Translations under genes and position numbers: made by a program
In this document: one piece after another, positions 1 to 36,349 of the stretch
Layout: every line of letters starts with the position of its first letter
Numbering within the stretch: the first letter of the stretch is position 1
Virus record (IMG/VR): IMGVR_UViG_3300028025_000006
Span: 1 to 36,349 of that record
Source of the DNA: a virus
Lineage: Duplodnaviria; Caudoviricetes
Strand: one strand, 5' to 3'
Length of the DNA stretch: 36,349 nucleotides
The notes under the pieces: generated by a model
Database searches by the model: none
Seen by the model: the letters and a program-made list of their open reading frames with translations, nothing else
Told to the model about the DNA's origin: nothing

Positions 1-127
1 TTCTAAGTAACGAGGAAACAGATTACTTACCGTTTCACTCGCTTTGCCCTATCCCCATCCCACATAAGTTTTACGGCGAGTCACTAGCTGACCGAGCAAT
101 GGACATCCAGTTGATTAAATCGACTGT
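1..127. repeat. Terminal direct repeat, copy 1 (127 bp; assembly overlap of a circular or circularly permuted genome)
   Basis: Bases 1-127 are identical to 36223-36349, and the portal ORF reads in frame across the join. Confidence 0.97.
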
Positions 128-1124
128 GGTGCGTCAGATGCTTGACAACCTGTACCTGTCTAACAACTCAAGAGTGGGTGCCGTAGAGGGTCAGGTTAAC
201 CTAGATGACTTGTTGACTATGACACCCGGTGGGGTAGTTCGGATAAAAAACCCGAACGCAATCGTACCTCTTAACGTACCTAGCGTGATTGCCCAAGCGT
301 TTCCAATGTTGCAATACTTGGATGACGCACAGAGCAAGCGTACAGGCGTTTCTGACATGCAGCAGGGTCTAAATCCAGATGTGTTGCAGAACGTGACTGC
401 CGCGGCTGTAGCAGCGTCTACACAGGCTGCTGGCGGTAAGCTAGAGTTGGTTGCTCGTATCTTTGCAGAAACAGGTGTACGCACGCTGTTTCAGGGTATT
501 TTGCAGCTACTTTGCAAGTATCAGGACAAGCCGACACTTATGCGGATGCGTGGTAAGTACATCCCGATTGATCCGCGTTCTTGGTCAAATGAGTACGATG
601 TTGACATTTCTGTGGGTCTGGGTACTGGTAACAAAGCCGAGCAGATGACTATGCTCCAGATGGTGCTTGCTAAACAAGAGGCTATCTTGCAGCAGTTCGG
701 TCCTGCTAACCCGCTTGTGTCTGTCGGTCAGTACCGCAACACTCTTGGTAGATTTATTGAGGCGGCAGGGTTTACGGATAGCGCTGAGTTCTTTAAGGAA
801 GTCACGCCAGAGATTGAGCAGCAGCTTGCACAGCCCCAGCAGCCACAACCTGATCCTACTGTACAGGCATTGATTCAGCAGTCACAAGCTCAGATTCAGA
901 TTGCACAGCAGAAAGCTCAGGCAGACGTACAGGCAGCGCAGCAAAAGGCTATGGCTGATATTGAGCTACAGCGCGAGAAGGCTGCTGCTGAGATTCAGAT
1001 TCAGCGAGAGAAGGCTCAAGCATCCCTCCAGTTAAAACAGGAGGAGTTGCAAGCTGAGATTCAGCTAAAGGCAGCACAGTTGGGCGCAGACATTACAAAC
1101 AGCGTAAACATCAGGAGCGTTTGA
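1..1124 (+). CDS. Portal protein, C-terminal part (continues from 35292 across the circular join; about 684 aa in total)
   Basis: ORF 99..1124 is in frame with the ORF starting at 35292 after circularisation (36321-35292=1029 nt). It has a podoviral portal-like sequence (RTGVSDMQQG, DVDISVGLGTG), a long Q/A-rich coiled-coil C-terminus, and follows TerL. Confidence 0.9.
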   Translation, partial: LSNEETDYLPFHSLCPIPIPHKFYGESLADRAMDIQLIKSTVVRQMLDNLYLSNNSRVGAVEGQVNLDDLLTMTPGGVVRIKNPNAIVPLNVPSVIAQAFPMLQYLDDAQSKRTGVSDMQQGLNPDVLQNVTAAAVAASTQAAGGKLELVARIFAETGVRTLFQGILQLLCKYQDKPTLMRMRGKYIPIDPRSWSNEYDVDISVGLGTGNKAEQMTMLQMVLAKQEAILQQFGPANPLVSVGQYRNTLGRFIEAAGFTDSAEFFKEVTPEIEQQLAQPQQPQPDPTVQALIQQSQAQIQIAQQKAQADVQAAQQKAMADIELQREKAAAEIQIQREKAQASLQLKQEELQAEIQLKAAQLGADITNSVNIRSV

Positions 1125-1125
1125 T

Positions 1126-2328
1126 ATGGTTGATGAATACGGCAACTATTTTGAAGACCCAAGATACAGCGGCTCACAAGGTAGCTTTTTAACTACTAAC
1201 GCTGACGCTGGTGGAGAGTTTGTGCCTCTTTCGGTTACGGCACCAATGGGTCAGTACGTTACAACCAATGCGGATGCTGGCGGTCAATATGTAGAAAATA
1301 CCCCAGAGCAAAGAGCCGCAATCAACGCACAGCTACAGGCTGAGAGACAGGCTCAATTGCAAGGCGCGGCTGCTTATGTGGCTGCCAATCCATTGCGCGT
1401 GTCTGGAGACCAGATTGCGACACGGTACGGTGATGTTAATGCGGCTATGTTTAGACCCATTACACAGCCCGGTCAGTCTATTTCTGGATCAACACCTACA
1501 CAGATGGTTGATCCTTCTAGCGGTATGCCTGTGTTCTTAAGTAATCCAAACGATCCTTATTCGTATACTTACAGCAATACTGGCACTCCTGCTATTGGTG
1601 GAACGCTAGAGCAGCAAGCGGCTTTGTACAGACCAATGCAAACCAATGGCGTGTTTGGTACGCTTGGTGGTGACTTACTGTCTGGTATTAAAGACCCGTA
1701 TTTCCGTAACTTTGCCATTGCCGCGGCTACTATGGCGGCTGCTGCTGCGCTTGCTCCGGCTGCTGGTGCTGGTGGTGTAGGTTCTGCTAGCACAGGCGCT
1801 ACGGCTTTCCCTGTGGACTTTGGTAGCAGTATTACTACAGGCGGTCTAGGTGGTGGTGGTGCAGTAGGTGGCTCAACGGCTGGCGGATTCTTAGGCGGAT
1901 CAGGCGATATTTTGGCTGGCGCTGCTGGTTCAGGTGGAGGCTCTCTTGGTGGCTCTACTTTGGGTAGCGCTTTGGCTAAGGGTGGAGAATTGCTTACTGG
2001 TCCGTATGGCAGCCTTATCAAAGGTGGAATAAGTCTGGGTGGGTTAGCTGCCGCAAATGCGCTAAAGCCACAGGTAGATACGTCTACAGGACAGTCTGGA
2101 CTTACCGCCGCGCAATTGCAAGCTATGGTTGCTGGTATGCCTAGCATGGTTGGTCAGTACACAGCCCAAGCACAGAACGGTATGGGGCAAAACTATACTG
2201 GCTATAATGCACCAGCCACTATTGCCGACTTATTTCCGGCATATAGTCTTGCAAGCGCACAAATGCCTACAGTAGGCTCTACTAACGCACCAGTCTACGG
2301 TGCAGGAAGATTTGCTCCGCTTATATGA
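1126..2328 (+). CDS. Gly/Ala-rich hypothetical protein, possible internal virion or ejected protein
   Basis: 400-aa ORF starting 1 nt after the portal stop, with a TTNADAGG repeat (x2) and hydrophobic Ala/Gly-rich stretches. Confidence 0.6.
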   Translation: MVDEYGNYFEDPRYSGSQGSFLTTNADAGGEFVPLSVTAPMGQYVTTNADAGGQYVENTPEQRAAINAQLQAERQAQLQGAAAYVAANPLRVSGDQIATRYGDVNAAMFRPITQPGQSISGSTPTQMVDPSSGMPVFLSNPNDPYSYTYSNTGTPAIGGTLEQQAALYRPMQTNGVFGTLGGDLLSGIKDPYFRNFAIAAATMAAAAALAPAAGAGGVGSASTGATAFPVDFGSSITTGGLGGGGAVGGSTAGGFLGGSGDILAGAAGSGGGSLGGSTLGSALAKGGELLTGPYGSLIKGGISLGGLAAANALKPQVDTSTGQSGLTAAQLQAMVAGMPSMVGQYTAQAQNGMGQNYTGYNAPATIADLFPAYSLASAQMPTVGSTNAPVYGAGRFAPLI

Positions 2329-2555
2329 ATCAAGCAGAACGCGCCAATCATTTAGTATCTGATGATTTCTTTAAAGAACAGATTGCTGTTTTAAAGAAGT
2401 CTTGCATTGAGCAGATTGTAAATTCAAATTTTGAAGATATTGAAACGAGAGAGGCTGCTTACCATCTAATTAGAGGTATAGATGCAGTCGTTAATCACTT
2501 TACGTCTATTGCTGCACAACGGCAAATAGATGAAAAGAAATGGAAGATATTTTGA
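2325..2555 (+). CDS. Small conserved head-module protein between portal and scaffold
   Basis: 76-aa helical ORF with an ATGA overlap, in a position typical of podovirus head modules. Confidence 0.7.
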   Translation: MNQAERANHLVSDDFFKEQIAVLKKSCIEQIVNSNFEDIETREAAYHLIRGIDAVVNHFTSIAAQRQIDEKKWKIF

Positions 2556-2616
2556 ATATGCGCCATAAGGTGCAAAACCGTGTCGGACGGTATCCGGTGA
2601 TTTTGGGGTTAGTAAG

Positions 2617-3576
2617 ATGAGCGAAAACATGACACCCTCTGAGGGTAGTGGACCGCTATCGGTGGATCAAGCCGCCGGAGCATTTTTAGGTTTAATGGGT
2701 GGTGAGGACTCGCAAGAGCAACCAGATACCGCTACTGAGAATCAAGAGGTGGTTCAGGAAGCAGATGAGTCGCAAGAGGTAAGCGATTCTGATGACGTTG
2801 AGTACCAAGAGGAAGTAGACGAGCAGCCGCGCTACAAGGTGAAAGCCTCAGGCGAAGAAATAGAGGTGACGCTCGATGACTTAATCAAAGGTTATCAACG
2901 TGAGGCAGACTACACAAAGAAAACCCAAACACTCGCAGAGCAGCGCAAACAGGTCGAATCTGAACGCGCAGTAATCGAGCAAGCAAAACAAGAGAGAGAT
3001 CAGTACCAGCAACGTCTTGCGGCAATTGAAGGCGCATTGCGCCAAGCGCCACAGGAAAATCTGGAAGCTCTTAAGGAAAACGATCCAATTGGTTATGCAG
3101 TTAAGGTAGCTGAACAAACTCAGCGTGAACGACAGTTACAGGCTATTGGTGCAGAACGCGCTCGCATTGCTGAACAGCAACAAGCAGAGCAAAGTCAGCA
3201 TCTCAGCCAGTTCCTAGCCGTGGAAGCGCAGAAGTTATCAGAGGCTATCCCTGAATATGCAGACCAGCAAAAGTCAGTACAAGTCAAAAAAGACATACGA
3301 GACTATGCTAGAAAGATTGGATGGTCAGATGAAGAACTAGCCAGCGTGTACGACTCTCGGGCTGTTCTTACGTTATATCGTGCAATGCAATACGAAAAGC
3401 TAATGAGCAACAAGGCAGGGGTTACGAAAAAGGTAGCCGAAGCGCCAAAGATGCTTAAAGCCGGAGTAGCTCGCAATACCGATCCTAACTCAGAACATAC
3501 CAAAAAGGCACAAGCACAGCTACGCAAGACCGGAAGGGTTGCGGATGCTGCTAACGTATTTGAACGATTCTTATAG
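2617..3576 (+). CDS. Capsid scaffolding protein
   Basis: Acidic N-terminus, YKVKASGEEIEVTLDDLIKGYQREADYTKKTQ motif and coiled coil; lies immediately upstream of the major capsid gene. Confidence 0.85.
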   Translation: MSENMTPSEGSGPLSVDQAAGAFLGLMGGEDSQEQPDTATENQEVVQEADESQEVSDSDDVEYQEEVDEQPRYKVKASGEEIEVTLDDLIKGYQREADYTKKTQTLAEQRKQVESERAVIEQAKQERDQYQQRLAAIEGALRQAPQENLEALKENDPIGYAVKVAEQTQRERQLQAIGAERARIAEQQQAEQSQHLSQFLAVEAQKLSEAIPEYADQQKSVQVKKDIRDYARKIGWSDEELASVYDSRAVLTLYRAMQYEKLMSNKAGVTKKVAEAPKMLKAGVARNTDPNSEHTKKAQAQLRKTGRVADAANVFERFL

Positions 3577-3589
3577 GAAGTAACTTAAA

Positions 3590-4534
3590 ATGGCAACATA
3601 CAACGCTCACCAAGCTATTGGTCTCCGCGAAGACTTAACCGATGTTATCTATAACATCTCCCCTACAGACACTCCTTTGCTAAACACGCTTGCACGCACT
3701 AAGGCAACCGCTGTTTTCCATGAGTGGCAGACAGACACCCTTGCAGCCGCTACGACTGCTAACGCCGCTGTTGAAGGTGCAGACGCATCGTCAGGCAACC
3801 TTTCTTTGACAACCCGTCTTGGTAACTACACCCAGATCGTCCAGAAGACTATTCAAGTCTCCGGCACTCTTGAGTCAGTTAACAAAGCTGGTCGCAAGTC
3901 TGAGAAGGCATATCAACTTGCTCGCGCATCGTCCGAATTGAAGCGTGACATCGAGACAATCCTTTGTGCTAACCAAGGTCGCAGCGCTGGCAACAGCACT
4001 ACAGCCCGTACATTGGGTGCTATGTTGTCATGGATTCAGACAAACACATCTAAAGGCACCAGCGGTACTGATCCTACTACCATTGGCGTTAGCGTCCGTT
4101 CGGATGGCGCATTGCGTACATTCACAGAGACATTGCTTAAGACTGTTGTTAAATCGGTGTACGATGCTGGCGGCACTCCTAAGGTGTTGTTGGTTGGTAC
4201 TGGTGCCAAGCAGAAAGTGTCTGAGTTTGCTGGTATTGCAGCACAGCGCTACATGGCACCTGCTGATGGTCCTACAACAATTATCGGTGCTGCTGACGTT
4301 TATCTGTCAGACTTTGGCTCGATTTCTGTTGTCCCATCGCGCTTTATGCGTAGCCGTGATGCTTTCGTGCTTGATCCTGAGTACGCAGCAGTAGCATATC
4401 TCCGCCCATTCGCCACGAACGAATTGGCAAAAGCAGGTGACAGCGATAAAACACAAATTCTCGCTGAACTGACTTTGGAAATGCGTAACGAAGCTGCTCA
4501 TGGTCTGGTGACAGACATTAACCCAGCGCTGTAA
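3590..4534 (+). CDS. Major capsid protein (DUF5309/SU10-like, HK97 fold)
   Basis: REDLTDVIYNISPTDTP, HEWQTD, NYTQI and ELKRDIE motifs; 314 aa; follows the scaffold gene. Confidence 0.9.
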   Translation: MATYNAHQAIGLREDLTDVIYNISPTDTPLLNTLARTKATAVFHEWQTDTLAAATTANAAVEGADASSGNLSLTTRLGNYTQIVQKTIQVSGTLESVNKAGRKSEKAYQLARASSELKRDIETILCANQGRSAGNSTTARTLGAMLSWIQTNTSKGTSGTDPTTIGVSVRSDGALRTFTETLLKTVVKSVYDAGGTPKVLLVGTGAKQKVSEFAGIAAQRYMAPADGPTTIIGAADVYLSDFGSISVVPSRFMRSRDAFVLDPEYAAVAYLRPFATNELAKAGDSDKTQILAELTLEMRNEAAHGLVTDINPAL

Positions 4535-4541
4535 TATAATC

Positions 4542-4563
4542 GGGGAGGGTTTCGGCTCTCCCC
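4542..4563 (+). terminator. Stable hairpin after the capsid gene (weak terminator or mRNA-stabilising stem)
   Basis: GGGGAGGGT-TTCG-GCTCTCCCC forms a 9-bp stem with a TTCG loop; there is no real U-tract. Confidence 0.6.
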
Positions 4564-4575
4564 ATTAAGGATATT

Positions 4576-4896
4576 ATGAAAAAACTATTCTCTGTTGACG
4601 CTCAAAAGGGCAAACATACGATAGCGCACGATGACGGTGACGGTGGGATTATTCTGGAAACTAAGCAGGATATTTCGCAGATCATCGAGGTGAATAAACA
4701 AAAGTTTAATGACATTACGTCTTTAGACAGGTGGGGTGATTTAACCCACATTGCAACAATCCCAGATGCGGTGATTGACGATTTAAATAAAATGGGTATT
4801 ATGCGTGGATACGCGGTTATGGATGAGCCAGCCTTTGCTGCTTTCCTTAACAATCCAGATAATCGTTACTTACGAGTAAGACCGGGAAGATTATGA
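4576..4896 (+). CDS. Conserved hypothetical phage protein
   Basis: 106-aa ORF with an AAGGA RBS and a C-terminal FLNNPDNRYLRV motif, directly after the capsid gene. Confidence 0.75.
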   Translation: MKKLFSVDAQKGKHTIAHDDGDGGIILETKQDISQIIEVNKQKFNDITSLDRWGDLTHIATIPDAVIDDLNKMGIMRGYAVMDEPAFAAFLNNPDNRYLRVRPGRL

Positions 4897-5567
4897 AAAT
4901 AGCCATTTGTGTACCATGCCGCGACAGCGTTATGTCTGGTTTTTGTTTTGACCTAGCTAAATTAGTTGGATACCACTCTCGCACAACAGACGATGAGCTT
5001 ATCATCTTGCAGATGTCGGGTACCTTAATCTTTAATCAGCGTGAAAACCTAGCAGATCAGGCATTAGAAGCGGGTGCAGAGGCTATCTTGTGGATTGATT
5101 CTGATATGCGGTTTCCGGCAAACACGCTAGAAGTGATGTTAAGCCGGAACATGCCTATCCTTGGGGTCAATGCAACCACACGCAGAGAGCCTGTATTGCC
5201 TACAGCGATGCAGCTTAATATTAAAGAGGATTCGCATGAGTGGCAAAAGGTTGAATCCAGAGGCATGGAAGGTATACAGCAAGTAACGGCTGTAGGGTTT
5301 GGCGTAACGCTCACTAGAGCAGACGTATTCAAGACAATGCCTAAGCCTTGGTTCGACATCCTGTGGACTGCCGCGGGTGGAATTATTGGCGAAGATGTAC
5401 ACTTTTGTATCAAAGCGCAAGATTTTGGGATCGACACATATGTTGACCACGATCTGACCCCGTTAATTAAACATATCGGGATTAAAGAATACGGATGGGA
5501 TGACATAACTTATGGCAATCACAAATTACGCAAGTCTACAGACAACGATAGCGAACTATCTAGCTAG
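4893..5567 (+). CDS. GT-A fold (GT2-like) glycosyltransferase
   Basis: N-terminal KIAICVP strand, DxD motif (WIDSD), VGFG and GEDVHFC motifs. Confidence 0.75.
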   Translation: MKIAICVPCRDSVMSGFCFDLAKLVGYHSRTTDDELIILQMSGTLIFNQRENLADQALEAGAEAILWIDSDMRFPANTLEVMLSRNMPILGVNATTRREPVLPTAMQLNIKEDSHEWQKVESRGMEGIQQVTAVGFGVTLTRADVFKTMPKPWFDILWTAAGGIIGEDVHFCIKAQDFGIDTYVDHDLTPLIKHIGIKEYGWDDITYGNHKLRKSTDNDSELSS

Positions 5568-6132
5568 GACTGACCTAACCGTTAGCATCCCAGACTTTAT
5601 CCGTTTGGCAGAGGTTAGATTACGCAGAGACTTGCGTATCCGCCAGATGCTTAAGTCAGCTACCTCACCTACTGTTGGTGGCGATCCTACGGTATCACTT
5701 CCTTCAGACTTTTTGCAATTACGCACTTTATTTGTAGAAACTAACCCTATTCGCAGCTTAGAGTATGTTTCCCCAGCCATCTTTCATACAAATGGCAGGG
5801 TAACGGAAACAGGACTGCCTGTGTATTACACCATCCTAGCGTCTGAGTTTAAGTTTGCTCCTGCGCCAGATACGAATTACACATTGCAGATTTTGTACTA
5901 CGCAGCACCGGAGTTTTTAGGCGATACAAACCCAAGCAATAACTTCCTATCAACCTGTCCAGATTTATTGCTCTACGGGGCTTTAATCGAGGCAGAGCCG
6001 TATTTAATGAATGATGCGCGTATTCAATTGTGGTCTGCCATGTATGACCGAGGATTGACTGCACTAAACGCTGCTGATGACTCATCCGAGTACAGCGGTG
6101 TCCCACTTAAAATGACTCTTTCAGCGAGGTAA
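5512..6132 (+). CDS. Head-tail adaptor (tail tubular protein A-like)
   Basis: 206 aa; MAITNYASLQTTIANYLAR, LPSDFL, PAPD and PDLLLYGAL motifs resemble podoviral adaptor proteins; position fits. Confidence 0.7.
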   Translation: MAITNYASLQTTIANYLARTDLTVSIPDFIRLAEVRLRRDLRIRQMLKSATSPTVGGDPTVSLPSDFLQLRTLFVETNPIRSLEYVSPAIFHTNGRVTETGLPVYYTILASEFKFAPAPDTNYTLQILYYAAPEFLGDTNPSNNFLSTCPDLLLYGALIEAEPYLMNDARIQLWSAMYDRGLTALNAADDSSEYSGVPLKMTLSAR

Positions 6133-6135
6133 ATC

Positions 6136-6522
6136 ATGGCAGCAATGTCGAATTATTTAGAGAACGCACTTGTTAACGCAACATTGCGTAATACGTCTTA
6201 CACAACTCCGACTACTGTTTATGTCGGCTTGTACACAACAGACCCGACTGATGCCAATACAGGCACAGAAGTATCTGGTGGATCATACGCAAGGGTTGCG
6301 GCTACCTTTGCTGCACCAAGCAACGGCGCATCCGCTACAAACGCAGATGTTACTTTTGCTGTTGCTACTGCCTCATGGGGTACGGTCGCATACTTTGGTA
6401 TATCAGATGCCCTGTCAGGCGGTAATCTTTTGTATCACGGCGCACTTACCGTTAGCAAAACGATTTCGACAGGCGATGTGCTTAAAATTACATCCGGTAA
6501 TTTGTCAGTCACTCTTGCTTAA
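6136..6522 (+). CDS. Small virion structural protein (tail-fibre-associated family)
   Basis: MSNYLENAL...VYVGLYTTDP...EVSGGSYAR motif of a widespread beta-rich phage structural family. Confidence 0.7.
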   Translation: MAAMSNYLENALVNATLRNTSYTTPTTVYVGLYTTDPTDANTGTEVSGGSYARVAATFAAPSNGASATNADVTFAVATASWGTVAYFGISDALSGGNLLYHGALTVSKTISTGDVLKITSGNLSVTLA

Positions 6523-6533
6523 TAGGGGGCGTT

Positions 6534-7499
6534 ATGGCAATTACAGTTAAACACGCAAAAGTTAGCGCCGTACCTGATGAGGGAGATGCTAGTCTTATTC
6601 GTCCAAGCGATTGGAATAGTGACCACACTCTCTTAGGTCTAGGAACAGCAGCAGAAAAAGACAATGGTGTAGCTAACGGTGTTGCCTCTCTCGATTCAGG
6701 CGGAACGGTTCCTTTATCACAACTTCCCGCATCTATTAAGGGAGGATTGGTCTTTAAGGGTACATGGAACGCAAGCACCAACACGCCTACATTAGCCTCA
6801 GGTGTCGGTACAGCCAATGATTATTATGTTGTGTCTGTCGCTGGTTCGACAAACCTAAACGGCATAACAACTTGGGCAGTCAATGATCTTGCGATTTATA
6901 ACGGAACGGCTTGGCAAAAAGTAAGCGCATCCAATCCTACGATCATTACCGCTAACTCTACCGATCCTGCATTACGAGTCACCCAGACAGGCACAGGCAA
7001 TGCTTTTGTTGTCGAGGATAGTACGACTCCTGATACAACGGCTTTTGTAATTGATAACGCGGGTAATGTCGCTACTGGTGGCACTCTTACTGTTGCGGGA
7101 AAACTTGCTGTAGACCAATCTGATGTTGGCACAGCGCCCAACAAGATTCCGCTTAATCAATTTCTTGGCAGCATGGCGTTTTTGGATGCAGACAATATTT
7201 CATTTTCTGCTACGGGTGCAAATACTGCGGCTCAAAACCTTGCGGTCAATAAACTGACTACGGTAACGATTTCTGCTGATACAACCTTGACTACAACTGT
7301 GCCTAAACTTAATTCAACCGCTTATGTGATTGTGATTACATCTGGCACGACTAGCAGAACGGTGACGTTTGGTACGGGTTTCAAATCAACAGGCACGCTT
7401 GCAACGGGTACAAGTGCAGATAGGCGTTTTGTGTTTCAGTTTATCTCGGATGGCACAAACCTTGTTGAGGTTTCTCGCACAGCCGCTATTACCTATTAA
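6534..7499 (+). CDS. Fibre-like virion protein
   Basis: Thr/Gly-rich mosaic containing NGVASLDSGG, FKGTWNASTNTPTL and GTAPNKIPLNQFLGSMAF segments typical of fibre proteins. Confidence 0.65.
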   Translation: MAITVKHAKVSAVPDEGDASLIRPSDWNSDHTLLGLGTAAEKDNGVANGVASLDSGGTVPLSQLPASIKGGLVFKGTWNASTNTPTLASGVGTANDYYVVSVAGSTNLNGITTWAVNDLAIYNGTAWQKVSASNPTIITANSTDPALRVTQTGTGNAFVVEDSTTPDTTAFVIDNAGNVATGGTLTVAGKLAVDQSDVGTAPNKIPLNQFLGSMAFLDADNISFSATGANTAAQNLAVNKLTTVTISADTTLTTTVPKLNSTAYVIVITSGTTSRTVTFGTGFKSTGTLATGTSADRRFVFQFISDGTNLVEVSRTAAITY

Positions 7500-7508
7500 G
7501 GACACATC

Positions 7509-9287
7509 ATGTCAATCGCACAGAACTTCCCAGCCATTGCACCTTCTTTATCGCTTGACTTTGCAAACGTCCAAGCACTCGATCCCCGCATCACGTTTGC
7601 CAGAGCATCGACAGCCACATACTACGGCACTCGCACGGCGTTAGCAGAGCAGAATTTGTTGTTACAGAGCCAGACGTTTGATAATGCGTCTTGGACTAAA
7701 ATTGGCAGTACGGCTACAGCTAATGCTGTTGTTGCTCCTGACGGTACAAGTACCGCAACACTTCTTACAAGCAACTTAGCAAGTACCGATTCATATTTAC
7801 GTCAAGAGCCAACAATACCTACAGGCGGCACAGATGTTCTTACTGTATACGCAAAATATCTCAACTATAGATATGTAGTAGTAAACATTCGGACGGGAGC
7901 ATCAGCCAGATATTGTTGGTTTGATGTGCTTAATGGAGTTGTGGCTACTAACAGTTCTGGTGGCACAGCTAGCATGCAAAGTGTTGGTAATGGTTGGTAT
8001 CGTTTGATACTATCCCGTGCTAATGAAGGTAGCACTTTGCGGTGCAATTTCTATTTAGCTACAACAGATGCCGTTCTAACAATAGCTGGTGATGGTACAT
8101 CTGGTAACTACTTTTGGGGGTCGCAGTTTGAAAAACGAGATCAAGCTACAGCCTACAACGTCACTACAACCCAACCTGTCAGTAATTACATCCCCGTCTT
8201 AGAAACAGCCGCATCAGGCGTGGCGAGGTTCGATCACAACCCCACGACTTTTGAGAGTTTGGGTTTCTTGGTTGAGCAACAGAGTACGAATTTACTGCTA
8301 CAAAGCGAAGATTTGGATACCACATGGTCTGAAACAAGAGCTACTTTGTCTCTCAATAGTGTGGTTGCGCCAAACGGTACTTTGACCGCAGATGTGTTAA
8401 TTGCTAACACCGATAACGACACCCACTTTACAACGCAAACATTTACAGGAACGGCAGTTAGCCATACCTTTAGTGCTTATGCCAAAGCAAATGGCTTAAA
8501 TCATGTTGCCTTGCGTTTGTTTAATGGTTCAACGCAAGTTGGTCTTGCTTATTACAATTTATCGACTGGCGCAACTGGGACTGTTACAGCGGGTACAGCA
8601 GCTATTCAGTCTGTTGGTAATGGTTGGTATCGTTGCTCATTAACAGCTACGCTTGCTGCGTCTGCCTCTTGTACTGCGGATATTTTCCTCGCAAACGCTG
8701 ACAATACAAATACTTTTGTTGGTAATGCGTTTAGCGGCGTAACGCTTTGGGGTTTTCAAATTGAAGCCTTGGCTTTATCAACAAGCTACATCCAAACAGT
8801 AGCCAGTCAAGTCACCCGTGCCGCTGACGCTGTTTCAATAACAGGGACAAACTTTAGCTCTTGTTATGCTCAAGGCGAAGGGACGCTATATGTTGAGAGC
8901 TTGGCGCAAGATACATCCGCAGCAAACAATAAAAATCTACGTTTGCACGATGGCACTACTAGCAATGAAATTTGGTTAGGAAGCGGCAGCCCCGGCACAG
9001 CCGCACGCTGTCAAATAGCTTTAGGCGGCGTTACTTATTTTGATTCAAATATGTCTAGCCAAACTACCGCAGGACAGTTTGGTAAATATGCTGTTGCGTT
9101 TGAAACAAACAATACGGTTTTGTGTTCTAACGGAACGCTTGGAACTCTTGATACGGCTGTTCCTATATCTTCGGCTATTAACCAACTTACAATAATTCCT
9201 CCTAGTCAAAGGGCAGGGTATTACAAGAAAATTGCTTACTACCCAATCCGCATTAGCAACACCAATCTTCAAGCATTGACAAGTTAA
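7509..9287 (+). CDS. Head or tail spike-fibre protein with duplicated carbohydrate-binding-like domains
   Basis: PSLSLDFA...ITFARAS N-terminus, two NLLLQS...APxGTxTA...SVGNGWYR domains, a TSYI...VTRAAD linker and a LamG-like C-terminus. Confidence 0.7.
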   Translation: MSIAQNFPAIAPSLSLDFANVQALDPRITFARASTATYYGTRTALAEQNLLLQSQTFDNASWTKIGSTATANAVVAPDGTSTATLLTSNLASTDSYLRQEPTIPTGGTDVLTVYAKYLNYRYVVVNIRTGASARYCWFDVLNGVVATNSSGGTASMQSVGNGWYRLILSRANEGSTLRCNFYLATTDAVLTIAGDGTSGNYFWGSQFEKRDQATAYNVTTTQPVSNYIPVLETAASGVARFDHNPTTFESLGFLVEQQSTNLLLQSEDLDTTWSETRATLSLNSVVAPNGTLTADVLIANTDNDTHFTTQTFTGTAVSHTFSAYAKANGLNHVALRLFNGSTQVGLAYYNLSTGATGTVTAGTAAIQSVGNGWYRCSLTATLAASASCTADIFLANADNTNTFVGNAFSGVTLWGFQIEALALSTSYIQTVASQVTRAADAVSITGTNFSSCYAQGEGTLYVESLAQDTSAANNKNLRLHDGTTSNEIWLGSGSPGTAARCQIALGGVTYFDSNMSSQTTAGQFGKYAVAFETNNTVLCSNGTLGTLDTAVPISSAINQLTIIPPSQRAGYYKKIAYYPIRISNTNLQALTS

Positions 9288-9296
9288 GGAGCAGAC

Positions 9297-9602
9297 ATGG
9301 ATTTATATTTGAAATTCGCAGACGAAGCCGAATCTATTGATGTCCTCTACACAGTCACACCAAGCATTGAAATCGAAGGTGTGGTGACTGCGGATGCGGT
9401 GATTACGCCTAACTACGCTAACATCGATACAATCGGTATTATCTACGAGCCACAGCCTGATCCACTAGCAGAGCCATTACCTGATCCTGTGCCTTACGAT
9501 GGTTGGTTCGTTAACGTCAGAGTAGTAGAAGGCGAGAACTCAGAGCCGCTAATGCCTTTTAGTATTGATCCACAGCCGTATCCTATGCGTATCTGGGGTT
9601 AA
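9297..9602 (+). CDS. Acidic hypothetical protein, probable partner of the spike protein
   Basis: 101-aa ORF with a strong AAGGAG RBS; DLYLKFADEAE...IDTIG...GWFVNVR motif. Confidence 0.7.
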   Translation: MDLYLKFADEAESIDVLYTVTPSIEIEGVVTADAVITPNYANIDTIGIIYEPQPDPLAEPLPDPVPYDGWFVNVRVVEGENSEPLMPFSIDPQPYPMRIWG

Positions 9603-9689
9603 CGCCAATATTGAGCGCAAATTGTACAAATGTGATGAATAAATGTTTTCTTTGTTAGAAATAAAATTCATCGAACATAAGAGAAAATA

Positions 9690-10232
9690 ATGGCATCAGC
9701 ATTTCAAATATATGCGTTTCAGGCTAATGCGTTTGAAATATTTAATGAGCTTGTATCTGCCTCTGGAAGCGTAACGGCAACGTCCACATCTTCCGCGGCT
9801 AGTACGGTAGTATTTTCCGCATCTGCATCTGCATCTGGATCGGCAACGGTATCAGCATTAGCCTATCGGACATTTACTAGCTCGGCAGCGGTATCTGCAT
9901 CTGCATCCGTTTTCGCATTTGCGTATAGGGTGTTTAGTGGTGCCGCAAGTGTGTCGGCAAGTGCCTCTGCCTCCGCTAGTGGATTGCGTATGCGCTTGGC
10001 TGAAGCGGTCCTTTCGGCTCAGGCAACCGTATCCGCACTTTGTAATGTTACTTACTCAGGATTAGCATCCGCACTAGCTAATGCTGCCGTATTGTGCAAT
10101 TCTGTCGCTACATATAGCGCTAGATCAAGTTTATCGACAAATGGATTGGTAAACTGTGTAAGTGAGATTATTGGCGAGAATTGGACTGAACTGCCTAAGG
10201 ATAATGAGAATATATGGCTACGCAAAGGATAG
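9690..10232 (+). CDS. Ala/Ser-rich repetitive virion protein
   Basis: 180 aa with repeated ASASASASGSATVSA-type units and an FQxxAF N-terminus. Confidence 0.65.
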   Translation: MASAFQIYAFQANAFEIFNELVSASGSVTATSTSSAASTVVFSASASASGSATVSALAYRTFTSSAAVSASASVFAFAYRVFSGAASVSASASASASGLRMRLAEAVLSAQATVSALCNVTYSGLASALANAAVLCNSVATYSARSSLSTNGLVNCVSEIIGENWTELPKDNENIWLRKG

Positions 10233-11653
10233 TATTAGGTGAGTGGATGCCGGATCAGCCGGGACTGTCTGGTGCGCTTACAGAGGCTAAGAACGTCATC
10301 CCTATGGCAATTGGGTACGGACCATTTACCTCGGAGGTTAACCTATCGGCTAATGCGTCTCAGTCTCTCATTACGACATTCGCGGGTAAGTTTTCTGGCG
10401 CGACTGTTTTGTTTGCTGCTGGCGCTACTAAAATCTTTAGGTTCGACTCTGATGATGCGTCAATGGATGACGTATCCAAATTATCAGGCGGTAGCCCCGG
10501 CTCGTACATATCCAGCAGCCTGTGGAAGTTTACACAGTTTGGCAGAGTCGTAATAGCTGCAAACGGTCAGAATAAGCTACAGGCGTGGAGTACAGGAGCA
10601 TCATCTAACTTTGCAGACTTAGCTGCTGCTGCGCCCACAGCGTCCTTTGTGACTGTTGTGCGAGACTTTGTGGTGGCTGCTAAGGATGCAACGTATCCTA
10701 ACCGTGTGTATTGGTCAAATATTAACGATGAGACAAACTGGACTCCCAGCACAACATCTCAGTCTGATACACAGGACATTGCAGACGGTGGTGACATTCA
10801 GGGTATTACTGGTGGCGAGTTTGGTTTGATCTTTCTGGAACGAGCAATCGCCAGAATGACATATATCGGCTCTCCTTTGTTTTTCCAGTTTGACACCATC
10901 TCTCGCAATCTTGGATGCTACGAGCCTAGATCAATTGTGCAGTACGGTCAGATGTCTTACTTCCTGTCAGACGATGGGTTTTATGCGTGTGACGGACAGA
11001 ATGTTATTCCTATTGGCAATGAGAAAATAGATAGATTCTTTTTCAATGACGCAAACCCAAACTTGTTTGACCAAATGAGTTCGGCAATTGACCCAATCAA
11101 TAGTTTGGTTATATGGTCTTACAGTAACGTCTTTGGAGGCAAATCGCTCCTTATTTATAACTGGCAAATTAAACGCTGGTCTAGGGTGGTAAATTCTTCC
11201 GACTTTATCGCTACGGCAGCAAGCGCTGGCATTACGCTAGAGGGCTTGAACGCCTATGGCACAATGGACTCGCTTACAAGTAGCTTAGATTCTCGTTTAT
11301 GGTCTGGCGGTAAAATCTTACTTGCTGGTACAAATGGGGCTAAAATTGTGACATTCACAGGCGCTCCAATGGAGGGCGATATTCAGACGGGAGATTTTGA
11401 GGCTGGTCCTCAATCAATGGTGCAAATAGCTAGACCCCAAGTTGATAACGGGTCGGCAAGCGTAGCCGCTTTTTCTCGATTTAGACTGGACTCTACGGTT
11501 CAGTTTGGTGCCACATTACCAGCAACTAGTGAGAACAGGGTTTCCCTACGTTCATTAGGCAGATACCACAGGCTAAAGATTGTGCCAACTGGCGATCAAT
11601 GGCGGCATCTTGTGGCTGTTGATGTTGAGGTTACTCCGGTGGGTGCAAGATGA
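10214..11653 (+). CDS. Tail nozzle or DNA-stabilisation protein (tubular protein B / P22 gp10-like beta-propeller)
   Basis: 479-aa beta-rich protein (GEWMPDQP, RVYWS, GCYEPRSIV, YFLSDDGFY) in the expected position after the adaptor. Confidence 0.7.
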   Translation: MATQRIVLGEWMPDQPGLSGALTEAKNVIPMAIGYGPFTSEVNLSANASQSLITTFAGKFSGATVLFAAGATKIFRFDSDDASMDDVSKLSGGSPGSYISSSLWKFTQFGRVVIAANGQNKLQAWSTGASSNFADLAAAAPTASFVTVVRDFVVAAKDATYPNRVYWSNINDETNWTPSTTSQSDTQDIADGGDIQGITGGEFGLIFLERAIARMTYIGSPLFFQFDTISRNLGCYEPRSIVQYGQMSYFLSDDGFYACDGQNVIPIGNEKIDRFFFNDANPNLFDQMSSAIDPINSLVIWSYSNVFGGKSLLIYNWQIKRWSRVVNSSDFIATAASAGITLEGLNAYGTMDSLTSSLDSRLWSGGKILLAGTNGAKIVTFTGAPMEGDIQTGDFEAGPQSMVQIARPQVDNGSASVAAFSRFRLDSTVQFGATLPATSENRVSLRSLGRYHRLKIVPTGDQWRHLVAVDVEVTPVGAR

Positions 11654-12432
11654 TGTTTCGCTTGCTGCCTGTGTTTGGCACAGACCCTCGTACAACGGCA
11701 GAGATTGTTAACGGGATTATGAACGGCAAGACAAACAATACAGGTCTTGTCACGCTTAATACCGGAAATGCCACTACCACAACGATAGCAAACGAGCGTA
11801 TCAGCCGAGATAGCCTGATTATCCTAGTGCCTGTTTCAGACGCAGCAGAAGCCGATACATCCCCGTATGGATCATTTCAAAGTCTGGTAGATCAAACGGC
11901 TGCTGCAATCAATACAGCATACGCAGTAACTTACAATACGACAGACTTCTCTAACGGTGTAAGTGTAGTCAGCAATTCTAGGTTAACGGTTCAAAACTAC
12001 GGTATTTATAACTTTCAGACGAGTGTTCAGTTTACTAATACCGACTCACAAGAGCACGCCGTTTCTGTTTGGTTTAGAAAAAATGGAACAGATATTATAA
12101 ACAGCAATACGCAATTAAGTATTATTGCTAGACACGGATCAATAGATGGAAGTGCTGTATTTGCTGTCAACTTTTATTTTGAACTACAAGCAAATGATTA
12201 CGTTGAGATGATGTGGTCTACTACTAGCACTACTGTAATCCTTGATTATTTGCCTACACAAACGACACCAACAAGACCAGCTACTCCATCAGTAATTGCA
12301 ACGATGCAATACATTGCACCATCAGCGACTTCAAATGTATACGTTTCAGCACAAACCAATGGTAGTGCCACACTTACACATTTTGCAAACAGTACGGCTA
12401 ACAAAACTTACGGATATGTGGTGATCGGATGA
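11650..12432 (+). CDS. Virion protein with a C1q/TNF-like jelly-roll domain
   Basis: The central SRLTV..YGIYNFQTSVQF..VWFRKNG..ELQANDYVEMMW pattern resembles C1q/BclA-C domains. Confidence 0.55.
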   Translation: MMFRLLPVFGTDPRTTAEIVNGIMNGKTNNTGLVTLNTGNATTTTIANERISRDSLIILVPVSDAAEADTSPYGSFQSLVDQTAAAINTAYAVTYNTTDFSNGVSVVSNSRLTVQNYGIYNFQTSVQFTNTDSQEHAVSVWFRKNGTDIINSNTQLSIIARHGSIDGSAVFAVNFYFELQANDYVEMMWSTTSTTVILDYLPTQTTPTRPATPSVIATMQYIAPSATSNVYVSAQTNGSATLTHFANSTANKTYGYVVIG

Positions 12433-12827
12433 GGTACGAATACCAAACTCCTGATATGGTTAGAGAACGATGGGACTTTATTAGGTTCGGGTTATCCCGT
12501 ATCTTGCGTAAGTCTCCAGAGCCGTATATTCCGGAAGATGTTTATGTAAATCTCGGAATTGGTAAGGCGTTTTTATGGATGGCTCTTGCTGATAGCGGTA
12601 ACGCAGAAGGGTTTTTTATCTTAGAAAAGAATGGCGATACTTGCCATATCTGGTGTGCTTGGGCTGTTGCTCCAAACTTACTAGAGGATGGCGTGGCGCA
12701 CATTGAAACATTGGCGCGTGAATTTGGCGCAAACAAATTGACTTTTGACACCAATAGAGTTGGATGGGTCAAAGTTGCAGACAAATTAGGTTTTAAACCC
12801 CGCACATGGGTTAAGGAGTTGAAATGA
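12429..12827 (+). CDS. GNAT-fold-like protein of the tail module
   Basis: 132 aa ending in LAREFGANKLTFDTNRVGW...LGF, typical of degenerate acetyltransferase-fold genes before podoviral ejection proteins. Confidence 0.55.
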   Translation: MRYEYQTPDMVRERWDFIRFGLSRILRKSPEPYIPEDVYVNLGIGKAFLWMALADSGNAEGFFILEKNGDTCHIWCAWAVAPNLLEDGVAHIETLAREFGANKLTFDTNRVGWVKVADKLGFKPRTWVKELK

Positions 12828-13768
12828 GTGGATCGAGCCAACCATCTACACAGGTGGTAACGCAGAGTATTGACCCGGCAATGCAGCCATATATTGCCTA
12901 TGGATTATCTGAGGCACAAAAGCTGTATCAGACTCCCGGCACCCCCGGATACTATCCCGGTCAGGGCTATGTGTCTCCGTCTCAAGCTACACAGCAAGCC
13001 CTACAGTATGGTGCTACTCGCGCCACGCAGGGCAATCCTTTGTTGCCTCAATCTCAGCAAACAGTAGGACAAATGCAGAACGCATTTAATCCCGCTACGG
13101 GGATGATGCAGCCTACCGCAAGCGGTGCATACCTGTCTGGCAACCCGTTCTTTTCTGGTGCGTTTAACTCTGCCGCTAATGCTGCAAGTCAAACATTCCA
13201 AGATCAAATGCAGCAAGTTAACTCCCAATCAAGTAGAGCAGGGCGCTATGGCTCTAACGCGATGGGTCAATTGCAAGACAGAGCTACGGGTACATTTGCT
13301 GGAGCGCTAACTGATACCGCTGGTAAATTAGCGTATCAGAATTATGGTGCAGAGCGTCAAATGCAAGAGGCTGCTCAACAAAATATTGGTAACTTGTTTG
13401 GTGCGGATTATGCGCGTCAATTACAAGCTGCCGCTATGGGTCCACAGATGGCTGCTGCTGACTATGGGGATATTGACCGACTGTATCAGACAGGTCAGGC
13501 TCAGGAAAGCTACCAGCAAGCGGCTCTTGCGGATGCTATGCAGCGCTATCAGTTCCAACAGAATCTACCCGCGGCTAAGTTGCAGAGCTTTCTATCGGCT
13601 GCATACGGCGCTCCAATGGGTCAACAAACTACGCAACCTATCTACCGAAATCAGGCAGCCAATATCTTTGGTGGTGCCGCATTGGGTGGTGCGCTTGGTG
13701 GTAAAGAATACGGATCACTTGGCTCTGCTTTGGGCGCTGGCGCTGGACTCTTTGGACTCTTGGGGTAA
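12824..13768 (+). CDS. Internal virion or DNA-ejection (pilot-like) protein
   Basis: Q/A/G-rich helical protein with a Gly-rich hydrophobic C-terminus (GGAALGG...GLFGLLG). Confidence 0.65.
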   Translation: MSGSSQPSTQVVTQSIDPAMQPYIAYGLSEAQKLYQTPGTPGYYPGQGYVSPSQATQQALQYGATRATQGNPLLPQSQQTVGQMQNAFNPATGMMQPTASGAYLSGNPFFSGAFNSAANAASQTFQDQMQQVNSQSSRAGRYGSNAMGQLQDRATGTFAGALTDTAGKLAYQNYGAERQMQEAAQQNIGNLFGADYARQLQAAAMGPQMAAADYGDIDRLYQTGQAQESYQQAALADAMQRYQFQQNLPAAKLQSFLSAAYGAPMGQQTTQPIYRNQAANIFGGAALGGALGGKEYGSLGSALGAGAGLFGLLG

Positions 13769-13771
13769 ATT

Positions 13772-14071
13772 ATGTCAGGATCATTATTTACGCCAGAAGG
13801 CACAATAGATACATCTAAGCTAGAGAATATGTCGCAAGACGAGCTTATGCAGATGATTGCCACTCAAAAAGCATCTGCATCTCAGGGTCAAAGAAACCCG
13901 TTTTCAATGATGCAACAGGCAATGCAAATGCAACAAAAGCCTATGCAAGGTCAGGCTCAAGCGCCTCAGATTCGTAGAGGTCAAGCCCCTAGCGTGATGT
14001 CTCCGTATGATGATCTGATGAAATTACAGCAGATGCAGAAAATGCGTCAGCGTCCACAATCTTTAATTTGA
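13772..14071 (+). CDS. Gln/Met-rich small protein in the ejection module
   Basis: 99-aa low-complexity ORF tightly packed between ejection-type genes. Confidence 0.6.
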   Translation: MSGSLFTPEGTIDTSKLENMSQDELMQMIATQKASASQGQRNPFSMMQQAMQMQQKPMQGQAQAPQIRRGQAPSVMSPYDDLMKLQQMQKMRQRPQSLI

Positions 14072-14078
14072 GGTAGAT

Positions 14079-15149
14079 ATGGCTGATTTTATGTCTGGAC
14101 TGCTTGGCATGGGTGATGAAGACCCATTGCAACGAGCTAAAAACGCAGGACTGTTAGGCTTGGGAGCATCTTTGCTACAGGCTGGCGCACCTTCTCTTAC
14201 CCCTCAATCGCTAGGCTCGGCACTTGGTCAAGGCATTATGTCTGGACAGCAGATGTCTGCTCAGGCAATGCAGCAAGCGCGTCAGCAGCAGATTCAGCAG
14301 CAGATGATGAGTACAATGTCTGGCGTATCTGGCGGCGGAGATGTTGGCGAGAAGATTGCACAACTGCAAAAGATGGCTCTGCTTGATCCTAAAAACCAAG
14401 CCGCATATCTAAAGATTGCCGAGCAATTGCAGGGTAAGACTCAGAGCTTTACTGGTGAAGTTGCTAACGCGGCGCTTAATCTGTTTGGTACAGCCGATGT
14501 ATCTAAACTTACTCCAGAGCAACGTACACAAGCAAATGACTTTGCGATCAAGCAAAAGCTGTCGGTTGCCAATGCTGCTGCGCCTCGCATGACTGTGAAC
14601 ACTAGCGATCCTACGGCTGTATCTAGGGAATTGCGTCAAATTGTGAATGACTTTAATACACAAACAGCGGATGCACAAAAAATTCTTAAGACTTTTAAAA
14701 CAATGGAAAACGCAGTACAAAACCCATCCGTAGCTGGTGACGTTTCTCTTGTGTTTAATTACTTTAAAACGATTGACCCACAATCTACTGTCCGTGAAGG
14801 CGAATACGACACAATTATTAACGCAACATCTGTTCCTGAGCGCATTAGAAATTATGCACAAAAGTTAAAAACTGGTCAGAAGTTAACAGAAGGTCAGCGT
14901 CAGGATTTGCTTAATACAGCAAAACAAAACGTCATGGCTATTGCACCCCAAGTACAAACTACCGTTGATAACTACCGAGGGTTTGTAAGCACATTAGGCA
15001 AAGACCCTGATAAGGTTATCCGTAACCCGTTTGAAGGGATAAATTTAGGTGGGTCAAATGTTCCTCCTCCAGCGGCACCAGCAGCACCTCCTGCGCCAAC
15101 ACGCAGACAACGATTTAATCTGGCAACTGGTCAACTAGAGGATGTGTAA
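14079..15149 (+). CDS. Internal virion or ejection protein
   Basis: GAGG RBS; N-terminal GLLG...GLLGLGASLL, helical body, DPQSTVREGEY motif. Confidence 0.65.
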   Translation: MADFMSGLLGMGDEDPLQRAKNAGLLGLGASLLQAGAPSLTPQSLGSALGQGIMSGQQMSAQAMQQARQQQIQQQMMSTMSGVSGGGDVGEKIAQLQKMALLDPKNQAAYLKIAEQLQGKTQSFTGEVANAALNLFGTADVSKLTPEQRTQANDFAIKQKLSVANAAAPRMTVNTSDPTAVSRELRQIVNDFNTQTADAQKILKTFKTMENAVQNPSVAGDVSLVFNYFKTIDPQSTVREGEYDTIINATSVPERIRNYAQKLKTGQKLTEGQRQDLLNTAKQNVMAIAPQVQTTVDNYRGFVSTLGKDPDKVIRNPFEGINLGGSNVPPPAAPAAPPAPTRRQRFNLATGQLEDV

Positions 15150-17356
15150 TGTCTATTATTGTTGAGATTCCAGATATAGGAGAAGTTGAGTTTCCGTCCA
15201 CTATGTCGCAAGAGGAAATCCGTTCTGCGATTATGAAGATAGTAGGACGAGGCGCTACGCCACAGGCTGCGCCACAAGCTCCTGTACAAGCTGCTCCTGC
15301 TGCTCCTGCCGCTATGCCTATGGCTCCTGTTGCACCAGTAGCGCCACAAGCTGCTCCTGTCCCACAGCCTCCGGTAGCACCATTGCAACTATACGCGCCT
15401 CGTACAAAATTACAGCAAGATAAATTGCCGTATGAGGCTACTGCTGAAATGGGTGCTACACCTAGCGCAGCATTTCGTGCTGGTGTGCAGACGGACAAGA
15501 AAGCAGCAATTACAGAGTTTGCTAAAGCGCGTGGTATTCCAGAGAGCCGTTACCGCATTGTCGGAAACGATATTGTGTACGAGGCTGATGACGGGAAGTT
15601 TTACGCTGAAGTGCCGGGTATTCTTAAATCACCCAAAACGTCTTTGGCTTATGTCGCGCCAGATATTGCAGAGGCATTGCCTTCGCTTATAACTGGCGTT
15701 GCATCCGCGCCTATGATGCTTGGCGGTCCTGCTGGTGCAGCCGGAAGTGTGGCGCTTACTGGTGGTGCCGCGGCTCTTGCAAACGTAGGTCGGCAAAAGG
15801 TTGCAGGGCTAATCTCCGGTGAGGACAGACCGTTAGATGTTGGTCAGGTAGCCACAAGCGGGTTATTGGATGCTGCTACACAATTGATCCCCGGCGGTAA
15901 AGTTGCTGCATATAACGCACGCACAGCGGCAGATATTAGCAGACTTGATCCTGCTGCCGTGGCTGAGTTACAGCGCATGGCACAAGCCCGTGGTATTCAG
16001 TTAACTCCTGCCGAGTTGACCAATTTGCCATCCCTGAAGTCTCAGCAGAAAGTGCTAGGCAACATCCCTGAAAGTAGCGATGTGCTTGGTAGGTTCTATG
16101 AGAAACGACTGCAAGAGCAAGTGCAACCAGCCGTTGATGAGTTTCTTGGCTCAATCAGCCGAATAAGTGATCCAATGACCGCAGGGTTTAGGGGTCAGAC
16201 TGCGCTCAACGATCAATTAACAGCACTTAAAAAGCAGCGTGAAACTTTAGTAGAGCCTTATTACAAAGCGGCTTTTGATGTTGCTACTCCCGTTGACGTT
16301 AAGCCTATTGTCTCTCGCATTGACAGTATGCTGGAAATCGCCAAGGGTGAGGAAAAGAGAGAGTTGCAGCGTATTAAAGACTTGATGTACCGCGAGGTGA
16401 AAGTTAAAGACGCTGAAGGTAAAGAGGTTACGCAAAAGATATTGGATGATCGACTTCCAGCATTGCAGCGTGCTAAGTTTGCAATTGACTCGTCTTTAGA
16501 ATCAGATGCCGTTAAGTCTATGGACAAGGTTATTCAAGGCGAACTTACTGGTATTAAGAATGAACTGGTATCCGCTATGGGTGCCAATAATCCAAAGTAC
16601 CTAGAGGCAAACGAGGCTTTTGCTACATTCTCTGAGCCTATTAACAGATTCATGTCGAAAAAGCCGGGTCTGTCACTTACAAACATTAGCCCAGACAACC
16701 TTGGTCAATTTGCAAACAGGGTATTTGATAACGCCTCACCCCAGACCGTTAGGTATGTACGGCAGCAAATAGAGGCTACCAATCCTGCCGCATGGCAAGA
16801 TGTTAGCCGCGCATGGTTACAGCAAAAGTGGGAGAAAGCCTCTGGTGTGACTCCCGGCTCTAGGGAGATTCCTGTGGATGCCGGAGCAACATGGCGTAAC
16901 CTTTTATTGGGTAACGAGAAGGACAAAAAGATTCTACAGGCTGCGTTAACCAAAGATCAATACTCAGCCCTGACAGACCTTACAACTGTCCTAGAGGCTG
17001 CTGGACGGGTTAAAAAGATAGGCTCTGATACTGCCTTTAACCAAAAGGTTCTAAAGGATATGGGCAATCAGGCTGGTGGATTATTGCAGACTATTGGCAA
17101 GGCTGCTGGCAATCTAAGATTAGACGCACCACTTAAGTTTGTTGCTGACTTTGCATCTGAGCGCCAGTTTGGTAAAAATGCCGAGTCTATCGCCAATATT
17201 ATTACCAATCCAGATGGTATGTCTAAGTTGCGTCAATTGCGTAAGTTGTCTCCCACTAGCGTACAATTTTGGTCGGGATTATCGCAACTAACTACTGAGT
17301 TTGCTACGCCTCCGGTAGAGGAATTCTTTGCTGACTACGGCAACGTACCACAATAA
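15149..17356 (+). CDS. Large internal virion or ejection protein
   Basis: 735-aa mostly helical protein with an N-terminal VEFPSTMSQEEI motif and a Pro/Ala linker; last gene of the ejection cluster. Confidence 0.65.
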   Translation: MSIIVEIPDIGEVEFPSTMSQEEIRSAIMKIVGRGATPQAAPQAPVQAAPAAPAAMPMAPVAPVAPQAAPVPQPPVAPLQLYAPRTKLQQDKLPYEATAEMGATPSAAFRAGVQTDKKAAITEFAKARGIPESRYRIVGNDIVYEADDGKFYAEVPGILKSPKTSLAYVAPDIAEALPSLITGVASAPMMLGGPAGAAGSVALTGGAAALANVGRQKVAGLISGEDRPLDVGQVATSGLLDAATQLIPGGKVAAYNARTAADISRLDPAAVAELQRMAQARGIQLTPAELTNLPSLKSQQKVLGNIPESSDVLGRFYEKRLQEQVQPAVDEFLGSISRISDPMTAGFRGQTALNDQLTALKKQRETLVEPYYKAAFDVATPVDVKPIVSRIDSMLEIAKGEEKRELQRIKDLMYREVKVKDAEGKEVTQKILDDRLPALQRAKFAIDSSLESDAVKSMDKVIQGELTGIKNELVSAMGANNPKYLEANEAFATFSEPINRFMSKKPGLSLTNISPDNLGQFANRVFDNASPQTVRYVRQQIEATNPAAWQDVSRAWLQQKWEKASGVTPGSREIPVDAGATWRNLLLGNEKDKKILQAALTKDQYSALTDLTTVLEAAGRVKKIGSDTAFNQKVLKDMGNQAGGLLQTIGKAAGNLRLDAPLKFVADFASERQFGKNAESIANIITNPDGMSKLRQLRKLSPTSVQFWSGLSQLTTEFATPPVEEFFADYGNVPQ

Positions 17357-17372
17357 ATTTTAAGGATTAAAT

Positions 17373-18878
17373 ATGGCACGCACTAAAATATCAGAGTTCA
17401 GCGCAACAGCCGCAGACAATACCGACATTGATAATATTGACATTGCAGAAGGCTGTGCGCCATCTGGTATTAACAATGCAATCCGTGAGTTGATGTCTCA
17501 GCTAAAGGATATGCAGACAGGCGCATCCGGCGATACATTTACGCTAACTACGGTTAACTCTACTGCGGTTAACGCTACAACGGTAGACGCTACTAACCTA
17601 GAGGTTACTAACCTAAAAGCAAAGGATGGTACGGCAGCGGGTTCTATTGCCGACTCTACTGGCTTGGTTACTTTAACAAACCTAACTGGCACAACGGCAG
17701 ACTATACCAATTTAGAAGTTACTGACTTAAAAGCTAAAGATGGTACCGCAAGCGCAAGCATTGCAGACTCTACTGGTGTGTTTACTCATTCCACAAATAC
17801 TGTCTTTCCTGCTGGCGCTGTAGCAACTCCGTCCATTACTACGGCTGGAGACACCAACACAGGCATATATTTCCCAGCAGCCGATACGGTTGGGTTTGCA
17901 GCGGGTGGTGTACAAGGTTTTTCAGTAGGTACTACAGCCTCCGCGGTTAACTACTTGGAAGCCAGAGGAGCAGCTACAACAGCCGCACCAAGAATTGTCG
18001 CTCTAGGCACAGACACTAACGTACCGATTGCTTTTGTAGCAAAAGGCACAGGCGATATACGGTTTACTACAGACGCATCTGAGCGTGTAAGGATTGATGG
18101 TTCTGGTAATGTTGGAGTCGGTACAAGCTCTCCCGGTGCCGCGTTTCATGTTGCTGGCGCAATTACCGCATCACCGACTGGCGATGGAGTGTTATTAGGA
18201 CTTGAAAGTAATTACGGCGCTATTCACCTAAACGGGTCGGCTGGTGGGTATATTGACTTTTCAACATCCGGTACAGATTACAAGGGACGGGTTACTTACG
18301 ATAATGTAACTAATGCAATGGCTTTTGCTACAGATTCAGCAGAACGTATGCGTATTAGCTCAGGAGGTAACTTATATATAGGAACTACATCTCCTGTTGC
18401 TGGGACAAGGGTTGCTATAGATTGGAACGCATCTACGCAATATGGTCTTGTATTTAAAACAACAAGCGCAACATATAACGCAGGACCTATTTTATTTTTA
18501 AATAGCACAGGCGCAGGAGTCGGTAATATTTCTCAAAGTGAGTCAATAGTTTCGTACAATTCAGCCTCGGATTATCGACTAAAAGAAAACGTATTGCCCA
18601 TGACGGGAGCGCTTGCTAAAGTAGCAGCCCTAAAGCCTGTTACCTACACATGGAAAGTGGACGGTAGCGCAGGACAAGGCTTTATTGCCCATGAGTTGCA
18701 AGAGGTTGTTCCTGATTGCGTAACAGGAGCAAAAGACGCTGTTGATAAAGACGGAAAACCTCAGCATCAAGGCGTAGATACATCATTCCTTGTGGCTACT
18801 TTAACGGCAGCAATCCAAGAGCAGCAATCAATCATATCCGCAATGGAAACTAGACTAGCGGCGTTAGAGGCGCAATAA
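17373..18878 (+). CDS. Tail fibre with C-terminal intramolecular chaperone (Peptidase_S74-like autocleavage domain)
   Basis: ERVRIDGSGNVGVGT and ERMRISSGGNLYIGT repeats, SDYRLKENV cleavage motif, GFIAHELQEVVP and a terminal coiled coil. Confidence 0.88.
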   Translation: MARTKISEFSATAADNTDIDNIDIAEGCAPSGINNAIRELMSQLKDMQTGASGDTFTLTTVNSTAVNATTVDATNLEVTNLKAKDGTAAGSIADSTGLVTLTNLTGTTADYTNLEVTDLKAKDGTASASIADSTGVFTHSTNTVFPAGAVATPSITTAGDTNTGIYFPAADTVGFAAGGVQGFSVGTTASAVNYLEARGAATTAAPRIVALGTDTNVPIAFVAKGTGDIRFTTDASERVRIDGSGNVGVGTSSPGAAFHVAGAITASPTGDGVLLGLESNYGAIHLNGSAGGYIDFSTSGTDYKGRVTYDNVTNAMAFATDSAERMRISSGGNLYIGTTSPVAGTRVAIDWNASTQYGLVFKTTSATYNAGPILFLNSTGAGVGNISQSESIVSYNSASDYRLKENVLPMTGALAKVAALKPVTYTWKVDGSAGQGFIAHELQEVVPDCVTGAKDAVDKDGKPQHQGVDTSFLVATLTAAIQEQQSIISAMETRLAALEAQ

Positions 18879-18919
18879 ATTTGCCTTTTAACACAATGGT
18901 TTAATCTATGTTATACAAT

Positions 18920-18944
18920 ACCCGCTGATGGCGGGTTTTCTTTT
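18920..18944 (+). terminator. Intrinsic terminator between tail and lysis modules
   Basis: ACCCGC-TGATG-GCGGGT followed by TTTCTTTT. Confidence 0.75.
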
Positions 18945-18955
18945 GCGAGACGGAA

Positions 18956-19183
18956 ATGAATGACGTAACTCACCGCGAGATATACGATAGGTTGGTGGAA
19001 GTAGAGTCTAAAGTAGATAGTTTAGACAAAAAAACAACCGAGGTAGTCGTAGCTTTTAATGCCGCTAAGGGTGCTTTTCTTGTATTAGAGTGGATCGGTA
19101 AGATTGCCAAGCCTATTATTTGGGTTGTTGGGATCAGCGCAGTATTGATAACCGCATACGAAAAGTTTAAATCTAATCTCTGA
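18956..19183 (+). CDS. Small membrane protein (holin or antiholin-like)
   Basis: N-terminal coiled coil and C-terminal hydrophobic helix (PIIWVVGISAVLITAY); first gene of the lysis region. Confidence 0.55.
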   Translation: MNDVTHREIYDRLVEVESKVDSLDKKTTEVVVAFNAAKGAFLVLEWIGKIAKPIIWVVGISAVLITAYEKFKSNL

Positions 19184-19191
19184 GGTCAAAC

Positions 19192-19431
19192 ATGAAAAGC
19201 CCGAAGCTAGTGCTTGTGCGTTGGATTGATGCGTATCACCTAGATGGCTGGATGTTTGGAGATGTAGAGATTACCGCTGACCCTTGTTGGACTACGGGGT
19301 TTTTGGTGCAAAAGAATAAGAAAGGCGTACTAATTGCTCAGACATGGTTTCCGGGCGATATGGCTAATCTTATATTCATTCCAAAAGGGATGATTGAAGA
19401 GATGACCGAACTAGGTGATCTAAAAACTTGA
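19192..19431 (+). CDS. Small beta-rich hypothetical protein (VxWxDA family)
   Basis: 79 aa with a GAGG RBS; LVLVRWIDA...TTGFLV...IPKGMI. Confidence 0.7.
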   Translation: MKSPKLVLVRWIDAYHLDGWMFGDVEITADPCWTTGFLVQKNKKGVLIAQTWFPGDMANLIFIPKGMIEEMTELGDLKT

Positions 19432-19440
19432 GGTTTACAA

Positions 19441-20481
19441 ATGCCAGCTAAACCGTTATCAGACAAAATTGTTGTCGATTCATGGAACGCTTTTTTAGAC
19501 ATAGGGACAAGAGTTGGTGCAGCCGCATCTTTAAACCTCCCTGTTCAAACCCTTAATCATCGAATCAGTATTTATAAACAACGGTTTGGGGATAAGATTG
19601 CACTCAAGCCTGAGTTTACGATTGCCGACATTCCTGATGACGATATAAACGTAGAGGAACTGGTTGAGCATAGGATTAAACAGTTTTCCAAAAAGAAAGA
19701 ACACCAAGAGGCTACCAAGCTAATCCCTGTCAAGGTACATCTGGACGGAGTTATTGGAATCCTACACTTTGGTGATCCGCACGTTGATGATGACGGTACA
19801 GACCTAGAGGCAATACGCCGCCACGGTGATTTAACGCATCAGGAAGGCATCTGGGGTGCAAACGTAGGTGATACTACTAATAATTGGGTTGGACGCTTGG
19901 CAAGGCTCTACGCTAACCAAAGCACATCAGCAGATCAGGCATGGAAACTGGCAGAGTGGTTTATTACTCGCACCAGATGGCTGTATATGATCGGTGGCAA
20001 CCATGACGCATGGTCAGGCTCTAGCGATCCTATCAAGTGGATTTCAAGACAGTCTAAGACTTTGTATCAATCTAGCGAGTGCAGAATTGCGCTGCGTTTT
20101 CCAAACAAGCGAGAAGTTATTGTAAATGCTCGGCACGACTTTGCCGGACACTCACAATGGAATCCCGCACATGGTCAGATGAAAGCTGCACAGATGGGGC
20201 AGCGTGACCATATTATGATTTCTGGACACAAGCACACATCTGGCTACGGTATTGTAAAAGACCCGTCTACAGGTAAAGTCTGCCATGCCATTCAGGTAGC
20301 GTCTTACAAACTATTTGACACTTACGCCAAAGAGCGTGGCTTTAGAGATCAATCTCTCTCCCCTGCTTGCATGACTGTTATTGACCCATCTTTGGCTACA
20401 GACCATCCAGACATGGTTAAAGTGTTCTGGACACCAGAGGAAGGTGCCGAGTTTGTCAAATGGAAAAGGAAACGCAAATGA
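19441..20481 (+). CDS. Calcineurin-like metallophosphoesterase with an N-terminal HTH-like segment
   Basis: All five motifs are visible: GDPH, GDTTNN, GNHD, RHD and GHKH. Confidence 0.85.
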   Translation: MPAKPLSDKIVVDSWNAFLDIGTRVGAAASLNLPVQTLNHRISIYKQRFGDKIALKPEFTIADIPDDDINVEELVEHRIKQFSKKKEHQEATKLIPVKVHLDGVIGILHFGDPHVDDDGTDLEAIRRHGDLTHQEGIWGANVGDTTNNWVGRLARLYANQSTSADQAWKLAEWFITRTRWLYMIGGNHDAWSGSSDPIKWISRQSKTLYQSSECRIALRFPNKREVIVNARHDFAGHSQWNPAHGQMKAAQMGQRDHIMISGHKHTSGYGIVKDPSTGKVCHAIQVASYKLFDTYAKERGFRDQSLSPACMTVIDPSLATDHPDMVKVFWTPEEGAEFVKWKRKRK

Positions 20482-20978
20482 GTTTCAACGTAGCGGTTGA
20501 GCGTGTCTTAGGACATGAGGGTGGTTACGTTAATCACCCTGCTGATCCCGGCGGAGAAACTAATTGGGGTGTCACAATTGGCACAGCCAGAGAAAACGGT
20601 TACATGGGGGATATGAAAACCATGAATCGTAACGAGGCTATCGTTATCTACAAACGAGCTTTCTGGGATAAAAACCTGTGCAATGAGATGCCATTTGCCG
20701 TAGCGTTCCAAGTGTTTGATGGCTGCGTGAATCATGGGGCTGGCAATGCCGCTAAATGGCTCCAGAAAGCCGTAGGAGCGCACGCTGATGGTTCTATAGG
20801 CAAGGAGACGGTTTATAAAACAAACGCCTCTGATCCCGTTAAAACGATTCTTAATATGTCAGCAGAGCGTATGCTGTTCTATACGGGTATTCCCCAATGG
20901 AATCATTTTGGGAAAGGTTGGATTAACAGGATGGCAGGAAATGCAAGATACGCCGCAATTGACCTTGCCGGAAGTTGA
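20478..20978 (+). CDS. Endolysin, glycoside hydrolase family 108 with C-terminal peptidoglycan-binding domain
   Basis: HEGGYVNHPADPGGETNWGVT catalytic motif and FGKGWINR C-terminus; ATGA-coupled start at 20478. Confidence 0.92.
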   Translation: MSFNVAVERVLGHEGGYVNHPADPGGETNWGVTIGTARENGYMGDMKTMNRNEAIVIYKRAFWDKNLCNEMPFAVAFQVFDGCVNHGAGNAAKWLQKAVGAHADGSIGKETVYKTNASDPVKTILNMSAERMLFYTGIPQWNHFGKGWINRMAGNARYAAIDLAGS

Positions 20979-21174
20979 TCGCTGGAAAAATCGGCGCAAG
21001 ATGGCTTGGCTGTCGATGGCTGCTGGGTTACTGTTTCCCCTGCTAGTTTTAGGCACGAACGATCCTAATTTGGGAGCGATTGCTGCGCCGTTCTATGTGT
21101 TTGTAACGGGTGTTGTGGGCGCTTATATTGGCTTTGCAACGTATGACGATACACATAGGAAACCAAATGCCTAA
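20941..21174 (+). CDS. Holin-like protein with two transmembrane helices
   Basis: RWKNRRKMAW followed by two hydrophobic helices; lies between endolysin and spanins. Confidence 0.7.
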   Translation: MQDTPQLTLPEVDRWKNRRKMAWLSMAAGLLFPLLVLGTNDPNLGAIAAPFYVFVTGVVGAYIGFATYDDTHRKPNA

Positions 21175-21673
21175 CTTTAAACTTATCCTAATCGCCGCAC
21201 TTTCTGCGTTGATTGTTGGCGCAACCTCTACTTGGTGGATCACCACCTCGTATAAGGAAAACAAGTACAAGGCTATCATTTCTCAAATGCGGCTAGATGC
21301 CGCCAATGCTTTAGCCGATGCTACCAAAAGGTCTTTGGATATAGAGCGCGAGAATAATAGACTTGCCGTTGAGATAGAGGTTCAAAATGCTGAAAACCGT
21401 AAAAAGCTGGATGACATACAAGTTGACAATCTTAGGCTTGCTAGTGAGTATTCAGGGCTGTATGACCGTTACGCCGCCTCAAGTGATTGCTCCGTGTCCC
21501 CCAATCCCATCGCCTCCTCCAAGCCTATTGCTGCCGCCTCCGGTGCCAGACTTTCAGACCCGCTTGCAAAACTACTTCTTTCCGAATCACGCAGGGCAGA
21601 CGAGGCAGCAGCTTACGCCACTACCTGTTACCAATGGATCAAGTCGTTAAGGGAACAAGAGTCTGCTCGATAG
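21167..21673 (+). CDS. Rz: Inner-membrane spanin (Rz-like)
   Basis: N-terminal TM helix, periplasmic coiled coil and RADEAA..ATTCYQWI C-terminus; contains a nested lipoprotein ORF. Confidence 0.85.
   Translation: MPNFKLILIAALSALIVGATSTWWITTSYKENKYKAIISQMRLDAANALADATKRSLDIERENNRLAVEIEVQNAENRKKLDDIQVDNLRLASEYSGLYDRYAASSDCSVSPNPIASSKPIAAASGARLSDPLAKLLLSESRRADEAAAYATTCYQWIKSLREQESAR
21387..21650 (+). CDS. Rz1: Outer-membrane spanin lipoprotein (Rz1-like), fully embedded in Rz in the +1 frame
   Basis: GAGG RBS, signal peptide with lipobox-like IQG-C, and a very Pro-rich mature part. Confidence 0.85.
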   Translation: MLKTVKSWMTYKLTILGLLVSIQGCMTVTPPQVIAPCPPIPSPPPSLLLPPPVPDFQTRLQNYFFPNHAGQTRQQLTPLPVTNGSSR

Positions 21674-21821
21674 GTTCACCCAAAGCACGCCCTGCAAAAC
21701 TTTGATAACGCTGCCACTTTGAAATAATTGCAGCATCTTCTGAGGCTGGAATCCATCCAAGCTCTCTCCATCGTTTTGTAATGCACGTTCCTGCTGGGGT
21801 GTATACATATTCATCATTCAT
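21639..21821 (-). CDS. Hypothetical protein (last gene of the leftward arm)
   Basis: 60-aa ORF MNDEYVYTPAGTCITKRWRELGWIPAS with a GGAG RBS, overlapping the upstream gene end. Confidence 0.65.
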   Translation of the reverse strand: MNDEYVYTPAGTCITKRWRELGWIPASEDAAIISKWQRYQSFAGRALGEPIEQTLVPLTT

Positions 21822-22173
21822 TTGATTCTCCGAGTTTGTTGGATAGTCGGCGGTGTGCCTCATCCAGATTGTTTTGGAACTTCCTTGGTGACATACGACT
21901 AAAGTGCGCTACATGGTTAATGTTGTGATACGGGAAACTTACATAACGCGCTTTTACTGCTACTCTTAATTCTTCTCTCAAGCTACATACAGCAGCCTCT
22001 ACTATGTCTGCGTCTAGGTAGTCTGGCAATATCTCGTCTGTTTCGTCATCATCCCACACAGCACCAGTTTCAGGTAAATAATTACGCTCGGCTGATCTGC
22101 AATGGGTATCTGGCATAGGACCTGTCTCACCTTGTATGGCTAAAGCCCAATTAAACAGACGATCTTTCAGCAT
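21814..22173 (-). CDS. Antiterminator Q-like or sigma-region-4-like late regulator
   Basis: RLFNWA N-terminus, DADIVEAAVCSL and a C-terminal HTH; sits at the end of a nin-like region. Confidence 0.6.
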   Translation of the reverse strand: MLKDRLFNWALAIQGETGPMPDTHCRSAERNYLPETGAVWDDDETDEILPDYLDADIVEAAVCSLREELRVAVKARYVSFPYHNINHVAHFSRMSPRKFQNNLDEAHRRLSNKLGESNE

Positions 22174-22475
22174 ACTTTTAACTTCCCTGATTGAAATAAC
22201 CAAGCTAATGTTCCATTGTGTGCATTTTGCCACATTTCAGCACGTTCGTATTTAGTCATGTCTCTGCCCTGATCTAATTCCATGTGACACCTAAAGCACA
22301 AAGCCGCGATCATGTAGTCGTGTGCCTTAATCCCCATCCCCTTCCCCGCTGCCGCAGAGTTAGAGTGTGCAGCGCATACCGTACCATCCTCCGTCCCGCA
22401 ATTCTGGCAGGGTGACTCTCGGACAACTTCCAGTAGTTTCTTATTTCTGTAGTTTCCACGCATGATATACGGCAC
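22167..22475 (-). CDS. Zn-binding His-Me nuclease-like protein (YbcO/DUF1364/DUF968-like)
   Basis: CQNCG...VCAAHSN...GKGMGIKAHD...ALCFRCH motif. Confidence 0.75.
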   Translation of the reverse strand: MPYIMRGNYRNKKLLEVVRESPCQNCGTEDGTVCAAHSNSAAAGKGMGIKAHDYMIAALCFRCHMELDQGRDMTKYERAEMWQNAHNGTLAWLFQSGKLKVC

Positions 22476-22623
22476 CCTCCAGTTTGTCTGCTGCTACGTC
22501 CCCGCGATGTTTACGCACATTGCCTAAATACCCGGCTCTTTCTTTCTTGGATGGTAGACGGATAATATACGCTACCTCGCACTCATGTCTGTATTGCTCT
22601 GAGTTATTGGGTTCAGTAGCCAC
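22441..22623 (-). CDS. Conserved hypothetical phage protein
   Basis: SEQYRHECEVAYI...RAGYLGNVRKHRG motif; coupled to neighbouring genes. Confidence 0.65.
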   Translation of the reverse strand: MATEPNNSEQYRHECEVAYIIRLPSKKERAGYLGNVRKHRGDVAADKLEGAVYHAWKLQK

Positions 22624-22937
22624 GCTGCTGCCTCATCTGGTCTGGGTGTAAATTTTGCATGAACTTTCAATTTCTTTTCATGCCGCATGATTGTTTGTAT
22701 CTTGATTGGTGGCTTAGGAGCATCTAGTTTATTGCCAGCGGAAAGTACCATTGTTGCTACATTTCGTTTGTTTTGTATCCATTCGGATACATAAATTAGA
22801 TTCTCCATACGCAAGATGCGTATATGATAGCTTACGGTTTTTATTGGAAAACCTGTAAATTTTGCAATGTCTGACGTAGATACAATTGGATGCCTACAAA
22901 TGCAATCCAAGATATGTTGAGAAGTGTTACTTAGCAT
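22572..22937 (-). CDS. Winged-helix DNA-binding protein
   Basis: STSDIAKFTGFPIKTVSYHIRIL HTH followed by a beta wing. Confidence 0.7.
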   Translation of the reverse strand: MLSNTSQHILDCICRHPIVSTSDIAKFTGFPIKTVSYHIRILRMENLIYVSEWIQNKRNVATMVLSAGNKLDAPKPPIKIQTIMRHEKKLKVHAKFTPRPDEAAAWLLNPITQSNTDMSAR

Positions 22938-22944
22938 GATTGCC

Positions 22945-23094
22945 TTAGATACAAGTTGTCATACATCCGGTTGCGCTACAGCATGTTGTGCAAATTGTCA
23001 TTCTACCTCCGGCACTAATTGTGTTGGTTGTGCAAGTCATGGCGATAGCTGCTGTGGTAGACATGGCTAGGATAAGTGCAATAACTGTTTTCAT
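22945..23094 (-). CDS. 49-aa secreted cysteine-rich peptide (not in the ORF track)
   Basis: Manual translation MKTVIALILAMSTTAAIA-MTCTTNTISAGGRMTICTTCCSATGCMTTCI; AAGGA RBS and ATGA overlap with the ninB stop. Confidence 0.8.
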   Translation of the reverse strand: MKTVIALILAMSTTAAIAMTCTTNTISAGGRMTICTTCCSATGCMTTCI

Positions 23095-23453
23095 GTTGTT
23101 TCCTTGTTTGAATGATAAAACTGCATAACTTGCTCTATAAAATCACTAAACTCTTGTTTGGTTAAATCTGTGGTGCTTGGCTCTGACTCCGCCAGATGCC
23201 CGTATGGGAGTTCTACAACACCATAAGGCAAGAATCTTTGCTTGAAATACTTGTGCCAAACCATAACCGTATATTTCTGTCCGTCTACCGTTATCTCCTC
23301 GGCAATATTGTGTACTGTTGTCCAATACAAAGCATTTTGCTCTAGTGTGCGGCTGCGAGGCTTGACCTCTACTGTCCATCCGTCTGGGCAAGTGTCTATG
23401 ATATGATGGACTATGGATCGATCCTTTCCAAGGGATAGCTTTACACGTTCCAT
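23091..23453 (-). CDS. ninB: NinB/Orf-family recombination mediator
   Basis: RSRTLEQNALYW and STTDLTKQEFSDFIEQV motifs. Confidence 0.85.
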   Translation of the reverse strand: MERVKLSLGKDRSIVHHIIDTCPDGWTVEVKPRSRTLEQNALYWTTVHNIAEEITVDGQKYTVMVWHKYFKQRFLPYGVVELPYGHLAESEPSTTDLTKQEFSDFIEQVMQFYHSNKETT

Positions 23454-23656
23454 TTGGCTTTGCCTACAAGTTCTCCATCTTGCCGGATAAAATACGCCAA
23501 AGGTTTAGCGCATCTTTTTTTAACAATCATCTTTGCTTGGTACTCTGGCAAGCAGTCTGTGCAGATGTGTGATTGTCCGGGACTGCTTTGCCTAGCAGCT
23601 TGTCTCCACAAGATATATTGCTCTTGGCTATCAAAGCACTTTGGATACTTACTCAT
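23441..23656 (-). CDS. Small Cys-containing (likely Zn-binding) hypothetical protein
   Basis: PKCF...CTDC...RC pattern; overlaps its neighbours. Confidence 0.65.
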   Translation of the reverse strand: MSKYPKCFDSQEQYILWRQAARQSSPGQSHICTDCLPEYQAKMIVKKRCAKPLAYFIRQDGELVGKAKWNV

Positions 23657-23834
23657 CTTCTACACCAAACATATCAGACATGACCTCGTAAGCCGTTTGT
23701 AGGCATACAGCAACCATAGCCACAGGCAAAGCAATAATCATGAGTGGAATCCAACACACCACAACTATAAGCATGGCGTAATAGTCAAAACACTTTCCAA
23801 TAAAGTCTTTCATCTTGTTAATCCTTTCTGACAT
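23649..23834 (-). CDS. Small membrane protein
   Basis: Long hydrophobic stretch (AMLIVVVCWIPLMIIALPVAMVAVCL). Confidence 0.6.
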   Translation of the reverse strand: MSERINKMKDFIGKCFDYYAMLIVVVCWIPLMIIALPVAMVAVCLQTAYEVMSDMFGVEDE

Positions 23835-24094
23835 CTATTGTTAAATTCACAGGATGGTGGACTGACGCAAAGGTTGCAGATTGTGTCACTTTGTGTCGCG
23901 TTAACTTCTATTAGTTTGTCTAGGTAATGCCGAGCTTTTTCAAGATCACGCATACCGTTCTTTTCTTTGTACCTAGTAACATATTTGATAATATTTCCCT
24001 CTAGGTACCCCAAGCGATTCATAGTTATGTAATCCCACGGTTGGATTGGTTTTTGATAGTGCTCTCCGTCTACTTGCTTGTCGTTTGCGCTCAT
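23810..24094 (-). CDS. DUF3310 (SaV / T7 gp1.7-like) protein
   Basis: QVDGEHY...GYLEGNIIKYVTRYKEKNGMRDLEKARHYL; ATGA-coupled start at 24094. Confidence 0.88.
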   Translation of the reverse strand: MSANDKQVDGEHYQKPIQPWDYITMNRLGYLEGNIIKYVTRYKEKNGMRDLEKARHYLDKLIEVNATQSDTICNLCVSPPSCEFNNRCQKGLTR

Positions 24095-24234
24095 GATGCT
24101 AGTTTCCATAGTCCAATCTGGCTAAACGCATAACCAGCCCATACCATGCCTGTAGGCATATTGCCTTTATAAAATTGCTCAATACTCACACATAGATATG
24201 CTATTCCGGTTGCAGCGATTAGCCAGCCACTCAT
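24091..24234 (-). CDS. 47-aa two-helix membrane protein (not in the ORF track)
   Basis: MSGWLIAATGIAYLCVSIEQFYKGNMPTGMVWAGYAFSQIGLWKLAS; ATGA overlaps at both ends. Confidence 0.75.
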   Translation of the reverse strand: MSGWLIAATGIAYLCVSIEQFYKGNMPTGMVWAGYAFSQIGLWKLAS

Positions 24235-24374
24235 TTTGGTTTCCTTGCGTAGGGTGATTGATTACGTAGCTCTTTGCAGATGGTGCATCGCCAGCGTTTA
24301 ATCTTGTTTCTGACGATGTACTCACCCTCTGTAGGCTTGCGGTACTGGTTGCAATTACTACAGAATTTATCCAT
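24231..24374 (-). CDS. 47-aa zinc-ribbon protein (not in the ORF track)
   Basis: MDKFCSNCNQYRKPTEGEYIVRNKIKRWRCTICKELRNQSPYARKPK, CxxC...CxxC; coupled start and stop. Confidence 0.75.
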   Translation of the reverse strand: MDKFCSNCNQYRKPTEGEYIVRNKIKRWRCTICKELRNQSPYARKPK

Positions 24375-24628
24375 CAAAACGGTGCCGACTCCATGTCAGC
24401 CATGCTGGGAGCTTGCTTGCGTGGCGCTTGGGCAAAATCATCTTTTGGCTTTGGCTCAAACAGGCTAAACCAGCCATCCCCCCCAACAGGCATAGTTTCT
24501 AGCTTTAGCGCTAACCCGCCAGTTTTGGTGGACATAACAACACCACACTTAACCCAGCGTTTCTTTTCCTGACCGTTCTTGTCTGTGTACGATCCGGTAC
24601 TAGCCATGACTTCGTATTGGATACTCAT
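24374..24628 (-). CDS. Minimal single-stranded DNA-binding-like protein
   Basis: Beta-rich YTDKNGQEKKRW core with an SSB-like C-terminal tail (DMESAPF); follows the exonuclease and annealase. Confidence 0.6.
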   Translation of the reverse strand: MSIQYEVMASTGSYTDKNGQEKKRWVKCGVVMSTKTGGLALKLETMPVGGDGWFSLFEPKPKDDFAQAPRKQAPSMADMESAPF

Positions 24629-25230
24629 TTCGTTCTTTCCTTTAAGCCGCTAACGGCGCTATTTACTTCGTTTAAAAACTCCTGCACTACACTTTCCATC
24701 TTGCTGATGTATTTATTATCCCGATCTAGCCGGACAATAAATAACTGTAGACCATCCGGCAGCCGTGGGTCAAAACTTACAAAGTCGCACCATTTGCGTC
24801 CGGTAACTGCCATCTGGCATTGCATCTGGTTGACATATTTAGCGGGTGCTTTGTCCTGCCGGATATAGTCTATGTGTGTAGATGTGTTGGGACACTTGAT
24901 CTCAATTAGCCCATCCTCACCTACATAACCGTCTGGTGAGCATCCAAACATTTGTATCGTAGGATGGTCAACGAAAGCTATTTGCTCCACTAATGAGCCA
25001 GTTTTGACCTCGTACTCTATTCTTGCTTGCGCCTCATGGTCTACACCCCATTGCATCGCAGCATTGGTAAAAGACTCCGTTTTTACGCTGGTTAACCGTT
25101 CTGCAATTAGGTCAGCCATGTAGTTTTGGTAAGCGGCTGTTGTGGTCTTAGCCATGACATCCGACACGCGGGAGGCTGTCACCTTCCCGGCGCGGAGTGC
25201 AAACCATTCTGGTGAGCCTTGTTCAATCAT
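24625..25230 (-). CDS. YqaJ / lambda-exonuclease family protein
   Basis: QGSPEWFALRAGKVTAS, MQWG, CSPDG, IEIKCP and QMQCQM motifs. Confidence 0.93.
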   Translation of the reverse strand: MIEQGSPEWFALRAGKVTASRVSDVMAKTTTAAYQNYMADLIAERLTSVKTESFTNAAMQWGVDHEAQARIEYEVKTGSLVEQIAFVDHPTIQMFGCSPDGYVGEDGLIEIKCPNTSTHIDYIRQDKAPAKYVNQMQCQMAVTGRKWCDFVSFDPRLPDGLQLFIVRLDRDNKYISKMESVVQEFLNEVNSAVSGLKERTK

Positions 25231-25771
25231 TTGTAGCCGCCATGAGTTCAGTTTTACGCGCCTCTTTAGCTACGTTTAGTTTGGCAAACGCCTCTTTGTC
25301 ATCCTTAAACAGTTTGTATGCAGCGTTAAACTGAGTCTTTAAGGTTTCAATATCGCGTGACTCCTTGATACCTTTAAGTGCTACTTCTACGTCTGCACCA
25401 GAGGAGCTATCAATATCGTCATGCTCTACGATTTCAAGCGCTGTCACCCACAGGTAGCGGCGGATGTATGTTTGTACTGCCCCAAGGTTTTGCACAGCGT
25501 GGCAGCCCTTTAACGCAGCCTCAGACATAGGACTTGTGATCTCAATCTTGCTCAAGTCGCTCATGTCTACAATTGTGAGCGTAGCCAGATCATTTGTGTA
25601 GCTGATGGTGCCGCACAAGCCCAGACCGTTAAAGATGTTTTGGATTGCAGGGATAAAGTCACCTAGCTCAAAGTATTTGTACCCGGCAAACTTGTTGTGA
25701 CCGGACTTTGACAGGGCTGTGTTTTGCAAGTCAATACGCGCTTGCATAAGTTTTTTGTAGACATTCATCAC
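25223..25771 (-). CDS. erf: ERF-family single-strand annealing protein
   Basis: KSGHNKFAGYKYFEL and QNLGAVQTYIRRY...DDID motifs. Confidence 0.88.
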   Translation of the reverse strand: MMNVYKKLMQARIDLQNTALSKSGHNKFAGYKYFELGDFIPAIQNIFNGLGLCGTISYTNDLATLTIVDMSDLSKIEITSPMSEAALKGCHAVQNLGAVQTYIRRYLWVTALEIVEHDDIDSSSGADVEVALKGIKESRDIETLKTQFNAAYKLFKDDKEAFAKLNVAKEARKTELMAATND

Positions 25772-25986
25772 ATATTCCTCGATGCTTTGTAAACGTGAGC
25801 CTCAATCTTGTCTAGCAATGTGCAGACAACTGGATCAGGGCTGTAATAGTTTTCGGAAACTGTTTTAAGCAAATCCATAATAAAATGCTTGTCAGTCATG
25901 TGATTTTCCCAAAACTCTTTGTCTGCTACAGGATACTCACCATCAACAAAGGCTTGGACAATACGGCTGTTGGTTTCGAGGTTCAT
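25768..25986 (-). CDS. Hypothetical protein
   Basis: 72-aa ORF with a GGAG RBS and ATGA coupling. Confidence 0.65.
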   Translation of the reverse strand: MNLETNSRIVQAFVDGEYPVADKEFWENHMTDKHFIMDLLKTVSENYYSPDPVVCTLLDKIEAHVYKASRNM

Positions 25987-26069
25987 AACAACTCCAATAC
26001 TAAAATTGCGCCAGCGGCAAAAGAGGAAATTGCGTACAGTACCGCGTCATAGATTTCTATTGTTTTCAT
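25983..26069 (-). CDS. 28-aa single-TM peptide, first gene of the recombination operon (not in the ORF track)
   Basis: MKTIEIYDAVLYAISSFAAGAILVLELL; CCAAGGA RBS and ATGA overlap with the next gene. Confidence 0.6.
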   Translation of the reverse strand: MKTIEIYDAVLYAISSFAAGAILVLELL

Positions 26070-26095
26070 GTTGTGTCCTTGGTTACAGAGACTCT

Positions 26096-26141
26096 ATTGT
26101 GCTTATTTGCACACATTATTTATATAGGTACTTTCCCTAAT
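26096..26141 (-). promoter_or_regulatory. Leftward promoter with a TAGG-N7-CCTA palindromic site
   Basis: ATAGGTACTTTCCCTAAT (26124-26141) is 16/18 identical to 29415-29432; a -10-like CACAAT on the minus strand begins 31 nt from the palindrome centre. Confidence 0.65.
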
Positions 26142-26144
26142 TGA

Positions 26145-26453
26145 CTAAAACTCAAACTCCTTCATTTCGTAACGTCCTTTAGCGTTTTTAAACCATCCTT
26201 GTACAAGCACTCTCCATCCAGAACGCAGCATTTCGGGAAAAGCCTCGGATGCCTCAATCTTTTTAATCCTGCTGGACATGTTGGACTTACTGGTGACTTG
26301 TACCGCTACAGTCTCTCCGTTACCGATACACAACAAGTCTATACATCCGTATAGATCATGTCTGCGCTTGGTGAAGTAGTTGTAATGATCGCAATTAGCT
26401 ACTTGATAGCCGAGAGATTTCATAAGAGTAATCGAGCGCTGGCTTGGTGTCAT
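26145..26453 (-). CDS. PD-(D/E)XK nuclease, Holliday-junction-resolvase-like
   Basis: LMKSLGYQV...DLYGCIDLLCI...VAVQVT pattern of small restriction-endonuclease-fold phage proteins. Confidence 0.65.
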   Translation of the reverse strand: MTPSQRSITLMKSLGYQVANCDHYNYFTKRRHDLYGCIDLLCIGNGETVAVQVTSKSNMSSRIKKIEASEAFPEMLRSGWRVLVQGWFKNAKGRYEMKEFEF

Positions 26454-26991
26454 TTCGTTTTCCTATAAGAACTGGTTGCTCTTTGTACTGGATACCCGCC
26501 ACGCTGTTTTGTTGGGCTGCTATGCCTGTTAACTGCGTAGGTGCGTCTACTGGCTGTCCTGTCGTTTTAATGCCTCTGTAGCGTGTTTGAAACTCTTTAG
26601 CCACAAAAGCCCATTCATCCTCTTTCTTGTTGCCAAGCGCTACCCAGCCGCCCATGTCATAAATAACCTTGTGAATAATCGGATCGGCAAATTGAACGCT
26701 GCGGTATGTGCCTACGGTTCTTACAGCATTGTCTACGGCTGACCATGCCTCCAAAGCAGTATCAATAGTGGTACCGCCAATAAGTTTTACTACGTCTGCT
26801 GGCTTAGGTAGAAACTGACCGTTATCAGGGTTAAGCAAATGTCTTGCAAGCGCATCTTTTACAGCTTTTAAGTCGTACTGGCGCAGAGACTCAAACCAAA
26901 TGCGTAACAACATAGGGCTAACTTCCTTGTTGTATACGGCAAACATACCGCCCATAAATTGAGCAAATTCTTTTTTATCTTCGTCAACCAT
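26395..26991 (-). CDS. DUF6475-like protein, probable helicase loader (lambda P position)
   Basis: IWFESLRQY...HL...FLPKPAD N-domain and A.EAW..V...V.F.DP.IH.VI..MGGW C-domain; directly downstream of the initiator-like gene. Confidence 0.7.
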   Translation of the reverse strand: MVDEDKKEFAQFMGGMFAVYNKEVSPMLLRIWFESLRQYDLKAVKDALARHLLNPDNGQFLPKPADVVKLIGGTTIDTALEAWSAVDNAVRTVGTYRSVQFADPIIHKVIYDMGGWVALGNKKEDEWAFVAKEFQTRYRGIKTTGQPVDAPTQLTGIAAQQNSVAGIQYKEQPVLIGKRNDTKPALDYSYEISRLSSS

Positions 26992-27415
26992 TTATAAATG
27001 CCTCCGCAGCTTGTCTATTGGATGCCTCAAGAGCTTGTTGCTTGCTTGCCTTATGTTGTACCCACTCAGCTTTAAAACTTGTCCAGCCTCTTGTACAAGT
27101 CTCTGCTAGTGCGTTCTCTAGTGTCCACATTGCTAGGTTTGCTTGGGTCTTAATGTTTTGCAGGGCTGACTCTGTTAATGGTGCCTTTTTGGATGCCCTA
27201 AGTTTACAAAAGTCATCCCACACTTGGTCTGATACCTCGTCTGGTTTTTGCACGCCAGAGGTACGCTTTACAACGGTTTTAGGCTTATCCATGCCTTGCT
27301 CGATGTAGTACAAGACTTGTGATCCAAGTGTGCGGTGGTTGGCTGCTGCGTGTGTGGCAATTAACTTACGCAATTCGGCAGGAAGTCGGATAGAAATTGT
27401 TGCGTCTTTAGTCAT
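26984..27415 (-). CDS. Arc-like ribbon-helix-helix domain fused to a replication-initiator C-terminal-like domain
   Basis: N-terminal ISIRLPAELRKLIATHAAANHRTLGSQVLYYIE (RHH); C-terminal PDEVSDQVWDDFCKLRASKKAPLT...RGWTSFKAEW. Confidence 0.7.
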   Translation of the reverse strand: MTKDATISIRLPAELRKLIATHAAANHRTLGSQVLYYIEQGMDKPKTVVKRTSGVQKPDEVSDQVWDDFCKLRASKKAPLTESALQNIKTQANLAMWTLENALAETCTRGWTSFKAEWVQHKASKQQALEASNRQAAEAFING

Positions 27416-27794
27416 GTGCGGCTCTCATTTTTGATAATTGTCTACGGGTTAGTGTCTGGGTGAATACGCTACTGTTTCGTAAAGATACAAGTTTTTCGTA
27501 TGAGCGCTTTGATCGCTCTGGCAAAGTAAAGGGTTTGATCTTGCACGATTTGTCTTGCTTGTCTCCCAGAGAATATATAGGACGAATATAAGTTCTGCCT
27601 GATATTGTGTGCCTTGTGTGTCCAGATATGTATATACGTTTGGATATACGCTTGCTAGAACGGTTAAGGCGAGACAGTACGCTGGCAACCCTGTCATGCG
27701 TCAAATTAAGTCTGCGACATATCTCTGCCTTAGTAAGCGGCTCCTGCTCAAGCAACAGCAGGATACGGTCTGTAGTGTTACCCCAAGCAATCAT
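27408..27794 (-). CDS. Winged-helix DNA-binding protein
   Basis: PLTKAEICRRLNLTHDRVASVLSRL HTH; AGGAGG RBS before the ATG at 27794. Confidence 0.7.
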   Translation of the reverse strand: MIAWGNTTDRILLLLEQEPLTKAEICRRLNLTHDRVASVLSRLNRSSKRISKRIYISGHTRHTISGRTYIRPIYSLGDKQDKSCKIKPFTLPERSKRSYEKLVSLRNSSVFTQTLTRRQLSKMRAAHD

Positions 27795-27970
27795 CCTACC
27801 TCCTTTATTAGTTTGCACATTTTGCTCCAAGCATCGTCCCATTCGTGCGCGTCATCTGCGTAACCAAGTTCTTTAGCTGCCGCCACTAGACGCTGATTAA
27901 GGTCTGTCAATCGCTTAATCTCATCAATCAACGGCTGCTGAGTTACATCAAACAAGTCTGGCTGTGTCAT
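27791..27970 (-). CDS. Hypothetical coiled-coil protein
   Basis: MTQPDLFD...; AAGGAG RBS and ATGA coupling. Confidence 0.65.
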   Translation of the reverse strand: MTQPDLFDVTQQPLIDEIKRLTDLNQRLVAAAKELGYADDAHEWDDAWSKMCKLIKEVG

Positions 27971-28059
27971 ACCATTCTCCTTGTAGGTAGCACAACTATT
28001 AAGCGTCCGTAAACTACACGCAATGTGTGTCTGTACCAACTTGCTCCGTATCCGCTCAT
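27967..28059 (-). CDS. 30-aa basic peptide (not in the ORF track)
   Basis: MSGYGASWYRHTLRVVYGRLIVVLPTRRMV; AAGGAG RBS and ATGA overlaps on both sides. Confidence 0.5.
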   Translation of the reverse strand: MSGYGASWYRHTLRVVYGRLIVVLPTRRMV

Positions 28060-28451
28060 GTGTTTTTGCTCCTTAATTTTTCTATCACTCTATGAAAATC
28101 AGACAAGTAAACTTCATCAATCGGACTGCCAACAACTTGTGCTATTTCATCATCCGTCAGCCCGACCCATTCTTTGCGTGGTGTTGGTAACGAGTTTTTA
28201 CCTCTTGGCTCTTGCGCTAACGCCCAGTCGAGCCATTGTTCTGCGGTCAAGTTATAGTAGTTATCACAACCAACGCTTGACAATTCCTCGCCAAGTCGAA
28301 TAGCTGCACTACGCCACGCCACAGGCTCTTGCTTCTCCTGTGCGAGTGCTTGTTTCAACCCGACAATTGCATCAAATTGTTTTTTCTGTGGATACATTGA
28401 ATCTTCCAACGCCTCCAAAGCCATCTCTGCTGCTTTGCGTAAGTCATCCAT
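28056..28451 (-). CDS. Hypothetical protein with a WxGLT C-terminal module
   Basis: MDDLRKAAEMALEALE...QEPVAW...EWVGLTDDEI; AAGGAG RBS. Confidence 0.75.
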   Translation of the reverse strand: MDDLRKAAEMALEALEDSMYPQKKQFDAIVGLKQALAQEKQEPVAWRSAAIRLGEELSSVGCDNYYNLTAEQWLDWALAQEPRGKNSLPTPRKEWVGLTDDEIAQVVGSPIDEVYLSDFHRVIEKLRSKNT

Positions 28452-28560
28452 TGTTTCTCTCCTTAAGTTTAGCTTCGACATTACGAAAGTCAGACAAGTA
28501 AACTTCATCAATCGGACTGCCAACCGTTTGTGCTATCTCCTCATCCGTCAGCCCGATCCA
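28099..28560. repeat. Direct repeat of about 70 bp (28099-28169 and 28490-28560) with a 35-bp exact core
   Basis: TCAGACAAGTAAACTTCATCAATCGGACTGCCAAC at 28099-28133 and 28490-28524; a degenerate third copy lies near 28720-28742. Confidence 0.92.
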
Positions 28561-28638
28561 CTCACGTTCAAACTTTTCTTCCATAACTTGGCGTAAGACT
28601 TTCTCTATTATTTCACCCGTTTTAGCTAAGTTAGTCAT
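28444..28638 (-). CDS. Hypothetical protein with a WxGLT C-terminal module
   Basis: MTNLAKTGE...EWIGLTDEEI...EAKLKERN; AAGGAG RBS. Confidence 0.72.
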   Translation of the reverse strand: MTNLAKTGEIIEKVLRQVMEEKFEREWIGLTDEEIAQTVGSPIDEVYLSDFRNVEAKLKERNNG

Positions 28639-28901
28639 GTGTTGCGCTCCTTTAGCTTGGCTTCGATAGCTTGAACGCATTGTTTAAAAGTTGATGTTTT
28701 GTTTGCAATTTTTGTTATTTCATCCTCCGTCAGACCGACCCAAGGCTTTTTGTATTCCTGTATATCATCATCAACCGTCAACCCACCAGACCTATGCGCC
28801 ATGTCGGATGTGTCCCAAGGCTCATGTATAGATATGTCTGTTTTAGGTACACATTGTTCGGATATGTCTAAATTTTGTTGTTTCGTGTACATATCGCTCA
28901 T
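28635..28901 (-). CDS. Hypothetical protein with a WxGLT C-terminal module
   Basis: ...PWVGLTEDEI...AIEAKLKERNT; GGAGG RBS. Confidence 0.72.
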   Translation of the reverse strand: MSDMYTKQQNLDISEQCVPKTDISIHEPWDTSDMAHRSGGLTVDDDIQEYKKPWVGLTEDEITKIANKTSTFKQCVQAIEAKLKERNT

Positions 28902-29140
28902 ATTGCCTCCGCTATCTGTTGCTCAATCTGGGTGCGGATAGAATCTGTCAGCTTACGCTCCAGCCATACAGCACGTTTGCCACGCATATCTAATATCTCG
29001 TAGTCAAACTCTACATAGCCGTGGTAATCCAAGTTTGATACTTCGTTTTGCATAAAGCTGCCAGACTGCCTGTAAACGTGGGTTACGCCTACCTTAGCGG
29101 GTATTCCTGCTATGCGTGTGGTGATGATCTCTTGATACAT
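28898..29140 (-). CDS. Conserved hypothetical early protein
   Basis: TRIAGIPAKVGV...YEILDMRGKRAVWLERKLT; CCAAGGAGA RBS. Confidence 0.75.
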   Translation of the reverse strand: MYQEIITTRIAGIPAKVGVTHVYRQSGSFMQNEVSNLDYHGYVEFDYEILDMRGKRAVWLERKLTDSIRTQIEQQIAEAI

Positions 29141-29155
29141 GGTTTCTCCTTGGTA

Positions 29156-29169
29156 GGGGCTTGCGCCCC
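29156..29169 (-). promoter_or_regulatory. GNRA-tetraloop hairpin between the first two early genes
   Basis: Minus strand GGGGC-GCAA-GCCCC just 5' of the RBS; no U-tract. Confidence 0.55.
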
Positions 29170-29175
29170 AAGGTT

Positions 29176-29349
29176 TTATTTACGAGTCTCAATAACCAAA
29201 GTCGGGAGCAAACTTTGAGCATAAGCAACTGCATCTGATTTTTTGTAAAAGTTTGCAGATTCGTCATAAGGTGTGTTTTCTTCATTATAAGAAGTTACAT
29301 ACCAACATTTGTAAGACTTATCAAACCAAACTTCTATTTTTGCAATCAT
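29176..29349 (-). CDS. 57-aa first early protein (not in the ORF track)
   Basis: MIAKIEVWFDKSYKCWYVTSYNEENTPYDESANFYKKSDAVAYAQSLLPTLVIETRK; CCAAGGAGA RBS. Confidence 0.78.
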   Translation of the reverse strand: MIAKIEVWFDKSYKCWYVTSYNEENTPYDESANFYKKSDAVAYAQSLLPTLVIETRK

Positions 29350-29387
29350 TTTTATCTCCTTGGTATGGCGTTAGTGCCATGTACTAA

Positions 29388-29459
29388 ATTGTATACATTT
29401 CAGCACAAATAAACATAGGTGTTTTCCCTAATATGTGCAAATAATTTATTGTGTATAAT
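29388..29459. promoter_or_regulatory. Divergent promoter pair flanking a central TAGG-N7-CCTA palindrome
   Basis: Minus-strand TACAAT at 29393-29388, plus-strand TATAAT at 29454-29459, palindrome centred at 29423; this is the strand-switch point of the genome. Confidence 0.75.
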
Positions 29460-29465
29460 TAACTT

Positions 29466-29565
29466 GTTGGTGTGGAAGCCGATTTAGACCGTTTAAGTCT
29501 GTGTCTTGCCCCTTTGGGGGTCTTCCACCAAGATGCAGATTTAAGCGGTTTTTGCATCTACCAAC
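29466..29565 (+). promoter_or_regulatory. Structured leader RNA with mutually exclusive terminator and antiterminator folds
   Basis: 21-bp stem 29488-29508/29529-29549 (4 G-U pairs) with a U-run; alternative pairings 29466-71/29560-65, 29472-78/29522-28 and 29531-39/29551-59. Confidence 0.7.
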
Positions 29566-29750
29566 CGCCAAGTTGTCGGGTTAATAGACGGCAGGACTTG
29601 GGGATAGCCTCTACTGTGGGATAAGGTATGAGAAAGAGGCAAGGGTGGCGAAGCTAGCGCCCAATACCGAACGGCTGGCGGGTTCTGTGGCTCCGAAAAG
29701 CAAACAGATTAAGGCGCACCTAGGTAAGGCTAGGTTCGTCCACCAAAAAG
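29566..29750 (+). ncRNA. Candidate multi-hairpin non-coding RNA
   Basis: GC-rich stretch without a credible gene, with five consecutive stems (29568-601, 29607-640, 29643-662, 29684-708, 29713-740); G-U pairs favour the + strand. Confidence 0.55.
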
Positions 29751-30055
29751 CAAATGTAGTAACAATACATACTAATAAATATAAATAAGTATATAGACAA
29801 TCCTGATCGGTAATAAACAGTACAACCGTATGGATAATTGTTAAAAACATACCGTTCGGTAAAGAATCTTTACAATCGTTAGGATTATTGTGTTACTGTT
29901 TACATGTGGGGCTGGGCTTTAGCAACCTAGTAGTATCGAGTGGTATACGCAGACCTAAGTTCCTTGGCAGGCACTTGCACTCTTTGCCACTCATGTTTAA
30001 TTTTCTAATTGGAAAATCCTGCTTTATGGAAACCCACAACTTATTTGGAGACAAG

Positions 30056-30202
30056 ATGTATAAAGGATTTAGCTTGCACAGCGTAGTGTCCAGACCTCAC
30101 TCTATGTCTATTCTGGAAAAGCCTAGTTTGATTGGTGGACACCATATAGAGTCTATCTATGCAAAAAAACCACAACCTATTGTGGACAAGAAGAAAAAGT
30201 AG
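30056..30202 (+). CDS. 48-aa basic hypothetical protein
   Basis: GGAG RBS before ATG 30056; MYKGFSLHSVVSRPHSMSILEKPSLIGG...KKKK. Confidence 0.6.
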   Translation: MYKGFSLHSVVSRPHSMSILEKPSLIGGHHIESIYAKKPQPIVDKKKK

Positions 30203-30207
30203 TAACA

Positions 30208-30285
30208 TTTGCGTGGGGAAGTGTTCTCCGCACTTTCTTGGATGTCTCCTTGGTTCTTTGCCCGATTGATTTCGGGCTTTTTTTT
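30208..30285 (+). ncRNA. Candidate anti-Shine-Dalgarno small RNA
   Basis: 5' hairpin, unpaired GAUGUCUCCUUGGUU seed, then a strong intrinsic terminator. Confidence 0.55.
30260..30285 (+). terminator. Intrinsic terminator
   Basis: GCCCGA-TTGATT-TCGGGC followed by T8. Confidence 0.88.
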
Positions 30286-30294
30286 GGTGATAAC

Positions 30295-30942
30295 GTGATC
30301 CCGAAAAAACTCCACATAGTGTGGATTGGTGACGAGTCTAAGCGCCCAGATAACTGCATAAATACATGGATCAAGATGAATCCTGATTATGTGGTCAAGG
30401 TCTGGGGCAATGATGACCTATACAGCCATAGCTGGGTCAATGGTCGGCACATGTCCGAGTATTGGGACAGAGAGTTGTGTGGCGTAGCCGACATGATGCG
30501 CTGGGAAATCCTGTATGACGAGGGTGGTATTGCATTGGATGCTGATTGCATCTGCAAGCGCCCACTAGAGGATTGGTTGCTAGAGGCAAGCGTATTTGCT
30601 GGATGGGAGTCTGAACTGGATAGATTCGGTCTGATTGCCAACAGCACAGTAGGCGCAGAGCCGGGCAATCCGTTTATCGGTCAGATCATCCAAGACATTA
30701 AAGACGATAAGATAGATCAGCGTATGGCGTGGGAATTCTGCGGTCCTGTACGGATTACTCAGACATGGCTAAATAATCGCTACACAGGGCTTACAATCCA
30801 TCCTAGCCACTACTTTTTGCCTAGGCACTTTGCTGGCACAACATATACCGGAAATGGGATAGTGTTTGCAGACCAGATGTGGGGCAGCACTCGTAGCATC
30901 TACAATCATCTACATGAGCAAGCGATAGAGGAGCGTGAATAA
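30295..30942 (+). CDS. DXD sugar-binding glycosyltransferase (GT32/Och1-like)
   Basis: IPKKLHIVWIG, ADMMRWEILYDEGGIALDAD and CGP motifs; probable GTG start at 30295. Confidence 0.88.
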   Translation: MIPKKLHIVWIGDESKRPDNCINTWIKMNPDYVVKVWGNDDLYSHSWVNGRHMSEYWDRELCGVADMMRWEILYDEGGIALDADCICKRPLEDWLLEASVFAGWESELDRFGLIANSTVGAEPGNPFIGQIIQDIKDDKIDQRMAWEFCGPVRITQTWLNNRYTGLTIHPSHYFLPRHFAGTTYTGNGIVFADQMWGSTRSIYNHLHEQAIEERE

Positions 30943-31094
30943 TGCCTTCAGTCTCAAAAGCACAAGCGCAGTTTATGAAAGCTGCCGCACACTCACCTAA
31001 GTTTGCCAAGCAAGCTGGCATCCCAGTTAAGGTCGCTAAAGAATTTATGGCTGCTGACAAAAAGGCAGGAAAATACACAAAGGGTAAAAAATGA
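30942..31094 (+). CDS. 50-aa Lys/Ala-rich protein (not in the ORF track)
   Basis: MPSVSKAQAQFMKAAAHSPKFAKQAGIPVKVAKEFMAADKKAGKYTKGKK; GAGGAG RBS and TAATG coupling. Confidence 0.8.
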   Translation: MPSVSKAQAQFMKAAAHSPKFAKQAGIPVKVAKEFMAADKKAGKYTKGKK

Positions 31095-31234
31095 AGATGC
31101 AAGGGAAGGCACAAGGCAAGTGTACCGATAGCGGTATGCGCGTTAAGCAAGCACAAATGGCTGCTGCTGCCAAGAAAATGAAAAATGGCGATTACCCCAA
31201 GCAGCTAAAGAAAGAGGAACGGGGCTACGAATGA
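31091..31234 (+). CDS. 47-aa basic protein (not in the ORF track)
   Basis: MKMQGKAQGKCTDSGMRVKQAQMAAAAKKMKNGDYPKQLKKEERGYE; ATGA overlaps at both ends. Confidence 0.7.
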   Translation: MKMQGKAQGKCTDSGMRVKQAQMAAAAKKMKNGDYPKQLKKEERGYE

Positions 31235-31710
31235 AATGCCCAGCCTCTACTCAAGACGTTAAACTCAATCTTAAAAATCGTGATTGGGCGTTTAAGAATG
31301 TAGGCTATGGTCCTGCTAATCCAGAGGAAGAATCACCTATATTTTGGGCTGATCGTGCTAAAGAATGGAATACCACAGAGGACGAGGCTAAGACAATGCG
31401 CTGCGGTAACTGCGCGGCTTTTATTGTCACGCCGGAAATGTTGGACTGTATCGTTGGTGGGCTTGGCTCTGGAACGGGTGGAGACGAGTACGAGGCGATT
31501 GTAGACGCTGCTGATCTTGGCTACTGTGAACTGTTTGAGTTCAAGTGTGCCGGAGAGCGTACCTGTTCTGCATGGCTGATGGGTGGTCCAATTAAAAAAA
31601 TTCCTACTAAGCGCCAGAAAGAAATGCTGGCAATGGCTAAGATGGAATACGAGAAGGCAGAGGATCGCTACGAAAGTTTAGAGAAATCTATAGAGGGTGA
31701 TGATGACTAA
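31231..31710 (+). CDS. Cys-rich metal-binding protein with HiPIP-like cysteine spacing
   Basis: CGNCAAF...GYCELFEFKC...TCSAW. Confidence 0.65.
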   Translation: MKCPASTQDVKLNLKNRDWAFKNVGYGPANPEEESPIFWADRAKEWNTTEDEAKTMRCGNCAAFIVTPEMLDCIVGGLGSGTGGDEYEAIVDAADLGYCELFEFKCAGERTCSAWLMGGPIKKIPTKRQKEMLAMAKMEYEKAEDRYESLEKSIEGDDD

Positions 31711-31849
31711 AGGACTGTACGCCAATATTAACGCCAAGCAAAAGCGCATTAAAGAAGGCTCAGGCGAGAAAATGAACAAGGTTGGTAGCAAGGCAGCACC
31801 TAGCGCCAAAGACTTTAAGACAGCCGCTAAAACGGCTAAGAAAAAATGA
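31703..31849 (+). CDS. 48-aa Lys-rich protein (not in the ORF track)
   Basis: MTKGLYANINAKQKRIKEGSGEKMNKVGSKAAPSAKDFKTAAKTAKKK; ATGA overlap with the next gene. Confidence 0.8.
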   Translation: MTKGLYANINAKQKRIKEGSGEKMNKVGSKAAPSAKDFKTAAKTAKKK

Positions 31850-32097
31850 TTAAGCGCGGAAAGGAAACTTTCTCAGGATTTAACAAGCCTAAGAAAACTC
31901 CTAGTCATCCTACTAAGTCACACGCTGTGTTGGCTAAGAGTGGGGATGAGACAAAACTTATCCGCTTTGGTCAACAGGGTGTAAAGGGTAGTCCAGAAGG
32001 CTCTGCCCGTAATGAATCATTTAAAGCCAGACACGCGCAGAACATTGCCAAGGGCAAGATGAGCGCAGCGTTCTGGGCTAACAAGGTAAAGTGGTAA
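31846..32097 (+). CDS. Conserved basic phage protein
   Basis: KLIRFGQQG...SFKARH...KMSAAFWANKVKW motif. Confidence 0.78.
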   Translation: MIKRGKETFSGFNKPKKTPSHPTKSHAVLAKSGDETKLIRFGQQGVKGSPEGSARNESFKARHAQNIAKGKMSAAFWANKVKW

Positions 32098-32133
32098 TGC
32101 GTTTGCATTACTTTTGCACACATTAGGTGGATT

Positions 32134-33651
32134 ATGGCTAAAGGACTGCTGACAGATGAGGAGGAATTGCGGAGATTTAACGCAATAGAATCTCAAGCGC
32201 AGCCTTGGTATGCCAGAGCGTTACCTATGGAAGGCAGGGCTACATTCCTGCCGTTTCGGGATAGTATGCCCGGCTCTGTGTTTAACCAGAGAGAGTTAGC
32301 TGTGCCGGGGCTGATTGCCGAGGCTGCTAACGCTATTACTGCTCCCGCTAGATCATTGCTAGGTACAGACCCAGAGTTTGAAGCTGGCAAGGAAGGCGTA
32401 AACATGGCATTTAACGTCATGGGAGGCGGGTTGGGAACAAGTAAGGCTATGCGTAACCCTACAGGTCAGGGTGGTGTTGATCTAGCGATGAACGCCTATC
32501 ACGGCTCTCCGTATGACATTAAAGGTGGTTTTGACATACAGCGCATTGGTACTGGCGAAGGCGCTCAGGTATATGGACACGGTATGTATTTTGCTGAGTC
32601 TAGACCTACAGCACAAAGTTTTGCTGATGCGTTAAAAAACAAAGGCTTTAATTTTAAAGCTGAAGAAGAAAGGCTTGGTTTTGAATTGCCAGCGTCAGCG
32701 CGTGGTCAATTTATGATGTTGGCGCAAGATATGCCTAAAGACCCAATCAAGGCTGCTGGGTGGATACAGTCTGGTAACATTGCCGCTAGGGATATACCTA
32801 AAGAAAAGATTGCAGACTTGTTTCGCGCTTATCAAGAAAAAACGCAAGGCAATTTATACAAGGTTGATATACCTGATGCATCATTACCTATGATGCTTGA
32901 TTGGGATAAGCCTTTATCAAAACAGTCTCCAGAAGTCTTAAGCATTTTAAAAAATAATTCTGCTGTAATGGGTGATTTAAAAGGCGATAAAACTTTAAAT
33001 AATTTAACTGGTAAAGACGCTTATTTGGCTATTGCATCTAGTTTTGATGTTGGTCAAAAAGATGCGTTTAAATTAGCGTCTGAATTTTTAAACCAACAAG
33101 GCATACCCGGAGTGAGATATGCGGATGATGGTAGGCGCGGAGCAAAACCCGGTGAAAGTAATTTTGTAGTTTTTGACCCATCTATAGTTAAAATGCTAGA
33201 AAAAAATGATATACCAGTAGATAAATTACTAGAAGAAGGTTTGTTAGGAACAAATAGTAATAAAAAAGTTAATTTTGGTGTTTCTAAATCAGACGCATCT
33301 GATATTTTCGGGAAAGGTTCTGAAAGAATTAAATATACAGACCCTAATAGCGGTGGCTATATTGACATTCTTGCTAGACCAGATGGGACTGCCTCTGTTT
33401 TATCGCTAGAAGTGCCAAAAGAATTTAGAGGTTCTGGCGTAGGCAAGAGCTTGCAAGACCAAGCGATGATTGATTTTCCTGTATTACAAGGTCAGGTATC
33501 GTCAAAAGCTGCTGCTACTAACGCTTATAAATTAGGCAGAAGACCAGTAGGTAAACCAAACGCTACACTAGATGAAGTGTTAAGAATGATAGATGAAGAT
33601 TCATCTGTTAATTTGGTAACTGTTAAAATGCAAGGATTACTAGGGAACTAA
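32134..33651 (+). CDS. Polyvalent-type protein with an ADP-ribosyltransferase-like domain and a C-terminal GNAT domain
   Basis: AYHGS...FD...IGTGEGAQVYGHGMYFAE...GNLYKVDI...GIPGVRY...NFVVFDP (ART-like); LEVPKEFRGSGVGKSL (GNAT acetyl-CoA motif A). Confidence 0.7.
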   Translation: MAKGLLTDEEELRRFNAIESQAQPWYARALPMEGRATFLPFRDSMPGSVFNQRELAVPGLIAEAANAITAPARSLLGTDPEFEAGKEGVNMAFNVMGGGLGTSKAMRNPTGQGGVDLAMNAYHGSPYDIKGGFDIQRIGTGEGAQVYGHGMYFAESRPTAQSFADALKNKGFNFKAEEERLGFELPASARGQFMMLAQDMPKDPIKAAGWIQSGNIAARDIPKEKIADLFRAYQEKTQGNLYKVDIPDASLPMMLDWDKPLSKQSPEVLSILKNNSAVMGDLKGDKTLNNLTGKDAYLAIASSFDVGQKDAFKLASEFLNQQGIPGVRYADDGRRGAKPGESNFVVFDPSIVKMLEKNDIPVDKLLEEGLLGTNSNKKVNFGVSKSDASDIFGKGSERIKYTDPNSGGYIDILARPDGTASVLSLEVPKEFRGSGVGKSLQDQAMIDFPVLQGQVSSKAAATNAYKLGRRPVGKPNATLDEVLRMIDEDSSVNLVTVKMQGLLGN

Positions 33652-33687
33652 GCTGTACTTAACCCGATGACCCGATAGGAGTCGGAA

Positions 33688-33963
33688 ATGAATTTAATAG
33701 AGAATGAGAATTTAAGTAATAAAGGTAGGGGAAGACCTAAAGGCTCTCCTAACCGCACTACAGCCTCCGCAAAGGAAGCAATTGCTCAAGCCGCAGAAGG
33801 ACTAGGCGGAACAAATAGATTGATCTCATGGGCGCAGGAAGACCCTGCAAACGAGAGAGCATTTTGGGCAACTATTTATCCTAAGCTATTACCGCTACAA
33901 GTAAGCGGAGAAGATGGTGGACCAATACAGGCGGTGATCCGGTGGCAGAGCGAGAAATCGTAA
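33688..33963 (+). CDS. terS: Terminase small subunit (putative)
   Basis: GRGRPKGSPNRTT N-terminus and KLLPLQVSGEDGGPI C-terminus; overlaps the TerL start. Confidence 0.7.
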   Translation: MNLIENENLSNKGRGRPKGSPNRTTASAKEAIAQAAEGLGGTNRLISWAQEDPANERAFWATIYPKLLPLQVSGEDGGPIQAVIRWQSEKS

Positions 33964-35207
33964 TTCCTTATTCGCCCAGAGAGCCTCAGCTAGAGATACA
34001 TCAGGCTTTAGCTGATAACCGCTTTGTGGTGGTGGTAGCACATCGTAGGATGGGTAAGACAGTATCAGCTATCAACCAGTTGGTTAAGTCTGCTATAGAG
34101 TGCAATAGAGAGCGTCCTAGATACGCTTACATTGCACCTACATACAGTCAAGCTAAACGGGTAGCGTTCGATTACCTTACGCATTACACCAGACCGCTGG
34201 GTGCAGAGGCAAACATCAGCGAATTGCGAGTTGACTTCTGGGATCGCAGGATACAGTTATACGGGTCTGAAAACCCAGACTCCTTGCGGGGACAGTATTT
34301 TGATGGCGTGATTCTGGATGAAATTGGGGATCAAAACCCTAAGATATGGAACGAGATCATCCGTCCGGCATTGGCTGACCGACAAGGTTGGGCTATGTTT
34401 ATTGGCACACCCAAGGGTCAGAACCATTTTAAAGACTTGCGTGATAGGGCAACAAGTGAGCCGGGCTGGAAACTCTTAGAGTTCAAAGCCTCGCAGACTC
34501 AGATTGTTAATCAGGACGAGTTAAACGCTGCCAAGCGCGAGATGGGTGATGAGAAGTATGAGCAAGAATTCGAGTGCAGCTTTAGCGCAGCAGTCGAGGG
34601 TAGCTACTACGGCAAGCAAGTAAACGAGTTGGAGTCTAATGGTCAGGTTTGCAAAATAGAGCGCGATGACCTTTGCAAAACCTATGTAGCTTGGGACTTG
34701 GGTATGGGTGACAGTACCTCTATCTGGGTGGCTCAAGTGGTGGGACAAGAGGTCAGGCTGCTAGACTACATCGAGAATCACGGTCAGGGCTTAGATTGGT
34801 ATGTGCGAGAGTTAACCAATAGAAGATGGAACAAGGCACCACAGTTGCTACCGCATGACGTACAGGTGCGAGAGCTAGGTACAGGACGCTCCAGACTAGA
34901 GGTACTACAAGATGCGGGATTGGATTGTACGGTTGTGCCGAGACTTGGCGTTGATGACGGTATTCAGGCGGTGCGTAGGTTGCTACCTCGCTGCTGGTTT
35001 AACGATAAAGACACCAAGCAGGGATTGGACTGTATCCGAAATTACAGACGCGAGTTTGACGAGAAACGCCAAGTTTTTTATGACAAGCCACTACACGACT
35101 GGTCAAGTCACGGCGCAGATGCGTTTAGATACTTGGCGGTAGGCATGGATACCCAGACATCTAATTGGGGCAAGCCTCTCAAGGTTAATACTGGATGGGT
35201 GGTGTAA
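33942..35207 (+). CDS. terL: Terminase large subunit
   Basis: Walker A AHRRMGKT, Walker B GVILDE, motif III IGTPKG, nuclease motifs AWDLG and SHGADAFRY; GTG start. Confidence 0.95.
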   Translation: MAEREIVIPYSPREPQLEIHQALADNRFVVVVAHRRMGKTVSAINQLVKSAIECNRERPRYAYIAPTYSQAKRVAFDYLTHYTRPLGAEANISELRVDFWDRRIQLYGSENPDSLRGQYFDGVILDEIGDQNPKIWNEIIRPALADRQGWAMFIGTPKGQNHFKDLRDRATSEPGWKLLEFKASQTQIVNQDELNAAKREMGDEKYEQEFECSFSAAVEGSYYGKQVNELESNGQVCKIERDDLCKTYVAWDLGMGDSTSIWVAQVVGQEVRLLDYIENHGQGLDWYVRELTNRRWNKAPQLLPHDVQVRELGTGRSRLEVLQDAGLDCTVVPRLGVDDGIQAVRRLLPRCWFNDKDTKQGLDCIRNYRREFDEKRQVFYDKPLHDWSSHGADAFRYLAVGMDTQTSNWGKPLKVNTGWVV

Positions 35208-35392
35208 TGTTGGTAGAACGCCGAGGCAACCCTGTTACAAGGGCAGAATACGACAATTTAATGCAGCGGATTATCGCGCTTGAGGAAATGTATGGACGAT
35301 GGGAAACTGAAGTCGATTCTGGAAAACGAAATCGACAACGCAATCGGGTATTTGGACAGCGAGACAACCCAAGCGAGAACGAAGGCGCTTGA
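35207..35392 (+). CDS. Small hypothetical protein overlapping the portal start
   Basis: TAATG-coupled to the TerL stop; short coiled coil (EYDNLMQRIIALEE); its 3' 101 nt overlap the portal gene. Confidence 0.45.
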   Translation: MLVERRGNPVTRAEYDNLMQRIIALEEMYGRWETEVDSGKRNRQRNRVFGQRDNPSENEGA

Positions 35393-36349
35393 GTTTTACC
35401 TACGTCAGCCCTATGGCAACGAGGTAGAGGGTCGCAGCCAGATCGTTACCGGAGAGGTAGCAGAGGCTATTGATGGCGCTTTGCCACAATTGATTCGCGT
35501 GTTTACTCAGTCAGACGATATTGTGCGCTTTGAGCCTAAGCATCCCGGCGATGAGGAAGGCGCTAAACAAGCTACAGATTATTGTAATTGGGTGTTCTAC
35601 AGTCAGAATCCCGGCTTTACCATCCTGCATAACTGGTTTAAGGATGCGTTATTGCAAAAGAATGGTGTCGTAAAGTGCTATTGGGACATTAAACAAGATG
35701 TCACCAAAGAGGAGTACCGAGGTCTGACAGACGATGAGCTAGTCATGCTCTTGTCAGATGGTAAGTATGAAATCGTAGCGCAGGATACTACAGTCTTGGA
35801 CGGTGGAGTTGGCGATGACGGCGCACCAATTGCCATGCAATCGCATGATGTAATTGTAGCGAAACGTACACAATCCGGCTCAGTCAAGGTAGAGAACGTG
35901 CCTCCAGAGGAGTTCCTTATAAGCAAGAGAGCGAGGGCTGTAGCCGATTCTCCCTTTGTTGCTCATAGGAAACTCTTGCCACGTTCAGACCTAATCGCAA
36001 TGGGCTTTGACCCAGAGATTGTGGCTAACCTACCGTCCTTCAATGATCTGAGCTTTACAGATGAGCGCGTGGCGCGTTACAGCCGCGGTGAGCAGCCGGA
36101 CGAGGATGCAAGCCTAGATGAATCTATGCAGGAAGTTGAGGTATACGAGGCTTATCTACGGACAGATTACGATGGCGATGGCGTGGCTGAATTGCGTCAA
36201 ATCTTCTACGCTGGATCTGATATTCTAAGTAACGAGGAAACAGATTACTTACCGTTTCACTCGCTTTGCCCTATCCCCATCCCACATAAGTTTTACGGCG
36301 AGTCACTAGCTGACCGAGCAATGGACATCCAGTTGATTAAATCGACTGT
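35292..36349 (+). CDS. Portal protein, N-terminal part (runs off the window end and continues at position 128)
   Basis: GAGGA RBS; MDDGKLKSILENEIDNAIGYLDSE...PYGNEVEGRSQIV...FEP...DEEGAKQATDYCNWVF; in frame with the ORF at 99..1124. Confidence 0.92.
   Translation, partial: MDDGKLKSILENEIDNAIGYLDSETTQARTKALEFYLRQPYGNEVEGRSQIVTGEVAEAIDGALPQLIRVFTQSDDIVRFEPKHPGDEEGAKQATDYCNWVFYSQNPGFTILHNWFKDALLQKNGVVKCYWDIKQDVTKEEYRGLTDDELVMLLSDGKYEIVAQDTTVLDGGVGDDGAPIAMQSHDVIVAKRTQSGSVKVENVPPEEFLISKRARAVADSPFVAHRKLLPRSDLIAMGFDPEIVANLPSFNDLSFTDERVARYSRGEQPDEDASLDESMQEVEVYEAYLRTDYDGDGVAELRQIFYAGSDILSNEETDYLPFHSLCPIPIPHKFYGESLADRAMDIQLIKST
36223..36349. repeat. Terminal direct repeat, copy 2
   Basis: Identical to bases 1-127. 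Confidence 0.97.

Follow-up and report, generated by a model that had tools for sequence, protein, structure and literature searches.

A compact C4-like leader RNA, probably a kinetic transcription attenuator, in front of the Betaproteobacteria-1 RNA of a phage

Described RNA immunity systems and the leader of this phage

In the phages P1 and P7 the loops of the C4 RNA determine heteroimmunity, and the RNA is processed by RNase P (PMC12197685 and PMC5320573). In phage P4, according to PMC4825925, the CI RNA pairs with seqA and seqC, which leads to termination, and IsrK of Gifsy-1 is a structural homologue of the CI RNA which, unlike the output predicted for the leader described below, activates translation. 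On the plasmid pIP501 RNAIII, a counter-transcript made from a promoter of its own, acts in trans and tips the nascent repR leader to its terminator, which exerts a negative feedback on dose (PMC4981023). Here, we analysed a leader RNA of 100 nucleotides in a phage genome of 36,349 nucleotides (IMG/VR record IMGVR_UViG_3300028025_000006; this whole stretch is called the window). In its anatomy and loop words the leader is like the C4 and CI modules, a kind of system that is already known, and its compact form with a single word is best read as a variant of this kind. We propose, with a probability of roughly 60%, that it is a compact C4-like kinetic transcription attenuator which is silenced in trans by its own finished RNA.

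By model, the leader is not a member of the families RF01695, RF03163, RF02944, RF01394 or RF02221. A first-pass annotation of the locus had suggested a search of Rfam including the C4 and c4-a1b1 models, and these scans returned nothing above noise on the leader. The C4 model (RF01695) matched neither the genome (E up to 10) nor 20 homologous loci (E up to 1), the c4-a1b1 model (RF03163), in whose alignment the row NC_001609 is presumably P4, gave no match to the leader, and there was none to the c4-2 (RF02944) and sRNA-Xcc1 (RF02221) models. The IsrK model (RF01394) likewise left the leader unmatched, its sole sub-cut-off match at 18872-18941 being a plain terminator. An intrinsic terminator lies at 18920-18945 inside the late arm, after a tail-fibre-like gene with a Peptidase_S74 domain.

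The likeness to the known systems lies in the arrangement of the parts. As in P1/P7 C4 and in c4-a1b1, the target word is displayed by a hairpin loop shortly downstream of the -10 box, and the loop words GUGGAAG, GUAGGAA, GUGGUAA and UUGACA are common to c4-a1b1 and the leaders described here (supplement of PMC2864571). As in C4, a long closing stem (P1) encloses one or more inner hairpins, and the complementary word stays unpaired in the junction that leads into its 3' arm, at the place it has in C4.sto; the word is variable in the manner of a specificity code. Unlike C4, which has the stems P1, P2 and P3, the window copy has P1 and P2 only, with one site, one inner hairpin and no b1/b' pair. 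Its closing stem ends in a U-run and not in CACCA (a CCA at most 6 nt from the stem occurs in 0/63 leaders), the downstream a2/b2 target at an antirepressor ribosome-binding site is missing, as is the antirepressor ORF, and the predicted output is termination rather than blocked translation. With P4 immunity the leader would share that an RNA derived from it acts in trans on its own transcript and that the output is premature termination. Unlike in P4, where seqA and seqC flank a CI antisense RNA that is a unit of its own, the antisense site and the terminator are here part of one hairpin, and seqC or any other downstream target is missing. The canonical C4 and CI RNAs differ furthermore in using two sites and in being cut from a precursor. 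What compares with pIP501 is that a nascent leader would be pushed towards termination by an RNA acting in trans, but the inhibitor would here be the sense leader itself. Our literature search on C4/c4-a1b1, IsrK/CI/seqA, heteroimmunity and Betaproteobacteria-1, which covered subscription papers thinly, returned no description of the leader.

Anatomy, promoter and homologues of the leader

The window comprises a complete genome, flanked by direct terminal repeats, of a phage in which there were no matches to a tyrosine integrase, a PF07508 recombinase or an HTH_3 repressor. The leader (29466-29565), of which no second copy was found elsewhere in the genome, sits between the leftward and the rightward arm, and its last base directly precedes the Betaproteobacteria-1 RNA (Table 1). 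The O-like replication protein of the leftward arm (26984-27415, - strand) has an Arc-type ribbon-helix-helix N-terminus, and only its C-terminal part matches O-like families.

Table 1. Features of the locus, with positions in the window.
Feature	Position	Strand	Remarks
Leftward arm	from 29349	-	O-like, DUF6475, Erf, RecE, NinB and HNH genes
-10 box TATAAT	29454..29459	+	rightward promoter; -35 poor in the window copy
5' hairpin H1 (GUUGGU/GCCGAU)	29466..29483 (arms 29466-71/29478-83)	+	begins at the predicted +1; GUGGAA in the loop
Site a (GUGGAAG)	29472..29478	+	variable 7-nt specificity word; covariation
Inner hairpin of the read-through fold	29481..29505	+	predicted; holds the terminator 5' arm
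Stem A, terminator (C4 P1-like)	29488..29549	+	21 bp; encloses hairpin CCCC/GGGG (29509-20) and an 8-nt bulge
Site a' (CUUCCAC)	29522..29528	+	predicted cis partner of a on the nascent RNA; bulge-exposed in the finished RNA
U-run of the intrinsic terminator	29549..29553	+	5 U; leaders of the family average 6.9 U over 9 nt
Tail	29554..29565	+	predicted to mask a once read-through has occurred, by pairing with the 5' end and with part of a
Betaproteobacteria-1 RNA (RF02932)	29566..29683	+	99.7 bits, cut-off 49.4; the genome's only Rfam match; first thing gated
Conserved 3' extension of Betaproteobacteria-1 RNA	29684..29753	+	about 70 nt beyond the Rfam model; covarying direct repeat 29695-703, 29745-53
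48-codon ORF	30056..30202	+	has an RBS in front and is conserved in L336; first ORF on the transcript made by read-through
Second intrinsic terminator	30260..30285	+	directly before the glycosyltransferase/terminase/portal genes
Rightward arm		+	glycosyltransferase, terminase, portal and capsid genes

The first-pass annotation had described a bistable attenuator starting at the predicted +1, and all its sequences and coordinates within 29466..29565 were correct on re-reading. G29466 is indeed the seventh base after TATAAT, and a -10-like box 5-8 nt before the equivalent start was found in 32/36 homologues as compared with 33/332 shifted positions; a TTGACA-like -35 is present in 14/36. Because the -35 of the window copy is poor, a consensus promoter scan reported no site at the leader. 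Between the divergent promoters lies an imperfect palindrome, TAGG(N)CCCTA (29416-29430), which is found in 12/36 homologues and is a possible operator. A 50-codon GTG frame at 29472 was considered as a leader peptide and rejected: a ribosome-binding site is not possible so near to the +1, there is no PHROG match, and indels of every length separate the homologous leaders.

Stem A was found exactly as it had been drawn, with arms 29488-29508/29529-29549 and 4 G-U pairs among its 21 bp, whereas the 5' hairpin H1 had been overlooked. The 100-mer has a minimum-energy fold of -46.0 kcal/mol (z = -6.2), which none of 200 shuffles equalled, and the terminator hairpin is predicted to be far more stable on the + strand (-36.8 kcal/mol) than on the - strand (-21.2). 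The predicted anatomy is that of an intrinsic terminator, a stable stem which is directly followed by a U-run.

Homologues were collected by four pattern scans that yielded 384 loci, to which the window was added as the 385th. The downstream RNA is present in 242/385, and the 143 loci without it were dropped. Two of the scans required a U-run, so that its occurrence in 63/63 leaders is partly due to selection; only one scan was unbiased, and it found a terminator leader at 35/86 distinct loci. Eighty-two hairpins were parsed, of which three were set aside, namely L116, which lacks a leader, L135, a plain hairpin, and L127, which is truncated; 79 leaders were left, or 63 at 90% identity. An alignment of 35 rows, made from sequence only, comprises the short-interior leaders with at least six a:a' pairs, with L025 left out. 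In a search for expression, seven sequencing runs showed small shares, and four of them yielded only contigs of relatives, which carry neither RNA ends nor strand; isolated phages and plasmids gave one match each, to the downstream RNA only.

The leaders follow a common plan, in which a -10 box, a GUUG start, the 5' hairpin and a short A-rich linker are followed by a long stem that has a bulge on its 3' side and one or more inner hairpins, the U-run, a tail ending in CAAC and the Betaproteobacteria-1 RNA. The + strand folds better than the - strand in 56/63. A longer interior, in several cases with a second hairpin, is found in 26/63, and two sites (a and b) occur in 8 of these 26 long forms as compared with 2 of the 37 short forms. 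Two-site leaders with a and b words, such as L005, L015, L018, L103 and L170, are nearer to canonical C4 and likewise precede the Betaproteobacteria-1 RNA. The leader lies outside the Rfam model of this RNA and is separable from it: 35/86 distinct loci of the unbiased scan carry it, and an ORF of about 110-140 codons intervenes in L012 (1922-2042) and L014 (1946-2046). In another phage (L332:1637-4019) leader and Betaproteobacteria-1 RNA stand between the scaffold and major capsid genes, which hints that the unit moves.

The plan bears on the suggestion of the first-pass annotation that the leader is a riboswitch-like gate. Terminator and antiterminator folds in a 5' leader are what a platform sensing a ligand or a protein would have, but a conserved pocket is missing: among 35 sequences 5 columns are invariant, and no part of the RNA varies as much as the switching helix. 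In one subfamily the terminator stem repeatedly has a 2x2 internal loop, with CA facing GU or GC (alignment columns 44-45/93-94), which the window copy does not have. We consider such a platform hardly credible.

The variable word, folding during transcription and control in trans

In the 35-leader alignment the terminator stem is paired in 97.5% of cells, and 13 of its 16 pairs have changed on both sides; the 5' hairpin is paired in 93.5% of cells and the tail in 97%. The helix a:a' shows two-sided change at all 7 pairs and is paired in 72.9% of cells, compared with 51.3% after shuffling and 33-53% after sliding; these rows were preselected for at least six pairs, and the unselected test on 63 leaders weighs more. 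There, the duplex between the 5' region and the bulge amounts to -12.1 kcal/mol for cognate and -7.15 for non-cognate partners, and at least six Watson-Crick a:a' pairs are formed in 56/63 cognate as compared with 449/3906 non-cognate combinations (63/63 when a wider search span was allowed, against 23-49%). When a was anchored on the hairpin start alone, 6-7 of 7 pairs were obtained in 50/54 leaders, with a null mean of 3.6. Since different phages can have the same word, the cognate partner takes first place in only 17/63 leaders and is among the best three in 36. Judged from the sequences, the terminator stem, the 5' hairpin and a:a' are kept by compensatory change; together, terminator and a:a' covariation support the first-pass view of an RNA attenuator at the +1 with a logic akin to P4 CI and P1 C4.

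Word a lies in the 5'-hairpin loop and is mostly unpaired in 54/56 leaders, and it is hypervariable, with 31 words among 54 leaders. In 15 word switches between leaders that are at least 94% alike elsewhere, 28/29 changes are compensated; L075 and L318, for example, differ at one of 77 outside bases and by two compensated changes inside. The pooled divergence figure, 0.42 against 0.10, is biased upwards by the filter applied to the outside region; it also ignores gaps and uses pairs that are not independent. The trigger, which the first-pass annotation had left as unknown, is narrowed by this hypervariable and compensated 7-nt word towards RNA pairing in trans.

The three helices of the alternative fold B proposed at first are fully complementary, and fold B, when forced, scores -37.3 kcal/mol, but they do not have equal standing. 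The pairing GUUGGU/ACCAAC is no marker of fold B, as this helix is already present in the minimum-energy fold alongside stem A. A deciding role for the helices that bury the U-run is not supported: the polymerase makes their 3' strands (29551-65) only when it is at the stop point or past it, which leaves the choice to a:a' and the inner hairpins. Conservation, too, separates the proposed pairs: covariation is found for GUGGAAG/CUUCCAC, whereas AGAUGCAGA/UUUGCAUCU (29531-39/29551-59) is poorly conserved, is paired in 60% of cells, reaches -10 kcal/mol or better in 13/79 leaders and differs little between cognate (-6.2) and non-cognate (-5.4) combinations. The helix AGAUGCAGA/UUUGCAUCU was ruled out as the antiterminator on timing and weak conservation. 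A compensated form of it is seen in L203/L311.

When the window copy was folded at increasing length, a:a' dominated at 64-73 nt (0.99 at 64 nt) and stem A from 76 nt. In all of 38 leaders a:a' is favoured (P >0.5) when a' emerges, before the terminator 3' arm exists, and the completed terminator is more stable in 38/38, with a mean gap of 15.8 kcal/mol. Barriers to the terminator, estimated along direct paths without pseudoknots, pausing or polymerase footprint, average 13.4 kcal/mol from a:a' and 5.6 with a blocked (higher from a:a' in 37/38); for the window copy they are 11-15 and 6.2. The bistability at equilibrium claimed for the leader did not hold, with P(A) at 0.998 once the terminator arm is made, and the calculations instead predict a kinetic trap with read-through as the default. 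That the leader is an attenuator in cis appears very likely to us. On the nascent RNA, a' would leave the polymerase just before the terminator 3' arm and pair with a, and this helix would loop around the terminator 5' arm, leaving the hairpin unready at the U-run, so that the polymerase would read into the Betaproteobacteria-1 RNA and beyond.

An alternative is a constitutive terminator of the tR' type that is read through with the help of Q, in which a:a' forms between molecules only, for example as a superinfection signal or for titration by the short RNA. The large stability gap in 38/38 leaders and the exposure of both sites on the short RNA fit such an arrangement. Site a', however, stands immediately before the terminator 3' arm, where pairing in cis would form first in all 38 leaders, and an RNA acting in trans only has no second target here. 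We regard it as improbable.

Recognition in trans is the second part of our preferred reading, the self-silenced attenuator, and we infer it because a purely cis helix has no reason to switch its word between near-identical leaders. The word a' was found downstream in 0/52 leaders, and a, as a second target a2, in 1/52, against a background of about 3.5%, with none nearby in the window. In the window there are five matches to the word, with 3.8 expected, and the sole a' on the + strand is that of the leader. These searches uncovered neither a second source nor a second target, which leaves the a' of the leader itself as the candidate. Finished RNAs would relax to the terminator fold with a' exposed. 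In the predicted folds, read-through lowers the mean unpaired fraction of a from 0.85 to 0.40 and leaves that of a' at 0.88 (38 leaders), and a is hidden with a' free in 25/38 read-through RNAs, compared with 0/38 terminated RNAs. The tail follows the word (cognate a:tail -4.5 versus -2.7). Read-through RNAs, in which the tail would also hide a, may thus be the cleaner source of antisense RNA. The a' of a finished RNA would then bind the loop a of new transcripts, whereby the trap is removed and the terminator can form; the operon would be active in a naive cell and be turned down with the accumulation of its own RNA, and the word would set immunity or incompatibility groups among related phages.

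Several points count against silencing in trans. The duplex would have only 7 bp (-8.9 to -11 kcal/mol) and must beat the intramolecular partner, terminated RNAs, exposing both a and a', could dimerise, the run of 5 U in the window copy is short, and no processing signal is visible. It is possible, though considerably less probable in our view, that the attenuator acts in cis only, a:a' fixing the fraction of read-through via elongation speed, pausing or an override by a Q-like protein, with no RNA in trans. All folding results fit such a device, and the second terminator (Table 1) has to be passed anyway. By model features the last gene of the leftward arm (21814-22173, - strand) resembles antiterminator Q clusters (0.95), and its product, which has a weak match to PA0613 (E 0.066), could explain regulated read-through without an RNA in trans. 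For this protein there is neither a PF06530 nor a PDB match, and a purely cis device leaves the change of the word between near-identical leaders, the place of a in a hairpin loop and the tracking of a by the tail unexplained. Next to the self-silenced attenuator, antitermination by the Q-like protein may form a second layer, as the model features suggest.

An inhibitor could also come from the opposite strand, as a counter-transcript that binds the loop a and causes termination in the way of RNAIII of pIP501. This has the same attenuation logic (PMC4981023) and would explain the variable loops, and a minus-strand -10-like hexamer falls into one bin in 17/38 homologues. That bin, however, is located within the conserved core of the downstream RNA, where the window copy reads TAGCTT (3 of 6). 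The leftward genes, moreover, begin at 29349, with the promoter-like sequence upstream of the leader and not across it, and neither a minus-strand promoter nor a terminator was found in the window copy. We consider a counter-transcript very unlikely.

The gated RNA and its possible role

The read-through product that the leader would gate is the Betaproteobacteria-1 RNA with its 3' extension. The two copies of the direct repeat in this extension are identical at 6.2 of 7 positions within a locus as compared with 4.0 between loci, with at least six identical positions in 75/99 elements, and a Watson-Crick partner of the repeat inside the element was found in 1/99. A terminator right behind the RNA was found in 2/48 and 0/89 cases, and it is therefore probably no free-standing small RNA. 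A separate late promoter near 29891-99 was rejected, as an extended -10-like site is visible there but not kept in L336. The region 29905-30030 is a conserved non-coding island, without an Rfam match, which is shared with L336, partly with L011 and L180, and with related contigs. Control of the leader over the whole rightward arm is plausible, with the further terminator at 30260-85 and the weak lead of a Q-like protein to be taken into account.

The copies without a leader differ in their neighbourhood. When 30 long upstream ORFs on the same strand were picked from 75 loci, a Toprim primase gene was found upstream in 23/30 of the ORFs scanned at leaderless copies, as compared with 3/24 leader-bearing loci. 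The stop codon of a Toprim_3 primase gene lies within about 20 nt of the start of the leaderless RNA in L001, L002, L006 and others, with L385:4083-5098 among the loci concerned, and in Acidovorax phage AP1 the RNA likewise follows the primase gene. On Paraburkholderia and Caballeronia contigs (L218-L265) there are chromosomal copies, in some cases two on one contig, which are preceded by a promoter-like box and a plain hairpin and lie beside non-phage genes. The position of the leaderless RNA beside a Toprim_3 primase gene suggests a link to the origin. RNAs that prime an origin and put-like RNAs that act as antiterminators are both known mechanisms, and these two are the leads for the function of the Betaproteobacteria-1 RNA.

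Taken one step further, leader and downstream RNA could constitute a protein-free circuit of about 290 bases, in which a barcoded, self-silencing attenuator, whose inhibitor is the read-through product, gates an RNA whose direct repeat pairs with its own template DNA and thereby opens or primes the phage origin. We put this forward as a tentative and, at present, rather doubtful extension. If it is true, phages without integrase and repressor would set their copy number and exclude relatives with the same word by RNA alone, and C4-type immunity would be joined to the primer logic of ColE1, whose primer mechanism is the precedent. The module of target, antisense RNA and terminator that is known from P1 and P4 would be compressed into 100 bases and one 7-nt code. 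Dozens of natural code variants on a nearly fixed scaffold make the diversification of a heteroimmunity code testable with short RNAs and the host polymerase, and the leaders are candidate orthogonal transcription switches. Finally, a promoter and a regulator are now placed before an Rfam RNA of unexplained function that is often found 3' of phage primase genes.

Follow-up and report, generated by a model that had tools for sequence, protein, structure and literature searches.

Late-leader RNAs have long been regarded as by-products of antitermination, and c4, a phage antisense RNA that is not a late leader, represses phage mRNA in trans through short complementary stretches and controls the icd-ant antirepressor operon in lysogeny. 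The closest precedents for the locus described here are StxS and the lambda 6S RNA. StxS, from Shiga-toxin lambdoid phages, is a terminated late leader with proven sRNA activity: the excerpts of its description available to us report pairing, including at a ribosome-binding site, through a seed common to host sRNAs, and showed that a late leader can regulate host genes (PMC7547250). The lambda 6S RNA, made from pR′, is presented in the part of the preprint at hand as a 194-nt, Hfq-bound RNA with no known role, whose ligation partners include one lambda early-operon RNA and which is unlike StxS in sequence (bioRxiv 10.1101/2024.10.31.621285). Toxic, or double-hairpin, sRNAs share the shape of the unit studied here, judging from excerpts of four reports (PMC4603805, PMC5688073, PMC10117139, PMC11722255). 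A review of phage RNAs lists c4 (RF01695; phages P1 and P7, about 77 nt), sar, OOP and aQ, and its accessible portion yielded no late leader aimed at early ribosome-binding sites (PMC12197685); our literature search found no account of the present phage RNA family or of the RF02932 motif.

The window, that is, the whole 36,349-nucleotide stretch of DNA analysed here, represents a phage genome that is complete and circular, 36,222 bp long, with ends that overlap by 127 nt and direct terminal repeats. Its late arm runs rightward from 30295 and encodes terminase, portal, capsid, tail and lysis genes; the leftward arm carries an O-like initiator and Erf-like and exonuclease genes. Searches of the 66 window proteins against PHROGs returned no integrase or CI family match and no antirepressor or Icd match. 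The nearest capsid relatives of the phage are uncultured, and we infer a betaproteobacterial host because the window holds an RF02932 motif and because of the kin of the seed described below. This Betaproteobacteria-1 RNA motif (29566-29683, plus strand, 99.7 bits) lies within the divergent control region, flanked by the first early promoter and a 48-aa ORF, and a 20-nt piece of it has matches in 46 viral contigs. A further conserved non-coding stretch (29900-30040, plus strand), without an Rfam match, lies 5′ of the same ORF; a 20-nt part of it (30018-30037) has matches in 14 viral contigs from both close groups of relatives, and the conserved blocks upstream of this part may fold as another structured RNA. 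Three neighbouring early ORFs (28061-28172, 28452-28563 and 28706-28742) have in common a repeated coding block, 79-86% alike, which we regard as a shuffled module of small genes, and the product of 26984-27415 (minus strand) fuses an N-terminal Arc-like ribbon-helix-helix domain to an O-like replication initiator region, making it a candidate regulator of the early promoters.

Comparison among relatives confirmed 30213-30285 as a conserved cassette of putative promoter, predicted hairpin, seed and terminator that heads the whole late arm, and this is very probably a genuine RNA cassette, likely to make a short terminated late leader of about 72 nt.

30056-30202, plus strand: 48-aa basic ORF (38 homologues), whose last codons carry the promoter, which overlaps its 3′ end
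30180-30208, plus strand: putative sigma70-like promoter (-35 at 30180-30185, 17-nt spacer, -10 at 30203-30208)
30213-30239, plus strand: 5′ hairpin of the predicted RNA, whose start is placed at about 30213-30215
30245-30258, plus strand: seed, an anti-Shine-Dalgarno core and extension, then a U-rich run ahead of the terminator
30260-30285, plus strand: intrinsic terminator (tR′-like), stem 30260-30277 and U-tail
30295-30942, plus strand: DXD glycosyltransferase (PF04488), first gene of the late arm, starting 10 nt past the terminator

The sequence-only reading had proposed an sRNA whose seed lies between a 5′ hairpin and a strong terminator, and folding agrees with it: the 78-nt stretch 30208-30285 folds into these two elements (z = -2.9), and the stem at 30260-30277 with its U-tail is the top entry of the terminator list for 24000-33000. 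The same reading took the seed to be unpaired, which holds for the five closest relatives, where it is predicted to be fully open, but not for the window, where it is partly engaged in a weak predicted stem (predicted unpaired probability of 0.05-0.2 for letters 30247-30249). The terminator stem shows compensating changes on both sides of 2 of its 6 pairs, and 86.7% of its alignment cells are paired, versus 28-64% in slid controls. The 5′ hairpin is predicted in groups 1, 2, 4 and 5, with differing 3′ arms, and is absent from group 3; its 5′ arm is invariant at 8 of 12 positions between groups 1 and 2, and the hairpin is missing from the consensus fold of alignment A5 because the 3′ arms are unaligned between groups. 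The promoter has 7 of the 12 consensus letters, which puts it under the scanner's cut-off; across the family, a -10 box was recognized by eye in 20 members, with the first three letters of the -35 box exactly 17 nt 5′ of it in 15 of them.

Relatives were collected through the neighbouring 48-aa ORF (no Pfam or PHROG match), the seed playing no part in the search. Conservation of the seed, on which the earlier proposal hinged, was borne out: among 34 loci, two of which were excluded as ending too early, the seed is unchanged in 32 of the 32 that cover it (20 distinct sequences, one being the window's own), while the stems drift with compensation. In alignment A2, which covers the two closest groups, all 14 seed columns are invariant, compared with 4 of 20 columns just 5′ of the seed, 6 of 18 terminator columns and 0 of 8 past the terminator. 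Four further, more distant groups (66-82% marker identity) were reached through a second anchor, the 102-aa gene, for which 80 of 333 matches were kept. No 48-aa ORF was found next to 10 of the 14 units; the conserved -10 and -35 boxes and this persistence without the ORF indicate that the unit is its own transcription cassette, and therefore that a late-operon leader is likelier than the 3′UTR-derived RNA suggested earlier. Given the promoter, a pure 3′UTR origin is not needed, and transcriptional read-in from upstream may occur. Seven sequencing runs contained a small share of the region, one of them certainly an RNA run; among four of these that were assembled against it, the RNA run had no contig across the unit, and the other three are probably DNA. 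In 9 of the 14 cases a large terminase gene on the same strand follows the unit at a distance of 1.8-3.9 kb, and in 2 more a glycosyltransferase gene lies directly 3′; of the remainder, 2 contigs stop within 500 nt and one (L167) gave no match. In the close relatives, the glycosyltransferase corresponding to 30295-30942, which also scores weakly on a related glycosyltransferase-fold family, is present or absent with the RNA unit unaltered either way.

Several candidates were set aside. An opposite-strand gene using the seed as its ribosome-binding site has a start codon in 4 group-1 genomes (12 nt away, opening a frame of 13-18 aa) and in none of the 10 others. The model match in the complete relative G410 falls in coding sequence, and those in L220, L030 and L173 each mirror the ribosome-binding site of a gene at that locus; no unit was detectable in G410 or in the GenBank relatives MW202462 and MW202710, and a scan of 42 other Betaproteobacteria-1 loci with model R1 gave no convincing family member. 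Six loci (L193, L214, L223, L224, L228 and L232) carry a second sRNA-like unit distinct from the family studied here, with a near-consensus promoter, a CU-rich stretch and a strong terminator within about 60 nt, on the strand opposite to the early genes and 1.1-4.6 kb 5′ of the 102-aa gene. A prophage-type contig with a Betaproteobacteria-1 motif (L005) has, some 800 nt downstream of that motif (about 6790-6845), an anti-Shine-Dalgarno stretch with another seed, followed by a terminator.

The copies of the seed reported for the window were all found: the 10-mer at 30245-30254 occurs exactly three times, always on the plus strand (29145, 29355 and 30245), with a 9-mer copy at 26076 and an 8-mer copy at 27976, and each copy outside the unit is the mirror of a leftward gene's Shine-Dalgarno region (gene starts 29140, 29349, 26069 and 27970). 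Pairing of 30241-30258 with 64 hand-picked start regions of the window (26 leftward, 38 rightward) placed the three sites highlighted by the sequence-only reading (starts 29349, 29140 and 26069) as the best three of the 64.

29355-29364, minus strand: ribosome-binding site predicted as a target, belonging to gene 29176-29349, which stands first behind the first early promoter; 10 contiguous nt, -19.4 kcal/mol, rank 1 of 64
29145-29154, minus strand: predicted target ribosome-binding site of gene 28898-29140 (YuA gp49-like, Pfam PF20788); 10 nt, -17.0 kcal/mol, rank 2 of 64
26076-26084, minus strand: predicted main target ribosome-binding site, gene 25983-26069; 9 nt, -16.0 kcal/mol, rank 3 of 64
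27976-27983, minus strand: ribosome-binding site of gene 27791-27970, predicted as a weaker target; 8 nt, energy -13.1, energy rank 8 of 64

Of the 26 leftward starts, 4 show a match of at least 8 contiguous nucleotides, and of the 38 rightward ones 0 do (Fisher p = 0.024); at 9 nt the counts are 3 of 26 and 0 of 38 (p = 0.062); start 22173, which lies outside the 64-region list, has a 3-nt match only. Among 72,410 18-nt windows, 19 match at least 3 of the 64 start regions over at least 9 nt, and these comprise 9 at the 29140 site, 9 at the late-leader element and 1 elsewhere. When the generic anti-Shine-Dalgarno core was kept and its flanks randomized, 1,006 of 50,000 trials (2%) did as well, so that the in-genome complementarity signal is modest on its own. 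In two complete relatives, G004 with 66 starts and G005 with 73, the same genes top the pairing list. Pairing in groups 1 and 2 spans 9-11 nt, leaving the last 3-4 invariant seed letters without a phage partner, and in two of the four genomes of group 2 the match at the first-promoter gene is limited to 6-7 nt. The late-leader RNA probably pairs with the start sites of phage early genes.

The predicted main target opens the recombination operon, and similar boxes stand ahead of it and of gene 29176-29349.

25983-26069, minus strand: gene for a 28-aa hydrophobic peptide, first behind the second early promoter; it opens the recombination operon and is followed there by the Erf-like and exonuclease genes
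26124-26141, no strand assigned: operator-like palindromic box of the second early promoter (repeat family D16), 72 nt before the start of the 28-aa gene
29415-29432, no strand assigned: operator-like box belonging to the first early promoter, 83 nt upstream of start 29349

A hydrophobic peptide gene occupies the same place in five of the six groups (25-28 aa, GRAVY 1.3-1.8, best 19-residue window 2.1-2.5), and group 3 has a 62-aa gene there. The 28-aa peptide has no family match in Pfam or PHROGs, and its gene has the position that cIII or kil takes in lambdoid phages. In most relatives the palindromic box recurs ahead of each of the two early promoters, its distance being fixed, and for the one at 26124-26141 the best match, with 0-6 mismatches, starts 70-74 nt upstream of the gene in 14 of 15 genomes; the box is likely to be a binding site for a phage or host regulator.

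We next asked how each RNA's open region pairs with the start region at the 28-aa-gene position across 15 genomes in six groups. Own pairs averaged -16.7 versus -13.5 kcal/mol, which is rank 2 among the 720 permutations of the groups, and rank 1-2 among 120 when any single group is left out; these ranks overstate independence because the groups share ancestry. L222 and L177, which are single-genome groups (5 and 6), had been noticed by eye before the test, and the rank without both is 2 of 24. In L222 the seed has changed and so has the site, and together they make 15 pairs interrupted by a 2-nt bulge (-21.5); this site averages -8 to -10.6 with the RNAs of other groups; in L177, two seed letters and the two site letters facing them changed together; in L214, seed-site pairing extends to 16 pairs. 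The control at the first gene behind the first promoter shows no own-genome preference (rank 293 of 720), and further controls rank 66 of 720 for the next gene and 29 of 120 for the 102-aa gene (13 genomes). The co-variation of seed and early ribosome-binding sites that the earlier proposal called for is therefore found at the 26076 site but not at the first-promoter site. Among held-out loci, the changed seed of MW202481 matches a small leftward early gene best (11 nt), 4 of its top 5 among 65 annotated starts being small leftward genes, and the window's seed also pairs over 8-10 nt with three small early genes of MW202481; L227, L237, L176 and L221 reach 7-8 nt only, within partial contigs. 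L291, a host locus with a similar start region, was rejected as a phage relative, having no tblastx match. Type I toxin-antitoxin systems are recognized by a small hydrophobic peptide, such as the 28-aa gene encodes, and by long antisense pairing dedicated to the toxin mRNA; pairing between the 28-aa gene and the RNA amounts to 9-16 pairs and is common to other early genes too. The groups provide natural matched and mismatched RNA-target pairs.

Control of read-through into the late arm may lie with a protein encoded at the other end of the early arm.

21814-22173, minus strand: candidate Q-like antiterminator, 119 aa, with an N-terminal helix and a sigma-region-4-like helix-turn-helix

This protein has a PF06530 cluster as an Atlas neighbour (0.95), and it has a weak likeness to the annotated Q of MW202481 (24% identity, E 2e-4). 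None of 26 members of its family has a PF06530 match in Pfam, and the fold matches listed for its predicted structure (pLDDT 82) are to sigma region 4 only, with none at E<=0.001 and no solved Q structure among them. In MW202481 the annotated Q gene ends 34 nt before the homologous unit, and in L227 a Q-like homologue lies about 440 nt upstream of the unit. By these comparisons the product of 21814-22173 is a likely candidate for a Q antiterminator, and we lean towards its governing the late leader, with somewhat less assurance than we attach to the pairing.

We propose a terminated late-leader RNA that would lower early translation by base pairing, with a Q-like protein allowing read-through into the late arm, a reading to which we assign a probability of roughly 0.55. 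Host RNA polymerase would fire the promoter at 30180-30208 from the onset of infection and halt at 30285, so that the 72-nt RNA builds up as the lambda 6S RNA and StxS do at pR′, perhaps with the use of Hfq. Its seed would cover the Shine-Dalgarno sequence of the 28-aa gene that opens the recombination operon, the main and co-evolving target, as well as those of the first genes behind the other early promoter, leading to less early translation. Once enough of the Q-like protein, encoded at the end of the early arm, had accumulated, polymerase would be able to continue past the terminator into the virion genes. The outcome would be a delayed brake on early proteins, made of a by-product of late-gene control.

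The strongest competing explanation, which we consider improbable, is that the RNA is mainly a host-directed anti-Shine-Dalgarno regulator, a captured or convergent toxic or double-hairpin sRNA that dampens host transporter and metabolic genes, with the phage matches being secondary. Its appeal comes from the kin of the seed: 8 of 27 genome matches to seed plus U-tail are units on Cupriavidus chromosomes in which the identical 16 nt precede a terminator, and the four tested score 33-40 bits on the phage model; of the other matches, one has a hairpin and the rest look like chance. The identity of this 16-nt seed in Cupriavidus chromosomes indicates host targets as well, the 3′ end of the invariant stretch is unaccounted for by phage sites, and the best sub-threshold Rfam match of the phage unit is RF02278, a family whose toxic-type members cover many host ribosome-binding sites in the excerpts available (PMC5688073, PMC11722255). 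Against a mainly host-directed role, the seed changes along with the phage site, the exact unit occurs in 1 of 401 Burkholderiales genomes searched, and the extended site, present in 2 of 26 leftward phage genes, precedes few host start codons (median 3, range 0-7, in 39 small Burkholderiales genomes; 11 in G001). Host targets are plausible but few at the extended-site match length. The Cupriavidus units (L101, L108, L113, L115, L118, L119, L122 and L123, about 3001-3043) fall below every Rfam cut-off in the three scanned and are possibly an undescribed toxic-sRNA paralogue; one of them scores 27.6 bits on RF02278, under the cut-off, beside true members. The seed, with a terminator, also occurs in L106 (3001-3066, minus strand; 32.6 bits on model R1), filed as Candidatus Sungbacteria, which is either chance or a misbinned phage piece.

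Less probable still is a late-operon attenuator alone, with the ribosome-binding-site match put to no regulatory use and the conserved letters serving as signals for pausing, antiterminator loading or RNA stability. The unit's position at the head of the late arm, the conserved 5′ arm and the A-rich promoter spacer, which could be loading signals, and the 2% of random-flank trials that equal the RNA's result are all compatible with it. This explanation does not account for the seed's tracking of a site 2.5-4.5 kb distant in L222, L177 and L214, or for group 3 having dropped the 5′ hairpin and kept the seed. We regard as doubtful the remaining proposal, in which the RNA in an infected or carrier cell blocks the first genes of an incoming related phage (immunity or superinfection exclusion), a role with precedents in c4 and STnc6030 in the accessible part of the review (PMC12197685) and in line with the lack of CI and integrase matches among the 66 proteins (PHROGs) and with a first-promoter site that is family-wide, the RNAs of five of the six groups pairing across groups about as well as within them, since there is no sign of a lysogenic or carrier state and own-genome tuning at the second site fits self-regulation better; it is compatible with the late-leader model rather than exclusive of it.

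The proposed late-leader brake can be placed against the described RNAs with which it shares features. The likeness to betaproteobacterial toxic sRNAs drawn in the sequence-only reading extends to the layout of hairpin, anti-Shine-Dalgarno stretch and terminator and stops short of family membership: the unit scores 21.6 bits (E 0.11) on RF02278, whose cut-off is 50 and whose true Cupriavidus members score 53-72 bits. According to the portions of the sources at hand, it resembles RF02278 in having two hairpins, a CU-rich anti-Shine-Dalgarno stretch, a U-rich run, a terminator and a similar length, and differs in being phage-borne and operon-heading, with one seed tuned to phage sites where RF02278-type sRNAs carry tandem seeds for many host genes (PMC5688073, PMC11722255). 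With c4 it shares a small size, a phage origin and predicted trans pairing to phage mRNA; a scan with RF01695 gave no match at the cut-off in the window and none at E<=10 in 29300-30400.

The unit at the head of the late arm resembles the pR′/6S/tR′ layout of lambda, and it has in common with both StxS and lambda 6S a sigma70 promoter, of presumed activity here, and an intrinsic terminator directly ahead of the late genes. Lambda 6S is likewise a late-leader RNA; it stands under Q antitermination, for which the Q-like protein is a candidate in our case, and no anti-Shine-Dalgarno seed is described for it in the available part of the preprint, the two RNAs being compared by description (bioRxiv 10.1101/2024.10.31.621285). 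StxS matches the present unit as a short late-promoter RNA with a terminator ahead of late genes, in base pairing (predicted here) that includes a ribosome-binding site, and in a seed that host sRNAs also carry; the excerpted account describes it as cut from a longer leader in lysogens, with promoter and terminator 258 nt apart, and as targeting host rpoS and stx1B (PMC7547250). Unlike StxS, the leader itself is about 72 nt here, the phage has no integrase or CI match, the predicted targets are its own first early genes, and seed and site co-vary. The unit would be a compact late leader whose seed appears to co-evolve with the phage's own early ribosome-binding site. If true, late-gene control would be tied directly to early-gene shut-down without a repressor protein, and late-leader RNAs such as lambda 6S could have a general role as early-to-late switches.
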